Source: an uncultured Kangiella sp. (GTDB lineage: Bacteria; Pseudomonadota; Gammaproteobacteria; Enterobacterales; Kangiellaceae). From it: a stretch of 64,000 nucleotides of DNA. The position numbers were made by a program, and so were the translations under genes. The notes under the pieces are model-generated. The model saw nothing but the letters and a program-made list of their open reading frames with translations, was not told the DNA's origin and did no database searches. The stretch is from contig CANNDL010000001.1 of assembly GCA_947503435.1 (NCBI GenBank), positions 83,469-147,468 on the forward strand, in the 5' to 3' direction. This document shows, one piece after another, positions 1 to 64,000 of this stretch. The number at the start of each line of letters is the position of its first letter. The stretch's first letter is position 1.

Positions 1-590
1 GTGGTACCTATACCAGCACCGAGTGTGCCCATTTCAGGGAAGCCGAAGTTGCCGAAAATTAAACAATAGTTTAAGAATATATTAATAGCATGCATCACCA
101 GTAGGGTGCGTAGGTAGAATTCGGTTCGTTTAATAGCACTCCAATAACCACGATAACTAAAGTTTAATCCAATAGCCCAAATTCCGGCAAAGCGTGCCTG
201 TAAGTAGGGTACGCCTTCTTTTAACAATTCAGGGTCGTTGTTCAAAAAACCTAATATTTCTGGGGCTAGAAAAAATAAGACGACACTTACTGGAATGGCG
301 GCGATGGTTATCATCATTAAGGCGCCATTGAGTGGGAATGCGGACTCGGATTTACGGTTTTCGCCCATGCGACGAGCAACCATTGCCTGAACGCCAGCGG
401 CAAAGCCCATGAAAAAGGCTACGGCCATAAAATTAATGAAACCCGCGATACCTATAGCAGCAATAGCCGCAGAACCTTGAGTGCCTACCATAGCAGCATC
501 TACTAGATTCAATACGTTTTGTGAAATCATTCCGCCAACGATAGGCAATGAAATTTGCAAAACTTGTAAGGAACGGTCTTTATTCAGCAA
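1..590 (-). CDS. MATE family efflux transporter (N-terminal part; runs off the left window edge)
   Basis: Manual translation from TTG at 590: (M)LNKDRSLQVLQISLPIVGGMISQNVLNLVDAAMVG...AMVARRMGE...NIFLNYCLIFGNFGFPEMGTLGAGIGT, which are typical MATE/NorM motifs. Confidence 0.88.
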   Translation of the reverse strand, partial: MLNKDRSLQVLQISLPIVGGMISQNVLNLVDAAMVGTQGSAAIAAIGIAGFINFMAVAFFMGFAAGVQAMVARRMGENRKSESAFPLNGALMMITIAAIPVSVVLFFLAPEILGFLNNDPELLKEGVPYLQARFAGIWAIGLNFSYRGYWSAIKRTEFYLRTLLVMHAINIFLNYCLIFGNFGFPEMGTLGAGIGT

Positions 591-689
591 AGGGGTTTAC
601 TTAGCTAATGGCTAGATTTTTATGTTGCAAACATTGTAGCAGTAATCGTTATTAGCGCGAGCAATTGTTTGTAAAGCTTCTGAAATACT

Positions 690-1820
690 TTATTTAATCA
701 GCTCCAAAGCTTCTTTTACGTATAACGATTCGGCCCCTACGATATCATTACCGCGAGTTTCTCCAAGTCGGACTACCACGAGCTCTTCATCTGGAATTAT
801 GATGATTCTTTGTCCTAAATGGCCACGAAAAGCATAATAAATCGGCTGGTGGTTTTGGTTAATCCAAGTGGAATAACCATAGTTTGAAACCTTGAAAGGC
901 TCACTCATTAACTGTACGAAAAAAGGGTCTAGTAATTGTTCTTCACCCCAACGGCCGTTTTGTAACATTAGTTGGCCGAACTTGGCGTAATTGCGGGCAT
1001 TCGTACTAATGCAGCAATAAGCCAGTTCCATTCCTTGATCATCGAGATGCCACAGTGCGTCGGCATTCATTCCCAGCGGCTGCCAAAATTTTTCACTCAA
1101 ATAGGATGAAAGTGTTAGGTTGGGATTTTTAGCTTTAAGGGCTCGGCTAAGCGCTACTGCTAGTAGTTGGGTCGAAGCACTAGAGTAGTAAAAAGTATCT
1201 TCAGGCTTAGAACTGAAAGTGCCGGAAACAACGAAGTCCTCTACGTCGTCGCCATACAATAATTCTACCGTTGGGCTAAATGGGCTGTAATAGTGTTCTT
1301 CCCACTGGTAACCAGAAGTCATGGTGGATAATGATCCGATTGTGGCTAATTTTCCATTAACATCACTTTTAAATTCAGGTAAAAAATCAGTTATCGGCTG
1401 GTTAAGACTGTCGATGTAACCTTCCTCAATAGCTTTACCAAGCATAAGAGTAATGATGGTCTTGGCCATCGAAAAAGAGTTGGTCTTACTCTCTTTGGTA
1501 TATTCCTTAAAATAATTCTCACTAACTAATTTACCTTTGTGAATAACCAAAAATGCGACTGCATTGTGTTGCTTCAAATAAGTCTCAAGGGAATTAGAAA
1601 TTGGTAACGGATCATTTGCTGATTGTTCCCAAGGAATAACAGTGGCACTTTTGATAACTCTCGTATCAAACTGCTTATGATCATTTATGTTTGCGGTGAC
1701 ATTGCCTACTAAATAGGTTCGAGAAATCGCTGTTAAAATATAACCGTGGCCCGTGATCAGCAACGCAAAAATTAAGGTTAGTATGAAGATCAATAAAACA
1801 GTAAAGAATTTTTTCATCAT
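690..1820 (-). CDS. Serine hydrolase, beta-lactamase class C/AmpC-like family, N-terminal membrane anchor
   Basis: SxxK motif (SFSMAKT), YxS (YYSSAST), LSEKFWQPLGM, FRGHLGQ. Confidence 0.85.
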   Translation of the reverse strand: MMKKFFTVLLIFILTLIFALLITGHGYILTAISRTYLVGNVTANINDHKQFDTRVIKSATVIPWEQSANDPLPISNSLETYLKQHNAVAFLVIHKGKLVSENYFKEYTKESKTNSFSMAKTIITLMLGKAIEEGYIDSLNQPITDFLPEFKSDVNGKLATIGSLSTMTSGYQWEEHYYSPFSPTVELLYGDDVEDFVVSGTFSSKPEDTFYYSSASTQLLAVALSRALKAKNPNLTLSSYLSEKFWQPLGMNADALWHLDDQGMELAYCCISTNARNYAKFGQLMLQNGRWGEEQLLDPFFVQLMSEPFKVSNYGYSTWINQNHQPIYYAFRGHLGQRIIIIPDEELVVVRLGETRGNDIVGAESLYVKEALELIK

Positions 1821-1834
1821 CGATAATTTGTTAA

Positions 1835-3325
1835 TTAACTGGAATAAATTTGTTTTAATATTTCTGAATGCTTTGGCATAGAATTGACTTTTTGCTGGAT
1901 TTGCCCTTTTAAAGCGGTTAATAAAAACTCGATATCTTTATCGGTAAACTGATCAAGCTTGGAATCGTAAGATTGTGGGTAAACACCTTGGCCAATTAAC
2001 ACTGCCAACCAATTGTCTTTTAAGAATAATTCATATTCTCTTTCATGAATTTGGCCCGTTCTTTGGAATAAATCCATTCGCTCTTGCAAAGAATCAGGAA
2101 CTTCAATGTTTCTGCAGTAATTCCAAAACTCTGAATCGTCACGCTGACTAGTTTTGTAATGTAAGATTAAGAAGTCCTTTACTTGATCAAATTGTATATT
2201 CATTTCTTGGTTATATTGATTAACTAAATCTTTACTGATCCCATTAACAGGGAAGTATTTAATTAGCTTCATTACCGAAGTTTGGATTAAATGAATACTG
2301 GTCGATTCTAACGGCTCCAAAAATCCGCTCGAGAGCCCTACAGCTATACAGTTTTTAACCCAAGATCTTTCCCTTTTACCAGTTCTAAATTTAATATGAT
2401 TAGGGGAGGAAGTTAATTCGCCTGAAATATGTTTTTTTAGATGAGACTCTGCATCATTTTCATTTATGTAGTCGCTACAATAAACATAACCATTGCCCAT
2501 TCTATGATTCAAAGGGATTTGCCATTGCCAACCATATTCATGAGCGATTGCTTTGGTATAAGGTGCCGCTTCAGCAATTAGTTCAGATTGAATGGCTACA
2601 GCCCGATCACAAGGAAGCCATTTTTTCCAATCAATAAATTTAGAACCAAGAGCGTCACCGATTAATAAACTTCTGAACCCTGTGCAGTCAATAAACAAGT
2701 CGCCTTCTAGCAACTCACCACTTTCTAAAGTGATGGATTCAATAAATCCTGATTCGGCATTCTGGTTTACGCTAGTTACCATAGCCTCAAGCTTGGAGAC
2801 ACCTTTTTGTACTGAGTAATTTTCCAGATAGTCGGCGTAGAGAGATGCATCAAAATGGTATGCATAAAAATAAGTAGATTCAATATCTCGAGGATCTTTG
2901 CTAGGAATTTTAAACTTGTTATTCCTGGCAGCCATATAACCTAGAGAGTACTGTCCCATTTCTTCTTTAGACTGTATTATTTCGGTTTTAGTTAGAAAGT
3001 CGTGAAAGTTAACACCTTTAATACTTTGTCCAAAAAAACTAAAGGGGTGAATGTAGCTATCACCTAGTTTAGTCCAGTCAATAAATTCAATCCCAAGCTT
3101 AAAGGTTGCGTTGGTTTTCTTGATGAAATCATTCTCATCAATACCTAAAGAATTATTAAATTCTACAATTCCAGGAATTGTGGCCTCGCCAACTCCAACG
3201 GTGCCAATACGCTTAGATTCTACTAAGTTGATTTCGAACATTTGAGGATTTAAGGCATTTGATAAAGCTGCTGCGGACATCCACCCAGCGGTTCCGCCGC
3301 CGACAATTATTATTTTCTTTTTCAT
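1835..3325 (-). CDS. Flavin-dependent tryptophan halogenase family protein
   Basis: GGGTAGW FAD motif, GVGEATIP, ATFKLGIEF (catalytic Lys position), WQWQIPL (WxWxIP), FLEPLESTSI. Confidence 0.9.
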   Translation of the reverse strand: MKKKIIIVGGGTAGWMSAAALSNALNPQMFEINLVESKRIGTVGVGEATIPGIVEFNNSLGIDENDFIKKTNATFKLGIEFIDWTKLGDSYIHPFSFFGQSIKGVNFHDFLTKTEIIQSKEEMGQYSLGYMAARNNKFKIPSKDPRDIESTYFYAYHFDASLYADYLENYSVQKGVSKLEAMVTSVNQNAESGFIESITLESGELLEGDLFIDCTGFRSLLIGDALGSKFIDWKKWLPCDRAVAIQSELIAEAAPYTKAIAHEYGWQWQIPLNHRMGNGYVYCSDYINENDAESHLKKHISGELTSSPNHIKFRTGKRERSWVKNCIAVGLSSGFLEPLESTSIHLIQTSVMKLIKYFPVNGISKDLVNQYNQEMNIQFDQVKDFLILHYKTSQRDDSEFWNYCRNIEVPDSLQERMDLFQRTGQIHEREYELFLKDNWLAVLIGQGVYPQSYDSKLDQFTDKDIEFLLTALKGQIQQKVNSMPKHSEILKQIYSS

Positions 3326-3369
3326 TATATGTTTTATTTTGCTACTTGAGACTCATATTACTACCATCT

Positions 3370-4086
3370 TTAGGTTTTTGCCAAGCACCAAATATCAACC
3401 CGCTCAGCACCATGGTTTAAGCATTCATTGGTGGCTTCTGTAATGGTGGTGCCCGTGGTTACTACATCGTCAATTAGTACAACATGCATAGGAAGAGGGT
3501 TGTTTATTTTGAAAGCCCCCTTTAAATTTTTTCTGCGTTTAATTGCTTTTAAACCGATTTGATGTGGCGTATTTTTGACTCTTACAATCGCTTGCTCCTT
3601 ATTGGGTATTCCAAAGCAATGGCTCAGTTGTTGTGCGATCAAACTCGATTGATTAAAACCTCGTTCTGCGAGTCGTTTATGATGTAGCGGGATGGGGATA
3701 ATCATCTGAGGCAAATAGTCACTTTGGTAAGCGATTGAAATTTTAGCTGCCAGTAAATCGGTCAATGCTTTTCCTAAGTGCAGTTGACGATTGAATTTGA
3801 AGCGGCTTATTGCTCGGTTGACAGGAAAATCATAATGACAAGCTGCAATTAATCGATGATAGGGCTTGGGTGATTTTATGCAAACGCCACAACGTTGGTC
3901 AGCGTTAGAAGTGGTTATTGCTTCACTACATTGAAAGCAAGAACCGCTGTCGGATTTTAATGCTATTACGCAGACTGAACATATAGGTTGCTTGCTTGAG
4001 GATAAACCACAAAAGACGCAGGAATGACCAGCTAGAATTCTATTGGCTGAGCGCCTAAAAACAGGGTAAAATCGCTTGTAAACCAT
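3370..4086 (-). CDS. comF: ComF/GntX family protein (double zinc ribbon plus phosphoribosyltransferase-like domain)
   Basis: CxxC pairs, PIPLHHKRLAERGFNQS, LIDDVVTTGTT; divergent from bioB, a layout common in gammaproteobacteria. Confidence 0.88.
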   Translation of the reverse strand: MVYKRFYPVFRRSANRILAGHSCVFCGLSSSKQPICSVCVIALKSDSGSCFQCSEAITTSNADQRCGVCIKSPKPYHRLIAACHYDFPVNRAISRFKFNRQLHLGKALTDLLAAKISIAYQSDYLPQMIIPIPLHHKRLAERGFNQSSLIAQQLSHCFGIPNKEQAIVRVKNTPHQIGLKAIKRRKNLKGAFKINNPLPMHVVLIDDVVTTGTTITEATNECLNHGAERVDIWCLAKT

Positions 4087-4109
4087 AATTCCTTTTGTTT
4101 GGTTGACAA
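4076..4109. promoter_or_regulatory. BirA (biotin repressor) operator
   Basis: TTGTAAACC-16 nt-GGTTGACAA upstream of bioB; matches the E. coli bioO architecture TTGTAAACC-N16-GGTTTACAA with one mismatch. Confidence 0.85.
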
Positions 4110-4239
4110 CTTCAGGTTGTAATACAAACCAGCGTTAAAGTAAAAATTAGTTATTTATCAAGTGTTTACTAGAGAATTTCTAGTTCCTTTTAGAAATTCC
4201 CTCTACTTGTTATGGCTATATAATAAGGTAAAAAAGACG

Positions 4240-5295
4240 ATGAGCAAACCGGTAAATTTAGATATTTTAAACAGCGGCCAAGTCCGTAATGATTGGTCAA
4301 TAACAGAGATTGAAGCGATTTATAATCAGCCTTTTAACGATCTGCTGTTTGCTGCTCAATCGATTCATCGCCAGCATTTCAATCCAAATGAAGTTCAAAC
4401 GAGTACTTTATTGAGCATTAAAACCGGTGCTTGCCCTGAAGATTGTGCTTATTGTCCGCAGTCGGGGCATTACAATACCGGGCTTTCTAAAGAGCAGTTA
4501 ATGGCCATTGATGAAGTGATTTCGAAAGCGCAACAAGCCAAGAAAAATGGCGCAACACGTTTCTGTATGGGGGCTGCATGGCGCTCGCCGCGTGAAAAAG
4601 ATTTAAGCGTAGTGCTTGAGATGGTCAAGCAGGTTAAATCCATGGGATTAGAAACGTGCGTCACATTAGGCATGTTAACCGACGAGCAAGCCAGCCAGTT
4701 GGCGGATGCGGGTTTGGATTATTACAATCACAACCTTGATACCTCTCCAGAGTATTACCAGCAAATTATCACAACTAGAACATATGAAAATCGTTTGGAC
4801 ACGCTGCAAAATGTGCGTGATGCAGGTATCAATGTCTGTTCTGGCGGAATTATCGGAATGGGAGAGCAAACTCAAGATCGTTATGGTCTAATCCAGCAAC
4901 TGGCTAATATGCCAGAGCATCCTCAATCTGTTCCCATCAATATGTTAGTAGCGGTAGAAGGTACGCCATTAGGTGAAGTTGAGAAGTTAGATTCTATTGA
5001 TTTCGTCCGGATGATTGCGACTGCTAGAATCGTCATGCCCAAATCGTATGTACGCTTATCGGCAGGTCGTGAAGATATGAATAAAGAAACTCAGACCTTG
5101 TGTTTTACAGCGGGCGCTAACTCAATTTTCTATGGTGAAAAACTCTTAACCACTGCTAATCCTGAAGCAGAAGCGGATATGCAATTGTTTAAACAGTTAG
5201 GAATTAAACCTGAAGGTTCAGAAGTTTCCGCAGAAGAATTAACAGTTCCAGTGCCGGAAAAGAAAGAGATGTTTTACGACGCTACTCAAGCTTAG
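4240..5295 (+). CDS. bioB: Biotin synthase (radical SAM)
   Basis: [11 protein letters not shown] cluster motif, [31 protein letters not shown]; the ATG at 4240 is preferred over the ORF-track start at 4162. Confidence 0.97.
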
Positions 5296-5328
5296 TTTCT
5301 CTAATAGAATTTAGTTAACACTGTATTT

Positions 5329-6495
5329 GTGATGTTGAATAAGTTGCAACAACGTTTGCGGGAACGCCAAACGCAAGAGCTTATGCGTCAAAGATTGACT
5401 TGTGAAAGTCCTCAATCAGTTCAAGTGAAAGTGGCCGGAAACTCTTATTTAAACTTTAGTAGTAACGATTACTTAGGCCTGGCTAACCACCCTAAAATGA
5501 TCGAGGCTATAACTAAAGCGGCCAAACAGTATGGTGTAGGCAGTGGCGCTTCGCATTTGATTGTTGGTCATAGCCGTGAACATCATGCTTTAGAAGAAGA
5601 ATTGGCAGCATTTTTAGGTTGTGAAAGGGCACTTCTTTTTTCTACCGGTTTTATGGCGAACTTAGGTGTTTTAACCTCGCTATTAGATAAGAATGATCTA
5701 CTGGTTCAGGATAAATTAAATCATGCGTCTTTGATTGACGGTGGCTTAGCTAGCGCTGCAAAAATGATCCGTTATGCACATAACGATATGGCATCATTAA
5801 AACGCCAGCTTAATGCTAAGGCGGAAGCTAAATTAATCGCAAGCGACGGTGTTTTTAGCATGGATGGCGATATGCCGCAGTTAGCTGAAATTATTGAAAT
5901 AAAGCAGCAATTTAAAGCTAGCTTAATGATTGATGACGCACATGGTTTTGGTGTGCTTGGTGAAACGGGTAAGGGTTCTTTGGAGCACTTTGTATTGCCG
6001 CAAGCTGAAGCCGATATTTATATGGCTACTTTTGGGAAGGCACTGGGTGGCTTTGGAGCTTTTGTAGCCGGTTCAAGCCTTTTAATTGAAAGCTTGATGC
6101 AGTTTGCTCGAAGTTATATTTACACCACAGCTATGCCACCAGCGGTAGCAGCAGCAAACCGCATGGGACTAAAGTTGGTTCAGAGTGAGTCAGAGAGAAG
6201 GGTAAGACTTAAAGACAATATCCGTTATTTTAGGGCTCTAGCAAAGCAAAACAAGCTTCCCTTGATGGATTCTGAAACAGCGATACAGCCTTTGTTGCTT
6301 AAGCAGAGCAATATAGCAATAAAAATAAGTAATGAATTAAAAGAGTCTGGCATTTTGGTTCTGGCTATTAGGCCACCCACTGTACCAGCAAACTCTGCCA
6401 GACTTCGTATTACTTTAAGCGCGGAACATAATAAATCGCAAATAGAAGAATTAATTGAGCGATTAACAGAATCATTAAAAAAAATAGAATTATAG
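5329..6495 (+). CDS. bioF: 8-amino-7-oxononanoate synthase
   Basis: NFSSNDYLGL, DKLNHASLIDG, DGVFSMDGD, DDAHGFG, TFGKALG, RPPTVP. Confidence 0.96.
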   Translation: MMLNKLQQRLRERQTQELMRQRLTCESPQSVQVKVAGNSYLNFSSNDYLGLANHPKMIEAITKAAKQYGVGSGASHLIVGHSREHHALEEELAAFLGCERALLFSTGFMANLGVLTSLLDKNDLLVQDKLNHASLIDGGLASAAKMIRYAHNDMASLKRQLNAKAEAKLIASDGVFSMDGDMPQLAEIIEIKQQFKASLMIDDAHGFGVLGETGKGSLEHFVLPQAEADIYMATFGKALGGFGAFVAGSSLLIESLMQFARSYIYTTAMPPAVAAANRMGLKLVQSESERRVRLKDNIRYFRALAKQNKLPLMDSETAIQPLLLKQSNIAIKISNELKESGILVLAIRPPTVPANSARLRITLSAEHNKSQIEELIERLTESLKKIEL

Positions 6496-6506
6496 AAGGT
6501 CATTAA

Positions 6507-7292
6507 GTGTCGAAACTAAAACCGTATATTGAATCACATGGCGTTGGACCTGATTTGGTGTTGTTACATGGTTGGGGGCTACACTCCGGCATTTGGGAAC
6601 TTTTGTTAGAGGATTTAAGTCAGCACTTTAGAGTGCATTTGATAGATTTGCCGGGTTTTGGCCGTTCACCGGTTCCGAGTGCCGACTATAGTTTGTCGTT
6701 GTTAACTGAACAGGTGTTAAAAGTAGCACCGAAGAATGCCTTTTACTTAGGTTGGTCATTGGGTGGGGTGGTTGCGACCAATATAGCGATACAAAACCCT
6801 GAGCGAGTAGCAAAGTTGATCACTGTAGCTTCTAACCCAAAATTTGTGCAAAGTGATGATTGGCATACAGGTATGAAAGGCAATGTGATGGACTCTTTTT
6901 GTCGGTTTTTGGAAGAGGATTATCAAGGGACTATTATTCGGTTTTTGGCAATCCAAGCAATGGGCAGTGAAACCCAAAAAGAAGATATAAAATTTTTAAA
7001 AGATACGGTATTTGTTCATGGTACACCTGCCACTAAAGCTTTACGAGGTGGTCTTGCCATGCTTAACGATATTGATTTAAGGGCAAAGTTAAACGAATTA
7101 TCCATGCCTCGAACGCGTCTATATGGGCGTTTAGATTCTCTGGTACCTAATAAAACAGCTCAAGCAATTAAAGAGCTTGATCCTGAAAGCAGCTTTAAAA
7201 TCTATCCAAAAGCTAGTCATGCGCCATTCTTAACAAATAGAGCTGAGTTCACTTCAGACGTTATAGAATTTTTGAGAGGCGAGTTGGATTAA
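6507..7292 (+). CDS. bioH: Pimeloyl-ACP methyl ester carboxylesterase
   Basis: LLHGWG, DLPGFG, GWSLGG nucleophile elbow, SHAPF; position in the bio operon. Confidence 0.95.
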   Translation: MSKLKPYIESHGVGPDLVLLHGWGLHSGIWELLLEDLSQHFRVHLIDLPGFGRSPVPSADYSLSLLTEQVLKVAPKNAFYLGWSLGGVVATNIAIQNPERVAKLITVASNPKFVQSDDWHTGMKGNVMDSFCRFLEEDYQGTIIRFLAIQAMGSETQKEDIKFLKDTVFVHGTPATKALRGGLAMLNDIDLRAKLNELSMPRTRLYGRLDSLVPNKTAQAIKELDPESSFKIYPKASHAPFLTNRAEFTSDVIEFLRGELD

Positions 7293-8128
7293 TGGTTAAT
7301 CATATTGAAGCTAAAGATGTTGCCAACTCTTTTAGTAAAGCAGCTCGCTCCTATGATGAAGCTGCATTTTTTCAAAGAATCGCAGCGGATAGGCTGTTAG
7401 AACGATTAGACTATTTTAAGTTAGAGCCTAAAAAGATTTTAGATATTGGTTCTGGGACGGGTTATTGCAGTCGGGAACTAAAAAAACGATTTCCTACAGC
7501 CAATGTTACGGGTGTTGATATTGCAAAAGGGATGATTGACTACAGTAGTCAGCAATCCAAAACAGAAGATTATATCTGTGCAGATGCATTGAGTTTACCT
7601 TTCGAGAGTAATAGTGCGGATTTAATTTTTTCTAACTTAACCATTCAGTGGATTGAGCAGCTGGATGCATTATTTAAAGAATTCCACCGAGTATTAAACC
7701 CAAATGGCCTTTTGTTGTTTACCAGCTTAGGCCCTGATACTTTGTATGAGCTTAAACAAAGCTGGCAAGCCATTGATGACTATAAACATGTTAATGATTT
7801 TATGGATATGCACCATTTAGGCGATGCCATGCTAAATGCGGCTATGCTTGACCCTGTAGTTGATAATGAGCCAGTGGTAATTGGCTACAATCAAGCACTT
7901 GAGCTTATGCGAGATTTGAAGAACATTGGTGCACACAATATAGATAAGCAGAGAAAATCTGGACTAACTAGCCCAAGGATAATTAAGAAACTTGAGTTAG
8001 AGTATCAAAAATTTAAGATGGAAAACGGTGAGTTACCAGCGACTTACGAGTTAATTTACGGGCACGCATTTGCACGGGAAGAAGTGCCCTTAGAATATCA
8101 CGAGTATGGGTTAGAACTTAGCAGTTAA
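7292..8128 (+). CDS. bioC: Malonyl-ACP O-methyltransferase
   Basis: SFSKAARSYD, LDIGSGTG, FTSLGPDTLYEL, HVNDF, LKNIGAHN. Confidence 0.94.
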   Translation: MVNHIEAKDVANSFSKAARSYDEAAFFQRIAADRLLERLDYFKLEPKKILDIGSGTGYCSRELKKRFPTANVTGVDIAKGMIDYSSQQSKTEDYICADALSLPFESNSADLIFSNLTIQWIEQLDALFKEFHRVLNPNGLLLFTSLGPDTLYELKQSWQAIDDYKHVNDFMDMHHLGDAMLNAAMLDPVVDNEPVVIGYNQALELMRDLKNIGAHNIDKQRKSGLTSPRIIKKLELEYQKFKMENGELPATYELIYGHAFAREEVPLEYHEYGLELSS

Positions 8129-8853
8129 GACTCGCTAGGATTGCCAGAAAGTTTTATCACTTTATTATTTTCAGCTAATTTTTCAGCGTGTTCATCAACC
8201 AGCTTTTTGGCTTTTTCCATTTGCGATTCGTGTAAGAAATTACGCAAAGTTTGAAACTCGGTTCGGTAAAAATCACGTTCACTACGGAGGTTGTCTGCGT
8301 TTTTACTCATAGTCTGGTTTGCTTGAACTAAGCGCTTATGACTTTTCTTTAAATGTTCAAATTCAGCCAAATAATTTTCCTGAAAGCTATCTATCTTTTT
8401 ATCGGCTTCTTTTTGGATATCCAGCATGGTTTGTTCGTAATGATTCTTTTGTGCCTGCGACTCTAGCTCATATTCTTTCTGATTATTAGCGATGGTTTGC
8501 ATGGCGTTTAAATAGTCATGCTGTGTTTTTTCAAAGTTAGCTTGCGATTGAGTTAAGCTTTTTTGAGAATCATTGTAATCATGGCGCAAATCAGTATGAC
8601 GGGTAGATAAGTCTTGTAATGATGCTTTCAATTCGTCATGAGCTTCGGATTTAGCATCGAGCAACTTTTGCTTTTTGGCGATGTTTTTAGTGTTTTTTTC
8701 TAAGACTTGCTTTAATTCATCAACTTTAGATTCTAATTGGCGGACTAAGGCATGTTTTAGAGCAGCAAACACAACGGCGATTACAAGGCCGGCAATAATA
8801 AGTACGCCTAATAAAAGGATGTTGTTCGAAAAAAAATTTGATGCTGATTCCAT
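8125..8853 (-). CDS. Hypothetical protein: single N-terminal TM helix followed by a long coiled coil
   Basis: 242-aa ORF; hydrophobic residues ~12-32, then heptad-rich Q/E/K helix; stop codon overlaps the bioC stop. Confidence 0.7.
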   Translation of the reverse strand: MESASNFFSNNILLLGVLIIAGLVIAVVFAALKHALVRQLESKVDELKQVLEKNTKNIAKKQKLLDAKSEAHDELKASLQDLSTRHTDLRHDYNDSQKSLTQSQANFEKTQHDYLNAMQTIANNQKEYELESQAQKNHYEQTMLDIQKEADKKIDSFQENYLAEFEHLKKSHKRLVQANQTMSKNADNLRSERDFYRTEFQTLRNFLHESQMEKAKKLVDEHAEKLAENNKVIKLSGNPSES

Positions 8854-8961
8854 AAATTCTATAATTTACCTTATTTAGTCAATTCCAGTGTATATCCATG
8901 TGATAAAATTCGAAAGTCACAAGGCTACAATTCGACACAATTAATCTAAATTTACCAATTA

Positions 8962-9648
8962 GTGCACACAATGACAAAGACTTATTTCATAACTGGAACC
9001 GATACCGAAGTTGGAAAAACATACGCCACTAGATTGATGGTAACTGCTTTAGCTAATGCAGGTTATAAAGTTGCCGGGTTGAAACCTATTGCTTCAGATA
9101 GCCAAAAGGGCACTTATGGTGATTATAAAGGGCTAATTAATGATGATGCTAAGCAGCTATTGGAAGCATCGAATGTTGATTTGGGGTATCAGCAAGTGAA
9201 CCCATTAGTATTTGCTGATCCCATAGCGCCGCATATCGTTGCTGAGCGTCAAGAAGTGGCTTTGAGCAGTAAGCTTTTATCCCAAGTAGTGAGAGTGCCC
9301 TACGCTGATTTGGTACTAATTGAAGGTGCCGGAGGTTGGCTGACACCACTTAATCGAACAGAAACGTATGCTGATTGGGTAACAGAAGAATCATTAGATG
9401 TGATTCTAGTAGTAGGTATGAAGTTGGGCTGTTTAAACCATGCCCAACTTACAGTTCAAGCGATTGAAGCTAAGGGGTTGAAGTTGGTTGGTTGGGTAGC
9501 CAATCAAATAGAAAGTGATATGAACGCATATCAGCAAAACCTTGATTGGCTAAAACAAAATTTAAAAGCTCCACTATTGGCTGAAATTGAATACCAACAA
9601 AGTGATAGCGATTTTAAAATACAATCGCTAGAAAAATTAGCCTTATAA
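8962..9648 (+). CDS. bioD: Dethiobiotin synthase
   Basis: FITGTDTEVGKT, KPIASD, IAPHI, IEGAGGW, GMKLGCLNHA. Confidence 0.96.
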   Translation: MHTMTKTYFITGTDTEVGKTYATRLMVTALANAGYKVAGLKPIASDSQKGTYGDYKGLINDDAKQLLEASNVDLGYQQVNPLVFADPIAPHIVAERQEVALSSKLLSQVVRVPYADLVLIEGAGGWLTPLNRTETYADWVTEESLDVILVVGMKLGCLNHAQLTVQAIEAKGLKLVGWVANQIESDMNAYQQNLDWLKQNLKAPLLAEIEYQQSDSDFKIQSLEKLAL

Positions 9649-10086
9649 TTATTGGATGAAATTACGGCCAGATACTTTTTCACATTGATTCTGGACACAC
9701 TGAACATTGGGTTCAATCTCCATAGCGCAGATACTCATAACTTGGTTTTCTTTATTATAAGTTTTGTTTAACGTTTCTAACTGTTGTGCAAGTGATTTTA
9801 ATTTTTGTACATCAGTATTTCTTGGCGCGTAAGCTTGGTAACTTTCCGGGCCACCACATGCTCTAGCTCCCAAGGCAATTGTTGCGCAATCAGAATGCGC
9901 TTCACAGCTCTTATCTTCAATTAATGAATTAATGTCATCATATAAAGATTTTAATCCTTCTTTGCTCGCTTTGTAGCTTGTTTGGCCGGCATTGCTATTA
10001 GTATTTTCGCTGTTGGGACAGCCCAAAAGGGTTAAGCTTGTTAGAAGTAATAGGCTAGTTATTATATTTTTCATTGGCTTGCTCAT
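9649..10086 (-). CDS. Hypothetical Cys-rich lipoprotein
   Basis: Lipobox LLGC; C-x5-C...GARACGGP...C...C...C pattern. Confidence 0.7.
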   Translation of the reverse strand: MSKPMKNIITSLLLLTSLTLLGCPNSENTNSNAGQTSYKASKEGLKSLYDDINSLIEDKSCEAHSDCATIALGARACGGPESYQAYAPRNTDVQKLKSLAQQLETLNKTYNKENQVMSICAMEIEPNVQCVQNQCEKVSGRNFIQ

Positions 10087-10136
10087 TGTTTAACGATTGC
10101 CTAATATTGAACCACCTAGATAAATTTTTCAATCTT

Positions 10137-10508
10137 ATGAAACCTGGAAAAACGGGTTTAGCCCGAATTTTTGCTGCTTTTAAATATTCAATGCAAGGTT
10201 TGAAGGCGGCATGGCGACATGAAGCCGCCTTTCGACAAGAAGTATTATTGGCAATATTATTAATTCCTGCTGCATTTTTCGTAGGGCAGACGACGATGGA
10301 GACAATTTTACTGATTTTTTGTATTGGTATTGTATTTATTTGTGAGCTAGCAAACTCTGCTTTAGAGGCGACGATTGACCGTTTCGGTGGTGAAATTCAT
10401 GAACTGTCAGGACGGGCAAAAGATATAGGCTCTGCTATGGTATTGATAAGCTTATTACTTACAGCCTTTGTTTGGCTGATGCTAATGTATAAAAACTTCA
10501 TGATTTAG
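10137..10508 (+). CDS. dgkA: Diacylglycerol kinase
   Basis: EAAFRQE, ELANSALEATIDR, ELSGRAKDIGSA; start taken as the ATG at 10137. Confidence 0.95.
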   Translation: MKPGKTGLARIFAAFKYSMQGLKAAWRHEAAFRQEVLLAILLIPAAFFVGQTTMETILLIFCIGIVFICELANSALEATIDRFGGEIHELSGRAKDIGSAMVLISLLLTAFVWLMLMYKNFMI

Positions 10509-10514
10509 GTGCTT

Positions 10515-11102
10515 TCAGCTTAAAGCACGGATAAATTTTTTGGCATGTTGTGCGGCCAATTGCCAAGTTTCTTCGCTAGTAAGATCTGAGCGCTTTAAGG
10601 TTTCTAAACTGTGATTGCCGTCGTGTAGCCATTTTATATTGATATTTTCCGATAGCTGATAACCGCGAACTTCTTCAGGCTTTCCGAATGTATCACGAGT
10701 ACCTTGTAATATAAGCGTTGGAATACTTAACCGTTTTAAATGAGCAGTGCGAGTTTTCTCAGGTTTGGCTGGCGGGTGAAATGGATAGCCGAAACAAATT
10801 ACGCCTGAAACGCTGAGCTGTTCAGCGATCATAGTTGCAACTCTAGCGCCCATTGATTTGCCCCCAATGAATATATTGTTTCTATTCAGAGCTGTAACTT
10901 GTTCAATAAATGCTTGCTCAAGTATTGGCATTCGATCAGGAGGTGACTTTTTACCAGTTTGTTGCCGACGTTGCATGTAAGGAAAGTCAAAACGAATGAC
11001 CTCAACACTATCTGATGCAATCAGCGTCGCCATTTTGGCCATAAATTCAGAATTTGAATCGGCTCCGGCTCCATGGGCAAAGACAAGGGTTGCTTTTGAC
11101 AT
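10515..11102 (-). CDS. Alpha/beta hydrolase (KANL3/Tex30-like family)
   Basis: FAHGAGA, RFDFPYM, GGKSMGAR, GYPFHPP, QGTRDTFG, DGNHS. Confidence 0.85.
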   Translation of the reverse strand: MSKATLVFAHGAGADSNSEFMAKMATLIASDSVEVIRFDFPYMQRRQQTGKKSPPDRMPILEQAFIEQVTALNRNNIFIGGKSMGARVATMIAEQLSVSGVICFGYPFHPPAKPEKTRTAHLKRLSIPTLILQGTRDTFGKPEEVRGYQLSENINIKWLHDGNHSLETLKRSDLTSEETWQLAAQHAKKFIRALS

Positions 11103-11193
11103 AGGTTTCTCAGTTTTAGCTTTTCTTATTGATCGGTTTTGTTACACTAGCCGTAACTTCATTGCTTACCGCTGATTGTATTATTCTTTGAAT

Positions 11194-12021
11194 ATGAAAA
11201 ACAATAAAAGTAACTTTCAAAGACCCTTTCTGAAATGGGCAGGCGGTAAATATCGATTATTACCAAGAATATTGGAAGCACTGCCTAAAGGCAATAAACT
11301 GATAGAACCATTTGTCGGTTCCGGTGTTGTATTTTTAAATTCTGATTACGAGCGCTATCTACTAACTGATATTAATCCTGACTTGATCAATTTATTTCTA
11401 GATCTTAAGCAGGGAAAGTCTAAGTTTATAGACTTTTGTTCTAATTACTTTACCGATAAAAACAACCAAGAAAAACGCTACTATCAGTTGCGCAATCACT
11501 TCAATCAGTTAGAAGCAGGCTGGGAACGATCGGCACTATTTTTGTATTTTAATCGTCATGGTTATAACGGTTTGTGTCGTTATAATCGTTCTGGTGGTTT
11601 TAATGTACCATTCGGGCGTTATAAAAAGCCTTACTTCCCCGCGAAAGAGATGGAACATTTTTATATCAAGGCAAAGAAAGCAGACTTTCGATGTCAGCCG
11701 TTTTTAAAAACTATGAGCCACTCTCGAAAAGGTAATGTGGTTTATTGCGACCCACCTTACTTGCCCTGGTCATTGACCGCAAACTTTACCAGTTATGCAA
11801 AACAAGACTTTTCATTGGATGAACAAAGAGATTTAGCGTTGGAGGCTTTTAGTTTAGCTAGTCGAGGCGTTCCAGTAGTGGTAGCCAATCATGATACTCA
11901 ATTTGCCCGCATGATATATGAAAAGGCAAATCAAATTGAATCATTCCCAGTAAGACGATTCATTTCTTGCGACGGAAAAGGTCGCAAACATGCCCAAGAA
12001 TTGATGGCTATTTATAAATAA
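11194..12021 (+). CDS. dam: Orphan Dam-type DNA adenine methyltransferase
   Basis: FLKWAGGK, EPFVGSG, NRHGYNGLCRYN...FNVPFGRY, YCDPPY; no cognate endonuclease nearby. Confidence 0.92.
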   Translation: MKNNKSNFQRPFLKWAGGKYRLLPRILEALPKGNKLIEPFVGSGVVFLNSDYERYLLTDINPDLINLFLDLKQGKSKFIDFCSNYFTDKNNQEKRYYQLRNHFNQLEAGWERSALFLYFNRHGYNGLCRYNRSGGFNVPFGRYKKPYFPAKEMEHFYIKAKKADFRCQPFLKTMSHSRKGNVVYCDPPYLPWSLTANFTSYAKQDFSLDEQRDLALEAFSLASRGVPVVVANHDTQFARMIYEKANQIESFPVRRFISCDGKGRKHAQELMAIYK

Positions 12022-12270
12022 TTAGCTACCGGGCTCGAGTATTTTATTCACAAAATAAAGGATGGTGAAAATAAATACCACGGTAAAGATAATGCCACCC
12101 AAGATTAGTTTAACTGGGTCGGCTTTTTTAAAATCTTTTTCGCGTTGAGATTCGCTTTGTACGCCAATCATGGCGCCAAGTACACTCACCACCGTTGACC
12201 AAAAGCCTGGCGTTTTTTCAGTTTCAGGAGGTTGCTTATTTTCTTCGTTAGGAGTCTTCGTCATCGCCAA
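12022..12270 (-). CDS. DUF2970-like small membrane protein
   Basis: SVLGAMIGVQSESQREKDF plus one C-terminal TM helix. Confidence 0.75.
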   Translation of the reverse strand: MAMTKTPNEENKQPPETEKTPGFWSTVVSVLGAMIGVQSESQREKDFKKADPVKLILGGIIFTVVFIFTILYFVNKILEPGS

Positions 12271-12568
12271 ATAACTCTATAAATTCTATAAAGTGTAGGC
12301 TTGGCATTGTATGGCTTTTAGTGAGCCATGAAAAGAAGCTAGTAGAAGATTTTGTCTTCTTTTTCAATTCTGGAGATACTACTACTGGTGGTAAGTCAGG
12401 TTCGGCGTGAGCTATAACATCGATCTTCTCTGAAGCTGGAGCATAGTAGCTACCATCGGCTGCATAGAAAGTCGATTTGCAGTTTGCATTAGAAGCAGCC
12501 AAATTTCCAGATAGCAATAATGCTAAACCTGAAATGGTTAATACCAAGCTAAAATGCTTACCTTTCAT
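12248..12568 (-). CDS. Hypothetical secreted protein
   Basis: Signal-peptide-like N-terminus (ALLLSGNLAA), RBS AGGAG upstream. Confidence 0.6.
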   Translation of the reverse strand: MKGKHFSLVLTISGLALLLSGNLAASNANCKSTFYAADGSYYAPASEKIDVIAHAEPDLPPVVVSPELKKKTKSSTSFFSWLTKSHTMPSLHFIEFIELFGDDEDS

Positions 12569-12662
12569 CCTTAACTCCTAGTAGTTTGCACCAATAATCA
12601 TGACCTTATGTAATGACTATTACGAGCACACCTCATAATATAAAGGAAGGCGAGCTAATGAA

Positions 12663-14033
12663 TCAAGGGATTAGTCGCTCAATTTGTAAGGAATTTTGTA
12701 TAGAAGTGTCAAGGGAGTCAATTAATTCAAAGACTTGGCTGATATTTAGCCTTGGATCAACCAAACTGGTATAAGCTTGGCTCAGCTCCGACTCGGATAC
12801 CTGATAGCTACTCCCCGTACATTCCATTACAGCTTCAGCTGTCATTTCTAAATGCAATCCGCCGAGAATAGAGCCTTGTTCTAAATGAATATCAATGGCT
12901 TGAGATAGCTCAGATTGAATATGTTCAAAATCACGAGTTTTAATGCCTTGATTGGTTAGGCGGCCATTACCATGCATGGGATCACAGCACCATAAAACTT
13001 TCAAATCTACAGCTTGAATGGCTTGAATCAAAAGCGGCAATTTTTGAGCAATGTCTTTATAACCAAAGCGATGAATTAAAGTTAGCCGTCCGGCTTCGTT
13101 ATTGGGATTGATAGCCTGACATAAACTCACTAGTTGTTGCGGTTCCATTTGTGGACCAACTTTAATGGCAACAGGGTTAGCAATGCCACGTAAATATTCT
13201 ATATGAGCGCTATTGGTGGATGCAGTACGCATTCCAACCCAAGGGTAATGAGTCGATAAATTATACCAATCGCCATTGGAGTTTTTGCGAGTCAAAGCTT
13301 CTTCGTAGTGCAAATGCAGGGCTTCATGGCTAGTATAGAATTCTTTAAGCCCTTTGGTTACAGGTTGTGAGCCATTGATGTTATGAAACATTTGCGCCAT
13401 TTGCTGGAATTGCAAAATACTTTGATGCAATTGTTTTGCTTGCTTTAAATTTTGCAAAGCCTTGGCTTCATCGTCTAATTGGAATAATTCGCTGAGATCC
13501 GTTTCCAACATGGCACGAATATAATTTAAAGTTAAAGAAGCGTAACTATAGCCTTGTAACATCCGCTGAGGATCGGGCGTGCGAGCCGATTCGCTAAAAT
13601 GAATATGATTAACTAAGTCGCCGCGATAACTTGGAAAACTTTCATCTAGTTTGGTTTCCATTAATTGGGAGCGCGGTTTAGCATACTGACCGGCGATACG
13701 GCCGATCCGAGTTATGGGCTTATTGAGCTTATGGCTAAGAATTAAACTTAAATTGACCAAAAGTCGCACTTTCTGCGATATAGAATCGGCATTGCAGTCA
13801 GAAAAAGATTCGGCACAGTCGCCTCCTTGCAAGATAAAGTGTTTACCTTCTTGCGCTAAGGCAATTTGTGATTTGAGGTTATCTACTTCAACCGCCGATA
13901 CCAAAGGTGGAAGCTGGCTCAGCTGTTCAATAGCTTTGAGCAGAGCCTCTTTATCGCCATAGTTAATCTGTTGACTAACAGGCTTATCTTTCCAACTTGC
14001 AGGGTGCCAACTTTCTGGCTGCGATTTACTCAT
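12663..14033 (-). CDS. 3-deoxy-7-phosphoheptulonate (DAHP) synthase, class II
   Basis: GGDCAESF, GRIAGQYAKPRS, SYRGDLVN, TSHEAL, DPMHGN, GLHLEM, DPRLN. Confidence 0.92.
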   Translation of the reverse strand: MSKSQPESWHPASWKDKPVSQQINYGDKEALLKAIEQLSQLPPLVSAVEVDNLKSQIALAQEGKHFILQGGDCAESFSDCNADSISQKVRLLVNLSLILSHKLNKPITRIGRIAGQYAKPRSQLMETKLDESFPSYRGDLVNHIHFSESARTPDPQRMLQGYSYASLTLNYIRAMLETDLSELFQLDDEAKALQNLKQAKQLHQSILQFQQMAQMFHNINGSQPVTKGLKEFYTSHEALHLHYEEALTRKNSNGDWYNLSTHYPWVGMRTASTNSAHIEYLRGIANPVAIKVGPQMEPQQLVSLCQAINPNNEAGRLTLIHRFGYKDIAQKLPLLIQAIQAVDLKVLWCCDPMHGNGRLTNQGIKTRDFEHIQSELSQAIDIHLEQGSILGGLHLEMTAEAVMECTGSSYQVSESELSQAYTSLVDPRLNISQVFELIDSLDTSIQNSLQIERLIP

Positions 14034-14127
14034 CTTTTCTAAATAGTTTTAGTCGTAAGACTTCATTAATAGCATTCTATCCCATAATATAGGGGCAGAC
14101 TATTGAATAACAAAGAATTTATAAAAA

Positions 14128-15492
14128 GTGGCAAAAGTTAAAACCATTTATGCCTGCCAAGAATGTGGCTCCGAAACCCCTCAATGGGCAGGGCAGTGCG
14201 GGCAATGCAAAGCCTGGAATTCATTGGTAGAACATATCGATGAAAAGAAAGCTGCTAGCGGAAAAAGCTCACGTTTTACGGGTTACGCTGGAGCTAAGAC
14301 AAAAGTAGTACGAATGGACAAGGTGGACTTGTCTGAATTACCGCGTATGTCTTCGGGCTTAACCGAACTTGATCGAGTGCTTGGCGGTGGTTTAGTACCT
14401 GGCTCGGTGGTGTTAATGGGAGGTGATCCGGGTATCGGTAAATCGACCATTCTTTTACAAAGCCTATGTAAGATAAGTGAGTCTGATTCCGTGCTTTATG
14501 TCACGGGTGAGGAATCGATGCAGCAAGTGACCATGCGCGCTCAGCGTTTGGGTTTAGCTACAGGCGAATTTGACTTGCTAACCGAAACTCAAGTGGAAAA
14601 TATTACCGCGCAAGCTTTAATCACCAAACCGAAAGTGATGGTGGTGGATTCGATCCAGACCATTTACACGGAAATTTTGCAGTCAGCCCCGGGTGGTGTG
14701 GCTCAGGTTCGTGAATCAGCGGCGCAGCTAGTACGTTTTGCCAAACAAACTGGAACCACATTATTGGTGGTTGGCCACGTAACAAAAGATGGAGCTTTGG
14801 CTGGTCCACGAGTATTAGAACATATGGTGGATGCGGTTCTGTATTTCGAAGGCGAGCGTGATGGACGTTTGCGTTTATTGCGTGCTGTGAAAAATCGTTT
14901 TGGTGCGGTCAATGAGCTTGGTGTTTTTGCTATGACCGATACTGGTTTAAAGCAAGTAAAGAATCCATCTGCAATATTCCTTTCCAAATACCAAGATCCA
15001 GTATCTGGCAGTGCCGTAATGGCAACTTGGGAAGGCACTCGGCCAATGCTGGTGGAAATCCAAGCGTTAGTGGATTCATCTCATGCGCCACAGCCAAAAC
15101 GTATTGCAGTGGGATTAGATCACCAAAGAATCGCTATGCTTCTGGCGGTGCTTAATCGTCATGGCGGAATTGCTACTTTCGACCAAGATGTTTTTGCCAA
15201 CGTGGTTGGCGGTGTTCGAGTGATGGAAACTTCCGCTGACCTAGCTTTAATAGCCGCTATTATTTCTAGTTTAAGAAATAGACCATTAGAGCAGCATCAA
15301 GTCATCTTCGGGGAAATAGGATTAGCAGGGGAAATTCGCCCTGTGCCCAATGGCCAAGAACGACTTAATGAAGCAGTAAAACATGGCTTTAAAAAAGCTA
15401 TAGTGCCGCAAGGCAATATTCCTTCGAAACCCATTAAAGGACTGCAAGTGCATGGTGTTAGTAGATTGGAAGAAGTCCTAAACTTATTATGA
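14128..15492 (+). CDS. radA: DNA repair protein RadA/Sms
   Basis: N-terminal CxxC...CxxC, GGDPGIGKST, KNRFG, GEIGLAGEIR. Confidence 0.97.
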   Translation: MAKVKTIYACQECGSETPQWAGQCGQCKAWNSLVEHIDEKKAASGKSSRFTGYAGAKTKVVRMDKVDLSELPRMSSGLTELDRVLGGGLVPGSVVLMGGDPGIGKSTILLQSLCKISESDSVLYVTGEESMQQVTMRAQRLGLATGEFDLLTETQVENITAQALITKPKVMVVDSIQTIYTEILQSAPGGVAQVRESAAQLVRFAKQTGTTLLVVGHVTKDGALAGPRVLEHMVDAVLYFEGERDGRLRLLRAVKNRFGAVNELGVFAMTDTGLKQVKNPSAIFLSKYQDPVSGSAVMATWEGTRPMLVEIQALVDSSHAPQPKRIAVGLDHQRIAMLLAVLNRHGGIATFDQDVFANVVGGVRVMETSADLALIAAIISSLRNRPLEQHQVIFGEIGLAGEIRPVPNGQERLNEAVKHGFKKAIVPQGNIPSKPIKGLQVHGVSRLEEVLNLL

Positions 15493-16103
15493 AACGGCGT
15501 AAGTTTAAACCCGAAAAACTGTTTAAACCCCGTGATTTTGCTAATCCAGAAGTAACTGATAACTGTTATTTAGAGATTGGCGCTGGGCGTGGTTTGCATG
15601 CGGTGCAGTTTGCTCAAGCTAATCCTGATAAGCAGTTAATTGCCATTGAAAGAACGCGAGTGAAATATGAGGACTTTTCAAAACGATCGAAAAAGGAAAA
15701 GTTAGATAACTTAACTCCAGTACATGCGGATGCTATTCCTTGGGTGGTGCATGCCTTGCCACCACAATCTTTAAACGGTGTGTTCTTACTGTATCCAAAT
15801 CCAGAACCTAAAAACGCCCAACAACGATGGCTGAATATGCCGTTCTTTGAGTTTTTACTATCGCGACTAAAGCCAGAAGCGAAGATAGTATTAGCAACTA
15901 ATATTAAAGACTATTTTGAAGAAGCCATCGAACAAACTAAGCAAGCGTGGCAATTGCCTTATAAATCCTTTGAAGTGGATAAAGACTCTAAGCGTACTCA
16001 CTTTGAAATTAAATACTTAGCTCGGGGCGAGGCTTGTTATCAATTAGAAATCACTAAGCCGAGCGATTATAAAACTCGTTTCGATAGTTATAATCAATCG
16101 TAA
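15489..16103 (+). CDS. TrmB-like class I SAM-dependent methyltransferase (divergent)
   Basis: LEIGAGRG, IAIE, HADA, THFEIKY; the canonical PDPW and ATD motifs read PNPE and ATN. Confidence 0.7.
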   Translation: MKRRKFKPEKLFKPRDFANPEVTDNCYLEIGAGRGLHAVQFAQANPDKQLIAIERTRVKYEDFSKRSKKEKLDNLTPVHADAIPWVVHALPPQSLNGVFLLYPNPEPKNAQQRWLNMPFFEFLLSRLKPEAKIVLATNIKDYFEEAIEQTKQAWQLPYKSFEVDKDSKRTHFEIKYLARGEACYQLEITKPSDYKTRFDSYNQS

Positions 16104-16186
16104 AATAGCCTGCTTTTACAAATGGTTACAGTAGGTAATGCATTTTTGACTTATAATTAATGCAGAATTGACTCTTAAATTGAACC

Positions 16187-17947
16187 ATGCGTTATTACTT
16201 ACTACTGACAATTTTACTATTATCCTCGTATGAAGCAGGCGCTGCTATTTGCGCTATGCCAGGTACTGATGGTAGTCCAACTATAACTGGGGTAGTTAAT
16301 ACTTATTATGAACCCCTAGCTAGTGTCTCTGCTGGTGCTACGAGTATTACTCTAGGGACTTCTTCAGGTGCTGGGGAGTCATTTGCCGCAGGTGATTTAG
16401 CCTTAATTATTCAAAATCAAGATGCTTCAATCAATTCCTCCAATAGCATTTCCTATGGCGATGGTTCTACTGGACGAGGCTACACTTTTTTAAATAGCAC
16501 AGGATTTTATGAATTTGCCAGCATTGCTTCGGTAGCCGGCTCTACCATAACCCTAAGTAGCGGTTTGCAAAATTCTTACACTCAAAGCGCCGCAACCTTT
16601 TTAAACGGACAAAAAACTTTTCAAATAATTAAAGTTCCTCAATATCAAGATGTGACATTTAGCGGAACCTTGACTGCGCCTGCATGGGATGGAGCGAAAG
16701 GCGGAGTGTTTGTAATAGATGTGGTGGATACGGTTTCTGGCAATTCAGCAACTATTGACTTAGAAGGGTTGGGTTTTCGAGGTGGGGCTTATCAAGATAA
16801 TGGAGTATCTACCAACGCCACCCAGCGGCTCGAGTATGTCGCTAATGCGATAAATAATGCTGGCACAGGTGGTAACCGTCATGCAGGAAAAGGTGAAGGT
16901 ATAGCAGGAACCCCACAGTTTGTTTACAACGGCTCTAATGTTGTTGATACCAATGGTGGTTCGACAGCAGACGGGTACCCAAGTGGCGACTATGCCCGTG
17001 GTGCTCCTGGGAATGCTGGCGGCGGCGGTAATGAATGGAGTAGCGGTAACGATTCTGGCGGCGGCGGTGGCGGTAACTTTGGCCAAGGCGGGCAAGGTGG
17101 TGCTGGTTGGAATCAAAATCCTGATACTCAAAATGTTGGCGGTTTAGGCGGCGGAGCTTTTCCGGCAGCGCAAAGCCGAGTTGTTTTTGGCGGCGGCGGT
17201 GGTGCAGGTATGGCTAATAATGCAAATACGCCACATGGAGGAAATGGAGGTGGAATTGCAATAATTAGAAGTAATGTTATCAGCGGATCTTTTACCGTGG
17301 ATGTTGATGGGAGTGATGGTACTACTTCTGTCAATAATGATGCGGGCGGTGGCGCTGGAGCTGCAGGATCTTCCGTTATTATAGCTTCTGGCGGATTAGG
17401 GGGCGTTACCGTATCTGCCGTAGGCGGCGATGGCGGCGACGGCTGGCCAATAAATAGTGGTAGTAACGATATGCACGGACCAGGTGGCGGTGGTGCTGGG
17501 GGATATGTCATTTACTCTTCAGGAGCTGGAACTCCCAGTGTTTCAGTGGCAAGTGGCGCTAATGGTACTACGACCACTCGTGAGGAAATATTTGGTTCAA
17601 GTCCTGGCTCCACAGGTTCAGATACCGCAGAAAGTATTGTTTATCCCTGTGCAGCAGAATTAGAAGTAACCAAATCGGATTCAGAAACAGAATATACACC
17701 AGGTGGTTCTACAACGTATCAGATTACTGTGACCAATAGTGGTCCTGCCAATGTAACCGGCGCAACTGTAAGCGACACAGTTCGCGCAGGATTGAGTATC
17801 GGGGCGGTGACTTGCTCAGTACCTGCCGCTTGTACTGCTATTAGTATTGTGGGCCAACAAATAGATATCACGCTTGATATTAATAATGGCCAATCAATTA
17901 TTATTTCAGTACCAATTACTTATAGCTCAGATCCTACTGGTTACTAA
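16187..17947 (+). CDS. Secreted Gly/Asn-rich surface protein with a C-terminal DUF11-like Ig domain
   Basis: Signal peptide, repeated GGGGG/GGAGG blocks, C-terminal LEVTKSD...TYQITVTNSGP. Confidence 0.75.
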   Translation: MRYYLLLTILLLSSYEAGAAICAMPGTDGSPTITGVVNTYYEPLASVSAGATSITLGTSSGAGESFAAGDLALIIQNQDASINSSNSISYGDGSTGRGYTFLNSTGFYEFASIASVAGSTITLSSGLQNSYTQSAATFLNGQKTFQIIKVPQYQDVTFSGTLTAPAWDGAKGGVFVIDVVDTVSGNSATIDLEGLGFRGGAYQDNGVSTNATQRLEYVANAINNAGTGGNRHAGKGEGIAGTPQFVYNGSNVVDTNGGSTADGYPSGDYARGAPGNAGGGGNEWSSGNDSGGGGGGNFGQGGQGGAGWNQNPDTQNVGGLGGGAFPAAQSRVVFGGGGGAGMANNANTPHGGNGGGIAIIRSNVISGSFTVDVDGSDGTTSVNNDAGGGAGAAGSSVIIASGGLGGVTVSAVGGDGGDGWPINSGSNDMHGPGGGGAGGYVIYSSGAGTPSVSVASGANGTTTTREEIFGSSPGSTGSDTAESIVYPCAAELEVTKSDSETEYTPGGSTTYQITVTNSGPANVTGATVSDTVRAGLSIGAVTCSVPAACTAISIVGQQIDITLDINNGQSIIISVPITYSSDPTGY

Positions 17948-18035
17948 TCATTTTATAATTAGCAACAACTATTACTTGTTTGTGAATTATTATAAGGGTT
18001 ATTCTTGTATTTAAATTCTTTAAATACAACGTGTT

Positions 18036-19880
18036 ATGAAAATTATAAAAAAACTGTTCAAATGGATATTGATAATTACCTTATCACTCATAGTCGTAAT
18101 CGGTTTATGGATCTGGCAAGCAGCTAAGTTAGATAAACCGTTCGGAATTCCATTTGTCTCTGACAGCATTGATGTATTCTTTAATCGAGTCGCTATTAGT
18201 TTTATACAGGACAGTCCTGAAACGTTAACCAGTTTGCACGTTCTAGAACAATTTGGAATTACTGGCCATCAAGATGATTTGGATGATGCTAGTGTCGAGG
18301 CAGGTGATAAAGCTTTAGCTAGAACTAAAAAGCAATTAAGCATTCTTAAAAGCTATCAAGACGATGAGCTAAGTGAAGAGCAAAAATTATCTAAAGAGCT
18401 GATGATTTATTTGCTGTCTCAAGGAGTAGATGCTGAGGAATTTCGCTTTCATAATTACCCTGTGAATCAGTTATTTGGTGCTCAATCTAATTTCCCGACA
18501 TTTATGGATTCGCAGCATCAGGTGAATTCGTTAGAAGACGCAGAGGACTATATTTCACGTTTAAGTAAAGTGGATACAAAATTTTCGCAGGTTTTAGAAG
18601 GCATAAAGCTTCGAACCAATATGGGAATCATTCCTCCTAAATTTGTCATAGCGCGTGTACTTGAAGAAATGAATAACTTTGTAGAGCAGCCTATCGAAGA
18701 AAATATTTTATATTCATCATTTCTTAATAAGTTAGAGAAAACAGATTTAACTTCTAAGGAAAAAAATACATTACTATCCGATGCAAAATCCGTTATCAAA
18801 AATGATGTGCATGATGCTTATAACAGCTTTATTGGTTATTTTTCTACATTAGGAGATAAAGCAACAACTGATGATGGGATCTGGAAGCTGCCAAATGGTG
18901 ACCAAGCTTATAAAGCGGCATTAAAGCAGTTTACAACTACCGACTATACTGCAGATTATATCCATAAGACTGGTTTGTCAGAAGTAGAGCGCATTCAAAA
19001 TGAAATTCTTGAAGTGTTAAAGGGCGAGGGATTTGATATCAGTCAAGGCTTTACTACGGTTTTAAAAGAGCTTTCCGAAGATCCTCGTTTTTATTACCCC
19101 GATACCGATGAAGGGCGAGAGCAAATTCTAAAAGATTATCAGGTTATTATTGATGAAATCTCGGCAGGGATGGATTCTGCCTTTAGAGTTGCTCCCAAGG
19201 CGTCGGTGAAAGTTGAAAGAATACCCTTGTTTAAAGAGAAAACTTCACCTGGAGCTTATTATCAGCAGCCTGCTTTAGATGGCTCAAGACCAGGTATTTT
19301 TTATGCCAATTTGTATGACATTAAAGCGACACCTACTTATAGCATGAGAACTCTTGCTTATCATGAAGCTGTGCCAGGACATCACTTTCAAGTGTCGATA
19401 ACCCAAGAACTTGAAGATGTACCAGTGTTCAGAAATTTCTCTTTATTCACTGCATATACTGAAGGCTGGGCTTTGTACACTGAAAGACTAGCTTGGGAGT
19501 TAGGTTTTCAAGATGATCCTTTCGATAATGTAGGTCGTTTACAGGCAGAGCTATTTAGAGCGGTAAGATTAGTGGTTGATACTGGTTTGCACGCACAGCG
19601 TTGGACTCGAGAAGAGGCCATAGATTATATGGTTAAAAATACTGGTATGGCGGAAAGTGACGTTATTGCTGAAATCGAGCGTTATATCGTTATTCCAGGG
19701 CAAGCAACGGCCTATAAAGTTGGAATGATGAAAATTTTAGAGCTTAGGGCTAAAGCTAAAAAGGCATTGGGTGACAAATTTGATTTAAGAGATTTTCATG
19801 ATCAAATTCTGAAAAATGGTGCCGTTCCTTTGAGTGTGCTGGAAAAGTTGATTGATCGTTATATCGCTGAAACGGTTTAG
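18036..19880 (+). CDS. DUF885 family protein
   Basis: YHEAVPGHHFQ, YTEGWALYTE, RAVRLVVDTGLH, PGQATAYKVG, FHDQILKNGAVPL. Confidence 0.9.
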   Translation: MKIIKKLFKWILIITLSLIVVIGLWIWQAAKLDKPFGIPFVSDSIDVFFNRVAISFIQDSPETLTSLHVLEQFGITGHQDDLDDASVEAGDKALARTKKQLSILKSYQDDELSEEQKLSKELMIYLLSQGVDAEEFRFHNYPVNQLFGAQSNFPTFMDSQHQVNSLEDAEDYISRLSKVDTKFSQVLEGIKLRTNMGIIPPKFVIARVLEEMNNFVEQPIEENILYSSFLNKLEKTDLTSKEKNTLLSDAKSVIKNDVHDAYNSFIGYFSTLGDKATTDDGIWKLPNGDQAYKAALKQFTTTDYTADYIHKTGLSEVERIQNEILEVLKGEGFDISQGFTTVLKELSEDPRFYYPDTDEGREQILKDYQVIIDEISAGMDSAFRVAPKASVKVERIPLFKEKTSPGAYYQQPALDGSRPGIFYANLYDIKATPTYSMRTLAYHEAVPGHHFQVSITQELEDVPVFRNFSLFTAYTEGWALYTERLAWELGFQDDPFDNVGRLQAELFRAVRLVVDTGLHAQRWTREEAIDYMVKNTGMAESDVIAEIERYIVIPGQATAYKVGMMKILELRAKAKKALGDKFDLRDFHDQILKNGAVPLSVLEKLIDRYIAETV

Positions 19881-19885
19881 AAAAT

Positions 19886-19912
19886 AAAAAAGGCGCTTTA
19901 TGCGCCTTTTTT
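19886..19912. terminator. Bidirectional intrinsic terminator
   Basis: AAAAAA-GGCGC-TTTAT-GCGCC-TTTTTT between convergent genes. Confidence 0.85.
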
Positions 19913-19921
19913 GATTAATGC

Positions 19922-21589
19922 TTACTTAGATATCTTACGATATTTAATTCGATGAGGTTGATCTGCATCGGTTCCTAAGCGGCGTTTTTTATCGGCTTCA
20001 TATTCTTGATAATTCCCTTCAAACCATACAGTCTCACTATCACCTTCAAAGGCCAAGATATGGGTTGCGATTCTATCAAGAAACCATCTGTCGTGCGAAA
20101 TAACTACCGCACAACCAGGAAATGCCAATAGAGCATCTTCTAATGCACGCAAGGTTTCCACATCCAAATCATTGGTTGGTTCATCTAATAGTAAGACGTT
20201 GCCACCAGACTTTAATAATTTCGCTAAATGAACACGATTACGCTCACCTCCAGACAAATTGCCAATACGCTTTTGTTGGTCTGAGCCTTTAAAGTTAAAG
20301 CGGCCACAATATGAACGTGAAGAGGTAGTGTAGTTACCAACGGTCACTAAATCTAAACCGTCAGAGATTTCTTCCCACACGGTTTTTGAGTCATCCAAAG
20401 AATCGCGGCTTTGATCTACATAAGATAGTTCAACCGTTTCACCTACCACGAGTTCACCAGCGTCAGGTGTTTCTTGCCCTGTGATTAATTTAAACATGGT
20501 GGATTTACCAGCACCATTCGGACCAATAACACCCACAATACCGCCTTGGGGTAGATTAAAACTTAAATCGTTATATAACAGTTTATCGCCGAAAGATTTT
20601 GTTAAGCCTTTCGCAGTAATTACTTGTGTCCCTAAACGCGGGCCCGGCGGAATATATAACTCTTTAGTTTCGTTGCGCTCTTGCACTTCTTTACTGGAAA
20701 GTTCTTCAAATCGAGCCATACGAGCCTTTGATTTTGCTTGTCGGCCTTTGGCGTTTGAACGTACCCACTCCAGTTCTTCCTTCATGGTCTTTTGACGCGA
20801 TTGCTCTTGTTTGGCTTCTATTTCTAATCGAGCCGATTTTTGCTCTAGCCATGAAGAGTAGTTACCTTCCCAAGGAATGCCGTAACCGCGATCCAGTTCA
20901 AGGATCCAACCTGCAGCGTTATCTAAGAAATAGCGATCGTGAGTAATGGCGACGACAGTGCCGGAATAATCAACTAAGAAGCGCTCTAACCAAGCCACAG
21001 ATTCAGCATCCAGGTGGTTAGTAGGCTCATCCAGTAACAGCATGTCGGGCTTCTCTAAAAGCAAATGGCAAATTGCCACTCGACGTCGTTCACCACCTGA
21101 TAAATGCTCAACTTTGGCTTCCCACGGAGGTAAACGTAATGCATCAGCAGCACGTTCCAATGCATTTTCTAAATTATGTCCGTCGGATGCTTGAATAATA
21201 GCTTCAAGCTCACCTTGACGTTTAGCCAATGCATCAAAATCAGCATCTGCTTCGGCATATGCTGCGTACACTTGGTCCAATTCATTGAGAGCGTCTTTTA
21301 CATGCGTTACGGCTTGCTCAATAATTTCACGAACTGTTTTAGAATCTTCCAGTTGAGGCTCTTGCGGCAAGTAACCAATTTTAATGCCAGCCTGCGGACG
21401 CGCTTCGCCTTCAATATCTTCATCAATGCCCGCCATGATGCGAAGCAAGGTTGATTTACCTGCGCCATTAAGACCTAAAACACCAATTTTGGCGCCAGGG
21501 AAAAAGGATAGCGAAATGTCTTTTAAAATGGTTTTATTCGGTGGGACGATCTTACCCACACGATTCATGGTATAAATGTATTGAGCCAT
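19922..21589 (-). CDS. ettA: Energy-dependent translational throttle protein (ABC-F)
   Basis: MAQYIYTMNRVGK, two Walker A motifs (GLNGAGKST, GPNGAGKST), LSGGE signatures. Confidence 0.97.
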   Translation of the reverse strand: MAQYIYTMNRVGKIVPPNKTILKDISLSFFPGAKIGVLGLNGAGKSTLLRIMAGIDEDIEGEARPQAGIKIGYLPQEPQLEDSKTVREIIEQAVTHVKDALNELDQVYAAYAEADADFDALAKRQGELEAIIQASDGHNLENALERAADALRLPPWEAKVEHLSGGERRRVAICHLLLEKPDMLLLDEPTNHLDAESVAWLERFLVDYSGTVVAITHDRYFLDNAAGWILELDRGYGIPWEGNYSSWLEQKSARLEIEAKQEQSRQKTMKEELEWVRSNAKGRQAKSKARMARFEELSSKEVQERNETKELYIPPGPRLGTQVITAKGLTKSFGDKLLYNDLSFNLPQGGIVGVIGPNGAGKSTMFKLITGQETPDAGELVVGETVELSYVDQSRDSLDDSKTVWEEISDGLDLVTVGNYTTSSRSYCGRFNFKGSDQQKRIGNLSGGERNRVHLAKLLKSGGNVLLLDEPTNDLDVETLRALEDALLAFPGCAVVISHDRWFLDRIATHILAFEGDSETVWFEGNYQEYEADKKRRLGTDADQPHRIKYRKISK

Positions 21590-21664
21590 TATTTACTCTA
21601 GTGACTAAATTAATGGCGCTATTTTACCTGTGATGCAGCAGGGACGCTACCAGAGGAGCAAACA

Positions 21665-23308
21665 ATGATTAAGAATAAATTAAGGATAAGAGCACTGCTA
21701 GTTGTAAGTGTTGCGGTGATAACGGGTTGCGTACACTTATCCAAGGCTAAAGCAGAACATTGCATTGCACCAATGGCCTTGTATAAAGCCGCTGATATGA
21801 GAAAAGTTGAGCCCATACTATTTGAACAAGCACTTAATTGTAATAATCCAGAAACGGTAAAAACGGCCTTGGTTGCTTTGGGTAGAATTGGTGGAAAAGA
21901 TGCAGCCAACTTAATCCAATCTCAACTATCACATGAAAATGCAGAAGTCAGAAAAATAGCTGCTTTTTCCGCCGGGATCAGTTTAACCCCAGAATTAGTG
22001 CCCACATTGACGGAACAATTTGATAAAGAGACAAGTGCAGCAGTAAAAGAAAATTTAGCGCTAGCCATTGGTAATCTAGGTCATGAGAAGTCCTCGGAAG
22101 CACTATATAGCATGATTAATAATGCCGAAAGCGACCAGGCTGCGCGAGGTGCAATGCAAGGTTTGGGTATCTTAGCGTCATTTCATAGGGGTAAGGTTAA
22201 AGACAAACAAAATCTTGATGTTGATAAGGTTATCGAGCTTTTAGCCAACCCTAAAACTTCTCTCCAGGCTGGTTTTTTATTGGCGCGAGTTCCATTAATG
22301 AATACCAGTCAGATTGAAAAAGTGATGCAAATTACAGATGGCTTGGACAAGGATTCACAAGCCTTTGCCATACGAGCTATTGGCAATCTAAAGCCAAAAG
22401 AACAGTTCGATTGGTTCTATCAAAAAGCTCAAAGTGATGATATCGGCGTTCGAGTCAGCGCGATTCAGGCGCTAGGTAAGTTGCCACTAGGTGATGATGA
22501 GCAAGTAGCAAAGATGAATCAATTGGCGTTATCTCAAGATACTATTAGTGCGCTTGCAGCGTTAGAAAGTGCAAAAAAGTGGATGGTTTTGAATAACCTT
22601 TCCAAACTCACAGCAAATGATAATACCTGGATCCAAGCACAAGCATTTGCGGCAGCTAATAATCCTAAGCCCGAGAAAATGCAGCAACTGGCCGAAAAGT
22701 GGCTTGATTCAGCAGAGCCTAACTTGCAAAGAGCCGCAATCGCTTTTTTTGTCGAGCAAAACGATAAAGCTAAATTAGAACTACTGGCGAAAAGCCCGAA
22801 GGAAGTTATTGCCATTGGTGCTCAGCAAAAACTGGGAGTTTACCAAACTCCAGCATCTAGCGCGCAAGCCACTCCAGAAGCATTACCAAGGTTGCCAAAG
22901 AGTCTTACCCTAAAGACGACTAAAGGCGATATTGTGATAAAACTGTTTGCCGACACGCCTTATAGTTCGGCAAATTTTTTGAAGCTGGCAAATGATGGCT
23001 TTTACGACAATAGCTATTTTCATCGAGTGATCCCGAACTTTGTCGCGCAAGGTGGTGGCAAGGTAGGGGATGGTTCAGGAACCGTGGGTTATTCAATTCG
23101 AGAAGAGCTTAACAATCGTTCCCATCGTTATGGCACTATTGGTATGGCTACAGCGGGAAAAGACACCGGTGGTGGCCAATTCTTTATTAATCTAGCGCCT
23201 AACTTACATCTTGATAGTAATTACACGATATTTGGAGAGGTATTATCGGGAATGGATGTGGCATTGAAATTAGAACAGAATGACCAAATACTTGAGATTA
23301 AAGAATAA
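21665..23308 (+). CDS. Lipoprotein with HEAT-like repeats fused to a cyclophilin-type peptidyl-prolyl isomerase
   Basis: Lipobox ITGC; repeated ALGRIG/AIGNLG/ALGKL helical repeats; C-terminal FHRVIPNFVAQGG...GQFFIN...YTIFGEV. Confidence 0.88.
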   Translation: MIKNKLRIRALLVVSVAVITGCVHLSKAKAEHCIAPMALYKAADMRKVEPILFEQALNCNNPETVKTALVALGRIGGKDAANLIQSQLSHENAEVRKIAAFSAGISLTPELVPTLTEQFDKETSAAVKENLALAIGNLGHEKSSEALYSMINNAESDQAARGAMQGLGILASFHRGKVKDKQNLDVDKVIELLANPKTSLQAGFLLARVPLMNTSQIEKVMQITDGLDKDSQAFAIRAIGNLKPKEQFDWFYQKAQSDDIGVRVSAIQALGKLPLGDDEQVAKMNQLALSQDTISALAALESAKKWMVLNNLSKLTANDNTWIQAQAFAAANNPKPEKMQQLAEKWLDSAEPNLQRAAIAFFVEQNDKAKLELLAKSPKEVIAIGAQQKLGVYQTPASSAQATPEALPRLPKSLTLKTTKGDIVIKLFADTPYSSANFLKLANDGFYDNSYFHRVIPNFVAQGGGKVGDGSGTVGYSIREELNNRSHRYGTIGMATAGKDTGGGQFFINLAPNLHLDSNYTIFGEVLSGMDVALKLEQNDQILEIKE

Positions 23309-23355
23309 TTGTAATGGTTGAAAAATAAAAAAATTAGGCTCTCTGAGCACAAAGT

Positions 23356-23388
23356 AAAAAGCCGCCCGCATGCTAGCTAGGCGGCTTT
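23356..23388 (-). terminator. Intrinsic terminator, U-tract stronger on the minus strand
   Basis: AAAAA-GCCGCC-loop-GGCGGC-TTT on the + strand. Confidence 0.7.
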
Positions 23389-23636
23389 GACTGGCCAGTG
23401 TGTATACTCAGTCTTTTAAAAATACCATTTTGTTATTATTAGTTCCTTTAGTTCACAGACCTTAAAAGGGGTAGCTTCTTAGGGACCATGAAGATTTTTT
23501 AAAGCCCAATGAAAAGCTTTGCAAAACCTCAGGACTAAAAGTAACTGAATTGGTCAGATCTGTCTTTACAGTTACTTAACTAAAAGTTAACCTTGTCTAA
23601 CTCATTGAAAAACAAATAGAAATATATGAGGCTTTT

Positions 23637-25742
23637 TTGAATAAATTTAAGCTCGGAAGCTGGAAAGTCGAACCGAACAAAAGCTTGCTGACATCTGATA
23701 ATGGTAAAGAAGTGCGTATTGAGCCGCTCAATATGGCATTGCTTTGCTATTTCGCTAAACACCCAGTCGATCCAATCAGCCGCGAAAAATTAATCGAGGA
23801 TGTGTGGGACAATAAAGTGGTTACCGATCACGCCGTTTATAAGACCATCAATCAATTACGAAAATATTTGGCTAGTGATGGTGACTCGCAAGATTATCTT
23901 AAAACCATACCTAAGAAGGGCTATTCATTAGTTGCTCCACTTGAGGAAATCGTTGAAGCGTCACCAAAAGATGTGATTAATCTTAAGTTTGAGGCCACAT
24001 CTGCTAATGGGTTTACTAAATGGTTCTATAAGCACCCGGTGCTACATACTTTAGGCTTATTAATAGTAGCTGGAATTTTCATATGGAATTTAGGCTTGAA
24101 TACTTGGTGGTATAAAAACCAGCAACCAGTTTATAACAACCTCTCTGTTCTTGCTCAAATTGATGGGGTACTCGATCAAGCCATTCCTTCCCCAAATGAA
24201 AAATTGCTAGCAGTGACCAGTTATGGAGACAGCGATGTTAACAACCGGAAAATATTCTTATTAAATCTAGAAAGCCAAGAAGTATCTCAGCTGACTGATG
24301 GAATACACGATTTCTCTGAAATATCCTGGAGTTCTGAAGGCAACTATTTGGTTGCTTCAAGAAAACCAATTTCATCAATGAATGATGAATATTGCGATTT
24401 AGTATTGCTTGAATTGTCTAAAGACTTTTCTCGGCTAAAGTCGCAAAAAGAAGTGACTTCTTGCTCACCAAGGGGCTCCAGCGCTCAGTTTGATGAAGAG
24501 TCTGAGATGGTATATTACAACTTTGCTCAATCGAACATAGTACCTTCTAGCTTATATAGCTATTCTTTGAGAACTAAAGAAATAGAATTATTGACTAACC
24601 CAGGAAGCGCTGTGTGGGGAGATTGGAGTGTAAGGCTCTCTCCAGACAAAAGTAAACTCTTGTTTATGAGGGTTTATGAAGAAGCAAGTGAGATATTTTT
24701 ATATAATCTGAAGACCAAAAAAGAACAGTTTTTGTTTAAGTTTATTGGCTATCCGGATGAGTTATCTTGGGCTGGTAACAACGAAAAAATTATCTACCAA
24801 CCAAACAATAATCAGGTGGTTCTTTACTCAATAGTTGATAAATTTCATAAAACTATTATCACTAAAGAAGACTCCATTGTTTCTAGTTTTCATTCTCTTG
24901 CTTCCGACAGTATCTATACGGTGAGCAGGTTAAACGATATTGAAATTGTTCAATTCGATATAAAACACCCTCAAAAAGCAAAAGTGGTTAACTCTTCAAA
25001 GGCTATGGAGTTTTCGGGTATATATGCCAATACTAGCGATAACTATGCCTTTGTATCGAAAAGAAGTGGCAGCTGGCAACTTTGGTTACAAACAAATAAG
25101 CAATTAAAAATGCTTACCAATAATGACTCCGATGGCGTTATATTTACTCCAACTTGGTCTTTTGACGACAAGCAAATAGTCTTTAATTTAGGCGGAGCCA
25201 TCTATGCTTATGATTTTGAAAAAGATGAAACACTAGAAATATATGCTGAAGAGGATGTTTATTTGCAAAATCCATTTTGGTCTTCAGATGCTAAAAGTAT
25301 TTATTTTACCAAGCTGGTGGCAGATACAAATCAAATTTTTAAATTGGAGTTGAAAAATAAAACAATTAAACAAATAACCAGTGATGGAGGATATGCTGGT
25401 GCGATTTCATTGAGCAATAATGCATTGTATCTAGTAAAAGATGAGCAATTTGGGTTATGGCGATTGGACTTGTCAAATTTAGAAGAAATTAAGATTAATG
25501 ATATAGCTTCCAATGAAGACCAAGAATTTATCCATACTGTTGAAGATGGATTATATTTTAGTAATTTAAAAGGATATTTAAAGAGTTTGTATTTTGTTGA
25601 TTATGAAACGCATACCACTAGAAAAGTAGTAGACTTTATTAGTAGAGATGTTGCAGGATTTTCAGTGAATCACACGCAAGAAAAGGTCTTGACCACGGTT
25701 ACACATGCTTCAAATGCCAACTTAACTATCTACAGGCCTTAA
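23637..25742 (+). CDS. CadC/ToxR-like membrane transcription regulator: wHTH, TM helix, periplasmic TolB-like beta-propellers
   Basis: IEPLNMALLCYF...ISREKLIEDVW...INQLRKYL...LKTIPKKGY (OmpR/PhoB-type wHTH); TM near residues 135-152; repeated PD40-like motifs (WSSEG, LSPDK, WSFDD, WSSDA). Confidence 0.88.
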   Translation: MNKFKLGSWKVEPNKSLLTSDNGKEVRIEPLNMALLCYFAKHPVDPISREKLIEDVWDNKVVTDHAVYKTINQLRKYLASDGDSQDYLKTIPKKGYSLVAPLEEIVEASPKDVINLKFEATSANGFTKWFYKHPVLHTLGLLIVAGIFIWNLGLNTWWYKNQQPVYNNLSVLAQIDGVLDQAIPSPNEKLLAVTSYGDSDVNNRKIFLLNLESQEVSQLTDGIHDFSEISWSSEGNYLVASRKPISSMNDEYCDLVLLELSKDFSRLKSQKEVTSCSPRGSSAQFDEESEMVYYNFAQSNIVPSSLYSYSLRTKEIELLTNPGSAVWGDWSVRLSPDKSKLLFMRVYEEASEIFLYNLKTKKEQFLFKFIGYPDELSWAGNNEKIIYQPNNNQVVLYSIVDKFHKTIITKEDSIVSSFHSLASDSIYTVSRLNDIEIVQFDIKHPQKAKVVNSSKAMEFSGIYANTSDNYAFVSKRSGSWQLWLQTNKQLKMLTNNDSDGVIFTPTWSFDDKQIVFNLGGAIYAYDFEKDETLEIYAEEDVYLQNPFWSSDAKSIYFTKLVADTNQIFKLELKNKTIKQITSDGGYAGAISLSNNALYLVKDEQFGLWRLDLSNLEEIKINDIASNEDQEFIHTVEDGLYFSNLKGYLKSLYFVDYETHTTRKVVDFISRDVAGFSVNHTQEKVLTTVTHASNANLTIYRP

Positions 25743-25745
25743 ATT

Positions 25746-26066
25746 TTAATAAGCAATGCAGGTTCTAGCCCTGCAAATTCTGCCGCCGCCATCATTAAAG
25801 AACCAAGCATCAAATGGCATATTAAAAATATCGCAACTAGTGTGGTTGTTGGATTCGGCTTTGCATTGCTTTAGGTAAATTTGGCTGATTCGATTGTAGT
25901 GTTTCTCTAAAACAAAGATTGGCATTTTTGTAGCTTGGAATTTGCCCATCTCGATGTTGAATTGATCATACATCTCCGTTATCGGGAAATCAGATGAAGA
26001 TTCTTCATTGGCATTTATAGCAAAAGAAAATGATAAAAATAGAATAGAAATCAATAGATTACGCAC
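25746..26066 (-). CDS. Small secreted protein with four Cys
   Basis: Signal peptide ending AINA, RBS GGGGA, two Cys pairs. Confidence 0.65.
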   Translation of the reverse strand: MRNLLISILFLSFSFAINANEESSSDFPITEMYDQFNIEMGKFQATKMPIFVLEKHYNRISQIYLKQCKAESNNHTSCDIFNMPFDAWFFNDGGGRICRARTCIAY

Positions 26067-26154
26067 TTATATCCCCTTATGTGAACACAAACTACCCCTA
26101 GTTCGTGGGCAAAATTTAGCACAGTTAATGCAAATATGCATTAAGAAACCTGAA

Positions 26155-26631
26155 TTAGGGTAGAAATTGCTCCATATAAAGGTCACAACGTTGGTAGTCA
26201 CAGCGTGATTCTTGTGATTCAAAGGGATTAAACCCAAGCTTATAGTAGAGGTTTATCGCTGGAGTAAGCTTTTGATTAGTTTCTAGGAACAGGCGCTCGC
26301 AGCCTTTGAGTTTTGCCGTCTCTAGTATTGCTTCGCCAAGCTTTTGCCCGATATGAAGTCCTTGATAGCCTTCCAGAACGCCCATTTTGACTAACTCAAA
26401 CTCGGTCTCTGACCATTTTTTTAAACCGCAAGTGCCCACAATTTTACCTTGGTATTCGGCAAACAGAATATCGCCACCCTTATCGATTAAGTGATCCCTG
26501 GGATCATTTAGAACTACCAAGTCTTCTGCCTCTGGCTCGAAAAACTGTTCAATCCACAACAGATTAATTTGCTTGAAGTAAGGGGCGAGTTCATTTGAGA
26601 AGGGTAGAATTTTAATTGAATTTGGGTTCAT
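26155..26631 (-). CDS. GNAT family N-acetyltransferase
   Basis: IVGTCGL, ELVKMGV...YQGLHIG, LETN..L.PAINLYYKLGF. Confidence 0.88.
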   Translation of the reverse strand: MNPNSIKILPFSNELAPYFKQINLLWIEQFFEPEAEDLVVLNDPRDHLIDKGGDILFAEYQGKIVGTCGLKKWSETEFELVKMGVLEGYQGLHIGQKLGEAILETAKLKGCERLFLETNQKLTPAINLYYKLGFNPFESQESRCDYQRCDLYMEQFLP

Positions 26632-26635
26632 AGAG

Positions 26636-27364
26636 CTAGTTTTGTGGGCATTCTGGTTTTTCGAGTAAGCATTGTAAATGCGATAAAGCTACTTCGTTGG
26701 TTTTTGCTTGATTGGCTCGTAAGTTTTGGAGGCGCGCCTGAATGGAAGCCTGAAAGAGCATCAGAGTCACAAACTTTTCATCTTGAAATACCGGTTCGAA
26801 AGTAAAGCGAATAAACATTTCTCCACTTTCAGCTCGGAAAAGATAAGAGATTTCATTCATGTGTTCTTCTAAGTAGCCGCCACCTTGACGTATATAGTCA
26901 ATCGTACCATTCGATTGAGTTTGCGACGCGGCTACTTTTTGTAGTAATTCTCTTAACTGTCTATCTTTTATCAAGGCCAACCTACCTGTTGATAGTAACT
27001 CTTCCCAAGCCCCCATTTGTAATGCTGCACTAGGAACTGCATTCCAAGGCGTTACTCTTTTAGTTAGTGTTGCATGAGTATCCGGGTTCCATTCTTCTTG
27101 CATTAGGAAGCTTGCTACTTCATTTATGTTATTCCGTATTTTGCCGTGAAACTCAGCGAGACTAGACAACTCAGCGACATTTTCTTTCAAGTCTTCGTTA
27201 AGTCTTTGCAAATATTGTTGCTCTAAAGCTGTTTCATTACGCTCTTGAGTCCAGTTTGTTACCTGCATACCAAGAAATATACCCACTACAACTACGCAGA
27301 CATCAAGTCCGACGGCGAGCCAGTTTTGGTCTTTTACGTGTTGCATAAAGCGGCGTAACAGCAT
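26636..27364 (-). CDS. Conserved hypothetical membrane-anchored protein (DUF6090-like)
   Basis: LRRFMQHVKDQNWLAVGLDVCVVVVGIFLGMQVTNW N-terminus, WEELLSTGRL. Confidence 0.65.
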   Translation of the reverse strand: MLLRRFMQHVKDQNWLAVGLDVCVVVVGIFLGMQVTNWTQERNETALEQQYLQRLNEDLKENVAELSSLAEFHGKIRNNINEVASFLMQEEWNPDTHATLTKRVTPWNAVPSAALQMGAWEELLSTGRLALIKDRQLRELLQKVAASQTQSNGTIDYIRQGGGYLEEHMNEISYLFRAESGEMFIRFTFEPVFQDEKFVTLMLFQASIQARLQNLRANQAKTNEVALSHLQCLLEKPECPQN

Positions 27365-27521
27365 TCGAAGCTTCCTTTGGATTAGAAGTATCAGAAAAGT
27401 GTAGCTCCAATTATTAAATTAGTCGAGGAATGGCCCACGGCCTCTAGGCTCTTATATTCTAAAAAGATTGTGCTAAACTTATGCCAAATTATATCTAACA
27501 ATCAATAAGAAGCAGGGGATT

Positions 27522-28325
27522 ATGGATCTTTTTACGCTCGAAAACTTATTTACTTTAATGATGCTTATCGTCTTACAGGCGGTTTTAGGCTTCGATAACT
27601 TACTTTATATCTCTCTAGAATCTAAGCGAGCGCCAGTTGCAGAGCAAAAACGCGTTCGCTGGCTTGGTATTGGAATCGCGGTAGGTTTAAGAATCGTACT
27701 GTTATTCACTTTGATGAAGCTTATCGACTACGTGCAAGGCGATATGTTCAGCCTTGACTGGAAAGGTGTAGTAGAAGGTACCTTCACATTTGAAAGCATA
27801 ATCATCTTATTCGGTGGTGTATTCATCATGTACACGGCAGTAAAAGAAATCTGGCATATGATGGCGTTAGAAGTGGATGGTGGCGTTGAACGTAAACCTC
27901 AATCAGCCGCTAAGATTATTGCGCTTATAGTTATGATGAACCTAGTATTTTCTTTCGACTCAATATTAAGCGCTATGGCTTTAACTGATAACTTCTGGAT
28001 TATGGCAACCGCGATTATTGCCAGTGGCATCGCGATGATTTGGCTGGCTGATACAGTTTCTGAATTCTTAGAGAAAAACCGTATGTTTGAAGTCTTAGGC
28101 CTATTTATTCTATTGATCGTTGGTGTGATGTTGCTAGCCGACGGAGGCCATAAAGCAGGTTTAACTTTCTTTGGCAGTGAAATTACCCCAATGAGCAAAG
28201 CGACTTTCTATTTTGTAATTGCGGTATTGGTATTGAGTGATATCGTCCAATCTAAATATCAAAAAAATCTATTGAAGAAGAAAGAACGATTAGCAAAGCA
28301 AGCTGAAATGGCTAATAAGTCATAA
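27522..28325 (+). CDS. TerC family membrane protein
   Basis: LQAVLGFDNLLYI, MNLVFSFDSILSA, FEVLGLFILLIVGVMLLADG. Confidence 0.9.
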   Translation: MDLFTLENLFTLMMLIVLQAVLGFDNLLYISLESKRAPVAEQKRVRWLGIGIAVGLRIVLLFTLMKLIDYVQGDMFSLDWKGVVEGTFTFESIIILFGGVFIMYTAVKEIWHMMALEVDGGVERKPQSAAKIIALIVMMNLVFSFDSILSAMALTDNFWIMATAIIASGIAMIWLADTVSEFLEKNRMFEVLGLFILLIVGVMLLADGGHKAGLTFFGSEITPMSKATFYFVIAVLVLSDIVQSKYQKNLLKKKERLAKQAEMANKS

Positions 28326-28330
28326 ACGCA

Positions 28331-28358
28331 TTGAATCTTTGAGTCAAAGCTGTACTAT
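28331..28358 (+). promoter_or_regulatory. Putative sigma70 promoter of the borosin cluster, with a palindrome in the spacer
   Basis: TTGAAT-16 nt-TACTAT; the spacer contains CTTTGA-G-TCAAAG. Confidence 0.5.
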
Positions 28359-28396
28359 TACAAGCTGTTGATTTTAATAACAATAAGGAGACTACA

Positions 28397-28618
28397 ATGT
28401 CAAAATTAAAAGACTTTTTAAAAGAATTAGGTACTAATGCACAACTACTAGAAGATTATAAGCAAGATCCTGATAAAACCATGCAAGACTATGGCTTAAC
28501 TCAGGAAGAAATTGATGCTGTATGCAATCTTGATATGCCAAAAATCAAATCAATAATTGGCGATAAAGAAAGCGATTACTATACCATTGTTATTAATAAG
28601 CATGAGCATGGACTGTAG
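28397..28618 (+). CDS. Split-borosin RiPP precursor (SonA-like borosin-binding domain plus C-terminal core)
   Basis: MSKLKDFLKELGTNAQLLEDYKQDP...GLTQEEIDAV...DM.K.K...GD closely parallels S. oneidensis SonA as recalled; strong RBS AAGGAG; borosin methyltransferase two genes downstream. Confidence 0.88.
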   Translation: MSKLKDFLKELGTNAQLLEDYKQDPDKTMQDYGLTQEEIDAVCNLDMPKIKSIIGDKESDYYTIVINKHEHGL

Positions 28619-28629
28619 TTGTTAGTAAG

Positions 28630-30357
28630 TTGTCTCGTTTACTTTTCCTATTCTTTTTTACTTTTTTTTCCTTATCGATTGAGGCTAATGCTTCAATCGA
28701 TGAGGAATTAGAGTATTTAATAAAAATTAATGGAATAAGTAGTGACTTAGCAAGTAATAAAATTAAGGAACTTGAAAACCGATGGTCCGAATTTGAGACC
28801 GATGATCAAAGGGCAGAGTTTTACTTGCAAAAAGGGTACTTCCACTTACTAAGAAGTGATTTTTCTGAAGCACGAGCCGTACTTGAAAAAGCCTTAGCAC
28901 TTTCCTCGATATCGGCAGATAATAAGGTTGTTGCTTATAATTTTTTGTCACAAATTGCAAAGGGCGAGAATGATTATTTAGAATCGTTTGAGTACCTATT
29001 TAAAGCACTAGAAATTATCCCAGAATTAAAAGAGCCTAAGCAAAAGATAGCTTTTTATCACAGCTCCTCTAATACACTAATACAGATGGGGTTCTGGAAT
29101 GAGGCACTTACTTACTCCAAAATTGCTTTGGATATATCAGAAGAATCGAATATAGAAATTAGCAAGTGCTATTTACAGGCTCAAATTTACGAAATTCATA
29201 ATAAAATGGGAATTGCTCAGGGCTTGGCTAAAAATATTGAGAAGGTCATTAATGAGTGTGAAGAGCACGACATATCGTTGCTATTAGCTAATTTATACCG
29301 AAGTTTAGGAAATAACCATCTTTATACTGGGGATCTAGGGTCTGCTTATACAGCATTAGAGCTGTCCAGAGATTATTTAAAAGAAAACCCTTATCAGCCA
29401 GAAAGAATGGAATTGTTTTATAGCTTAGCTTCATTGTATTTCCAGCAAGGTGATATTCAGAAGTCTGAGTATTATATAAAAATGATCTTAGATAGTGAGA
29501 AGAATGACTGGAGTTACCTTGAATATGAAATCTATGAATTATTATCTAAATTAGAGGAAAAAAAGGGTTCTGCTGCAAGTGCCAATAAATATTTGCTTGA
29601 TGCTTATGAAGCTAAAATTGAACGGTTCGAAGAGAGAAACAGACTTGGCTTGATATATCAGAAAGTTAAATATTCAAATTTAGAAAGTGAAGCTCAGATT
29701 AAGATCTTGGACCAGGAAAATGAACTTTTAAAGCTAAATTCCGAAGTCCAAGCTCAATCAAAAAGAATTTATCAGCTGTTTTCGGTAATTACCGCGTTAT
29801 TAGTGGCACTAATTACACTTATGTTTTTGAGAACAAAAAAACTAAAAGAGCGTTATCAAGAGCTTTCTAGAAAAGATGGATTAACGGGCGTTTTATCGAG
29901 GCGTTACGCTCTTAAGATTGCAAAGGACGTGCATAGTAAAAGCATTGCCAATGATCATAAGTATAGTTTAGTGGTTTTTGACTTAGATTATTTCAAATCA
30001 ATTAATGATAGGTATGGACACGCCATTGGTGATTGGGTTTTAAAGCAAGTTACCGAAAAAGTTTCGTCGCAGATTCGCAAAGTTGATGCGTTTGGCCGTT
30101 TAGGCGGTGAGGAATTTATTTTGGTTCTACCCGATACTGAATCACAAGAAGCAAAAATGTTAGCCGAGCGTTGTTTAGAAGCAATTAAGACTATTCAGCA
30201 TGATGTATTTGATGATCATTATGTTGTAACTGCTAGTTTTGGCGTTGCGACTTATCCAGAGTTTAAAGATTTAGAAGCTCTAATTCAAAATGCGGATGAT
30301 GCTATGTATAAAGCCAAGCAAATGGGACGCAATCAGATCTTTAGTTTTGCTCAATAA
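28630..30357 (+). CDS. Membrane diguanylate cyclase: signal/TM, periplasmic TPR-like helical domain, TM, GGDEF
   Basis: Hydrophobic N-terminus, TPR-like repeats, TM near residues 379-399, DLDYFKSINDRYGHAIGD, RKVD I-site and GGEEF active site. Confidence 0.92.
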   Translation: MSRLLFLFFFTFFSLSIEANASIDEELEYLIKINGISSDLASNKIKELENRWSEFETDDQRAEFYLQKGYFHLLRSDFSEARAVLEKALALSSISADNKVVAYNFLSQIAKGENDYLESFEYLFKALEIIPELKEPKQKIAFYHSSSNTLIQMGFWNEALTYSKIALDISEESNIEISKCYLQAQIYEIHNKMGIAQGLAKNIEKVINECEEHDISLLLANLYRSLGNNHLYTGDLGSAYTALELSRDYLKENPYQPERMELFYSLASLYFQQGDIQKSEYYIKMILDSEKNDWSYLEYEIYELLSKLEEKKGSAASANKYLLDAYEAKIERFEERNRLGLIYQKVKYSNLESEAQIKILDQENELLKLNSEVQAQSKRIYQLFSVITALLVALITLMFLRTKKLKERYQELSRKDGLTGVLSRRYALKIAKDVHSKSIANDHKYSLVVFDLDYFKSINDRYGHAIGDWVLKQVTEKVSSQIRKVDAFGRLGGEEFILVLPDTESQEAKMLAERCLEAIKTIQHDVFDDHYVVTASFGVATYPEFKDLEALIQNADDAMYKAKQMGRNQIFSFAQ

Positions 30358-30385
30358 TAAGCACTAATTTTAAAAAGAATAAATT

Positions 30386-31189
30386 ATGAATAAAAAAGGT
30401 TCTTTAACCTGTATCGGTACAGGTATCACTCTAGCAGGACAAATCACTAAAATTTCTGAAAGCTATTTGCAAACTGCAGATATTGTTTATGGAATCTTAC
30501 CTGACTTTATGTCTGAAGAATGGATTAAAAGTTTAAATCCTAACTATCAAAGTTTACAGCCGCTTTATGGAGAAGGTAAATCCCGACGACAAACCTATCG
30601 CGAAATGACTGACATGGTTTGTGATGCTGTAAGAGATGGGAAGCGAGTTGTGTTAGCGCTTTATGGTCACCCCGGAATATTTGCCTGCGTTGGGTATTAC
30701 GCGATTGAAGATTTAAAGAAAGAGGGATACATAGCCAAGATGTTGCCAGGAGTTTCTGCTGACGCTTGTCTTTATGCTGATTTAGGCTTTGATCCTGGAA
30801 ACTATGGATGTCAAAACTATGAAGCCAGTCAGTTCCTATTTAGAGGTTTAACTCCAAACGTAGGATCATATTTAATTTTATGGCAGATAGCATTAGCCGG
30901 AGAGCACACACTTAAAACTTTTAAAACTTCAAAAGGAAATTTGCAAGCAACAGTGCGTATCTTAAATAAATATTATCCACTAGATCACGAAGTGATTATT
31001 TATGAAGCTCCTTTTCTACCCATTCAAGAACCAAGAATTGATAGGTTTCCATTGAAAGACTTACCCGAAATTAAGTTGAAGTCTATTTCAACTATGGTGA
31101 TACCGCCATTAACGCCATTGGAACTTAGCCAAGAAGCGCTAGAAGAATTTGGGTTGAAGATTACAGACTTTGGGCAAGAGTCTAAATAA
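30386..31189 (+). CDS. Borosin peptide backbone alpha-N-methyltransferase (SonM-like, tetrapyrrole methylase fold)
   Basis: GSLTCIGTGI, Y61/R67/Y71 (LY...SRRQTY), LYGHPG (Y93), PGVSADACLYADLGFDPG, YEASQF, LWQI, YPLDHEVIIYEA. Confidence 0.92.
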   Translation: MNKKGSLTCIGTGITLAGQITKISESYLQTADIVYGILPDFMSEEWIKSLNPNYQSLQPLYGEGKSRRQTYREMTDMVCDAVRDGKRVVLALYGHPGIFACVGYYAIEDLKKEGYIAKMLPGVSADACLYADLGFDPGNYGCQNYEASQFLFRGLTPNVGSYLILWQIALAGEHTLKTFKTSKGNLQATVRILNKYYPLDHEVIIYEAPFLPIQEPRIDRFPLKDLPEIKLKSISTMVIPPLTPLELSQEALEEFGLKITDFGQESK

Positions 31190-31207
31190 TTCTTATTGAT
31201 AGGACAT

Positions 31208-31236
31208 AAAAAAGCCCGCGAAACGCGGGCTTTTTT
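31208..31236. terminator. Bidirectional intrinsic terminator
   Basis: AAAAAA-GCCCGCG-AAA-CGCGGGC-TTTTTT. Confidence 0.9.
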
Positions 31237-31250
31237 ATTACTGAAAGAAA

Positions 31251-33860
31251 TTATACTTTCTTCAACTCTAAGGCTGCTTTAACCAAGTCTTTAACGTACT
31301 GGTTATGAGCTTTAGTCGCTTCTGATTGCCAGAAAGCTGTATCAGCATCGGCATCAATGTTCTTCAGCTGTTGACGAGCTAATGCAACACTCTGATTGCT
31401 ATAGCCAGCTTTGCCATTTGACTGAACGATACGTGCTAAACCTTTGATGTACTCAATCTGTAAATTTTGACGCATAGAGTTCACATCGCCAGAATCACCT
31501 TTAAAGATAGCGTTAGTTAAATCACTCATCACTTCTGATAATTCGTATTCATTGCCATACATTGCTGAGTCAATGATACGTTTTTGAACTACAGGGTGAA
31601 GTAATTGAACCAGCACACCACGCTGAGTGTTTAAAGCCCAGTCATGAACTTTTGGATCTTCAGTAAAGCTGAAGTGATTGAAGCCACGACGTTGCAATTG
31701 TAGCTTGCTTAAAATGTCTTTATTAAAATCAAAAGCATCTTCTGCAAAGATATATTTAGCTAACGCATTCATGGCTTCTTTCTGCTTGGTTTTCTCAACT
31801 GGCTGGAATGGCTCAGTTGCGCCAGGTTGTCCAGCAAATCCACGATCTAAATAAACACCACCAATGTAGCGTGAGATAGTACGAGCGTGGCCACCGTATT
31901 GGCGATATAGAGCACCGAAACCATTCACAAGGCCTTGGTAAGAATCGCCTTCTTTAACCAGACGGCCGACTAATTGATCTTCAACGTTACGGATATGATC
32001 CATTTGACCAACTGCGAAACCAACTGCGTCCGAAGTCATGTCACCAACGTTAATGCGTGGGTCAATGGCTTTACCAGGAGAGCGCATATCATCCGCATCG
32101 TTACCAAACGCTAATTCAGGTTCAGTAGAGCGTGCTAATAAAGCAGTCATTCTGTCTTTTTCAGCGTCGGCATTTCCTAGAGAAGGTTTATAACCAAACT
32201 CAATTGCCCATAAATCGTATGGACCGGGAGTGGTGGTATAGAAATTACCTTGCTTTCCATCAGTAGCAAAGTTAATTGCCGGATAGTCCATCACTGATCC
32301 TGTCAAACCGACTGAAGCAGTTTTATTTTTATCACTGACCGAATCTAAGTCATGCAATTGGCTTGATTTCATGTTGTGGTTCAGACCAAGGGTGTGACCA
32401 ACTTCGTGTAATACTAAGAAGTGGATGAAGTCGTATAAGAAGTCTGAAACTTCTTCAGGGCTATCGACCATCGCTTCCATCATCATGCGGCCATCCATCG
32501 CGTCTTGGTACATAGCCTTATGGATGTTGGTGTCATACTCAAGTGATTCTTCCATCGCTTGTTCCATGCTGATAGCTTCTGTTGCCATCAACTCTTCAGC
32601 AAAAGCGATACGATTAAATACTGAGTATTCCAACATGATATCAGCGCCAAGCAACTGACCAGTGCGCGGGTTAGCAAAACTTGGGCCATAACCACCGAAT
32701 GGAGGGCGTGGAGATGAAGTCCAACGTAAAACGTTATAACGAATATCGCCCGCATCCCATTCAGCATCATCAGGCTGAACTTTTACTTGGATGGCATTTT
32801 TAAAGCCGGCTTTTTCAAAAGCTTTATTCCACTCAAGAGTCGCGTGTTTTACCGTTTCGCGAATATGCTCAGGAGTCGTATTTTCAATCCACCATACGAT
32901 TGGTTCAACCGGCTCTGAAAGCTCAGCTGTTGGGTCTTTTTTCTCTAAGTGCCAGCGACGAATCACATCACGATAAGGCGTGTGATCAGCCACCGCAGTC
33001 ATATCGTGCACTTGATTCATAAAGTAGCCTACGCGCGGATCGTCATAACGAGGCATGTAATTATTTTCTGGGACTTCAATCATTGAGTGACGAACACTGA
33101 CTTCGATTGAACGAGGATCGGTTACCGCGAATAATCCTGGGGTTACCGTTCTTGCTTGAGGAACGATTGGGGCAGGGTTGTCGTAAACATACTCTACTTG
33201 GAAGTCTGTGTTTTCTGGGTAATTATCGATTTCAACGTATTTAGTTTTGCTTTTGCTTAATTTGCCTAAACCTAAACGCGTACCCGGCTTAGTGCCTGGT
33301 CGTGGCGATGGTTTAATTTGCAGTAAAGACTCCGATAAGAACAGTTTATCGGCATCAATTAATATATCACCAGTATCTTTATCTTCGGCAATGATCGGTA
33401 AACTACTAATTACCGGACTATTGATGTTGGCATCTTTAGCTTTAGAAACGGCATTTTCTGGATCAAAGTAAAAACTGGTATTTTCAGCTTTGAATTCGAT
33501 GTTTTTGTAATGACGGTCAATGGAGTAAATTCGTGCGCCGGCATAAGCACCACGGAATGCAGCTACACCTACTAAGCCATCACTCACTTGCGCGAAGTGT
33601 AAAAACTCTTTACCAAGTTGGTCTTTTTTAATGACCATTTTTAATTTGCCAGTTTTAGGGTCTTGGTATAAATCGAATAAACCTTCGATTTTGGTCATGT
33701 CCTTAACAGTTTCTTGGATAGTTTTAGCTGCTTTTTGCTCTTTTTTAGCCTTGGCAGGAGCAGCTGCTTCAGCCACAGGGGCGGTAAACGCTACTGTTGA
33801 GCCTAATAAAGCAATTGCAAGCGCTTGGCTTACTTTATTGATTTTCATGTGATTCCCCAC
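31251..33860 (-). CDS. Secreted zinc-dependent metalloprotease (metzincin; DUF5117/DUF4953-type)
   Basis: Signal peptide, HEVGHTLGLNHN (HExxHxxGxxH), Met-turn GSVMDYP, DPRVGYF; the start may be the ATG at 33848. Confidence 0.9.
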   Translation of the reverse strand: MGNHMKINKVSQALAIALLGSTVAFTAPVAEAAAPAKAKKEQKAAKTIQETVKDMTKIEGLFDLYQDPKTGKLKMVIKKDQLGKEFLHFAQVSDGLVGVAAFRGAYAGARIYSIDRHYKNIEFKAENTSFYFDPENAVSKAKDANINSPVISSLPIIAEDKDTGDILIDADKLFLSESLLQIKPSPRPGTKPGTRLGLGKLSKSKTKYVEIDNYPENTDFQVEYVYDNPAPIVPQARTVTPGLFAVTDPRSIEVSVRHSMIEVPENNYMPRYDDPRVGYFMNQVHDMTAVADHTPYRDVIRRWHLEKKDPTAELSEPVEPIVWWIENTTPEHIRETVKHATLEWNKAFEKAGFKNAIQVKVQPDDAEWDAGDIRYNVLRWTSSPRPPFGGYGPSFANPRTGQLLGADIMLEYSVFNRIAFAEELMATEAISMEQAMEESLEYDTNIHKAMYQDAMDGRMMMEAMVDSPEEVSDFLYDFIHFLVLHEVGHTLGLNHNMKSSQLHDLDSVSDKNKTASVGLTGSVMDYPAINFATDGKQGNFYTTTPGPYDLWAIEFGYKPSLGNADAEKDRMTALLARSTEPELAFGNDADDMRSPGKAIDPRINVGDMTSDAVGFAVGQMDHIRNVEDQLVGRLVKEGDSYQGLVNGFGALYRQYGGHARTISRYIGGVYLDRGFAGQPGATEPFQPVEKTKQKEAMNALAKYIFAEDAFDFNKDILSKLQLQRRGFNHFSFTEDPKVHDWALNTQRGVLVQLLHPVVQKRIIDSAMYGNEYELSEVMSDLTNAIFKGDSGDVNSMRQNLQIEYIKGLARIVQSNGKAGYSNQSVALARQQLKNIDADADTAFWQSEATKAHNQYVKDLVKAALELKKV

Positions 33861-33986
33861 GGGTAATAGATATTCTAAAAAATTCCAACACTCTTTTTAC
33901 CAACATATCAGGTAAGGCTCAATCGGAAAATGTAACCAGATATAAACAATTCTCTATATCTTGATGTTCATATAGAAATCACCGAA

Positions 33987-34020
33987 CTGACATCTTACTG
34001 TCATTAACAATATCTATGAT
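33987..34020 (+). promoter_or_regulatory. Pho box plus -10 element (PhoB-type promoter)
   Basis: CTGACAT-CTTA-CTGTCAT, 10-nt spacer, TATGAT; same geometry as the pst-locus promoters in this window. Confidence 0.75.
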
Positions 34021-34055
34021 GGCGTCATCTTGAGTACTTATTGTGGAGAAGAATT

Positions 34056-34136
34056 ATGGATGAGTATGCAGAGCAACTAACAATGCTAGTGATTGCATCG
34101 ATTATATTCGCTTCATTAGTAATACTATTTGCTTAG
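34056..34136 (+). CDS. Putative 26-aa single-TM microprotein (MDEYAEQLTMLVIASIIFASLVILFA)
   Basis: RBS GGAG 7 nt upstream of the ATG, Pho-box promoter upstream, hairpin downstream; too short for the ORF track. Confidence 0.6.
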   Translation: MDEYAEQLTMLVIASIIFASLVILFA

Positions 34137-34150
34137 CGGTAAGTATGGAC

Positions 34151-34181
34151 AGCCCTGACAACTATCTTTCAGGGCTTATTT
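34151..34181 (+). terminator. Hairpin between the microprotein gene and the uvrA 3' end
   Basis: AGCCCTGA-10 nt-TCAGGGCT followed by TATTT on the + strand. Confidence 0.6.
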
Positions 34182-34190
34182 AATGGCTAG

Positions 34191-37016
34191 TCAAGATAAC
34201 ATCGGTTTTAAGTATTTACCGGTAAATGATCCTTTGGTTTTAGCCACTTTTTCTGGCGTGCCTGTTGCTATGATTTGTCCACCCTTATTGCCGCCCTCGG
34301 GCCCTAGATCTACAATCCAGTCGGCAGTCTTAATCACATCCAAGTTATGCTCAATGACGATCAATGTATTGCCGTGATCGCGTAGGCGGTGTAACACTTT
34401 CAATAATTGGTTAACATCGTGGAAGTGTAAGCCAGTAGTGGGCTCATCAAGAATGTATAGAGTTTTTCCTGTATCGCGCTTTGATAATTCGCGCGACAGC
34501 TTAACCCTTTGTGCTTCACCGCCTGAAATAGTAGTCGCGGATTGACCTAAGGTGATATAGGACAAGCCAACATCAATTAAAGTCTGTAATTTGCGGGCTA
34601 TGACTGGAATGGCATCGAAATATTCACGTGCATCTTCTACTGTCATCTGCAGCACTTCATTAATGTTTTTGCCTTTGTACAGAATTTCTAGGGTTTCGCG
34701 ATTATAGCGTTTGCCTTTACACACATCACAGGCCACATACACATCTGGTAAGAAGTGCATTTCGACTTTAATTACGCCATCGCCTTGGCACGCTTCACAG
34801 CGTCCGCCTTTAACGTTGAAACTAAAGCGACCAGGTTTATAGCCGCGAGCACGCGACTCTTGTGTACCAGCAAACAATTCACGAATTGGTGTGAAAATGC
34901 CGGTATAAGTAGCAGGGTTAGAGCGCGGGGTTCGACCGATTGGGCTTTGATCAATATCTACAACTTTATCGATATTTTCTAAGCCAGAAATCGACTCGTA
35001 TTTTTTTGCTTGCAGACTTGAGCGGTTGATTTCTCTTGCCACAATTGGGTAAAGGGTATCGTTAATTAAGGTCGATTTACCAGAGCCAGAAACGCCAGTA
35101 ACACAGGTCATCAATCCCACAGGAATTTCTAAATCAACACTATTTAGGTTGTTGCCTTGAGCGCCTTTAACTTGAATAGTCTTATCTTTATTGTATGGGG
35201 TGCGCTCTTTCGGCACTGAAATTTCTTTTGCACCAGTTAAGTACTGTGCAGTTAAGGAATTTTTGTTTTTCTTAACTTGTGCCAATGAACCTTTGCCAAC
35301 AATCTCACCACCATGGACGCCTGCACCAGGGCCAATATCTACGATATAGTCGGCCGCGCGTATAGCATCTTCATCGTGTTCAACCACTATGACCGTATTA
35401 CCTAAATCGCGTAAGTGAGTCAGAGTCGTTAATAACCGGTCATTATCGCGCTGATGTAAACCAATTGATGGCTCGTCTAATATATACATTACGCCTACTA
35501 AGCCTGCGCCAATTTGGCTAGCTAATCGAATACGCTGCGCTTCGCCTCCCGAAAGTGTGTCGGCGCTCCGCTCCATGGTTAAATAATCTAAACCCACATT
35601 AACTAAGAAGCTCAAGCGGTCACCAATTTCTTTTAAAACTTTAGATGCAATTTCACCGCGTTTACCAGGTAATGATAATTTGGCAAAATATTCGAAAGCT
35701 TCTTCGATCGACCAGCGGGTCACTTGGTGAATGGCGGTATCTTCAATTAATACATTTCGTGAATCTTCATTCAATCGGGTGCCATCGCAATCGTTACAAG
35801 ACTGAGTGGTCATGTATTTAAGCAAGTCATCCCGTACAGCGCCTGACTCAGTTTCGCGGAAACGGCGCTGCATATTGGGAATAATGCCTTCAAAAGTGTG
35901 AGTGCGACGGTAAACGGCACCTTTATCATTGTTATATTCAAATTCTATTTCAGTACGGCCACTTCCAAACAGTATGACTTTTTGAATTTTCTTAGGAAGC
36001 GATGACCATGGGGCTTCAATATCAAAATCATAATGCTTAGCAAGTGATTTCAACATATGGAAATAATAAACGTTACGTCTATCCCAACCGCGAATTGCCC
36101 CACCAGCCAGTGAAACCTCGTCATTGGTAATGATTTTCTCAGCATCGAAAAATTGATCAACACCTAATCCGTCACAAGTTTGACAGGCGCCAGCAGGATT
36201 ATTAAAAGAAAAAACTCTTGGTTCCAATTCCGGGATTGAGTGACCACATGTGGGGCAGGCATATTTTGCTGAGAAGACCATTTCTTCAAAACTCGGATCT
36301 TCATCCATATGTGCTACGCGAGCTATACCTTCTGCTAATTCCAGTGCGGTTTCAAAGGATTCTGCTAATCGTTGCTGTAAGCCTTCTTTGACTTTGAAGC
36401 GGTCGACAATGACTTCAATAGTATGCTTTTTATAGAGGTCTAACTCTGGTGCCTCAGCCAAGTCATAGACAATGCCATCTATACGGGCTCGAACAAAGCC
36501 TTTAGCCTGCAACTCTTGAATCAGCTGAACATGCTCACCTTTTCGATTCTGTACCACTGGCGATAACAGCATTAACTTGCTGCCTTCTGGCTGGTCTAGT
36601 ACTAAATCGACCATTTGCGAAACAGTTTGCGCTTCTAAGGGTAAGTGATGAGTAGGACAGTGGGGCGTTCCAACACGGGCAAACAATAGGCGTAAATAGT
36701 CATAAATTTCAGTAATAGTACCTACTGTAGATCGTGGATTATGAGAAGTAGATTTTTGTTCAATCGAAATCGCTGGTGATAGTCCTTCGATATGATCCAC
36801 ATCGGGCTTTTCCATCAAAGATAAAAATTGACGCGCATACGCCGACAAGGACTCAACATAGCGACGTTGACCTTCGGCATACAAGGTATCAAAAGCAAGT
36901 GAGGACTTACCTGAGCCAGAAAGACCAGTAATGACGATTAACTTATCACGAGGAAGTGTTAAGTCGACATTCTTTAAGTTATGAGTTTTGGCGCCGCGTA
37001 TTTCGATGGTATCCAT
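34191..37016 (-). CDS. uvrA: Excinuclease ABC subunit A
   Basis: [44 protein letters not shown]; start taken as the ATG at 37016. Confidence 0.98.
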
Positions 37017-37349
37017 AGAGGTTTCGCTAAATATTAGAGTAGTGACAATAGTCAAAATTGGCTTTTATAAAAAGGCCAAAACGAACCCGATACTATAACG
37101 CTTTTTGCCAAAATACGAAATGCGTATTCGGCTTTAATTATAGAGATGACTGACAAAGTGGATAGAAATTAACCCGTTAAATTATAGATTAATGCTAAAG
37201 TCAGCAAGTCGTGTAAAGCTTATGCTTAATGCTCATAATCAAAACTACCTTTCGCTGCAAAAAGCGGATAAGATAGTGCGATTGAATTTTTCACATTAAG
37301 CCCAATCATAATTATAAGTGGTTGAAATAAATAATAATTTGGAGGCAGC

Positions 37350-37820
37350 ATGGCCAGTCGTGGCGTTAACAAAGTCATTCTAGTAGGTAATTTAGGTAAA
37401 GATCCGGAAGTTCGCTATACGCCGGATGGGCGCGCTATTGCCAATATCACTGTGGCAACTTCAGAAACTTGGAAAGATAAGAATTCTGGTCAGCAACAAG
37501 AAAAAACCGAATGGCACCGCGTAGTGATTTTCGGCAAGTTGGCAGAAATCGCTGGCGAATATTTGCGTAAAGGTTCGCAAGTCTATTTGGAAGGCAAATT
37601 ACAAACTCGTAAATGGCAAGATCAATCGGGTGCCGATCGTTATAGTACAGAAGTCGTACTCGATTTTAATGGCGTTATGCAAATGCTCGGTGGTCGCCAA
37701 GGTGGCGGTGAAGCGGCGTTTGGTGGTCAAGGTGGCGGTGCTCCGCAACAAAAACCACAACAACAAGCTCCAGTGGCCCCACCAGTAGATGATGATTTTG
37801 ACGACGATATTCCATTTTAG
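37350..37820 (+). CDS. ssb: Single-stranded DNA-binding protein
   Basis: [23 protein letters not shown]...DFDDDIPF. Confidence 0.98.
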
Positions 37821-37896
37821 GTCGAAATATAAACAATTGATTTAATGAAAAAGATCCTTATATTAAAAAACATAAGTTAAACAAGGAGAAATCTTA

Positions 37897-38607
37897 ATGA
37901 GCTATGAAGACGTAAATGATGCTTATCGCACGCCCGTTAGCCGTGTTAGTGTTGATCGCCGCAGTGCTTTTATTACTAAAACCTATAACCACCTGTTAGC
38001 GTCAATTGTGGCGTTTACTTTAATCAGTGTGTATTTCTATCAATCTGGTATTTCACACAAGATACTAAATTTTATTTCTCAATTCGGCTACGGCTGGATG
38101 GTTCTATTTGGTGGATTCATTGCCGCAAGTTGGATTGCAACTCATTTAGCCCACAGCTCGCAATCAAAAGTGACGCAATATTCGAGTCTAATCGGCTTTA
38201 TTATTGCTGAAGCCATTATATTTGCACCGATGCTGTTAATCGCCTCAGCTATGGCGGGTGACATTATTCAAAGCGCTGCTGTTGTAACGTTGGTAGGCTT
38301 CGGTATCTTGACGGCTATTGTCTTCTTTACTCGTAAAGATTTTTCTTTCATGCGTGGCATGTTGATGTGGGGTGGTGGTTTAGCCTTATTAGCTATCGTT
38401 GCTTCCATGATCTTTGGCTTCCACCTAGGAACCTGGTTTAGTGTTGCGATGGTAGGTTTAGCTGGCGCTGCAATATTGTATGATACCTCGAACGTATTGC
38501 ACCATTATCCAGAAGATCGCTATGTTGGCGCTGCATTGCAGCTGTTTGCAAGTGTTGCCATGATGTTCTGGTATATCTTGCGAATCTTTATGTCGAGCAA
38601 CGACTAG
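37897..38607 (+). CDS. Bax inhibitor-1/YccA family membrane protein
   Basis: Seven TM helices, RKDFSFM, ILYDTSNV, ALQLFASVAMMFWYILRI. Confidence 0.88.
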   Translation: MSYEDVNDAYRTPVSRVSVDRRSAFITKTYNHLLASIVAFTLISVYFYQSGISHKILNFISQFGYGWMVLFGGFIAASWIATHLAHSSQSKVTQYSSLIGFIIAEAIIFAPMLLIASAMAGDIIQSAAVVTLVGFGILTAIVFFTRKDFSFMRGMLMWGGGLALLAIVASMIFGFHLGTWFSVAMVGLAGAAILYDTSNVLHHYPEDRYVGAALQLFASVAMMFWYILRIFMSSND

Positions 38608-38623
38608 TCTAAAGAAATTTGAG

Positions 38624-38648
38624 AAAGCGGCCTTTAGGCCGTTTTTTT
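38624..38648 (+). terminator. Intrinsic terminator
   Basis: GCGGCC-TTTA-GGCCGT followed by a T run. Confidence 0.75.
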
Positions 38649-38830
38649 ATGTCTGACCAAATAAGTACACTGAAGAGTTTACAATTGCATTGATTGATGT
38701 AAACTACTCGGTGTAAATGCGATTTAATTATTATTTAAATTCAAATGATTGATTTATAAAGATTTTAGCTTACAGGGATATGCTCTTGTGTATAATCACT
38801 AAATCAATGATTGATAAGGGTCTATTTGTT

Positions 38831-41179
38831 ATGGGATTACAAATTCGTGCTTTAGTATTCATTGGCTTCCTATTGTTTGCTCCTAGCCTAGCTTTGGCTA
38901 AAACAGTCGATATAGCATTAATTAGAGATGGCCCCGCAGATTCATTTTTACCCCTTCAGCAAGTTAAAAAAGAAATTAACACCTTGTTGGAAGGTGAATT
39001 TCAGGTTCGCTATATAGAAACTAGTCAGACCGATGCCGATTGGACTCTTGAAGGAGTTAATCGGGTGTTGCAAAAAATCTATAATGACAAGTCAGTCGAT
39101 ATTGTTATTACCTTAGGACCCGTTGCTTCCAATGAGGTTGCAAAAATAAATCGGGTAACTACACCAACAATTGCCGCCACTATCATCAATCCCAACGCAC
39201 AACGCTTGCCTTATCAAAACAACAAAAGTGGTCGGAATAATTTTACTTATATTGCAGATGTTGATGCTGGCGGTGAAATAGAGTTTTTTAAGGGATTTAC
39301 AGGAAAAACGAAAATTGCTGTATTGATAGAGCCATTTTTATCGAATAGCTGGGAAGAGTTAGACAATGTTTTAGCTGAAGGTGAGAAAGCGTTTGGGATT
39401 AACTTTACAAAAGTTCCTTTAACTAAAGACCTAAACCAAGTGCGCAAGAGTATTCCTGCAGATACTCAAGCTGCAATGGTAGGAATTTTATCACAGCATT
39501 CAGAAAGAGAAATTAAAGATCTCGCTAATTTACTAGTTGAGATGAAGTTGCCTAGTTATACATTCTTGGGTGAAAAAGGTGTAGATCTAGGTTTTATGGT
39601 CACCGAAGGTCAGTTAGATCAAGAACGTTTTCAAATAGCGCGTAGAATTGCACTCGATGTGCAAAGAATCCTTTTTGGACGTAATGCCAAAGACTTACCT
39701 ATAGATATTAACTTTAGCCGCCGTGTTGTTTTCAACGAGTCGACGGCTTTAAAAACGGGCTTTTCTCCAAACTGGCAAAAAATTATCAATGCAAAAATAT
39801 TGCATCGTGACGAGTTAACAAATAGAAGGGCTTTTAGTGTCACTCAAGCAATTACTTTTGCTATAGAAAATAATTTAAACCTTAAAGTAAATAGTATTAA
39901 TGTCGATTTAGCAGCAAAAGATATAGCTATCGCTAAATCAAATTTATATCCCACAGCATCTCTAGGGGCTTCTTATCAGCAAATAAAAAAATCGACAGCT
40001 TTTATAGGTAATCCTGAACGGCGAGCAGATGCCAGTTTGAGTTTATCCCAACCCCTATACTCCGAAAACTTATGGGCAAATTATGATGTCAGTGAGTATT
40101 TATTCGATAGCCAAAATCAACTTCATCAAGCGGCGATATTAGATACTGCACAACTAGCTGCCTCAGCGTATCTGGGGTTGCTAAGTGCCAAAGCCAATGA
40201 AGAAATACAGCTAGCGAATTTAGAGTTAACCGAAAAAAACTTACAGTTGGCGCAAAACCGTATGCGCATCGGCACCACAGGAAAATCCGATGTTTTACGT
40301 TTCCAGAGCCAAATAGCGACTAACCGTCAGAATTTATTTTCAGCTGTAGCCGCACGTCAAAATGCCGAGTTGGACTTAGCAAGAGTAATGAATTTACCTG
40401 AAGGGTTATTAGTTGATGTTAGAGAGCCAGATGTAGCTAGTCTGCTATCAATTTTAACAGACGCCCGTTTTCAAAGTTATGTAAACAATCAAATTCAGTG
40501 GAATGCTTTTCAAGAATTTTATAAGCGAGAAGCAATTGCTAATGCGCCCGAATTAAAAAGCTTTGATGCGCAGCTAAGTGCAACCGAGCGAAATATTATT
40601 GCCAATCAAAGAGGTTATTATATTCCGAATATTAACTTAACTGCGCAAGCGGGAAGAAATATTTCTCAATCAGGTATTGGATCAGTGGATAACGCTGAAA
40701 AAAATAGTTGGACGGTGGGTATAGGAGCTACATTACCCTTGGATCTTAATGGACAAAGACGCAAAAACATTAATCGCACAGAATTGCAAAAAGAACAGCT
40801 AGATATAACGCGATTAGCAACTCAACAACAGATTGTAAGCAATACCGGTAAAGCACTTTTTACGATTGGAAGCTCATATCCGAATATTCAATTGAGTCAG
40901 GAAGCAGCAAAAGCTGCCTCGGAGTCTTTGGAACTTGTACAAGATTCTTATGCTAAAGGCGCGGTATCCATATCGGACTTATTGGATGCTCAGAACAATG
41001 CGTTGAGTGCTCGCTTAAGCGCCATAAATGCAGAGTATAACTTTTTACAAGACTATATGTCGCTCATGCGATCGGCTGGCGACTTTACCCCTATCTTAAA
41101 AGGTAAATATAGTTCAGATTGGTTTAATCGCTTGCATAAATATTTTACAGAAAAAGGTATTGAGGTTGATCCTCGTTAG
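38831..41179 (+). CDS. TolC-family outer membrane factor with an N-terminal ABC-type substrate-binding-like domain
   Basis: C-terminal half has OEP repeats (AIENNLNL, YPTASLG, YIPNINL, GAVSISDLLDAQ); the N-terminal ~330 aa resemble an ABC_sub_bind periplasmic fold; start taken at 38831 (ORF opens at 38780). Confidence 0.82.
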   Translation: MGLQIRALVFIGFLLFAPSLALAKTVDIALIRDGPADSFLPLQQVKKEINTLLEGEFQVRYIETSQTDADWTLEGVNRVLQKIYNDKSVDIVITLGPVASNEVAKINRVTTPTIAATIINPNAQRLPYQNNKSGRNNFTYIADVDAGGEIEFFKGFTGKTKIAVLIEPFLSNSWEELDNVLAEGEKAFGINFTKVPLTKDLNQVRKSIPADTQAAMVGILSQHSEREIKDLANLLVEMKLPSYTFLGEKGVDLGFMVTEGQLDQERFQIARRIALDVQRILFGRNAKDLPIDINFSRRVVFNESTALKTGFSPNWQKIINAKILHRDELTNRRAFSVTQAITFAIENNLNLKVNSINVDLAAKDIAIAKSNLYPTASLGASYQQIKKSTAFIGNPERRADASLSLSQPLYSENLWANYDVSEYLFDSQNQLHQAAILDTAQLAASAYLGLLSAKANEEIQLANLELTEKNLQLAQNRMRIGTTGKSDVLRFQSQIATNRQNLFSAVAARQNAELDLARVMNLPEGLLVDVREPDVASLLSILTDARFQSYVNNQIQWNAFQEFYKREAIANAPELKSFDAQLSATERNIIANQRGYYIPNINLTAQAGRNISQSGIGSVDNAEKNSWTVGIGATLPLDLNGQRRKNINRTELQKEQLDITRLATQQQIVSNTGKALFTIGSSYPNIQLSQEAAKAASESLELVQDSYAKGAVSISDLLDAQNNALSARLSAINAEYNFLQDYMSLMRSAGDFTPILKGKYSSDWFNRLHKYFTEKGIEVDPR

Positions 41180-41189
41180 GAGATTTTCA

Positions 41190-42323
41190 ATGGTTAAAAA
41201 GAACGTATTTTCAAAAGGAAAAAACTTAATTGCACTTAGCCTTACCAGTGTTTTCCTCGTGGCGTGTGAAGAAGAGGCTCCTGTCGTAGAAAAAACATAT
41301 AGACCTGTTCAGTACATAAAAGTACAACCTATAGGGGCGGTATTAACAGATACTTTTTCAGGAGTGGTTGAAGCTGACCTAGATGCTAACTTAAGTTTTC
41401 GTGTTGGCGGCACCATTACTAACCGGTTAGTGAAAGTTGGCGATCAAGTAAAGGCTGACCAATTGCTCGCTGAGTTAGATGCCACTGATTTTCAAGTTTC
41501 CTATCAACAAGCGCAAGCTAGCTTGCAACAAGCTATTGCCAATCAACGCAATCAAGAAGCTAGTTACGATAGAGTTGTAGAACTGTATGAAAATAACAAC
41601 AGCTCTAAAAGTGACTTAGATGCTGCTAGAGCAGGAGCCGAATCGGCCAGGGCTGCAACTACCGTCGCTCGTCGCCAAGCTGAAGCTGCGCGATTACAAG
41701 TATCTTATACAAAGCTGCGAGCGCCACAAGCTTGCTCGATAGCGCAAGTTTTAGCGGACACAAACGAAGCGGTCAGTCCAGGGCAAGGCGTAATTAGGGT
41801 GAATTGTGGAGCTTGCGCTAAAGTGAAAGTGTCGGTTCCCGATCAGTTGATTAATAATATTTCAAAGGGTGACGACGTAGTTGTCACAACCGCAGCCTTT
41901 TCTGGTCAAGAATTTAAGGCAAAAGTGACCGAAGTAGGGGTAGCAGCTACTTCAGGTGGCACATTCCCTATAGAAGCTTTATTACAAGGTGATTGTCCTG
42001 ATTTAAGAGCAGGTATGTCAGCTAATCTATTATTTAATTTTTCAGATTTAACGGGATCTGAATCAGCTAAGCGCTTGATAGTCCCTTATTTATCAATTGG
42101 TGAGGATGAAAAGGGTAATTTTGTGTTCGTGTTAACGCCAGTATCTGATGGTATTTTTCGTGCTGAGAGAAGAGCTATTGAATTTCAAGCCGGTAGCAAT
42201 AATGGTGCTGAAATTCTTTCCGGCGTCAATTCAGGCGAATTGGTTGCGACTGCAGGTGTTAGGCGCTTATTAGATGGGATGGAAGTAAAGTTATTAGAAA
42301 AGCCAATTGTTGGTAATAATTAA
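41190..42323 (+). CDS. RND efflux periplasmic adaptor (membrane fusion protein)
   Basis: Lipobox LVAC, LSFRVGGTI...VKVGDQVKADQLLAELD, YTKLRAP; RBS AGGAG before the ATG at 41190. Confidence 0.92.
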   Translation: MVKKNVFSKGKNLIALSLTSVFLVACEEEAPVVEKTYRPVQYIKVQPIGAVLTDTFSGVVEADLDANLSFRVGGTITNRLVKVGDQVKADQLLAELDATDFQVSYQQAQASLQQAIANQRNQEASYDRVVELYENNNSSKSDLDAARAGAESARAATTVARRQAEAARLQVSYTKLRAPQACSIAQVLADTNEAVSPGQGVIRVNCGACAKVKVSVPDQLINNISKGDDVVVTTAAFSGQEFKAKVTEVGVAATSGGTFPIEALLQGDCPDLRAGMSANLLFNFSDLTGSESAKRLIVPYLSIGEDEKGNFVFVLTPVSDGIFRAERRAIEFQAGSNNGAEILSGVNSGELVATAGVRRLLDGMEVKLLEKPIVGNN

Positions 42324-42337
42324 TACGGGGCATCATA

Positions 42338-45300
42338 ATGGATATTACACGCTTTACTATTGAAAAGACCCGTGTGTTCTGGGTTGTTTTTATCGCCCTG
42401 GTTTTTAGTGGAATTAATGCTTATTTAACTTTGCCAAAGAATGAAGACCCCGGCTTTATTATCCGAGTTGCCTTTATTCAGACTATGCTGCCTGGTGCTA
42501 GCCCAGATAGAGTGGAGCAGTTAATTACGGATAAGCTGGAGAAAGAAATCCAGCAAATGCCTGAAATTAAAAATATTACCAGTGAATCTTTGACTGGCGT
42601 TTCTTTAGTGTATGCAGAAATGAAACCTGAATATACCAATATGCGCCCTATATGGGATAAGTTACGCCGTAAAGTTGACGATGCCAAATCAGAGCTCCCG
42701 CAGGGAGTGCAAGGCCCTTTTGTTAATGACGAGTTTGGTGATGTTTTTGGAACCGTAGTAGCAATCACCGGAGATGGTTTCAATTATCGACAGCTTAAAC
42801 GCATTGCTGATGATGTTAGAAATGAATTATTGCTTTTAGGGAATGTGGCTAAGGTACAGATTGTTGGTGCGCAAGAGGAGCGGATCTATCTCGAATACAA
42901 CAATGCAAAATTATCTGAACTAAAAATTTCACCCGCTCAGTTACAAGCTGCTTTGCAGCAGAAAAATATCATTCGGTCGGGAGGTGACTTTTCAACTAGT
43001 TATGAAAAAGTAGTTTTTGAACCTACGGGAAATTTCAATTCAGTTGGAGATATTGCTGACACTATTATAAATATCCCTAATTCTAGCAGTGTTGTTAAGC
43101 TAAGTGACTTGGTGAGTGTTAAACGTGCTTTTGTTGATCCTCAGCAAATGATAATGCGTAACACTGGTGAGCCAAGTTTAGCACTGGCTATATCGCTAAA
43201 AGAAGGCGGTAATATTATTGATTTAGGTAGCGAAGTAAAAGCTGTAATTAACCAAGTAAAAACTGTGTACCCTATTGGCGTTGATTTTGAATTTTTATCA
43301 TTTCAAGCAGACGTTGTTGATAAGAAAATTGATGAGTTTTTGGGTAACGTTTGGCAAGCAATTGCTATTGTTATGCTAGTAATGCTGATCTTCTTGGGCT
43401 TGCGAACTGGATTGGTGGTAGCTTCGTTAATCCCATCAGCAATGATTATTACATTATATATAATGCAAATTTTTGGCATTGGAATTGACCAAATGTCTTT
43501 GGCATCCTTAATCATTGCCTTAGGAATGTTAGTTGATAATGCCATTGTGATGAGCGAAAGTATTATGGTTCGTTCAGAAAAGGGAGAAGACCTAAAGAAA
43601 GCAGCTCTAGAATCGGTTAAAGAATTAAGGCTACCGCTTTTAGTCTCATCCTTGACTACTTCAGCAGCGTTCTTACCAATATTTTTGGCAGAATCTTCAG
43701 TGGGCGAATATACCGCACCAATTTTTAAAGTAGTTACTATTACTTTAATAGTTTCTTGGTTGTTGGCCTTAACACTAATTCCATTACTTTGCGTTATGTT
43801 TATGAAGGTCAAGAAGAAAACTGGCGATAACGAGAAGAAGTTTAGCGAAGGATTCTATGGAATATATCGAAAGGTTTTATTAACTCTTGTAAGACGTCCA
43901 ATAATTTCATTATTAGGAGTTTTTGCAATATTTTATGGCAGTCTTCAATTATTCGTTTTTGTGGAAAATGTGTTCTTTCCCGCAAATGATAAACCAATTG
44001 TTACTATTGAAATTGAAACACCTGAGGGCTCTCCAATAGCTCGCACTATAGATATAACCAACGAAGTAGAACAGTTTATTAAAGAAAACCTTACCGTTAA
44101 GGCTGAAGGCGAAAGAGGACTAATAAATTGGGGTACTTATATTGGTGAAGGCCCACCTCGTTTTACATTATCTGCGCCTTCTCATGCGAGAGCTGAAAAT
44201 TATTCTATGATTTTGGGTACTGCAACAGATGTGGGGATTGCCACTGAGAAAATTTTTCCAGAAGTAGAAAAGTTTATTAATGAGCGTTATCCAGATGTTA
44301 CTCCAACCATCGATTTTTTACCATTGGGTACAGCAGGTGGAGCGCCTATCGCCATTCGTTTAATGGGCCGCGATCAAGATGAACTTTTTGCCTTGGTAGA
44401 AAAGGTTAAAAATAAACTCGCGTCTTTAGATGGTACAAAAAACATAACCGATGACTGGGGAACACGTTCGAAGAAAGTTGTTTTAGATATTGATAATGCT
44501 AAGGCGCAATTAGCCGGTGTTACCAATGATGATGTAGGTGCTGCCATGGAAACTTATATGACGGGCTTGCGGACAACAAATTACCGTGAAGGTGATCAGT
44601 TGATACCTATAGTGATTCGTTCAGAACGTGATGATAATGCTCAGGCTGATTTTTCATTAGTAGGGAATATTAGCGTTTATTCGCAAGCGACCGGTAACTC
44701 GGTGCCTTTGAGTCAGGTGGCTGAGATGAAGTTAGAATGGCAGGCTTCGAAGATTTTACGACGGAATCGATTAAAAACCGTAACGGTTGAGAGCTATTTG
44801 GAGCCTGGATTTAATGCACTATCGACTACGGCTATTATGAAAACCTGGTTAGAAGAGGATCAAAGTAGCTGGCCATTTGGTTATAAATTTGAGCTAGGTG
44901 GTGAGTATGAAAGCTCTGGTGAAGCGCAAGAATCTATTTTTGCTAAGCTGGGTATTGCCGGATTAGTGATTCTTCTTTTACTCGTGGGACAATTCAACTC
45001 TATGCGAAAGACCGTAATTGTTTTATTTACCATTCCTTTGTCTTTAATTGGTGTAATAATCGGTTTAGTGATCACAAATCAGTCACTTGGTTTTATGACT
45101 TTATTGGGCATTATTTCACTGGCGGGAATAGTAATTAATAATGCGATTGTTCTTTTGGATAGAGTGAAGATAGAAAATAAGGAAATGGGTAAGCCTATTA
45201 CTGAAGCCATTTTATTTGCGTGCCAACAACGTTTAAGGCCTATTTTATTAACCACTGCAACCACTATAGGCGGCATGATTCCTTTATGGCTCGGCGGTGG

Positions 45301-45430
45301 CCCTATGTGGGAGTCTATGGCTGTTGCCATTATTTTTGGTATTTTATTTGCAACTTTATTAACTTTAGGCGTAGTCCCAGTGTTATACACCCTGTTTTAT
45401 AGGGTGAAATATGACGCAATAAAAAGCTAA
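42338..45430 (+). CDS. RND efflux permease (AcrB/AcrD/AcrF family)
   Basis: 1030 aa, 12-TM pattern, GMLVDNAIV, GIVINNAIV, RLRPILLTT. Confidence 0.95.
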   Translation: MDITRFTIEKTRVFWVVFIALVFSGINAYLTLPKNEDPGFIIRVAFIQTMLPGASPDRVEQLITDKLEKEIQQMPEIKNITSESLTGVSLVYAEMKPEYTNMRPIWDKLRRKVDDAKSELPQGVQGPFVNDEFGDVFGTVVAITGDGFNYRQLKRIADDVRNELLLLGNVAKVQIVGAQEERIYLEYNNAKLSELKISPAQLQAALQQKNIIRSGGDFSTSYEKVVFEPTGNFNSVGDIADTIINIPNSSSVVKLSDLVSVKRAFVDPQQMIMRNTGEPSLALAISLKEGGNIIDLGSEVKAVINQVKTVYPIGVDFEFLSFQADVVDKKIDEFLGNVWQAIAIVMLVMLIFLGLRTGLVVASLIPSAMIITLYIMQIFGIGIDQMSLASLIIALGMLVDNAIVMSESIMVRSEKGEDLKKAALESVKELRLPLLVSSLTTSAAFLPIFLAESSVGEYTAPIFKVVTITLIVSWLLALTLIPLLCVMFMKVKKKTGDNEKKFSEGFYGIYRKVLLTLVRRPIISLLGVFAIFYGSLQLFVFVENVFFPANDKPIVTIEIETPEGSPIARTIDITNEVEQFIKENLTVKAEGERGLINWGTYIGEGPPRFTLSAPSHARAENYSMILGTATDVGIATEKIFPEVEKFINERYPDVTPTIDFLPLGTAGGAPIAIRLMGRDQDELFALVEKVKNKLASLDGTKNITDDWGTRSKKVVLDIDNAKAQLAGVTNDDVGAAMETYMTGLRTTNYREGDQLIPIVIRSERDDNAQADFSLVGNISVYSQATGNSVPLSQVAEMKLEWQASKILRRNRLKTVTVESYLEPGFNALSTTAIMKTWLEEDQSSWPFGYKFELGGEYESSGEAQESIFAKLGIAGLVILLLLVGQFNSMRKTVIVLFTIPLSLIGVIIGLVITNQSLGFMTLLGIISLAGIVINNAIVLLDRVKIENKEMGKPITEAILFACQQRLRPILLTTATTIGGMIPLWLGGGPMWESMAVAIIFGILFATLLTLGVVPVLYTLFYRVKYDAIKS

Positions 45431-45452
45431 ATCAAAAAATGAAAACAAGGAT

Positions 45453-46436
45453 ATGTTGAAATTAATTATCGGTTTGCTGGTATATGTCGTAACCGTAATT
45501 GAAGTTCAAGCGAGTGAAAACTCGCTTGTGACTTTGACTATGGAAAATGATATTTTTGCAGGTCAGGACGGCGGCTATACTAATGGCATTGCAATAAGCT
45601 GGGGTTACGGAGCCGCACCAGATATTTTTGATCTCGAAGCCGCACAATGGCTAAAATCTTTAGCTAATAAAACCTATTTGGCCGACTTTGATGGCAATAA
45701 AGCATTTACCTATATTGTATTTCAAGGAATGCAAACGCCAGAAAATATTGCAAGCCAAGAATTGCAAAGTAATGATCTTCCTTATGCAGGTTTATTAGGT
45801 GGTGGCATTAGTCTACATGCATGGGACGATATAACTGCGCATCAACTTAATATGACCGTTGGAATAGTAGGCCCCGCTTCGCTAGCTGAAGATGCCCAAA
45901 AAATAATTCATAGAATGACTAGTTCGGATAAACCTCAAGGGTGGGATCATCAGTTGGGTAACGAGCTAGTATTTGCTGTTAATGCCCGTAAGAGTTGGCG
46001 GATAAGAGAATCATTTAACGGTATAGATTTTGACTTAATAGCTGCGGTTGAAGGTGGTGGCGGAACCTTGCAATCATCTTTAGCAACCAGTTTTATTGCA
46101 CGCTTCGGAACAAATTTAGAATCAACTCACCACTTAGCAACTGTTCTACCTGGTAGAGAGGTTAACCCTCTTGCCGGCTCTATAAAAAATCACTTCTATT
46201 TTTATTTAGGTGGTCAGGCTGCTTACTTTATTAACGATATATTTGTTGATGGGAACACTTTTAAAAGTAGCCACTCATTACCACTAGAGCATGAGCGATA
46301 TATATTTTCAACGGGAGCTGCTTGGAACTGGGAGCAGTGGGGATTATTGCTTTCAATGGCGCATACATCTAGCCCCACCTCAATAAGTTCAAAGAGAGCA
46401 AAGTTTGGCTCGTTAAGTATAAGCTATCGGTTTTAA
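45453..46436 (+). CDS. Lipid A deacylase LpxR family outer membrane protein (DUF2219)
   Basis: ENDIF...DGGYTNG, PYAGLL, GWDHQL, C-terminal aromatic beta strand (ISYRF). Confidence 0.82.
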   Translation: MLKLIIGLLVYVVTVIEVQASENSLVTLTMENDIFAGQDGGYTNGIAISWGYGAAPDIFDLEAAQWLKSLANKTYLADFDGNKAFTYIVFQGMQTPENIASQELQSNDLPYAGLLGGGISLHAWDDITAHQLNMTVGIVGPASLAEDAQKIIHRMTSSDKPQGWDHQLGNELVFAVNARKSWRIRESFNGIDFDLIAAVEGGGGTLQSSLATSFIARFGTNLESTHHLATVLPGREVNPLAGSIKNHFYFYLGGQAAYFINDIFVDGNTFKSSHSLPLEHERYIFSTGAAWNWEQWGLLLSMAHTSSPTSISSKRAKFGSLSISYRF

Positions 46437-46494
46437 TGGCAATATTTATCTCACTTTTCTATACTGAAATTCAAATTGTGGTTAGTGATAAACT

Positions 46495-47133
46495 GTGACT
46501 ATTCTTCTGATACTTATTGTAGCTTCTGGCTTGGTTCATATTGTTAGTGACTATAAAGAGCGCTGGAACTTAACCTATATTTTTAAACCTTTAACCATGG
46601 CCCTAATTATTGGTTTGTTAATATTCAAAAGCGATTTAGAGGTGGCTTACAACAAGTGGATACTAATCGGCTTGGTTTTTTCGCTAGTTGGTGATGTGTT
46701 CTTAATGCTCCGGCCGCAAAAATTCATTTCAGGTTTGCTCAGTTTTTTAGTGGCTCATCTGTGCTATGTGTATGCTTTCTACCAGTCAGTCAAAGGAAAT
46801 GATATTCACTGGCTTGCATTGTCGCTTTTACCTCTTGGACTAATCTATCTAGCTATTCTTTGGAAATATTTGGGGAAATACCGTTTGCCAGTTATTGCCT
46901 ATTTTGTAGCCATTGGTTCAATGTTATTTTTTGCTAGTGCTTTATTGATTGTAGAGATGTCATTGATGAGTAAATACGCGCTAGTTGGTGCTATTTTGTT
47001 TGCTATCTCTGATGGTATTTTGGCTCGCAGGAAATTTGTTAAACCGATGAAATATGGTCAGTTTTATATTATGACTAGTTATTTTACTGCGCAGACGCTT
47101 TTAGCGTTATCGGCAGTTCATTATTGGTCTTAA
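46495..47133 (+). CDS. Lysoplasmalogenase/YhhN family membrane protein
   Basis: FKPLTM, GLVFSLVGDVFLM, GLLSFLVAHLCY, FAISDGILA, YFTAQ. Confidence 0.88.
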   Translation: MTILLILIVASGLVHIVSDYKERWNLTYIFKPLTMALIIGLLIFKSDLEVAYNKWILIGLVFSLVGDVFLMLRPQKFISGLLSFLVAHLCYVYAFYQSVKGNDIHWLALSLLPLGLIYLAILWKYLGKYRLPVIAYFVAIGSMLFFASALLIVEMSLMSKYALVGAILFAISDGILARRKFVKPMKYGQFYIMTSYFTAQTLLALSAVHYWS

Positions 47134-47153
47134 GGCAAATAAAAGACGAGCTT

Positions 47154-48233
47154 TTACTCGTCTTTACCTTCTTTATTCACTTCCTTGGCCTTGTCTTTGA
47201 CATATTGGTGAATTCGATTTTGTCGTTCGATTAAACTTTCCATTTGCTTTTGCAATTTTTGTTTTTGTTCAGGAGCGGCTTCATCTTTAATCGCATCCTT
47301 TAAGCTCTGAACTTCTTCATCTAAGTCGTGAGCCTTTTTGCGCAAATCATCGAGCTTTTCAGCTCGTTCCGCTTTATCAAAAATGACATCTTCTGGCGCG
47401 ACTTCTGCTTCATCTTTCTTCTTACGTTGTGTGGGGATAAAGACTTGTTCATTAACTTGTCTTTGATTCATAAAGCTTGGCGATACAATTTCAACTTTGG
47501 CTTTATGAATGGCATCTAAAACGCAACCATTTAATTTAGAGCGAGCAGACAGCATGGTGTTAATTTCTTTTACTAAACCATGTACTTTATACACAATAGA
47601 GAAGTCACCAAGTGTTTCAATATAGACAAATGGATTTTCCAATCCAGCATCTTCAACGGCTTGAATTAGTAAGGGTTCGATAATGCTGTGGTCTACGTCA
47701 TACCCCAATGAGATCTCAGTTGAAACAATGGTTCCATCATTGTGCATAACCGTAACTGGGTTAGTAACCAGATACATATTAGGTAATGTCACTAAGTCTC
47801 GTTCACGGTTTTGTATTTCGATATGTAATAAACCGCGCGTAGTGATACGTCCAAAATGATCGCCTATATCCACCAAGTCGCCAACCCGAAAATTCTTAAC
47901 CGAGCGCAACCAAATGCCCGCCATTAAATTTCCTAGGAAAGTGGTTGAACTAAGTGCAATGGATGCAGAAAGCAAAATACCAATCAAGCCAATGATTTGG
48001 CCTTGTAAGCTATCTTTGATTGGTAGTGCTAATACGAAGGCAATGACCAAAAATAACATAAAGATAAAGTTAGTGATTTGTCTTTGCAAAACGGCATTGT
48101 CGGAGCGTTTTTCGCGTGACTGGAAAAAGCCTTGCAATAGTCGGTATAGAATCATGCCGACAATAATAGTTACCGTTGGTGCTATTAACTCGCCCCAGTT
48201 AAATCGCCCAAAGAAATTTATTACAGAATCCAT
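47154..48233 (-). CDS. Small-conductance mechanosensitive channel (MscS family)
   Basis: Three TM helices, NLMAGIWL...FRVGDLV, VTLPNMYL, SLGYD. Confidence 0.85.
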   Translation of the reverse strand: MDSVINFFGRFNWGELIAPTVTIIVGMILYRLLQGFFQSREKRSDNAVLQRQITNFIFMLFLVIAFVLALPIKDSLQGQIIGLIGILLSASIALSSTTFLGNLMAGIWLRSVKNFRVGDLVDIGDHFGRITTRGLLHIEIQNRERDLVTLPNMYLVTNPVTVMHNDGTIVSTEISLGYDVDHSIIEPLLIQAVEDAGLENPFVYIETLGDFSIVYKVHGLVKEINTMLSARSKLNGCVLDAIHKAKVEIVSPSFMNQRQVNEQVFIPTQRKKKDEAEVAPEDVIFDKAERAEKLDDLRKKAHDLDEEVQSLKDAIKDEAAPEQKQKLQKQMESLIERQNRIHQYVKDKAKEVNKEGKDE

Positions 48234-48294
48234 AAGCTATTGTTTTGATTAGAATTAGCTTATCTTAGCGATTATTGATAAAAAGCACAAAAAC

Positions 48295-48321
48295 AAAAAA
48301 GGCGCTCAATGAGCGCCTTTT
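48295..48321. terminator. Intrinsic terminator after the porin gene
   Basis: AAAAAA-GGCGCTC-AAT-GAGCGCC-TTTT. Confidence 0.85.
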
Positions 48322-48341
48322 GAATACGACATTCTAAATGA

Positions 48342-49490
48342 TTAGAAAACGTACTGTACGCGTACTGCGATAGCGTCGCCATCTTTATCTACGCCACCTT
48401 CTTCAAGGTCACCCATGATGTAGTTAACACCAACACGGATAGCGTTGTTCGCGTAGTAGTTCAAGCCTAAAGTGAAAGCTGTTGCTTCGTCTTGGCCTGG
48501 CTCGTATTGGCTATAACGACCAAATACTTCCCATGCGCCGTCTTTACCTTTTGGCTTAACGCGCTTGAATTTACCGCCACTGTATGGACGAGATTCACCA
48601 GTGATGATGTAACCGAACTGAGCGTAGTAACCTTCAACGTCAACGTCGTTAGTCCAGTTAGAACCATCAGTTTCACCGTCAAAATATTCAGCTTGTGCGT
48701 GGAAAGGACCAGCAGCGTAAGCAACTTCTAAGTTATAGCCCGTAAAGCTTTCGCCTAAGATAGTACCAGAACCAGCTTTTTCATCTGCTAAGTGAACTTC
48801 TAAACGCTGATCAGCATTTTTGAATTCATTACCAGCTAAACGTTGCTTAGCAAAACCAGCACCAATGTGGAAAACTTCTTCTTTAGTGTTGATTGGAGAG
48901 AAAGTTAAACGACCAGTGATACCTGTAGCGATATGGCCACCTTCGTCACCTAAGTCATAAACACCTAAGCCCCAAGTGTAGTCTTTGTTTGCTTTACCTA
49001 AAGCGATACCTTTCTTGTTGCCGATTGCGAAAGCGTTAGAAGACATAGTACGCTCGATAGCAGTGATATCTTTAGAAGAAGTTTGAGTCTCTAAGCCAAA
49101 GTTAGCTTTGTGAGTACCGATTGTTAAATCAGCGAAATCCCAACCTTTGAATTTAACCCAAGCTTCATCAACTTTAGTTGAACCGTCTTCTTTAAAATCT
49201 GCACGGATTTTAGCTTCCCAGTCGCTTCCGATTTTGCCTTTAGCAAATAAACGAGCACGACGTACTTCTGAGTCAGAACCAGAAACATCGCCTTTTGAGA
49301 AAGCGTCGCCATCGAACCAGTCAGCGTCAAGCTGGATACGGCCACCGATGTTTAATGAAGTATCGCCAGTTTTAACAGTGATACCTTTACCAGCTTTAAC
49401 AGAAGAACTGCTTTCAGCGAAAGCCGCTGGTGTAGTGATTGCAGCTGCAACAGCTACTGCTAATAATTTCAATTTCATTGTCATCTCCAA
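48342..49490 (-). CDS. Phosphate-selective porin, OprO/OprP family
   Basis: GGRIQLD, EVRRARL, SSKDITAIER, GYYAQ...ITGESRPY, C-terminal Phe; Pho box upstream. Confidence 0.92.
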   Translation of the reverse strand: MEMTMKLKLLAVAVAAAITTPAAFAESSSSVKAGKGITVKTGDTSLNIGGRIQLDADWFDGDAFSKGDVSGSDSEVRRARLFAKGKIGSDWEAKIRADFKEDGSTKVDEAWVKFKGWDFADLTIGTHKANFGLETQTSSKDITAIERTMSSNAFAIGNKKGIALGKANKDYTWGLGVYDLGDEGGHIATGITGRLTFSPINTKEEVFHIGAGFAKQRLAGNEFKNADQRLEVHLADEKAGSGTILGESFTGYNLEVAYAAGPFHAQAEYFDGETDGSNWTNDVDVEGYYAQFGYIITGESRPYSGGKFKRVKPKGKDGAWEVFGRYSQYEPGQDEATAFTLGLNYYANNAIRVGVNYIMGDLEEGGVDKDGDAIAVRVQYVF

Positions 49491-49520
49491 AAAGAGGGTT
49501 TTATTTAATAGACGGCGGGC

Positions 49521-49554
49521 ATTGTAAGGCCTAAATATGACATTTCAATGACAG
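49521..49554 (-). promoter_or_regulatory. Pho-box promoter of the porin gene
   Basis: Minus strand: CTGTCAT-TGAA-ATGTCAT, 10 nt, TACAAT. Confidence 0.88.
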
Positions 49555-49664
49555 AATGACGAAAGAAGCATGAATTAGAGTTTTTTTAGAGGAATTTTCA
49601 CAAAAATATAACTGTTCAATAAATAATCATTGTCTGGCATAAAAGAAATAGAAGTATGACCGTG

Positions 49665-49698
49665 CTTTCATATAACTGTCATATTCGATCGTTATAAT
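49665..49698 (+). promoter_or_regulatory. Pho-box promoter of pstC
   Basis: CTTTCAT-ATAA-CTGTCAT, 10 nt, TATAAT. Confidence 0.88.
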
Positions 49699-49738
49699 CG
49701 CACGCAATCAGCTAAATTCAGGTGAGTTTTCCTAATAT

Positions 49739-51979
49739 ATGGAAACATCAATTAAAGATAAGACTCGTAAGCTACTTGATGAGCAGACGAATAGCGGAAA
49801 GCATAAGCGTCGCAAAATCAAAGACTTACTTGCAAAATATGGTATCGCTACCGGTGGCTTATCGGTCATAGCAGCGGTGGTTCTGATCTGTTTTTACCTA
49901 TTATGGGTAGTCTTGCCGATCTTTAAGCCTGCTCAAGTTGAGCTGAACCAAGAATTTCAGTGGAGCCAGTCAGAGGTTAAATATTTAGGCGTTGAAGAGT
50001 ATGGCGAAATTGCTTTTAGCTTAAATAAAGCTGGTCAAATGCAATTTATCGATTTGCAAACGCAAAAAGTGATTTCCGAAGAAACGCTAGAATCAGATAG
50101 TGCAATGACTGCTTATAGTGCTATGGACCTTAAAGGTTTATTAGCTGTGGGTTTTGCAGACGGCTCTTTTAAGTTAGTTTCTCAGAAATACCAAATTACC
50201 TACCCAAATGATAAGCGCAAGATTAATGCCAGCTTAGAGTTTCCATTTGGTGAAGATGCTTTTGAATTAGCCGATAGCGCCATTAAGCATATTAATGGTA
50301 AACGTTGGGAAGATGGTTTATTAATTACCGCCATTACTGAAGACAATGAATTGGTATCTAAACTTTACACCGTCGAAGAGTCTATGTTTGATGACGGCTT
50401 CAGCTTAGAAGAGGACAATGATGATTCTTTCAGTCCAAACTTTGAAGTTAAATACCTACTAGCAACGGAAGGCCCTGACTGGTTGTATCTTGTCGGCGAA
50501 AATGGCCAAGCTGGTGTTTATCGCTGGCGCAACGGCTGGAAGCAAACTGAACAAACGCAATTGTTGGAAGATGACGCAACGGTTACCGAAGCAGTATTCT
50601 TGTTAGGTCAGACGTCACTCTTGATTGGTGATAGTACTGGCTCTATCCATCAATGGTTCCCAGTTCGTGAACAAAACAACGATTTTATTCTAACTAAAAT
50701 TCGTGATTTTAAATTAGCTGATAATCCTATCGAAAAAATTATCACTGAAGCACGTCGTAAAGGTTTTATTGCTGCTGATGCAAAAGGACAAATAGGGATC
50801 TTCTATACTACTTCTGAGCGCCACTTAAAGACAGTGAACTTTGCTCAATCAGTTGCGGCTATAGCAATTAACTCACGCAGTAATAAGCTGTTAGCGGTTG
50901 GCGCAAACGGCACTACTGATTTGTTCGATGTTGAAAATGAACATCCAGAAATTTCTTGGTCAGCACTTTGGAATCATGTTTGGTACGAAAGCTATGAAGA
51001 GCCATCATTTACTTGGCAGTCATCAGCTTCTACTAACGATTTCGAATCTAAGTTTTCATTAATGCCATTAAGTTTTGGTACTTTAAAAGCAGCTTTTTAT
51101 GCCATGCTTTTTGCGGTGCCATTAGCAATCTTTGGTGCAATTTTTACTGCTTATTTCATGTCGCCAAAAATGCGCGGTATGGTTAAACCCACCGTTGAAA
51201 TCATGGAAGCCTTACCTACAGTTATTTTAGGTTTCTTAGCAGGTTTATGGTTAGCGCCAATGGTAGAAGAGAATTTAATGGGCATATTACTCATTCTGAT
51301 CTTACTGCCCATTCTTACAGTGGCCTTTGGTTATGCATGGCACAATGCACCGCAATCTTTCAAAAACCGTATACCAGATGGCTGGCAAGCAGCTTTATTA
51401 ATCCCAGTCATTATTGTCGGCACCATGTTTGCCTTCTGGTTAGGTGAGCCTTTAGAAGCTGTTATGTTTGATGGCAATATGCCTGCGTGGCTAAACTCTA
51501 TCGGCATTAACTATGATCAGCGTAATTCATTAGTTGTTGGTATCGCCATGGGTTTTGCGGTGATTCCAACTATCTTTTCGATTACTGAAGATGCCGTATT
51601 TAGTGTACCTAAGCACTTAACTAACGGTTCTTTAGCACTAGGCGCAAGCCCATGGCAAACCATGATGCGCGTGGTGCTTCCAACTGCTAGCCCAGGTATT
51701 TTCTCAGCCTTGATGATTGGTTTTGGTCGTGCTGTTGGTGAAACCATGATTGTATTGATGGCGACAGGTAATACACCAATTATGGATATGAATATCTTCG
51801 AAGGTATGCGTACCTTGTCAGCAAATATTGCAGTTGAAATGCCTGAATCAGAACTTGGCTCTTCGCATTATCGCGTCTTGTTCTTAGCGGCATTCGTATT
51901 GTTCTTATTCACCTTTATGTTTAACACTATCGCAGAAGTGGTTCGTCAGCGTTTGCGTACTAAGTACGGCTCGCTTTAG
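49739..51979 (+). CDS. pstC: Phosphate ABC transporter permease PstC (long form with a periplasmic propeller-like insert)
   Basis: GTLKAAFYAM, EIMEALPTV, EDAVFSVP, GRAVGETMIV, SANIAVEMPE. Confidence 0.92.
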   Translation: METSIKDKTRKLLDEQTNSGKHKRRKIKDLLAKYGIATGGLSVIAAVVLICFYLLWVVLPIFKPAQVELNQEFQWSQSEVKYLGVEEYGEIAFSLNKAGQMQFIDLQTQKVISEETLESDSAMTAYSAMDLKGLLAVGFADGSFKLVSQKYQITYPNDKRKINASLEFPFGEDAFELADSAIKHINGKRWEDGLLITAITEDNELVSKLYTVEESMFDDGFSLEEDNDDSFSPNFEVKYLLATEGPDWLYLVGENGQAGVYRWRNGWKQTEQTQLLEDDATVTEAVFLLGQTSLLIGDSTGSIHQWFPVREQNNDFILTKIRDFKLADNPIEKIITEARRKGFIAADAKGQIGIFYTTSERHLKTVNFAQSVAAIAINSRSNKLLAVGANGTTDLFDVENEHPEISWSALWNHVWYESYEEPSFTWQSSASTNDFESKFSLMPLSFGTLKAAFYAMLFAVPLAIFGAIFTAYFMSPKMRGMVKPTVEIMEALPTVILGFLAGLWLAPMVEENLMGILLILILLPILTVAFGYAWHNAPQSFKNRIPDGWQAALLIPVIIVGTMFAFWLGEPLEAVMFDGNMPAWLNSIGINYDQRNSLVVGIAMGFAVIPTIFSITEDAVFSVPKHLTNGSLALGASPWQTMMRVVLPTASPGIFSALMIGFGRAVGETMIVLMATGNTPIMDMNIFEGMRTLSANIAVEMPESELGSSHYRVLFLAAFVLFLFTFMFNTIAEVVRQRLRTKYGSL

Positions 51980-51993
51980 AGGAGGCTTGAAAG

Positions 51994-53607
51994 ATGAGTT
52001 CAAATAAAAAATTCTTCCAAGGCGGTCAACACTGGGTGTGGTTAAATGCCGGCGCTATTAGTATCTCAATCATTATGGTTGTGGGTTTATTGTTACTGAT
52101 TGCGGTACGTGGTCTGAGTCACTTCTGGCCTGCAGATGTTAATACTTTCTTAGTACAAACGGAGCAGGGCGTTGAGTTGGTGATGGGTGAAATCCATAGT
52201 CATGAAGAAGATATACAAGATGGCCGTGAGCGTGAGCAATATCTGATAAAGACGGGAAACCGTGATCAATATGGTATCGACTTCCGTTGGTTAGATCTTA
52301 AAGATGTATCCGATACCAAGATAGATGAAAATGTGGTTGTTCTTGAGCGCCGTGAATGGGGTAACTTATACGGTTTTATCAAGACGGTTACTATGGATGG
52401 TCAGTCTGTTGAACCAACGGCTGAAAATTTAGAATCTATTATTGAACGCGCCAATGGTTTACATCATGAAATTCGTGGTATTGAAGCTGGCGACATTGGT
52501 AGTATTAACTATGACTTGGAGCAGTTACGTTTAGAGCAGCGTCGTTTAGAGCTGGATAATGAGCTTACTCCAGAAGCTCTTGCCGATTTAGATAAACAAC
52601 GTGAAGAATTAAATCAACAGTTCTTAAGTTATCAATCGGGTTTACAGGAATTATATACTCAGGCGAAAAGAGATTCGGCAGAGTTTGAATTAGTTGGCGG
52701 CCAAACAAGAACGGTCAATGCTGAAATGATGGTGCGTTCATTCCAGCCAAATGCGATGGGCGTTTTTGCAAAAATTGGTCACTACTTCTCAAAACTTGGC
52801 GAGTTTATTTTTGACGAACCACGTGAAGCCAATACCGAAGGCGGTGTCTTTCCAGCAATTTTCGGTACTGTTTTGATGGTCTTGTTAATGTCGGTAGTGG
52901 TAACTCCATTAGGCGTAATCGCAGCAGTTTATATGCGTGAATACGCTAAGCAGGGGCCACTAACTCGCACCATTCGAATCGCGGTCAACAATTTAGCGGG
53001 TGTACCGTCAATCGTATATGGTGTATTCGGTTTAGGCTTCTTTGTTTATTTCTTAGGTGGCTCCATAGATGACTTGTTCTACCCTGAAGTAAAACCAGCT
53101 CCAATGTTTGGCACACCAGGTTTGATTTGGGCATCGTTAACCCTAGCTTTATTAACCTTGCCAGTCGTTATTGTATCTACTGAAGAAGGTTTAGCGCGCA
53201 TCCCAAGCGCTATCCGTGAAGGTAGCCTGGCTTTAGGGGCGACTAAATTTGAAACGCTATGGAAGACGGTATTACCAATGGCATCACCGGCAATGATGAC
53301 TGGATTGATCTTGGCCGTTGCGCGTGCAGCAGGTGAGGTTGCGCCATTAATGTTAGTTGGTGTGGTAAAGCTAGCGCCAACCTTGCCGTTGGATGCGAAT
53401 GCTCCGTTCCTGCACTTAGAGCGCAAATTTATGCACTTAGGTTTTCATATTTATGACGTTGGCTTCCAAAGCCCTAACGTTGAGGCGGCGCGTCCACTGG
53501 TATATGCAACTGCCTTATTGTTAGTATTAATTATTATTTTATTGAATATTGCGGCGATTAAAATCCGTAATAATTTACGCGAAAAGTATAAATCGCTTGA
53601 GCAATAA
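51994..53607 (+). CDS. pstA: Phosphate ABC transporter permease PstA
   Basis: ANTEGGVFPAIFGT, NLAGVPSIVYG, REGSLALGAT, RAAGEVAPL. Confidence 0.94.
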   Translation: MSSNKKFFQGGQHWVWLNAGAISISIIMVVGLLLLIAVRGLSHFWPADVNTFLVQTEQGVELVMGEIHSHEEDIQDGREREQYLIKTGNRDQYGIDFRWLDLKDVSDTKIDENVVVLERREWGNLYGFIKTVTMDGQSVEPTAENLESIIERANGLHHEIRGIEAGDIGSINYDLEQLRLEQRRLELDNELTPEALADLDKQREELNQQFLSYQSGLQELYTQAKRDSAEFELVGGQTRTVNAEMMVRSFQPNAMGVFAKIGHYFSKLGEFIFDEPREANTEGGVFPAIFGTVLMVLLMSVVVTPLGVIAAVYMREYAKQGPLTRTIRIAVNNLAGVPSIVYGVFGLGFFVYFLGGSIDDLFYPEVKPAPMFGTPGLIWASLTLALLTLPVVIVSTEEGLARIPSAIREGSLALGATKFETLWKTVLPMASPAMMTGLILAVARAAGEVAPLMLVGVVKLAPTLPLDANAPFLHLERKFMHLGFHIYDVGFQSPNVEAARPLVYATALLLVLIIILLNIAAIKIRNNLREKYKSLEQ

Positions 53608-53617
53608 TCAACTTTAA

Positions 53618-54487
53618 TTGGTGAAAGAAATGACTAACTTGATTTCAAAAAAGAGCTCTGAAACAAAAGTTACTGAAGAAGTAGTAGAGAATTCTGCAGC
53701 ACGTTCTGCGGAGAATAATCCATTAGCAAATGAAAAGATTGCCATTGAAGTTGAAAAGCTCAATTTATACTATGGTGATAAGCAAGCGCTCTACGATATT
53801 GATTTGCAGATACCGGAAAAGAAAGTGACCGCATTTATCGGTCCGTCGGGTTGTGGTAAGTCAACATTATTGCGCTGTTTTAACCGCATGAATGATTTAG
53901 TGGATATCGCAAAAATTAACGGCGAAATCCGAATGGATGGGCAAAATATTTATCAACCAGGTTTAGATGTTGCTGAGTTGCGTCGTAACGTTGGTATGGT
54001 ATTCCAGAAGCCAAACCCATTCCCTAAATCAATTTATGAAAACGTCGCTTACGGTTTACGCCTGCAAGGTATTAATAAAAAACGCACTTTGGATGAAGTG
54101 GTTGAGTGGGCATTAAAGGGTGCAGCGCTTTGGGACGAAGTTAAAGATCGTTTGCAAGACAATGCATTAGGTATGTCAGGTGGTCAGCAACAAAGGTTAT
54201 GTATCGCTCGCGCAATTGCCGTTCAACCAGAAGTATTACTATTGGATGAGCCTGCGTCAGCACTGGATCCAATATCTACTTTAAAAATTGAAGAGTTGAT
54301 TCACGATCTGAAAAAAGACTACACCATTGTTATCGTGACTCACAACATGCAACAGGCAGCTCGTGTTTCCGATTACACAGCCTTTATGTATATTGGTGAC
54401 TTGGTAGAATTTGATAATACCGATAAGATATTTACTAATCCGTCGCAAAAGAAAACAGAAGATTATATTACGGGCCGCTACGGCTAA
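53618..54487 (+). CDS. pstB: Phosphate ABC transporter ATP-binding protein
   Basis: [46 protein letters not shown]. Confidence 0.97.
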
Positions 54488-54526
54488 TCAGCAGCAAGAT
54501 ATTAGGAATTAGAGAGGTAATTCGAA

Positions 54527-55261
54527 ATGATGGATAATGAAGTATTAGGTCAACATATCTCGCAACAGTTTAATGCTGATCTAGAAAATATTCGTGAAGA
54601 CGTTTTAGCGATGGGTGGTTTGGTTGAAGAACAGATGAGTATGGCGCTTGAGGCTTTCACTAAACATGACTCAGCGATGGCGCAACAAGTAATCGACAAT
54701 GATGACAAGGTTAATGATCTTGAAGTTAAAATCGATGAAGATTGCACAAAAATCTTGGCTAAACGTCAGCCAGCTGCTGGTGACTTACGTTTAATTATTA
54801 CAGTATTAAAAACCATTACCGATTTAGAGCGTATTGGTGATGAAGCAGAAAAAATTGCACGTTTAGCAAAAGACATCGCAACTGGAAAAACTAGTGCAAT
54901 CGATGGTAAGTTGCATTACGGTGCCATGGTTCATCTTGGTGAGCACGTTAAGAAAATGTTGCACGATGCGTTAGATGCATTTGCACGTATGGACGTAGAA
55001 ACTGCCTTACAAGTGGCAAAGTTAGATAATCAAGCCGATGATGAATATAACGCTATTTCTCGTCAATTGATTACTTATATGATGGAAGAGCCGCGTCGTA
55101 TTTCTGAAGTATTAGACTTTATGTGGTCTGCTCGAGCTTTAGAAAGAATTGGCGACCATGCGAACAATATTTGTGAGTATGTGGTTTACATGGTTCAAGG
55201 CCAAGACGTACGCCATATGAGTTGGGATGAAATGAGCCGTAAAGCTCGCGAAGCACAATAG
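54527..55261 (+). CDS. phoU: Phosphate signalling complex protein PhoU
   Basis: RQPAAGDLR, DLERIGDEA, LERIGDHANNICE. Confidence 0.96.
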   Translation: MMDNEVLGQHISQQFNADLENIREDVLAMGGLVEEQMSMALEAFTKHDSAMAQQVIDNDDKVNDLEVKIDEDCTKILAKRQPAAGDLRLIITVLKTITDLERIGDEAEKIARLAKDIATGKTSAIDGKLHYGAMVHLGEHVKKMLHDALDAFARMDVETALQVAKLDNQADDEYNAISRQLITYMMEEPRRISEVLDFMWSARALERIGDHANNICEYVVYMVQGQDVRHMSWDEMSRKAREAQ

Positions 55262-55304
55262 TTTTTATACAAAAGTTTTAGTTTTTCTATAGAGTAGAAT
55301 TGGC

Positions 55305-55997
55305 ATGAGCGCAAAAATATTAATCTTGGAAGATGAACGCGACATCCGCGAGATGTTAGCATTTTGCATGGAACAAGCAGGCTATGAAGTTGAACAAGCG
55401 GCGACTGCTGAAAGGGTATTCGGTTTGCTCAAAGAAGGTTTTCAGCCTGATTTGTTTTTGGTGGACTGGATGTTGCCAGGTGCATCAGGAATTGAATTCA
55501 CCAAAAAGCTTAAGAAGAACCCTGCGAATCAAGATTTGCCTGTGATTATGCTCACGGCACGCGGTGAAGAAGATGACCGAGTGCAAGGATTAGAAGCAGG
55601 TGCAGATGACTACGTAGTTAAGCCATTCTCTCCTCGTGAACTATTAGCTCGTGTACAAGCGGTTTTAAGGCGAACTGGCGCTATTAATAAAGTGACAGAG
55701 CAACTACAGCATGGCGATATTGCAATTGATACCGCAGGTCATAGAGTAACTATTCGTAACGAAGAGGTACACTTAGGTCCTACTGAGTATAAAATTTTGC
55801 ACTTTTTTATGAGCAATATCGATCGTGTTTTCTCTCGCAATCAATTATTGGACTCAGTCTGGGGGCAGCAGGTGGTAGTAGAGGAGCGTACGGTTGATGT
55901 ACATATTCGTCGTTTACGCAAAGCTTTGGCTCCTTATGAGGTGGAAAACTATGTGCAGACGGTTCGTGGTTCTGGTTACCGCTTTTCTTCTAAATAA
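55305..55997 (+). CDS. phoB: Phosphate regulon response regulator
   Basis: DWMLPG, MLTARGEEDDRVQGLEAGADDY, ERTVDVHIRRLRK, TVRGSGYRF. Confidence 0.96.
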   Translation: MSAKILILEDERDIREMLAFCMEQAGYEVEQAATAERVFGLLKEGFQPDLFLVDWMLPGASGIEFTKKLKKNPANQDLPVIMLTARGEEDDRVQGLEAGADDYVVKPFSPRELLARVQAVLRRTGAINKVTEQLQHGDIAIDTAGHRVTIRNEEVHLGPTEYKILHFFMSNIDRVFSRNQLLDSVWGQQVVVEERTVDVHIRRLRKALAPYEVENYVQTVRGSGYRFSSK

Positions 55998-56016
55998 CAT
56001 TTTCTGGCCTAATTAA

Positions 56017-57315
56017 ATGTGGAAAAACCGCTACTGGCAAGCAGAATTATGGACATTGTTGTTCATTCTATTTGTTGTTGGTCTTATAGGTTCATTATTC
56101 AATAAAACTGCAGTATTTGTTGCAGTTATCATTTTCGGATACCTTGTTTGGAATTTAATTCAGTTATCCCGTTTGTTTCATTGGATTTTTGTTTCAAAAG
56201 CAATTTATCCTCCCGTCGCTCCAGGTGTTTGGGGAGAAATTTTTAATCAACTCTATATTCGTCAAAGAAAGCATCGTAAAGATCTTAAAAAGCTTAATGC
56301 TATTATTTCGGAATTTCGTGATTCGACGCGGGCGCTAAAAGAGGGCGCCATGATTATTAGTAATCTTGGCGAAATCCGCTGGTTTAATAAGGCTTCTGCC
56401 AAGTTGTTGGGACTTAAGCCGAGTGTTGATATTGGTCAGCGGTTATTCAATTTATTGCGCCATCCTGATTTTATTGAGTATGAAGCCGCGAGAGATTACG
56501 GCAAACCGCTAAATATTCCGTCGCCTGTGGATACTAATATTATGCTAAGTCTTAGTATTACACCTTATAACGAAGATCAGCGTTTGGTAATTATTCGAGA
56601 CGTTACTGAAAAATACCATCTAGAAAGGGTGCGTCAGGATTTTGTAGCCAATGTTTCTCATGAGCTTAGAACACCATTAACGGTGATCACTGGTTACTTA
56701 GAAATGTTGGATCCTGAGATGAATCCAAATCTAAAATCCGTCGCTAAACCATTAAACATGATGCATCAACAGGCGCTAAACATGGGCCATCTTGTTGATG
56801 ACCTATTGCTGTTATCCAAGCTAGATTCAAAAGTGGATTCTAATGGCCATAAAGCAATTGATATAAACCTTTTGCTTGATTCAATTTGCGCAGAAGCGCG
56901 AGCTTTTAGTGGTGAAAAAAATCAACAGATACTGTTCCATTCGCATACCAATACCATGTTAAAGGCTTCAGAAAAGCAGCTGCGAAGTGCTTTCTCAAAT
57001 CTTGTATTTAATGCAGTACGTTACACACCTGCCAATGGCAAAATCGATATTTATTGGCAAGAAGATGAACATAACTACATTGTGAAAGTTAAAGACAATG
57101 GCCAAGGCATTGAATCGCAACATATCCCAAGGCTTACTGAGCGCTTTTATCGAGTGGATTCAGGTCGAAACCGCTCCCAGGGTGGCACTGGATTGGGCTT
57201 AGCTATCGTAAAACACGTATTGGAATACCATAACGCTACTCTTCAGATTGAAAGCTCTGTAGGCAAAGGTAGCTGCTTTTGCTGTATCTTTCCTAAAAAC
57301 AAAGACTTAGCTTAG
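56017..57315 (+). CDS. phoR: Phosphate regulon sensor histidine kinase
   Basis: PAS region, FVANVSHELRTPLT, FYRVDSGR, GGTGLGLAIVKH. Confidence 0.95.
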   Translation: MWKNRYWQAELWTLLFILFVVGLIGSLFNKTAVFVAVIIFGYLVWNLIQLSRLFHWIFVSKAIYPPVAPGVWGEIFNQLYIRQRKHRKDLKKLNAIISEFRDSTRALKEGAMIISNLGEIRWFNKASAKLLGLKPSVDIGQRLFNLLRHPDFIEYEAARDYGKPLNIPSPVDTNIMLSLSITPYNEDQRLVIIRDVTEKYHLERVRQDFVANVSHELRTPLTVITGYLEMLDPEMNPNLKSVAKPLNMMHQQALNMGHLVDDLLLLSKLDSKVDSNGHKAIDINLLLDSICAEARAFSGEKNQQILFHSHTNTMLKASEKQLRSAFSNLVFNAVRYTPANGKIDIYWQEDEHNYIVKVKDNGQGIESQHIPRLTERFYRVDSGRNRSQGGTGLGLAIVKHVLEYHNATLQIESSVGKGSCFCCIFPKNKDLA

Positions 57316-57344
57316 TTTTCGATCATTTCAAATGGCAAAGCCTA

Positions 57345-57400
57345 TTGTCATGAAATCGTAATATTTAAGTAATCTGACCTTAATATTCAAACCCTATTAT
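57345..57400 (+). promoter_or_regulatory. Tandem Pho-box-like repeats and -10 element of pstS
   Basis: Four 7-mers at 11-bp pitch (TTGTCAT, TCGTAAT, AAGTAAT, CCTTAAT), 10 nt, TATTAT; the later repeats are degenerate. Confidence 0.6.
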
Positions 57401-57445
57401 TACCGCGTCTTATAAATTTACTTAAAAATTATTTGGAGTGTTCAA

Positions 57446-58405
57446 ATGAACTTATTCAAAAAAGTTGCTTTAGCGGCAGCAGTTTCAACTTTCTCATTAG
57501 GCGCGATGGCTGAAGCTAACGTTGACGAAAACTTAAACGTTTACAAAAAAACTAGCGGTATCTCAGGTAACTTATCTTCTGTAGGTTCTGATACTTTGGC
57601 TAACTTAATGACTTTGTGGGCTGAAGAGTTCAAGCGTCAATACCCAAACGTAAACATCCAAATTCAAGCGGCTGGTTCTTCTACTGCGCCACCAGCTTTA
57701 TCTGAAGGTACTTCAAACTTCGGTCCTATGAGCCGTAAGATGAAGGACAAAGAATTAGAATCTTTCGAAAAGAAACACGGTTACAAGCCTACTCCTATCG
57801 CAGTGGCAATTGATGCATTAGCTGTATACGTACACAAAGATAACCCAATCGAAGGTTTAACGATTCCTCAAGTTGATGCTATTTTCTCTTCAACTCGTAA
57901 GTGTCGCGCTGAAGGCGACATCGCTGATTGGAGCGAGTTGGGCGTAGACGGCGGTGATATTCAACTTTACGGCCGTAATTCAGTATCGGGTACTTACGGT
58001 TACTTTAAGAAAAAAGGTCTTTGTAAAGGTGACTTCAAAAACACTGTAAACGAGCAACCTGGTTCTGCTTCAGTAGTTCAATCTGTAAGTTTGTCTAAAA
58101 ATGGTATCGGCTATTCTGGTATTGGTTACATCACATCTGGTGTTAAAGCAGTTCCTTTAGCTAAAAAGCCTGGTAAACCATTTGTTGCGGCAACTCCTGA
58201 GAATGCAATCAACAAAACTTACCCTCTAGGTCGTCAATTGATTGTTTACGTAAACAAGCACCCTAACAAGCCTTTAGCTCCAATCGAATTAGAGTTCTTG
58301 AAAATGGTTCTTTCTAAAGTTGGTCAAGAAGTTGTAGTTAAAGACGGCTACATCCCATTACCTGCAAAAGTAGCTGAGAAGCAACTTAAAAAATTAATGA
58401 AGTAA
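57446..58405 (+). CDS. pstS: Phosphate ABC transporter substrate-binding protein
   Basis: [43 protein letters not shown]. Confidence 0.95.
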
Positions 58406-58450
58406 TTAGTCACTACTTGATTAAAGACGAAAGTCATAAAATCCCTCTCT

Positions 58451-58479
58451 AAGCCGGCTCATTTGAGCCGGCTTTTTTT
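58451..58479 (+). terminator. Intrinsic terminator after pstS
   Basis: AAGCCGGCTC-ATTT-GAGCCGGCTT followed by a T run. Confidence 0.9.
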
Positions 58480-58536
58480 ATGAGAATTATGAAAGCTTCT
58501 GCTATCATTACAGCAGCATTGCTTATCTAAACTTTC

Positions 58537-59691
58537 ATGCAGAACAATAACAATCATTGGTACTACTATATGGATAACCTAAGAGCATTGGCATTGCTTT
58601 TAGGGATCTTTTTTCATGCTGCTATAGCTTACAGCCCAATTATGGGGGATTTATGGCCAGCAGGAGATTTTGAACGTTCTAGCGCTTTAGATTTTGTTAC
58701 TTGGTTTTCGCATATGTTTAGGATGCCACTATTCTTTTTAATATCTGGCTTCTTTGCTTATATGCTTCTGCAAAAAAGAGGAATCAAACCATTTGTAAAG
58801 CATCGTAGCATGCGAATACTATTGCCATTTATTATTTTTCTACCCTTGGTGATAGCCAGTATCTTAGGCTCAGTAATTTGGGCTGCTGAGAATATAGAGA
58901 ATAAATCCAATTTCTTAAAATTAATCATTGCAATGTTCTCAAACCCGAATGCCGAGCAGCCGCCATTTAGCACCACGCATTTATGGTTTCTGTATAATTT
59001 GTTTATGTTCTGTTTGGTGGCAGCTTTACTTTGGAAGTATAGAGGTTTTCAGAGTCAATGGATGGGAAGGTTGTGTACGCCCAAAACGATTCTATTGATT
59101 TTTCCATTGCTACTGATTCCATCGTTAGCTTCTGTACCTATGCCGCATCCAGCTGCTGAACGTATATACCCAGAGATTTGGTCTTTTGGCTTTTATGGCT
59201 TGTATTTTTTATTAGGTTTTATGATTTATCATAAGCAGTCTTTACTTGATGAGCTGAAGCCTTATGCTCACTGGTTATTGTTGCTGAGCTTGGGTTTATA
59301 TTACGTTTGGTTTATAGAAATTAGCCAAAGAACATTTACCATTGAAACTTTGTTTAATCATCAGTTTAGGTGGCAGGATTTGCCATATGCGGCGATTGAA
59401 GCTCTCATTTCCGTTTTTATGACAGTCTGCTGCTTAGTATATGGCAAACTATTTTTAGATCGTAAAAATGCAATTTTAAGGGTCTTATCCCAATCGTCTT
59501 ACTGGGTTTATATTGTCCATTTGCCTGTTTTATTTTGGATTCAATTTTTGTTATTGGATGTCGAACTTAACTTATGGCTGAAATTTTCCATTAGCTCATT
59601 TGGTACTTTGGCTATCGGCATTATCAGCTATTATTTGTTGGTGAAATGGACGCCAATCGGTTGGCTGCTGAATGGTCGTAAGAAAAACTAA
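58537..59691 (+). CDS. Acyltransferase family 3 membrane protein (OpgC/MdoC-like)
   Basis: DNLRA, FRMPLFFLISGFF, HLWFL, SYWVYIVH. Confidence 0.85.
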   Translation: MQNNNNHWYYYMDNLRALALLLGIFFHAAIAYSPIMGDLWPAGDFERSSALDFVTWFSHMFRMPLFFLISGFFAYMLLQKRGIKPFVKHRSMRILLPFIIFLPLVIASILGSVIWAAENIENKSNFLKLIIAMFSNPNAEQPPFSTTHLWFLYNLFMFCLVAALLWKYRGFQSQWMGRLCTPKTILLIFPLLLIPSLASVPMPHPAAERIYPEIWSFGFYGLYFLLGFMIYHKQSLLDELKPYAHWLLLLSLGLYYVWFIEISQRTFTIETLFNHQFRWQDLPYAAIEALISVFMTVCCLVYGKLFLDRKNAILRVLSQSSYWVYIVHLPVLFWIQFLLLDVELNLWLKFSISSFGTLAIGIISYYLLVKWTPIGWLLNGRKKN

Positions 59692-60563
59692 TGTCGTTAG
59701 AGCTGCAAGCAACAAAAGTTAGCTCGGTAGTTTTGCCGAGTTTAGAAACAGATTCAACTCACATAGATATGCTTAGAGATGACTTAATTCACCCCATTGT
59801 CTCAGGCAATAAATGGCGCAAACTTAAATACTTGATTCAAGACGCAGAGGGTAGAGATTGTAAGACTTTAATTTCTATGGGCGGAAACTACTCAAATCAT
59901 CTACATGCTCTTGCCTTTGCCGGAAAAGAGTTCGGCTTTAAGACTATTGGCTTTGTTAGAGCACATCAAGATCAAGAGTTAACACCTACATTAAAGGATT
60001 GTGTTGAGTGGGGTATGGAGTTAGTTTTTGTCAGCAGGACTGGATATGCTCAACTCAGAAATAAAAGCCAATGGAATGAGCTTGGTCAGGAATACCCTAA
60101 TAGTTACTGGATTACTGAAGGCGGATTCTCTGAGCTTGCCATTCAAGGTGTTCAAGAAATAGCCGGTGAGGTGACATCACATTATGATTTTATTTTTTGT
60201 GGGGTTGGCAGTGGCGCTACCTTAATAGGGTTAGCAAAAACTTTTCCACAGTCAAAAGTTGTAGGAGTGGCAGCCTTTAAAGGAGCTGATTATTTGCTCG
60301 CAGAATTGGAGGAACAGTTGAAAGGCCTTGATAACTGGGTACTAGAAGTGAATCATCACCATGGTGGTTTTGCTAAGACAAGTCGCGATTTAGAACAGCT
60401 TGGAGCGCAATTCACTAAACTTAATGGCTTTACGTTAGATAAGGTTTACAACTTAAAAGTACTAAGTGCATTGATGGGCAATATCGATAAGGGACTAGTA
60501 TTAGATAAACATAAAGTATTACTTATAAATACTGGCGGTATCCAAGGAAACCGAAAGCAATAA
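59691..60563 (+). CDS. PLP-dependent ACC deaminase/D-cysteine desulfhydrase family enzyme
   Basis: RDDLIHP..SGNKWRKL, GGNYSNH, GVGSGATL, LDKVY, NTGGIQG. Confidence 0.88.
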   Translation: MSLELQATKVSSVVLPSLETDSTHIDMLRDDLIHPIVSGNKWRKLKYLIQDAEGRDCKTLISMGGNYSNHLHALAFAGKEFGFKTIGFVRAHQDQELTPTLKDCVEWGMELVFVSRTGYAQLRNKSQWNELGQEYPNSYWITEGGFSELAIQGVQEIAGEVTSHYDFIFCGVGSGATLIGLAKTFPQSKVVGVAAFKGADYLLAELEEQLKGLDNWVLEVNHHHGGFAKTSRDLEQLGAQFTKLNGFTLDKVYNLKVLSALMGNIDKGLVLDKHKVLLINTGGIQGNRKQ

Positions 60564-60587
60564 AAAGCCTGCAATTGCAGGCTTTTT
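60562..60587. terminator. Bidirectional intrinsic terminator
   Basis: AAAAA-GCCTGCA-ATT-GCAGGC-TTTTT, palindromic. Confidence 0.85.
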
Positions 60588-60602
60588 ATAATTAGAAAGG
60601 AG

Positions 60603-61004
60603 CTAGTCTTTCTTTAGCAAGTCTCTAATTTCAGAAAGTAACTCTTCTTCTTTAGATGGCTTAGGTGGCTCAGCAGGAGCTTCCTCTTCTTTTTTCTTCA
60701 TAGAATTCATTGCTTTAACCATCATGAATATCGCAAAAGCGATGATAATGAAATCTAGAGCAGTTTGAATAAAGTTACCATAGTTTAATGTTACTGCAGG
60801 TGTGTCACCAGCTGCTTCTTGAACGGTGAATGCTAGATCTTTGAAATCGACACCACCTAGTAGCACACCTAGTGGTGGCATTAAAACATCATTCACAAAA
60901 GAACTAACGATTTTGCCGAATGCGCCGCCGATAATGATACCGATTGCCATATCCATCACGTTGCCTTTCATCGCAAATTCTTTAAATTCGCTCATCATAC
61001 CCAT
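60603..61004 (-). CDS. mscL: Large-conductance mechanosensitive channel
   Basis: [39 protein letters not shown]. Confidence 0.97.
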
Positions 61005-61141
61005 GGTTTATCCCCTTAAAACTTTATAAGTTACTAGTTGTGTGGTTAATTGCAGCATAATAAATAGCATATTTAGTATATGAAGGGCAAATTAAGGCAA
61101 AAAAATGTGTTATTATTTGGTCGAATTACAAGGGGATACTA

Positions 61142-61609
61142 ATGAAAAACGGCCTAGAATGGATCGCTGAATATAGCGAAAGCCATCGCAATCCAACCAA
61201 TAAACTCTTACATTGGATTTGTGTACCTGCAATTATGTGGACGGTCATTGCATTAATTTGGTCTATTCCATTTCCTCAAGATTGGCAAATTCATCCTTGG
61301 CTAAATTGGGCTAGTCTATTTATGGCGGTTGCTATGGTTTTTTATGTTAGCTTTGGCTGGAAAATATTTAGCGCTATGTTGCTAATGGCAATAGTTATGC
61401 TTTGGTTCACAGAATGGTTAGCAGCATCAGTATCTATACCAATCTGGCAAATAGCATTGGCGGTATTTGTTATCGCTTGGGTAGGTCAGTTTATTGGCCA
61501 TCATATTGAAGGTAAGAAACCTTCGTTTTTTAAAGACGTACAATTTTTATTAGTCGGTCCTGCATGGGAAGTGAATTATTTTTTTCGTAAAATCGGCTTT
61601 ATTAAATAA
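61142..61609 (+). CDS. DUF962/Mpo1-like membrane protein
   Basis: YSESHRNPTNKLLHWICVP, WVGQFIGHHIEGKKPSFFKD. Confidence 0.88.
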   Translation: MKNGLEWIAEYSESHRNPTNKLLHWICVPAIMWTVIALIWSIPFPQDWQIHPWLNWASLFMAVAMVFYVSFGWKIFSAMLLMAIVMLWFTEWLAASVSIPIWQIALAVFVIAWVGQFIGHHIEGKKPSFFKDVQFLLVGPAWEVNYFFRKIGFIK

Positions 61610-61642
61610 ACAATTATAAATTTTCTTTTTGAGGGGAATTCA

Positions 61643-62950
61643 ATGGCAATTTCTGAAACTACTGAGAAAGTAGCTTTAATACAATCAGATGCCGTCGCTT
61701 TTGGCGTAATCATGGCAGTCTTAGGTTTAATATTTTTTACCTCAAGTCGTAAGCAAGGGTTTTGGCATAGCTTTTATAAGCACATTCCAGCGCTGTTGTT
61801 ATGTTATTTCGTTCCAGGCTTATTAAATACGTTAGGTTTTTTTGAAAAAGAATCTGCTGACAATATTTATTATATTGCCTCGCGCTTCTTGCTTCCTGCT
61901 AGTTTATTTTTACTAACCCTGAGTATCGACTTTGAGAAAATCATGGGGCTTGGCTGGCGAGCCGTTGCTATGTTCTTGGCCGGTACCTTTGGCGTTGTTG
62001 TAGGTGGTCCACTAGCCGTTTTATTGTTCGCATTTATTGCTCCTGAATGGGTCGGTATTACAGATGGTACAGTACCCAGAGGCGAAGAAATTTGGGCGGG
62101 ATTAGCTACTGTTGCCGGTAGCTGGATTGGTGGTGGCGCAAACCAAGCATCGATGCAGGTGCTTTATGATGTGAGTGATACTTTGTTTGGCACTATGGCG
62201 GTTATGGATGTTTTAGTAGCCGAAATTTGGATGGTGATTTTATTATTCTTAATTAAGAAATCTGATTCAGTAGATCGCTGGTTGAAAGCTGATAATTCAG
62301 CGATTGAAGAGCTTAAAGTCACGGTTGAGAAGTACACCAAAGAAAACGAACGTATTCCAAACTTGAACGACTTTATGATGATTTTAGGCTTGGGTTTTGC
62401 GATTGTGGCTCTAGGTCACATTATCGGCAACTTTGCACCAGGAATGATTTTAAATTCGGTTGAGGAAGGTGGCACTGCTCATACCATATTTAGCAATATT
62501 GGCTTTGGCAGCCATTTCTTCTGGATGATAATGACTGCGACTATTGCGGCATTAATTATGTCTCGCACCAAAGTCCGTGAAATGGATCATGCAGGATCTT
62601 CGAAAATTGGTTCGGTATTTATCTATGTACTAGTTGCTGCGATTGGTATGAAAATGGATCTAACTAAGATTTTAGAGCATTACCAAGTATTCTTTGTTGG
62701 TATTGTTTGGATGATTATTCACATAGTAATTTTATTTGCAGTGGCTAAAGCTATTCGTGCGCCGTATTTCTTTGTGGCGGTAGGTTCGAAAGCCAATATT
62801 GGTGGTGCTGCTTCAGCGCCGGTGGTGGCTTCAGCTTTCCACCCTTCACTAGCGCCAGTAGGTGTTTTATTAGCTATCTTAGGCTATGCATTAGGCTCCG
62901 TTGGAGCAATTGCTACCGCAGTAATGATGCGCGCGGTGGTTGGCGGCTAA
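61643..62950 (+). CDS. DUF819 family membrane protein
   Basis: GSWIGGGAN, SKANIGGAASAPVVA, multi-TM. Confidence 0.88.
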   Translation: MAISETTEKVALIQSDAVAFGVIMAVLGLIFFTSSRKQGFWHSFYKHIPALLLCYFVPGLLNTLGFFEKESADNIYYIASRFLLPASLFLLTLSIDFEKIMGLGWRAVAMFLAGTFGVVVGGPLAVLLFAFIAPEWVGITDGTVPRGEEIWAGLATVAGSWIGGGANQASMQVLYDVSDTLFGTMAVMDVLVAEIWMVILLFLIKKSDSVDRWLKADNSAIEELKVTVEKYTKENERIPNLNDFMMILGLGFAIVALGHIIGNFAPGMILNSVEEGGTAHTIFSNIGFGSHFFWMIMTATIAALIMSRTKVREMDHAGSSKIGSVFIYVLVAAIGMKMDLTKILEHYQVFFVGIVWMIIHIVILFAVAKAIRAPYFFVAVGSKANIGGAASAPVVASAFHPSLAPVGVLLAILGYALGSVGAIATAVMMRAVVGG

Positions 62951-62966
62951 AGCTTAATCCAAAACT

Positions 62967-62993
62967 AAAAAGCGGCTTTTGCCGCTTTTTTTT
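62967..62993 (+). terminator. Intrinsic terminator
   Basis: AAAAA-GCGGC-TTTT-GCCGC followed by a T run. Confidence 0.85.
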
Positions 62994-63033
62994 ATGTACA
63001 ATATGCCCTTTATAGTTACAGAAAGATAATTCT

Positions 63034-63441
63034 ATGTATCGCGCTAGCTGCTTATGTGGGCAAGTTAAATTAATCATTAATGGACCGATAACCAATATTA
63101 TCCATTGTCATTGCTCATTATGCCGAAAATCTAGCGGTACTGCTTTCGCTACTAATGGTTTTGTCCAATCTATCGATTTGGTCATCCTTGAAGGTGAAAG
63201 CTCGATTAAATTCTATGAAGTGAAAGCAGGAAAAAAACGCCATTTCTGTGACAGTTGCGCCTCACCTTTATTTAGTTCTAATGATTCAGATCCAAGTCGA
63301 GTACGTTTACGACTTGGAGTATTGGATTCAGCCATTACAGAGCGTCCCATATCGCATAATTTTGTAAGTTCGAAAGCTGACTGGGATAGCCTTAATATTG
63401 AACTACCCCATTATGATTCCTATGAACCGAGTCGCTCTTAA
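63034..63441 (+). CDS. GFA/CENP-V family zinc-binding protein
   Basis: SCLCG, HCHCSLCRK, RHFCDSCASPL. Confidence 0.9.
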   Translation: MYRASCLCGQVKLIINGPITNIIHCHCSLCRKSSGTAFATNGFVQSIDLVILEGESSIKFYEVKAGKKRHFCDSCASPLFSSNDSDPSRVRLRLGVLDSAITERPISHNFVSSKADWDSLNIELPHYDSYEPSRS

Positions 63442-64000
63442 GGTTGAGGTAAAAAATTTTCTGCAAGCATACAGCGAGCACTGCCGCCACCGACGGTTTC
63501 TATCGTATCAATAGGGCAGGGCACTAATTTACCGTGTAGTTTCAATAGATTCTTTTGCTCTTTGCTAAATCCGTGATAGGCGCTGTCAGACATCACAATG
63601 ATTAGTTCACCGCGGCCACTCCTTAATTGAAGAATATTGGCGCAAAAATTCTTTTCAGTTTGCTCTAGACTGAGTTCAATGATTTGTTTGTAGCTCTTTT
63701 TTAGGCTTTCAATGATTCTTTCACGATCTGCTTCAACAATGGCATCGGTGCAAATAACGGCAAATCCTTCACCGATACTAAGCATCACATTGGTATGATA
63801 GAACGGTTTACCATTGGAGCTTTGAGTTGAAAAGGAAATTGCTTGGTAGCCATTGCTTTCGCAAAATTGCTCAAATAAAATTTTATCGCAGCGCTCAGAA
63901 ATAGCAGCGTATGCAATTCGATTACTGTGATCAAATATAATCGAACCAGTGCCTTCTAATGCTTTGTTTTGCTTGGTTAGGCTTTGTTCAGAGTTAACTT
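63438..64000 (-). CDS. Amidinotransferase-fold citrulline utilisation hydrolase CtlX-like (C-terminal part; runs off the right edge)
   Basis: The frame stays open to the window end: LEGTGSIIFDH...YHTNVMLSIG...IETVGGGSARCMLAENF. Confidence 0.85.
   Translation of the reverse strand, partial: VNSEQSLTKQNKALEGTGSIIFDHSNRIAYAAISERCDKILFEQFCESNGYQAISFSTQSSNGKPFYHTNVMLSIGEGFAVICTDAIVEADRERIIESLKKSYKQIIELSLEQTEKNFCANILQLRSGRGELIIVMSDSAYHGFSKEQKNLLKLHGKLVPCPIDTIETVGGGSARCMLAENFLPQP

Follow-up and report, generated by a model that had tools for sequence, protein, structure and literature searches.

The window, the whole 64,000-nt stretch of DNA that was analysed, belongs to an uncultured Kangiella sp. 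with a genome of 2.36 Mb. It contains three genes on one strand that encode, in order, a small precursor peptide, a diguanylate cyclase, and a peptide methyltransferase; the intergenic gaps are 11 nt between precursor and cyclase and 28 nt between cyclase and methyltransferase (Table 1). The sole terminator of this three-gene unit stands after the methyltransferase gene. The hairpin at 31214-31236 was missed by a consensus terminator scan, and the complete A-run-hairpin-T-run element (31208-31240) separates the methyltransferase gene from a convergent Met-zincin gene. A promoter scan returned 7 sites compared with 12.8 in shuffled sequences, fewer than in the shuffles, and no promoter is claimed. 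No Rfam family was matched within 27000..32000, and the ORF list contains no overlapping ORF of at least 40 aa on the strand opposite the precursor gene.

Table 1. Features of the precursor locus and residues observed at each position of the conserved C-terminal block.
Feature	Position (nt)	Strand	Basis or residues observed
Shine-Dalgarno AAGGAG, 6 nt 5' of the precursor ATG	28385..28390	+	Read from sequence
SonA-type borosin precursor gene, 73 aa	28397..28618, stop included	+	ORF list; phmmer to SonA; 9 further Kangiella genomes with orthologs
Leader, residues 1-55, five-helix borosin binding domain, last residue G55	28397..28561	+	AlphaFold2, Foldseek, alignments
Predicted released 18-mer D56-L73, DKESDYYTIVINKHEHGL	28562..28615	+	Shewanellamide A boundary after G55
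Conserved 14-residue block D60-L73, DYYTIVINKHEHGL ("core" of the first-pass annotation)	28574..28615	+	Ungapped among 11 Kangiella-type sequences
Hydrophobic patch Y62-T63-I64-V65-I66, expected N-methyl carrier	28580..28594	+	Aligned with SonA L63-H67; SonM site rules
Invariant tail pair E70-H71	28604..28609	+	11/11 Kangiella-type sequences, plus P0006 and P0008
Signal peptide + TPR + TM + GGDEF diguanylate cyclase gene	28630..30357	+	Pfam GGDEF 7.6e-42, TPR
SonM-type peptide α-N-methyltransferase, 267 aa	30386..31189	+	E 2e-92 to SonM, ~1e-46 to OphMA
Intrinsic bidirectional terminator GCCCGCG-AAA-CGCGGGC + TTTTTT, A-run before hairpin	31214..31236	+	Read from sequence
Block position 60			D/E (11 Kangiella-type sequences)
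Block position 61			Y 11/11
Block position 62			Y/L/P/A; most variable core position, homolog of SonA L63
Block position 63			T/V/L (11 Kangiella-type sequences)
Block position 64			I/V (11 Kangiella-type sequences)
Block position 65			V/I (11 Kangiella-type sequences)
Block position 66			H 8/11, I 3/11
Block position 67			N/H (11 Kangiella-type sequences)
Block position 68			Variable (11 Kangiella-type sequences)
Block position 69			Variable, H/D/S/N/K (11 Kangiella-type sequences)
Block position 70			E 11/11
Block position 71			H 11/11
Block position 72			Variable (11 Kangiella-type sequences)
Block position 73			L/M (11 Kangiella-type sequences)

The precursor gene translates to MSKLKDFLKELGTNAQLLEDYKQDPDKTMQDYGLTQEEIDAVCNLDMPKIKSIIGDKESDYYTIVINKHEHGL, with the C-terminus ...IIGD-KESDYYTIVINKHEHGL. 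The segment flagged in the first-pass annotation (28565..28618) spans the codons from K57 through L73 and the TAG stop, and the numbering given there for I64, V65, I66, H69, and H71 agrees with the translation. The precursor matched the SonA chains 7LTC_B, 7LTS_B, and 9CH2_B in phmmer searches with E values between 7e-16 (7LTC_B) and 1e-14. Its AlphaFold2 model, calculated with 45 homologs as input, contains helices at residues 4-13, 15-23, 25-32, 36-43, and 47-53 (pLDDT 85-92), followed by an unstructured segment from residue 54 to 73. SonA chains accounted for all of the best 30 PDB matches to this model in Foldseek, and the predicted leader superimposes on the SonA docking domain (BBD) with an rmsd of 0.6-0.9 Å across ~50 residues. 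The five modeled helices and their overlay on SonA uphold the earlier description of a helical leader ending in ...IIGD. Gly55, two residues past the last helix, is invariant in an alignment of 20 sequences and conserved at 90% or more in one of 45. A single-sequence database search retrieved only 4 relatives of the precursor, and a profile search was needed to reveal the family; NCBIfam lacks a borosin model and produced only sub-threshold noise. The precursor is a homolog of SonA, and phmmer, AlphaFold2, and Foldseek agree in giving it the five-helix docking domain of a type IV split borosin (residues 1-53), followed by a disordered linker and core.

The enzyme encoded at the end of the unit is a stand-alone α-N-methyltransferase of the borosin branch with the TP_methylase fold. 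It is 56% identical to SonM in a global alignment and retains the SonM catalytic and lock residues Y58 (here Y61), R67, R68, Y71, Y93, F99, E146, W166, Q167, E173, L176, and F179, the importance of which has been established by mutagenesis and structures. The pairing of a SonA-type precursor core, identified by phmmer, with a SonM-type methyltransferase in one operon bears out the initial call of a borosin core peptide, and by analogy with SonM the neighboring enzyme very probably methylates the precursor core on its backbone. When compared with the nine other Kangiella orthologs, the methyltransferase at 30386-31189 has three unique substitutions: Y59P, located two residues ahead of catalytic Y61, and H104Y and F105Y, located directly past the YGHPGIFACVG motif. 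These enzyme changes, which lie near active-site elements and make the methylation register less certain, occur in the same lineage as the core changes L62Y and H66I.

Orthologs of the precursor, 49-69% identical over the full length, are present in 10 of the 24 Kangiella genomes searched, including the window's own, and their gene is clustered with that of the enzyme in these relatives. The order precursor-GGDEF-methyltransferase is found at all 10 Kangiella loci (e.g., Kangiella sp. HZ709, an uncultured Kangiella sp., and K. marina), where the enzymes are 70-83% identical to the window's methyltransferase. The same trio occurs in the alphaproteobacterium Iodidimonas in the Kangiella order, whereas in Shewanella the order is methyltransferase-precursor-GGDEF; the S. 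oneidensis cluster (SO1478-SO1481) includes the GGDEF partner (PMC10549244). Hundreds of type IV split borosins are known, and GGDEF proteins have been reported in 56% of split borosin clusters. None of the papers in the library searched names both Kangiella and borosins.

The genes flanking the trio were considered as cluster components and rejected. Only the three nearest relatives have TerC (27522..28325) and the convergent Met-zincin DUF4953 gene (31251..33860) beside the trio; these genes are missing at the other six Kangiella loci and in Shewanella, which points to synteny rather than membership. A "cation pump" neighbor was likewise discarded as support for metal binding by the peptide: the neighbor is a TerC-family protein here, whereas the Shewanella cluster is followed by a 603-aa membrane protein with no similarity to TerC, and other Kangiella have neither protein. 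Elsewhere in the window, the region 23637-25742 (+) encodes a 701-aa protein with an N-terminal OmpR/PhoB-type winged-helix DNA-binding domain in a ToxR/CadC-like one-component layout; its long remaining region gives a weak match to PD40 beta-propeller repeats (20.9 bits, at the cutoff).

The closest characterized system is SonA/SonM of Shewanella oneidensis MR-1, a type IV split borosin that yields shewanellamide A (PDB 7LTC, 7LTE, 7LTS, 8T1S, and the 9CH series). The precursors are similar in length (71 aa for SonA and 73 aa here) and share the five-helix domain with G55 at its end and an aromatic residue that precedes a brief hydrophobic stretch; the enzymes are 263 aa (SonM) and 267 aa with all key residues kept, and both clusters include a TPR-GGDEF gene. 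Unlike SonA, the Kangiella precursor has a shorter linker, and its core is DYYTIVINKHEHGL rather than SYLVISHGNGD: the homolog of the first methylation site is Tyr instead of Leu, Ile stands in place of the His that follows the patch, and the tail has three more residues and ends in E-H-G-L instead of G-N-G-D. The fungal type I borosin OphMA (omphalotin) has the same methyltransferase fold and catalytic residues and also methylates the backbone of a hydrophobic core iteratively, but in OphMA the enzyme and core are fused in one protein, nine methylations are introduced, and the product is macrocyclized.

Conservation of the C-terminus among orthologs had been set beforehand as the test that could refute the prediction, and the C-terminus proved to be conserved as an ungapped block with the consensus x-Y-x-[TVL]-[IV]-[VI]-[HI]-[NH]-x-x-E-H-x-[LM]. 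The 14-mer named in the first-pass annotation coincides exactly with this indel-free block in the alignment of Kangiella orthologs. The Kangiella orthologs share the 14-residue frame together with Y61, E70-H71, and [LM]73, and P0006 and P0008 also retain Y61, E70-H71, and L73. By comparison, neither the sequence nor the length (2-4 residues) of the linker joining G55 to position 60 is constant. The window's precursor and the metagenome proteins P0002 and P0003 form a subclade that has Y62 and I66, where other Kangiella have Leu, Pro, or Ala and His, respectively. Within this subclade only the window's precursor has N67 and consequently lacks a His immediately following the patch.

The methylated residues of SonA are L63 and I65 (PMC10549244, PMC11751858), in agreement with the first-pass annotation. 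A bulky residue at position i-1 sets the first site for SonM: Tyr62 of SonA works at this position, as does Phe, but Ala does not (PMC11751858). The SonA Y62A mutation scrambles the methylation pattern, Leu or Ile serve at i-1 in homologs, and Trp or Pro at site i moves methylation by +1. Unexpected patterns arose with SonM variants that had longer hydrophobic runs, and such runs can compete for register. The core of the window's precursor has the expected short stretch of hydrophobic residues behind an aromatic or bulky one, with Y61-Y62-T63-I64-V65-I66 aligning on SonA Y62-L63-V64-I65-S66-H67. This register, in which Y62 corresponds to L63, I64 to I65, and I66 to H67, was obtained both with MAFFT on 20 precursors and with a codon alignment, and a relative with the sequence DYLVIVH, a near copy of SonA SYLVISH, sets the frame for the genus. 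Codons shared with relatives at T63 (ACC) and N67 (AAT) support the ungapped alignment; Y62 (TAT versus TTA) and I66 (ATT versus CAT) each differ from the relatives by a two-step codon replacement. An indel realignment that would make the window's Y62 the homolog of SonA Y62 was therefore rejected, since the T63 and N67 codons favor the ungapped version. In a second MAFFT run with 120 sequences the Kangiella cores were placed one residue out of register relative to the 20-sequence run. In P0002 and P0003, Y62-T-I-V-I-H67 restores the Y-x-φ-φ-φ-H spacing, shifted by one, which fits a register shift in the Y62/I66 subclade.

These alignments bear on the prediction that I64 and I66 are methylated as the counterparts of SonA L63 and I65. 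The I-V-I triplet does look like L-V-I, the exchange of H66 for I66 lengthens the subclade's hydrophobic stretch by one residue so that Y62/I64/I66 or I64/I66 could be used, and the unexpected patterns of SonM variants with longer hydrophobic runs lend this some plausibility. Nevertheless, the protein and codon alignments place I66 on SonA H67 and on the His66 of 8/11 orthologs, so the pairing of LVI with IVI is off by one and methylation of I66 is not supported. Moreover, use of I64 as the first site would put Thr at i-1, whereas a bulky i-1 residue fixes the first site and Y62A scrambled the pattern. The I64/I66 pair is thus improbable as a whole, although its first member survives: I64 corresponds to I65, where SonA carries its second methyl group. 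Application of the bulky-aromatic i-1 rule points to Y62/I64 or T63/V65 rather than I64/I66. The pair Y62 and I64 would be the strict homologs of SonA L63 and I65, anchored by the invariant Y61; the pair T63 and V65 would follow if Y62, the second of two Tyr in a row, occupied the i-1 aromatic pocket. Each pair on its own is a tentative assignment, and the sequence leaves the two registers equally live; the remaining probability falls to some other pattern or to three sites. I64 is the single likeliest residue to carry a methyl group, and we would expect it to be methylated with somewhat better than even confidence. Precursors at loci L005-L007 (Kangiella G018, G009, and G002) have Pro at the SonA L63 equivalent (EYPVVVHNVKEHNL), which makes the first SonA site unusable and requires another methylation pattern in that clade. 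The SonA pattern therefore cannot hold unchanged across Kangiella, and the pattern may vary within the genus.

Shewanellamide A consists of SonA residues D56-D71 released by cleavage after G55, with methyl groups on L63 and I65; it was recovered from cell pellets only, in trace amounts, and its activity is not known (PMC10549244). Because this cleavage follows G55, which is near-invariant in the precursor alignments, D56-L73 is the predicted product. The start at K57 or D60 given in the first-pass annotation would be displaced to D56 by the same precedent and the conserved glycine. The computed mass M of D56-L73 is 2160.049 unmodified and 2188.080 with two methyl groups; the same routine gives 885.4025 for shewanellamide A, compared with the published m/z of 885.403. 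By extension of the SonM/SonA work, the leader would dock on the methyltransferase dimer and the core would thread through the active site, where SAM would supply methyl groups to two, possibly three, backbone amides within Y62-I66, one after another in the N-to-C direction. No protease gene is linked to the precursor cluster; a protease with its gene elsewhere would then cut after G55 to give a linear, cell-associated, methyl-carrying 18-mer, DKESDYYTIVINKHEHGL. Taken together, we consider it likely that the flagged segment forms the core, at the C-terminal end, of a precursor for a type IV "split" borosin RiPP, that the neighboring enzyme methylates the backbone of this core, and that a protease releases a methylated 18-mer.

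The tail following the patch had been described as His-rich with an H-x-H element that could bind metal. It contains 2 His among the final 7 residues, and H-x-H is not conserved: H69 varies, and E70-H71 alone is invariant among 11 sequences. At least two His are present within the last 8 residues in 11/11 tabulated sequences, at varying spacing, and in the window's precursor the His at 66/67 is lost and H69 is present instead. In SonA, the GNGD residues at the C-terminus have a tuning effect on the second methylation, and R68 of SonM contacts the C-terminus. Given this tuning and the retention of R68 here, recognition by the enzyme is the simplest reason for conservation of the tail. The E-H-x-[LM] end thus most likely helps to position the core for later methylation, as GNGD does in SonA, and it may also carry the activity of the peptide. 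Metal binding by the tail is speculative; zinc is present in some SonM-SonA crystals, at the dimer interface and not on the core. C-terminal peptides are classic ligands of TPR domains, which clamp them. The genus-specific end E-H-x-[LM]-COOH, together with the two or more His always kept, could conceivably be the functional head of the mature peptide, either a ligand of the TPR domain of the co-transcribed GGDEF cyclase or a small His/Glu/carboxylate metal site, with the window's subclade as a shifted-register variant, but we regard this proposal as a long shot. If true, the TPR-ligand version would connect a self-produced N-methyl-peptide to a c-di-GMP circuit.

The Kangiella genomes contain further split borosin genes. 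A paralogous type IV precursor family (MSKKKLEEFIIKLSED...) is found in most of them (loci L012-L024 and L045), with cores such as HLITIIKMMKD, CIHIVTLMKDDK, and ELIVTGIIHLVKK. In K. taiwanensis (L045) the paralogous precursor gene directly precedes a methyltransferase gene, and no GGDEF gene was detected in the locus. The window's genome lacks a precursor of the MSKKKLEEFIIKLSED type. It does contain a second split borosin cluster outside the window, on contig C3 at ~301000-306000, in the order GNAT acetyltransferase (PF13302), 245-aa methyltransferase, 83-94-aa precursor, and 579-aa TPR-GGDEF protein. The 245-aa methyltransferase is 47.5% identical to the window's enzyme, the precursor ends in ...NICSFIVPAEDDDEDDDSNEDHDDDSNEENKLLVNAS, and the layout and anionic tail resemble SamA1/SamM1 of Shewanella amazonensis. 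Also outside the window, at C3:504841-506016 (-), is a 435-aa ORF with a pepsin-like A1 aspartic peptidase domain (PF00026), a domain that is rare in bacteria and was found in 0/14 control genomes. This peptidase, ~200 kb from the second cluster, is a candidate for a SamP/shewasin-type borosin protease. Two M1 aminopeptidases, of the family of SO1059, are encoded on contig C2.

Three other accounts of the precursor were weighed against the methylated 18-mer. SamA1/SamM1/SamP of Shewanella amazonensis is likewise a split borosin system with a docking-domain precursor and a stand-alone enzyme, but there SamP acts on the precursor only once it has been methylated, and the peptide set free by its cut carries no methyl group (bioRxiv 10.1101/2024.01.09.574750). 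If this precedent applied here, patch methylation would mark the precursor for the protease and the product would be the unmethylated His-containing tail, approximately N67-L73. The E-H-x-[LM] tail is indeed the best conserved part of the core, and the genome encodes the rare pepsin-like A1 peptidase. On the other hand, SamA1 is methylated on a single Phe and extends into a long anionic tail, whereas the tail here is just seven residues (NKHEHGL) without an acidic run; the precursor is related to SonA at the level of an ortholog, and the natural product made from SonA retains both methyl groups; and the peptidase lies on another contig, and its association with the SamA1-like second cluster is more plausible. 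We consider release of an unmethylated tail very unlikely, and the same low probability applies to a precursor that stays unprocessed and acts at full length on the methyltransferase or cyclase, either as partner or as regulator, with methylation modulating the interaction. The cluster without a protease gene, the trace amounts of shewanellamide A and its lack of known activity, and the nesting of the GGDEF gene between the precursor and methyltransferase genes would agree with such a role; the demonstrated cleaved product of the homolog SonA and the near-invariance of G55 at the known cleavage point speak against it. Finally, Pfam LigA matches the precursor with an E value of 2.7e-4, and many database entries use the name "LigAB LigA subunit domain-containing protein", which would make it the small subunit of an extradiol dioxygenase. 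The match scores 21.5 bits, below the 25.3 cutoff, no LigB-type gene is among the neighboring genes, and the PDB chains carrying this name are SonA. The database annotation reflects fold resemblance only, and a dioxygenase subunit, the least probable of these accounts by far, is effectively refuted.

The precursor is a new but ordinary member of the Shewanella-type "split borosin" family and not a new kind of system. Shewanellamide A is the only bacterial borosin product chemically defined so far, and the Kangiella precursor is close enough to SonA for processing by the same logic. It differs at exactly those positions through which, according to the SonM mutagenesis work, regiospecificity is steered: the one following the anchor Tyr, the His behind the patch, and the tail at the C-terminus. 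These differences make it a natural test of the SonM rules. It would also add a second product, with a different tail, for asking what role these peptides and their ever-present GGDEF partner play.

What the first reader, a model, noticed from the sequence alone, without database searches (positions are those of the whole stretch)
28630..30357. Receptor-like diguanylate cyclase nested between the RiPP precursor and its enzyme: possible N-methyl-peptide to c-di-GMP signalling circuit
Seen: signal/TM, roughly 350 aa of periplasmic TPR-like helices, a TM helix and a GGDEF domain with an intact GGEEF A-site and RxxD I-site (RKVD). It sits inside the RiPP operon, 11 bp after the precursor stop. Established: TPR domains are the peptide-binding modules of RRNPP quorum-sensing receptors in Firmicutes, and c-di-GMP controls aggregation and biofilm formation. 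Inference: the methylated, protease-resistant core could be the ligand of this periplasmic TPR, giving a Gram-negative peptide-pheromone system wired directly to c-di-GMP. The ligand-receptor link is a hypothesis and not shown by the sequence.
Basis: inference. Interest (0 to 1): 0.8.

Follow-up and report, generated by a model that had tools for sequence, protein, structure and literature searches.

The report
Borosin-operon periplasmic TPR diguanylate cyclase
This gene encodes a membrane enzyme that makes the bacterial signal c-di-GMP and carries an outward-facing peptide-binding-type sensor; it sits inside an operon for a backbone-methylated peptide. That pairing is already published but unexplained, and whether the peptide is what the sensor detects remains plausible but unproven.

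Summary
Window 28630-30357 encodes a 575-aa protein: Sec signal peptide, about 290 aa of TPR hairpins, a long stalk helix, one TM helix, and a GGDEF domain with GGEEF and a correctly spaced RKVD I-site. It lies 11 bp after a SonA-like precursor and 28 bp before a SonM-like N-methyltransferase, in a Kangiella genome.

The arrangement is not new. GGDEF is the commonest accessory Pfam in split-borosin clusters (56%). The Shewanella oneidensis son cluster has the same protein (SO1480), and TPR-TM-GGDEF-methyltransferase fusions are described.

New here:
- The periplasmic domain belongs to a family with two invariant cysteines. In 61 related genomes, 82 of 88 strong members lie within 6 kb of a borosin methyltransferase, including all 39 cyclases.
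- The module also occurs as secreted TPR-only paralogs. More distant, Cys-less TPR sensors occur as hybrid histidine kinases followed by REC-GGDEF.
- Its fold resembles Rap, NprR and LGN peptide-binding TPRs.

Against the ligand idea:
- No exporter is encoded.
- Shewanella peptides were found only in cell pellets.
- Orphan TPR-only genes exist.
- I found no specific core-TPR co-evolution.

Verdict: a new member of a known kind. The peptide-to-TPR-to-c-di-GMP link is the best single hypothesis, at about 0.4.

The parts
28397..28618 (+). SonA-type borosin precursor, 73 aa. The leader / borosin-binding domain is aa 1-55 (ending ...KSIIG). The predicted core is aa 56-73, DKESDYYTIVINKHEHGL (nt 28562-28615).
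   Evidence: phmmer against PDB SonA 7LTC_B gives E 7e-16, and there is a weak Pfam LigA hit. The core boundary is inferred from the G55|D56 start of shewanellamide A (PMC10549244). Ortholog cores are listed.
28630..30357 (+). Periplasmic-TPR / TM / GGDEF diguanylate cyclase, 575 aa (the finding).
28630..28692 (+). Sec-type signal peptide, aa 1-21, with the predicted cut after ANA.
   Evidence: Read directly from the sequence: n-region, h-region and an AxA c-region. It has low pLDDT in the model. Equivalent N-termini are present in all 36 aligned family members.
28696..29562 (+). TPR-like superhelix, aa 23-311 (15 helices), carrying the two family-invariant cysteines C180 (nt 29167-29169) and C210 (nt 29257-29259).
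   Evidence: AF2 model, pLDDT 92. Foldseek hits to designed consensus TPR, LGN, Rap and NprR. Invariant columns in alignment A1. The Cys pair is present in every borosin-linked member and absent from distant unlinked TPR-GGDEFs.
29572..29829 (+). Continuous stalk helix (aa 315-382) running into the single TM helix (aa 383-400, nt 29776-29829).
   Evidence: H315-399; hydrophobic run found; coiled-coil-like ILDQENELLKL segment conserved in the cyclase members.
29872..30336 (+). Cytoplasmic GGDEF domain, aa 415-569. A-site GGEEF at nt 30103-30117; I-site RKVD at nt 30076-30087.
   Evidence: Pfam PF00990, E 7.6e-42; PDB diguanylate cyclases, E 1e-30; motif positions.
30386..31189 (+). SonM-type borosin alpha-N-methyltransferase, 267 aa, with YGHP (nt 30662-30673) and DACLYAD (nt 30761-30781) motifs.
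   Evidence: phmmer against SonM 7LTC_A gives E 2e-92 over the full length; Pfam TP_methylase; motifs located.
27522..28325 (+). TerC-family membrane protein, 72 bp upstream. It is a neighbour rather than a demonstrated part of the system.
   Evidence: Pfam TerC, E 9e-39. It is adjacent only in the three closest species (L031, L036, L037) and not in the other six orthologous loci.

Best explanation
The gene is the dedicated sensor diguanylate cyclase of a SonM/SonA-type (type IV) split-borosin operon in a Kangiella genome.

Shown or directly read from sequence:
- A cleavable signal peptide places a roughly 320-aa TPR superhelix in the periplasm.
- A long stalk helix continues through one TM helix into a cytoplasmic GGDEF domain with an intact active site (GGEEF) and a product-inhibition site (RxxD).
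- The TPR domain belongs to a discrete family marked by two invariant cysteines on neighbouring antiparallel helices. This family is almost always encoded next to a borosin N-methyltransferase.

Inferred:
- The two cysteines form a periplasmic disulfide.
- A ligand binding in the TPR groove changes the register or dimer geometry of the stalk helices, and so controls GGDEF dimerisation and c-di-GMP synthesis.
- The ligand is the operon's own processed, N-methylated peptide (core about DKESDYYTIVINKHEHGL) or a fragment of it.
- Because a peptide of about 1.7-2 kDa should not cross porins freely, and the Shewanella products stay cell-associated, the loop is more likely autocrine and periplasm-confined, or triggered by lysis of kin, than a freely diffusing pheromone.
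For: Architecture and catalytic motifs. Across fetched family cyclases, 38 of 39 have GGEEF and 35 of 39 have RxxD at the canonical spacing.

Linkage: in 61 genomes, 82 of 88 strong family hits, and all 39 of cyclase length, lie within 6 kb of a methyltransferase hit. About 0.4 would be expected by chance. Loci picked only by their methyltransferase in Shewanella, Arenimonas, Marinicella, Iodidimonas and Sedimenticola carry the same Cys-pair TPR cyclase.

Behaviour as a sensory input module with interchangeable outputs:
- TM-GGDEF.
- No output: secreted TPR-only paralogs in Kangiella type-3 clusters.
- Hybrid histidine kinase followed by REC-GGDEF in Algicola and an Alteromonadaceae MAG.
- The published GGDEF-methyltransferase fusion (bioRxiv 10.1101/2021.12.24.474128).

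The TPR-only form cannot be explained by c-di-GMP acting on the methyltransferase, so it points to the TPR itself as the partner of the peptide system.

TPR phylogeny follows cluster and precursor type, with three clades at 99-100% support. The fold is nearest to peptide-binding TPRs: LGN, Rap-Phr and NprR-NprX. dN/dS of about 0.05 shows the fast-evolving TPR is under purifying selection.
Against: - No binding or signalling data exist for any member. I found no functional study of SO1480.
- The precursor has no signal peptide, and no transporter is conserved in any of the cluster types.
- The genome and most of the genus lack a C39/PCAT exporter.
- Shewanellamide A was absent from supernatants and found only in pellet extracts (PMC10549244). 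The SamA1 fragment was reported only from cell extracts (bioRxiv 10.1101/2024.01.09.574750).
- Intact orphan TPR-only genes persist without an adjacent precursor or methyltransferase in this genome (G000:C4:68105-70307) and in three sister species.
- Type-3 clusters have 2-4 TPR paralogs for one precursor.
- TPR dN is about 2x that of GGDEF whether cores are identical or different, so I see no core-specific co-evolution.
- The net charge of the TPR domains is not complementary to the acidic or basic peptide tails.
- The Foldseek similarity is generic for 7-8-repeat TPR superhelices; a designed consensus TPR is the top hit.
Confidence: 0.4

Rival explanations
1. The signal flows the other way. 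The periplasmic TPR senses an unrelated envelope or environmental cue, or a protein partner. The cytoplasmic GGDEF domain then controls the borosin pathway, either through c-di-GMP or through direct contact with the dimeric methyltransferase. On this reading the peptide is an intracellular effector of a c-di-GMP-regulated programme and not the ligand.
For: Natural TPR-TM-GGDEF-methyltransferase fusions (type X) imply physical proximity of the GGDEF and methyltransferase domains in the cytoplasm (bioRxiv 10.1101/2021.12.24.474128). Peptide products are cell-associated (PMC10549244). No exporter is encoded. TPR divergence does not track core divergence. Orphan TPR-only genes exist without a cis-encoded peptide.
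Against: It does not explain why secreted TPR-only proteins with no cytoplasmic output are the conserved partners of precursor and methyltransferase in type-3 clusters. It also does not explain why the TPR clade, rather than just any cyclase, follows the precursor type. No c-di-GMP-binding motif or domain was detected in the methyltransferase (Pfam and NCBIfam).
Confidence: 0.3
2. The TPR proteins are periplasmic binders of the peptide, but their role is not primarily signalling. They would act as carrier, sequestration or self-protection proteins, or as a maturation scaffold. The cyclase version would merely report peptide load.
For: Type-3 clusters carry multiple secreted TPR-only paralogs (2-4 per cluster) held in conserved orthologous lineages. 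The module evolves fast but under purifying selection. This resembles immunity or binding proteins encoded next to other RiPPs (general knowledge).
Against: Shewanellamide A showed no antibiotic activity against six test organisms, including the producer (PMC10549244). The dominant architecture in the wider family is the cyclase: most of the top 150 representatives are 565-640 aa. This reading has the same export problem as the main hypothesis.
Confidence: 0.12
3. Co-expression only. The cyclase and the borosin genes share an operon because both serve the same lifestyle switch, for example aerobic surface growth, without any molecular interaction between peptide and sensor.
For: sonA is strongly ArcA-repressed and aerobically expressed (cited in PMC10549244). 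c-di-GMP enzymes are frequent passengers in many operons (general knowledge).
Against: A dedicated Cys-pair TPR family is 93% linked to the methyltransferase across genera and classes. Gene orders vary, outputs are swapped and gene fusions occur. That pattern is hard to reconcile with mere co-regulation.
Confidence: 0.1

Closest known systems
SO1480, the GGDEF protein of the Shewanella oneidensis MR-1 son cluster (SonM SO1478, SonA SO1479, SO1480, cation efflux SO1481)
   Same: It has the same three core genes. The methyltransferase matches SonM at E 2e-92 and the precursor matches SonA at E 7e-16. Shewanella orthologs have the same signal peptide, Cys-pair TPR, TM and GGDEF architecture. Their function is equally unknown.
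   Different: The gene order here is precursor-cyclase-methyltransferase, whereas in Shewanella it is methyltransferase-precursor-cyclase. A TerC protein, not a CPA2/Kef-like cation efflux gene, is next door. The core is DYYTIVINKHEHGL rather than SYLVISHGNGD. The TPR domain is only distantly similar; the search with window aa 1-410 scored the one son-ordered (methyltransferase-precursor-cyclase) locus in the relatives sample, G041, at 23% identity.
Type X borosins (TPR-TM-GGDEF fused to the N-methyltransferase; Imani et al., bioRxiv 10.1101/2021.12.24.474128)
   Same: They have a periplasmic TPR, one TM helix, a GGDEF domain and a borosin methyltransferase in one functional unit.
   Different: Here the cyclase and the methyltransferase are separate genes 28 bp apart.
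RRNPP peptide receptors (Rap, NprR, PlcR, PrgX, AimR) of Firmicutes and their phages
   Same: They have a TPR superhelix of similar size. Foldseek gives TM-scores of 0.55-0.60 and E-values of about 1e-6 to Rap and NprR peptide complexes. They are encoded next to their small peptide gene.
   Different: RRNPP receptors are cytoplasmic and are fused to HTH or phosphatase outputs. They sense unmodified Sec-exported peptides that are re-imported by Opp. Here the TPR is periplasmic, disulfide-bearing and membrane-tethered to a GGDEF domain, and the peptide has no export signal. No sequence-family membership was found.
Lantibiotic autoinduction sensors (NisK/NisR, SpaK/SpaR)
   Same: A RiPP cluster encodes its own extracytoplasmic sensor. 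The Alteromonadaceae variant, with a TPR hybrid kinase and REC-GGDEF next to the methyltransferase, is formally the same layout.
   Different: The output here is c-di-GMP rather than transcription. The sensor domain is a TPR. Peptide export is unproven.
Periplasmic-partner-controlled c-di-GMP enzymes (YfiR-YfiN/TpbB; NspS-MbaA)
   Same: A soluble periplasmic protein or ligand controls a membrane c-di-GMP enzyme through its periplasmic domain. This is a possible model for how the TPR-only paralogs relate to the TPR cyclases.
   Different: The sensor folds are unrelated (PAS-like or CHASE8, and a periplasmic binding protein). No RiPP is involved. This comparison rests on general knowledge and was not tested here.

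Membership tests
GGDEF diguanylate cyclase (catalytically competent) | GGDEF domain above the Pfam gathering score | tested here: met
   PF00990, 143.3 bits against 23.8; TIGR00254, 155 bits against 37.4.
GGDEF diguanylate cyclase (catalytically competent) | Intact GG[DE]EF A-site plus metal and phosphate-binding motifs (DxLTG, KxxND, K/R near the C-terminus) | tested here: met
   GGEEF at 492-496, DGLTG at 416-420, KSIND at 456-460, AKQMGRN at about 562-568. Ser replaces the common Asn in the NRR motif, as in 17 of 39 family members.
GGDEF diguanylate cyclase (catalytically competent) | RxxD I-site five residues upstream of GGDEF | tested here: met
   RKVD at 483-486; 35 of 39 family members also have it.
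GGDEF diguanylate cyclase (catalytically competent) | c-di-GMP synthesis demonstrated | not testable with these tools
   This needs an enzyme assay or an in vivo reporter.
Type IV split borosin cluster (SonM/SonA type) | Stand-alone alpha-N-methyltransferase homologous to SonM, with YGHP and DxCLxAD motifs | tested here: met
   E 2e-92 to 7LTC_A over aa 5-263; YGHP at aa 93 and DACLYAD at aa 126.
Type IV split borosin cluster (SonM/SonA type) | Separate precursor with an N-terminal borosin-binding domain and a C-terminal core | tested here: met
   E 7e-16 to SonA 7LTC_B over aa 1-69.
Type IV split borosin cluster (SonM/SonA type) | Backbone N-methylation of the core | not testable with these tools
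   This needs co-expression and LC-MS/MS.
Borosin-associated periplasmic TPR sensor (SO1480-like; Cys-pair family defined here) | Signal peptide, about 320-aa TPR, stalk and TM, with two invariant cysteines (C180, C210 in window numbering) | tested here: met
   Alignment A1 of 36 members has C180 and C210 as its only invariant columns. The pair is present in all 58 family proteins of the 40 Kangiellaceae-sample loci and in the family cyclases and TPR-only proteins of 14 of 20 loci from other taxa. It is absent from distant TPR-GGDEFs in genomes without a methyltransferase.
Borosin-associated periplasmic TPR sensor (SO1480-like; Cys-pair family defined here) | Encoded within a few kb of a borosin methyltransferase | tested here: met
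   The gap is 28 bp here. In 61 genomes, 82 of 88 strong family hits lie within 6 kb.
Borosin-associated periplasmic TPR sensor (SO1480-like; Cys-pair family defined here) | Disulfide between the two cysteines; periplasmic location | not testable with these tools
   The cysteines sit at the start of H176-193 and the end of H200-213, which are adjacent antiparallel helices.
RRNPP quorum-sensing receptors | TPR superhelix that binds a short peptide in its groove | tested here: inconclusive
   Fold similarity to Rap and NprR complexes (TM 0.55-0.60) is no better than to designed consensus TPR or LGN. Binding was not tested.
RRNPP quorum-sensing receptors | Cytoplasmic receptor with HTH or phosphatase output; peptide exported by Sec and re-imported by Opp | tested here: not met
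   The TPR lies between a signal peptide and a TM helix, so it is periplasmic. The output is GGDEF. The precursor has no signal peptide. It therefore may work like an RRNPP receptor but is not a member of that family.

The most novel reading that the evidence does not exclude
Bacterial split borosins are not antibiotics but self-made signalling peptides. On this reading the backbone-methylated (or methylation-licensed) peptide reaches the periplasm and is read by a dedicated, disulfide-stabilised TPR sensor family. The output is c-di-GMP, produced either directly (TPR-TM-GGDEF), through a phosphorelay (TPR hybrid kinase plus REC-GGDEF), or through soluble TPR-only co-receptors. This would be a widespread RiPP-autoinducer-to-second-messenger circuit in Gram-negative bacteria, and it would give bacterial borosins their missing biological role.
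Probability: 0.35. Interest if true: 0.8.

Novelty: new member of a known kind. Interest (0 to 1): 0.45.

Why it matters
The authors who discovered bacterial borosins state that their biological role is unknown, and the one isolated product has no antibiotic activity. The most conserved accessory gene is this sensor cyclase. If the peptide is its ligand, borosins would be a peptide-signal system in Gram-negative bacteria wired to c-di-GMP (biofilm versus motility). Such systems are rare, and this one would be experimentally tractable in S. oneidensis MR-1.

The comparative results here sharpen the test. They define the sensor family by its Cys pair. They show that a periplasmic TPR sensor, rather than the GGDEF output, is the constant partner of these clusters. 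They also point to natural variants that can be used as controls: TPR-only proteins, the hybrid kinase plus REC-GGDEF layout, and orphan TPR-only genes. If the link is refuted, the cyclase more likely gates peptide production, which is also a new regulatory logic for RiPPs.

Tried and rejected
1. A word-based homologue search with the TPR region found only 3 proteins. The domain diverges too fast for that method, so I switched to profile searches of whole genomes.
2. The search for related loci with the 36-sequence TPR alignment failed because no stretch was conserved enough.
3. A class-level sample of 400 genomes gave mostly generic partial TPR hits. Only one strong member (G237) appeared, and it is methyltransferase-linked. 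The weaker TPR-GGDEFs, in genomes without a methyltransferase, lack the Cys pair. They were therefore not counted as family members.
4. PCAT or double-glycine export. The precursors end their leaders in an xLxG motif and shewanellamide A starts right after SG, so I looked for C39-peptidase ABC exporters. There is none in this genome, and only 4 of the 16 Kangiella genomes searched have one. Rejected as the general route.
5. TerC (here) or the cation efflux gene (Shewanella) as a conserved exporter. Neither is conserved across orthologous loci. Rejected.
6. Co-evolution. Pairwise identities at first suggested that TPR divergence tracks core divergence. The dN ratios of TPR to GGDEF, however, are 1.25-2.5 regardless of core identity. 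With only about 5 independent lineages, no claim is made.
7. Positive selection on the TPR. Whole-domain dN/dS is about 0.05. Rejected at gene-wide level; site models were not run.
8. Charge complementarity between TPR domains and acidic (type-2) or basic (type-3) tails. No pattern.
9. RNA-seq support for co-transcription. No RNA run holds the locus.
10. Surface mapping of variable positions on the model. Coordinates are not exposed to the script box.
11. A broad literature search for an explicit borosin signalling proposal returned nothing relevant.
Full report
WHAT IS THERE

The window holds a compact + strand gene set:
- TerC-family protein, 27522-28325.
- 73-aa precursor, 28397-28618.
- 575-aa TPR-GGDEF protein, 28630-30357, TTG start.
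- 267-aa TP_methylase-family protein, 30386-31189.
- A convergent secreted Met-zincin on the minus strand, 31251-33860.

The precursor stop codon and the cyclase start are 11 bp apart. The cyclase stop and the methyltransferase start are 28 bp apart. No terminator-like site lies on the + strand within the three genes.

The methyltransferase aligns over its whole length with SonM of Shewanella oneidensis (PDB 7LTC_A, E 2e-92) and has the YGHP and DxCLxAD motifs. The precursor aligns with SonA (7LTC_B, E 7e-16). This is a type IV split-borosin cluster. Record titles of the nearest relatives place the genome in Kangiella.

CHECKING THE OBSERVATION

- The N-terminus, MSR-LLFLFFFTFFSLSI-EANA|S, is a Sec-type signal peptide.
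- Pfam finds TPR_12 above its threshold and GGDEF at E 7.6e-42.
- A single hydrophobic span at aa 383-400 is followed by a Lys/Arg-rich segment.
- RKVD (483-486) lies exactly five residues before GGEEF (492-496).
- DGLTG, KSIND and the C-terminal AKQMGRN motif are intact.

An AlphaFold2 model of aa 1-400, built on a 36-sequence alignment, is confident (pLDDT 92.2, pTM 0.80). It shows 15 short helices from 23 to 311, then one unbroken helix from 315 to 399 that forms the stalk and the TM segment. The GGDEF domain needs cytoplasmic GTP, and the TPR region lies between a signal peptide and the TM helix, so the TPR region must be periplasmic.

WHAT IS ALREADY KNOWN

The association is published.
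- Imani et al. (bioRxiv 10.1101/2021.12.24.474128) report GGDEF as the most frequent Pfam domain in split-borosin clusters (56%). They describe these proteins as inner-membrane proteins with a periplasmic TPR domain, and they define type X borosins, in which TPR-TM-GGDEF is fused to the methyltransferase.
- Crone et al. (PMC10549244) list the son cluster as SonM SO1478, SonA SO1479, GGDEF protein SO1480 and a cation efflux pump SO1481. They state that the native role remains elusive.
- They isolated shewanellamide A, a 16-mer with two N-methylations. It was found only in cell pellets, not in supernatants, and it had no antibiotic activity.
- Lee et al. (bioRxiv 10.1101/2024.01.09.574750) showed for the sam cluster that methylation licenses cleavage by SamP, and they detected the acidic C-terminal fragment in cell extracts.

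I found no functional study of SO1480. None of these texts states explicitly that the peptide is the TPR ligand. Earlier notes of this scan on similar loci reached the same verdict: a known but unexplained arrangement.

NEW COMPARATIVE EVIDENCE

(a) A defined sensor family. I aligned 23 cyclase N-terminal regions and 13 TPR-only proteins from Kangiella and relatives. Exactly two columns are invariant, C180 and C210 in window numbering. In the model they sit at the start of helix 176-193 and at the end of helix 200-213, which are neighbouring antiparallel helices. A periplasmic disulfide is therefore plausible, but this is an inference. The pair is present in every borosin-linked member examined. 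It is absent from more distant TPR-GGDEF proteins found in genomes that have no borosin methyltransferase. A profile search of 1.84 billion representative proteins finds 1,553 clusters at E <= 1e-30. Most of the top 150 are 565-640 aa, and about 20 are 347-395 aa.

(b) Linkage. I combined the methyltransferase hits with the profile hits in the genome and 60 relatives.
- 82 of 88 strong family hits (E <= 1e-40) start within 6 kb of a methyltransferase hit.
- All 39 hits of cyclase length are linked.
- Conversely, 67 of 83 methyltransferase hits have a family TPR within 6 kb.
- The 12-kb windows around 83 methyltransferase genes cover roughly 0.5% of about 200 Mb, so chance predicts about 0.4 linked hits.

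Loci selected only by their methyltransferase in other taxa give the same picture. Shewanella (3 loci), Arenimonas, Pleionea, Marinicella, Iodidimonas (2 loci) and Sedimenticola all carry a Cys-pair TPR cyclase. The three Iodidimonas and Sedimenticola loci have the same nested order precursor-cyclase-methyltransferase as the window. The nested order is therefore not unique either.

(c) Interchangeable outputs. Kangiella has three cluster types.
- Type 1 (this window) is son-like.
- Type 2 is sam-like. It runs GNAT, methyltransferase, a precursor with a PAEDDD acidic tail, and a cyclase. This genome has one at G000:C3, fetched as L066.
- Type 3 lies between gcvP and mutH. It has a precursor, a methyltransferase and 2-4 secreted TPR-only paralogs of about 355 aa. 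These have signal peptides and the Cys pair, and they end at the QRKLAFD motif just before the point where the cyclases continue into the stalk.

In Algicola, an Alteromonadaceae MAG, Glaciecola and Paraglaciecola the methyltransferase is followed by a different protein: a signal-peptide TPR hybrid histidine kinase (HisKA, HATPase, two REC domains; an Hpt domain was also detected in the Glaciecola protein). It lacks the Cys pair. In two of these loci a REC-GGDEF response regulator follows. So the logic 'periplasmic TPR to c-di-GMP' is built at least twice with different parts, and the TPR module can also stand alone. That is the behaviour of a sensory input domain. The TPR phylogeny resolves types 1, 2 and 3 as three clades with 99-100% support, so each sensor lineage has stayed with its own kind of precursor.

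(d) Fold. Foldseek against the PDB returns designed consensus TPRs first. Next come the LGN/Pins peptide-binding TPR and the RRNPP receptors Rap (4GYO, 4I1A, phage Rap-Phr complexes) and NprR-NprX. TM-scores are 0.5-0.6 and E-values 1e-8 to 1e-5. This is compatible with peptide binding in the groove, but it is generic for TPR superhelices of this length.

EVIDENCE AGAINST, OR NOT SUPPORTING, THE LIGAND HYPOTHESIS

- The precursor has no signal peptide.
- No transporter is conserved in any cluster type. TerC is adjacent only in the three closest species, and the Shewanella cation-efflux gene is not conserved within that genus.
- The genome and most of the genus have no C39/PCAT exporter, although the leaders end in an xLxG motif.
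- Published products are cell-associated. A peptide of about 1.8 kDa exported only across the inner membrane would also stay with the pellet, so this does not refute periplasmic sensing. It does argue against a freely diffusing pheromone.
- This genome keeps two intact orphan TPR-only genes between gcvP and mutH, with no precursor or methyltransferase (G000:C4:68105-70307). Three sister species keep one each.
- Type-3 clusters have several TPR paralogs for one precursor.
- The TPR domain is the fastest-evolving module. Between the window and its nearest ortholog, identity is 38% for the TPR, 67% for TM plus GGDEF, 79% for the methyltransferase, 67% for the leader and 56% for the core.
- dN/dS is about 0.05. 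The TPR to GGDEF dN ratio is 1.25-2.5 whether the cores are identical or different. With about five independent lineages there is no specific co-evolution signal.
- Net charge of the TPR domains is not complementary to the peptide tails.

MECHANISM AND ODDS

The protein is almost certainly an active, product-inhibited diguanylate cyclase gated by its periplasmic TPR domain through the stalk and TM helix. Of the fetched family cyclases, 38 of 39 have GGEEF and 35 of 39 have RxxD. It is almost certainly coupled functionally to the borosin pathway, given the linkage, the fusions and the swapped outputs.

Which way the coupling runs is not shown. The TPR-only clusters cannot be explained by c-di-GMP acting on the methyltransferase, and the only constant co-encoded partners of a periplasmic TPR sensor are the precursor and its methyltransferase. 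I therefore rank the explanations as follows:
- The operon's own peptide is the TPR ligand, acting autocrine in the periplasm or after lysis of kin: about 0.4.
- The reverse direction, in which the sensor controls the pathway: about 0.3.
- A non-signalling binder role: about 0.12.
- Mere co-regulation: about 0.1.

COMPARISON AND VERDICT

This is a new member of the known SO1480-type accessory cyclases of split-borosin clusters. If the hypothesis holds, it would work like an RRNPP receptor or a lantibiotic autoinduction sensor, but it is not a member of either family: it is periplasmic, has a GGDEF output, and shows no sequence-family match.

The finding itself is ordinary for this class. They make the open question of borosin function more directly testable without answering it.

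Noticed in passing
G000:C3 about 301.5-306 kb (locus L066: 3496-6770): This genome has a second, sam-type borosin cluster. It runs PF13302 GNAT, a 245-aa methyltransferase, an 83-aa precursor (core NICSFIVPAEDDDEDDD... with a long acidic tail) and a second Cys-pair TPR-TM-GGDEF cyclase of 579 aa. It is flanked by an M17 (PepB-like) aminopeptidase and a class A PBP. The genome therefore has two complete peptide, enzyme and sensor sets.
   Followed up: partly
G000:C4:68105-70307 (locus L075: 8106-10332): Two intact secreted TPR-only genes (354 and 368 aa, Cys pair present) lie between gcvP and mutH. Other Kangiella species have precursor, methyltransferase and TPR-only genes at this site, but here neither the precursor nor the methyltransferase is present. 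Orphans also occur in G005, G014 and G016. This is unexplained under a strict cis ligand-receptor model.
   Followed up: partly
L051-L062, L067-L069 (Kangiella type-3 loci): Type-3 clusters carry 2-4 tandem TPR-only paralogs that fall into conserved orthologous sub-lineages. Their precursors have hydrophobic cores with Lys-rich tails, for example KAVCINIVILMKDDK and ELVITGIIHLVKK. I did not find this TPR-only form described in the papers I read.
   Followed up: partly
L089, L092, L095, L096: Alteromonadaceae-type borosin loci replace the cyclase with a signal-peptide TPR hybrid histidine kinase of 1072-1195 aa. In two loci a REC-GGDEF response regulator follows. This is a two-component version of the same TPR-to-c-di-GMP wiring.
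   Followed up: partly
window 29875-29904: The GGDEF domain has DGLTGVLSRR, with Ser where most cyclases have the guanine-contacting Asn (NRR). The family splits about evenly: 17 Ser, 18 Asn, 2 Thr. The effect on substrate or product specificity was not examined.
   Followed up: no
window 31251-33860 (-): A secreted 869-aa Met-zincin (DUF4953 plus DUF5117) lies convergent to the methyltransferase. The same neighbour is present in the nearest species (L031, L036) but not in the other Kangiella clade. It could be a candidate extracytoplasmic protease, or it could simply be a neighbour.
   Followed up: no
window 23637-25742 (+): A 701-aa protein has an N-terminal OmpR/CadC-type winged-helix DNA-binding domain, a TM segment and a C-terminal beta-propeller-like (PD40/TolB-like) region. 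This is the layout of a ToxR/CadC-like membrane-bound one-component regulator.
   Followed up: no
precursors: All BBD-type precursors end their leader with a conserved hydrophobic-x-G motif (for example KSIIG|D, KELTGG|G, KTLSG|D). Shewanellamide A begins right after this Gly. The motif resembles double-glycine leaders, yet most of these genomes have no C39 transporter.
   Followed up: partly

Follow-up and report, generated by a model that had tools for sequence, protein, structure and literature searches.

Single-helix membrane peptides induced by two-component systems are established modulators of kinases and transporters: MgrB modulates PhoQ, and MgtS modulates MgtA and PitA, the latter providing a link to phosphate (PMC11429745). 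An earlier sequence-only reading of the locus described here had leaned on this precedent, which the literature bears out. Within the phosphate response itself, ChIP-seq experiments show PhoB at E. coli yoaI, and deletion of phoB cuts yoaI expression from 12,266 RNA-seq units to 28 (PMC10294691). The YoaI protein binds and activates the sensor kinase EnvZ via the invariant Glu31 of its cytoplasmic tail, which also carries an invariant Ser26-Val27 pair (PMC11429745). Small proteins of a different kind, the DUF1127 proteins (the SDPs of A. tumefaciens and YjiS of E. coli), tune the phosphate response by binding PhoR directly (PMC12501420).

We analyzed a 64,000-nt window from the genome of an uncultured Kangiella species, in which a 340-nt spacer between two minus-strand genes carries a compact plus-strand unit made up of a Pho box, a -10 element, a Shine-Dalgarno sequence, a short ORF and a terminator. 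On one side lies a divergent gene for a secreted zinc metalloprotease (DUF5117 and DUF4953 met-zincin domains; 31251-33848), and on the other the converging uvrA gene (34191-37055), both outside the unit. The Pho box, CTGACAT-CTTA-CTGTCAT (33987-34004), consists of two 7-bp direct repeats with a 4-bp spacer at the -35 position and is followed, exactly 10 nt downstream (TAACAATATC), by the -10 hexamer TATGAT (34015-34020). A 10-nt block, GCGTCATCTT (34022-34031), surrounds the predicted transcription start at about 34027, and a GGAG Shine-Dalgarno sequence (34045-34048) stands 7 nt before the ATG of an ORF of 26 codons plus a TAG stop (34056-34136; stop at 34134-34136) that encodes MDEYAEQLTMLVIASIIFASLVILFA. 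Each of these elements, from the box to the ORF, was found where the sequence-only reading had placed it, and its claim that the ORF had gone uncalled also held, as the sequence is absent from a collection of 15 billion proteins. The unit contains no further ORF of at least 20 codons on either strand, except for the same frame read from a TTG inside the Shine-Dalgarno sequence. This alternative start (34041; 31 amino acids) was rejected because it overlaps the Shine-Dalgarno sequence and is not conserved. We propose, from this layout, that the unit is a self-contained monocistronic Pho-regulon gene of marine Kangiella.

The Pho box matches CTGWCATN4CTGWCAT without a mismatch and is the sole perfect match in the window, where the only other matches with two mismatches or fewer lie in the porin and pstC promoters. 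The same holds across the whole 2.36-Mb genome: the box of the unit is the single perfect one among 34 matches at up to two mismatches, and the pstC and porin boxes rank next. The pstC promoter reads CTTTCATATAACTGTCAT followed by 10 nt and TATAAT, and the porin promoter has three half-sites followed by 10 nt and TACAAT, confirming at both promoters the spacing that the sequence-only reading had described as common to all three. Pfam and NCBIfam searches confirmed a set of Pho genes in the window, comprising an O/P-type porin, pstC, pstA, pstB, phoU, phoB, phoR and pstS. The unit lies 15 kb from pstCAB and 21 kb from the genes encoding PhoB (TIGR02154, 326.9 bits against a cut-off of 296.2) and PhoR (TIGR02966, 413.8 bits). 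Across 24 Kangiella genomes, the pattern of a box, 10 nt and TAnnnT occurs at 30 sites compared to 2 for a reversed control. Most of the sites examined are upstream of porin or pstS genes, with a few other ORFs, and the promoter of the unit is among the top one to three matches in each genome that has it. Outside the unit, no Kangiella Pho-box promoter among those examined was followed by a small ORF of this kind. Together, these comparisons support a PhoB-type sigma-70 promoter that would drive a small membrane protein gene.

Three lineages carry the unit, always adjoining the metalloprotease gene, which is itself present in only 6 of the 24 Kangiella species genomes. It occupies the syntenic site in the source genome (G000), in a second uncultured Kangiella (G014) and in Kangiella sp. 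HZ709 (G016), and we also found it in a metagenome-assembled genome, L086 (GCA_947492205), whose unit hardly differs from that of G016, and on a Logan assembly contig, L087. G014, G016 and L086 were treated as one lineage, and G000 and L087 as the other two. Each genome has a single copy. At the syntenic site of the remaining three protease-bearing species (G005, G019 and G020) the unit is absent, and the conserved block upstream of the protease runs almost directly into the uvrA terminator. The six species form one clade in a uvrA tree (SH-aLRT 99) that does not fix the order inside it; one origin followed by several losses is the simplest history that the sequences suggest. Since three of the six closest species either lost the unit or never acquired it, the gene is dispensable. 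The contigs of one seawater DNA metagenome contained conserved parts of uvrA belonging to other organisms; no part of the unit was among them.

The uvrA genes of G000 and G016 are about 0.85 substitutions per site apart, and at this distance the contrast within the promoter is sharp: the half-sites and the -10 element are identical at 18 of 20 positions compared to 3 of 14 in the spacers (Fisher p = 7.7e-5). G016, G014 and L086 keep both half-sites, as CTGACAT-N4-TTGTCAT. L087 keeps the -10 element (TATTAT) and, 10 nt before it, the proximal half-site (ATGTCAT), with p = 0.002-0.005 for their conservation. Its distal half-site reads GCGCCTC, a degenerate form, so this lineage may be losing PhoB control; a further good half-site, TTGACAT, is found 22 bp upstream. 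The 10-nt spacing from box to -10 element is kept in all three lineages, with TAAGAT and TATTAT as variants of the hexamer, and the distance from the -10 element to the ATG is 35-36 nt throughout. The GCGTCATCTT block is identical in G000 and G016, and its TCATCT is also found in L087 at a shifted distance. A Shine-Dalgarno sequence is likewise kept (GGAG at 7 nt in G000, AAGGAG at 5 nt in G016 and AGGAG at 5 nt in L087) although the untranslated region around it has diverged. As judged from these alignments, the promoter elements have been selectively conserved and the spacers randomized.

A well-conserved box need not act on the ORF behind it. It could instead serve the protease, whose start codon is 139 nt away, or be an inert site for PhoB or another OmpR-family regulator, leaving the small gene independent of phosphate. 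Many PhoB sites in E. coli, mostly intragenic ones, are transcriptionally inert (PMC10294691), and the decayed distal half-site of L087 would fit such a view. The position and orientation of the box speak for the ORF, as it lies on the plus strand at an exact 10 nt from a plus-strand -10 element in three lineages and is of the same type as the boxes at the pst and porin genes. Moreover, the conserved upstream block of the protease stops short of the box, and the protease-bearing species without the ORF have no box either, which assigns the box to the ORF rather than to the protease. We consider an unrelated or inert box very unlikely and retain the reading of the box as the activator of the small gene.

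The same three-lineage comparison bears on whether the ORF encodes a protein. The ATG, the reading frame, a Shine-Dalgarno sequence 5-7 nt upstream and a stop codon right after a 19-residue hydrophobic run are kept in all three lineages. Differences at codon positions 1, 2 and 3 number 15/5/13, 12/4/10 and 9/2/11 for the three pairs, and the corresponding Nei-Gojobori dN/dS values are 0.27, 0.42 and 0.21. The search for the unit in relatives that the sequence-only reading had suggested, with dN/dS as a measure of constraint, thus came out in favor of a gene (dN/dS 0.21-0.42). Within the ORF, length differs only through 15 nt (5 codons) inserted in frame in L087, whereas the indels in the untranslated regions are not multiples of three. 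When 33 random substitutions, the observed divergence between the G000 and G016 ORFs, were placed on the G000 ORF in a neutral simulation, it stayed intact in 2.4% of cases and both intact and equally hydrophobic in 0.1%.

These results weigh heavily against the view that the spacer is conserved but non-coding, with an ORF that arose by chance and encodes nothing functional. Such a reading could draw on the length of only 26 codons, the lack of database homologues and the fact that no gene caller recorded the ORF. It would have to accommodate an equally hydrophobic ORF surviving neutral change at P = 0.001, a codon-position bias in three independent pairs together with an in-frame indel, and a conserved Shine-Dalgarno sequence; a hidden Markov model (HMM) also matches G014 and G016 (E = 7e-18 per genome), both of which contributed sequences to the model. 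We regard a chance origin as extremely improbable. The kept start, Shine-Dalgarno sequence, frame and stop, the codon-position bias, the in-frame indel and the simulation lead us to regard the ORF as a genuine protein-coding gene, a call that comes from sequence comparison. Its weak points are an amino-acid identity between lineages of only 38-62% and its confinement to three lineages. The sequence-only reading had taken an ORF that varies between conserved flanks as a sign against a gene, and this is not the pattern found: frame, length, start, stop, Shine-Dalgarno sequence and hydrophobicity are kept. Identity is, however, at the low level just given, the unit is missing from half of the closest species, and between G000 and G016 the ORF has 58% nucleotide identity compared to 75% for the adjoining protease promoter block.

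At its 3' end, the G000 unit has a hairpin of an 8-bp stem and a 10-nt loop (34151-34176; arms AGCCCTGA and TCAGGGCT), with the tail TATTTAAT directly after it completing a putative terminator (34151-34184). The hairpin noted in the sequence-only reading is thus present, but the tail, which had been called T-rich, is only moderately so. The hairpin is only moderately stable, at -12.5 to -13.7 kcal/mol (z = -1.3), and a simple terminator scan misses it because of the 10-nt loop. As the hairpin lies 14 nt past the uvrA stop codon on the other strand, it is probably a shared bidirectional terminator. Hairpins close the unit in all three lineages, with stronger ones followed by U-runs in G016 (10-bp stem, U6) and L087 (-27.6 kcal/mol, z = -4.5, U5). 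uvrA follows the unit directly in G000 and L087, and inserted DNA separates the two in G014, G016 and L086. Indels concentrate on the uvrA side of the unit, where G016 and L086 have extra DNA or genes.

A short transcript that is predicted to stand alone between its own promoter and terminator could also matter as RNA. The sequence-only reading had allowed that the RNA may act as an sRNA, and one could picture a PhoB-activated sRNA of about 160 nt in which the ORF is incidental or the transcript has a dual function. The GCGTCATCTT block, at the predicted 5' end, is consistent with this in being identical over its 10 nt in G000 and G016. A second strong Pho box in this genome precedes about 330 nt that lack a convincing ORF and end in a terminator, and PhoB-driven non-coding RNAs may therefore exist here. 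An orphan box on contig C3 was considered as a relic of the pstS promoter that other species have, an origin we rejected as there is no similarity. For the unit itself, the pattern of conservation points to translation, since the sequence beyond the promoter and the initial 10 nt is poorly conserved at the nucleotide level and varies with codon structure, the Shine-Dalgarno sequence and start codon are kept in all lineages, and the 3' untranslated region varies in length and sequence. Rfam gave no match to any family in the window, and the whole transcript folds no better than shuffled sequences (z = -1.4). These points weakly disfavor an RNA function, which we think quite unlikely, and we continue with the unit as a peptide-coding gene.

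The predicted peptide has an acidic 7-residue head followed by a 19-residue hydrophobic helix that runs to the C-terminus. Its orthologues are MNEYFEDLSWIITCTIIFGTLVVMLS in G014, G016 and L086 and MNEYLEEMSWVDLAWIVTSTIILVSLVVLVA, of 31 residues, in L087. The hydrophobic stretch has 19 consecutive residues free of K, R, D, E, H, N, Q and P, with a mean Kyte-Doolittle value of 2.75 in G000 and 2.11 in G016. AlphaFold2 predicts helices at residues 3-7 and 10-30 of the 31-residue L087 variant (mean pLDDT 86.5), with block-mean pLDDT values of 93-95 over most of the longer helix. Sequence and comparison together establish a helical, hydrophobic character at the level of prediction; the helix is long enough to span a bilayer, from which we infer membrane insertion. 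The peptide is free of basic residues, and the positive-inside rule thus predicts no orientation for it. Nine residues are invariant across the three lineages (M1, E3, Y4, E6, L8, I16, I17, L21 and V22), and a helix stripe, [S/T]15-x3-[A/G/V]19, is conserved, with small residues in two of the three. Both the S/T15-A/G/V19 stripe and the E3/Y4/E6 head are candidate contact surfaces.

Searches at every scale placed this peptide in a family of its own. Within the genus, a tblastn-type search added no homologue, and an HMM built from three sequences matched G000, G014 and G016 (E 1e-15 to 1e-18 per genome) with only partial TM-like noise beyond them; because these three sequences helped to build the model, its informative part is the absence of other matches. 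An N-terminal codon pattern gave only chance matches beyond the known ones in 401 genomes of the order. A pattern of the head plus hydrophobic codons recovered only the two known Kangiella among 185,579 species genomes and, in JGI metagenomes, one AT-rich chance match with an early stop. A profile search of 1.84 billion protein representatives yielded 0 matches, and Pfam and NCBIfam assigned no family, DUF3963 alone appearing below threshold (14.5 bits; cut-off 25). Within the reach of these searches, the peptide family is new and very narrowly distributed, in three lineages of one Kangiella subclade.

Based on these features, we consider it probable that PhoB activates the unit to give a monocistronic mRNA about 160 nt long, and that the encoded product is an inner-membrane peptide with one helix, an acidic head and no tail, which modulates a larger membrane protein. 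When phosphate is limiting, phosphorylated PhoB would occupy the two CTG(A/T)CAT repeats at the -35 position and bring sigma-70 RNA polymerase to TATGAT. The resulting transcript would run from near 34027 to the hairpin at 34151-34184, and its strong, unstructured Shine-Dalgarno sequence would allow translation of the 26-residue peptide. The C-terminal 19 residues would form one membrane-spanning helix, with the 7-residue acidic head (M-D/N-E-Y-x-E) staying outside the bilayer. By analogy to known peptides of this type, the product most likely binds a larger inner-membrane protein, e.g. a sensor kinase or a transporter. The targets put forward in the sequence-only reading, namely PhoR, the Pst complex or another transporter, may be counted among such candidates.

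If PhoB control holds, the peptide would be the second single-helix peptide of a Pho regulon after YoaI, unrelated to it in sequence, and fast-evolving, lineage-restricted membrane modulators may be common in phosphate-starvation responses. The concept is less novel in that YoaI has already been published as a PhoB-induced small transmembrane protein, and the practical value is limited, the gene being confined to a few Kangiella species and dispensable in sister species. More generally, annotation systematically misses small membrane proteins, and their genes can be brought to light by anchoring the search on a strict regulatory motif.

Among known systems, type I toxins such as TisB, Ibs and ShoB resemble the Kangiella unit in size, hydrophobicity, stand-alone arrangement, stress promoter and patchy distribution. 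TisB, for example, is LexA-controlled and made after DNA damage. By extension, the Kangiella product could be a starvation-induced, membrane-perturbing peptide that slows growth or causes dormancy: it is very small and very hydrophobic, its predicted promoter is stress-responsive, and its patchiness among sister species is typical for dispensable toxin loci. The architecture of the unit differs from theirs. Its 5' untranslated region is about 30 nt with an exposed strong Shine-Dalgarno sequence, in contrast to the long, structured, Shine-Dalgarno-sequestering leaders of type I toxin mRNAs, and there is no antisense RNA signal, in that consensus scans, a weak test, found no antisense promoter-like site in the unit of G000, L086 or L087. 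In our comparison the peptide also differs from these toxins in lacking charged or pore-lining residues, having neither basic nor pore-lining polar ones, and there is one copy per genome. We therefore hold a toxin-like function to be unlikely and favor a modulator of a larger membrane protein.

KdpF-type subunits are similar in being about 26-30 amino acids long and almost wholly one hydrophobic helix. KdpF, like the Kangiella peptide, is not known to contain basic residues, and it is co-induced with a starvation-responsive uptake system. Its gene belongs to the same operon as that of its partner, whereas the Kangiella gene is monocistronic and remote from pstCAB. DUF1127 proteins, which act on the same response, are soluble, arginine-rich and without a transmembrane helix; they have no sequence similarity to the Kangiella peptide, in which a Pfam scan found no DUF1127 match, and they are not reported to be Pho-box driven. 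The enterobacterial MgrB and MgtS belong with the proposed class as single-helix peptides under two-component control. Their regulator is PhoP rather than PhoB, they have no sequence relationship to the Kangiella peptide, and they are longer (47 and 31 amino acids), with basic residues that set their topology, whereas the Kangiella peptide has none.

The comparison with YoaI (NF041475, 34 amino acids) is closer. We read the E. coli K-12 yoaI promoter as CTGTCAT-CAAA-CTGCCAT followed by 10 nt, TAACAA and a short leader, and as in the Kangiella unit a stand-alone small gene with a Pho box at -35 encodes one transmembrane helix preceded by a short, acidic N-terminus, beginning MN(D/E) in YoaI. 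At the level of sequence, the YoaI profile NF041475 scores 79.8 bits with E. coli YoaI and has no match to either Kangiella peptide at E values up to 10. An ungapped alignment does pair several positions (MN., IIT and ..LS), with p = 0.023 for G016 and 0.079 for G000 against segment-preserving shuffles, and local alignment gives p = 0.2-0.3 against the same type of shuffle. The Kangiella peptides end right after the helix (at residue 26, A or S, or at residue 31, A) and thus lack the YoaI tail, whose V27 and E31 mediate the binding of EnvZ; their conserved hydrophilic residues are instead N-terminal. With the shuffles not convincingly beaten and the tail absent, we rejected membership in the YoaI family and kept the analogy.

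This analogy raises the possibility, which we offer tentatively and regard as rather doubtful at present, that single-helix microproteins specific to a lineage, such as YoaI in enterobacteria and the Kangiella family, have repeatedly and independently entered the Pho regulons of unrelated bacteria as connectors, linking phosphate starvation to another membrane sensor or transporter. If so, the invariant acidic M-x-E-Y-x-E head of the Kangiella peptide would attach to PhoR, PstCA or a histidine kinase other than PhoR and modulate it, in a new binding mode that is head-mediated, tail-less and without basic anchor residues. Of the systems considered here, YoaI appears to be the closest analogue of the Kangiella peptide, in design rather than in sequence.

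Immediately 3' of the -10 element of the microprotein unit, a transcription unit with a predicted PhoB-type promoter, we observed a CGTC-containing motif (GCGTCATCTT, window 34022-34031) that also recurs upstream of porin genes in many members of the genus (Kangiella loci L031-L057). Genus-wide, the Pho-box porin promoters carry the form …CGTCT(A/T)TTAA after the -10, and this motif may represent a start-site or initial-transcribed element common to Kangiella Pho promoters.

The regions on either side of the unit have features of their own. On the metalloprotease side, the protease start codon is preceded by a block some 75 nt long (window 33877-33950, minus-strand sense) that shows 75-85% identity across all six protease-carrying species (with AACCAGATATAAA towards its end), a level of conservation far above that of the remainder of the spacer. 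This block is probably a promoter, 5' UTR or regulator site of the protease. The uvrA side is an insertion hot spot in genomes resembling that of Kangiella sp. HZ709 (locus L086, 300-1500; loci L008/L007, 1150-1450): between uvrA and the unit, GCA_947492205 (L086) harbors a gene for an uncharacterised 133-aa membrane protein, HZ709 the end of a different gene, and the uncultured Kangiella G014 roughly 870 nt of DNA that is largely non-coding.

Outside the window, in a region of contig C3 of the same genome (~399,770-400,133, minus strand) flanked by dapB and carA, we identified a Pho box. This box, TTGTCATAAATCTGACAT, ranks fourth-best in the genome and is followed at the 10-nt spacing by AATATT. 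The ~330 nt downstream contain no convincing ORF and close with a GC-rich hairpin and T-run (GGGCGCGAATAGCGCCCTTTTTCTTTT); this stretch may represent a non-coding RNA that depends on PhoB, or else an extended leader. In other Kangiella species a comparable box precedes the pstS leader, with which the C3 stretch shares no similarity.

Within the window, the phosphate-porin promoter contains three phased half-sites, CTTTCGT-CATT-CTGTCAT-TGAA-ATGTCAT (49537-49565, minus strand), followed by a 10-nt spacer and TACAAT, and the pstC promoter lies 100 nt away in divergent orientation. The permease genes pstC and pstA (49739-53607) encode proteins of 746 and 537 aa, respectively, each with a large N-terminal extension before the permease domain, and both are much longer than their E. 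coli counterparts.
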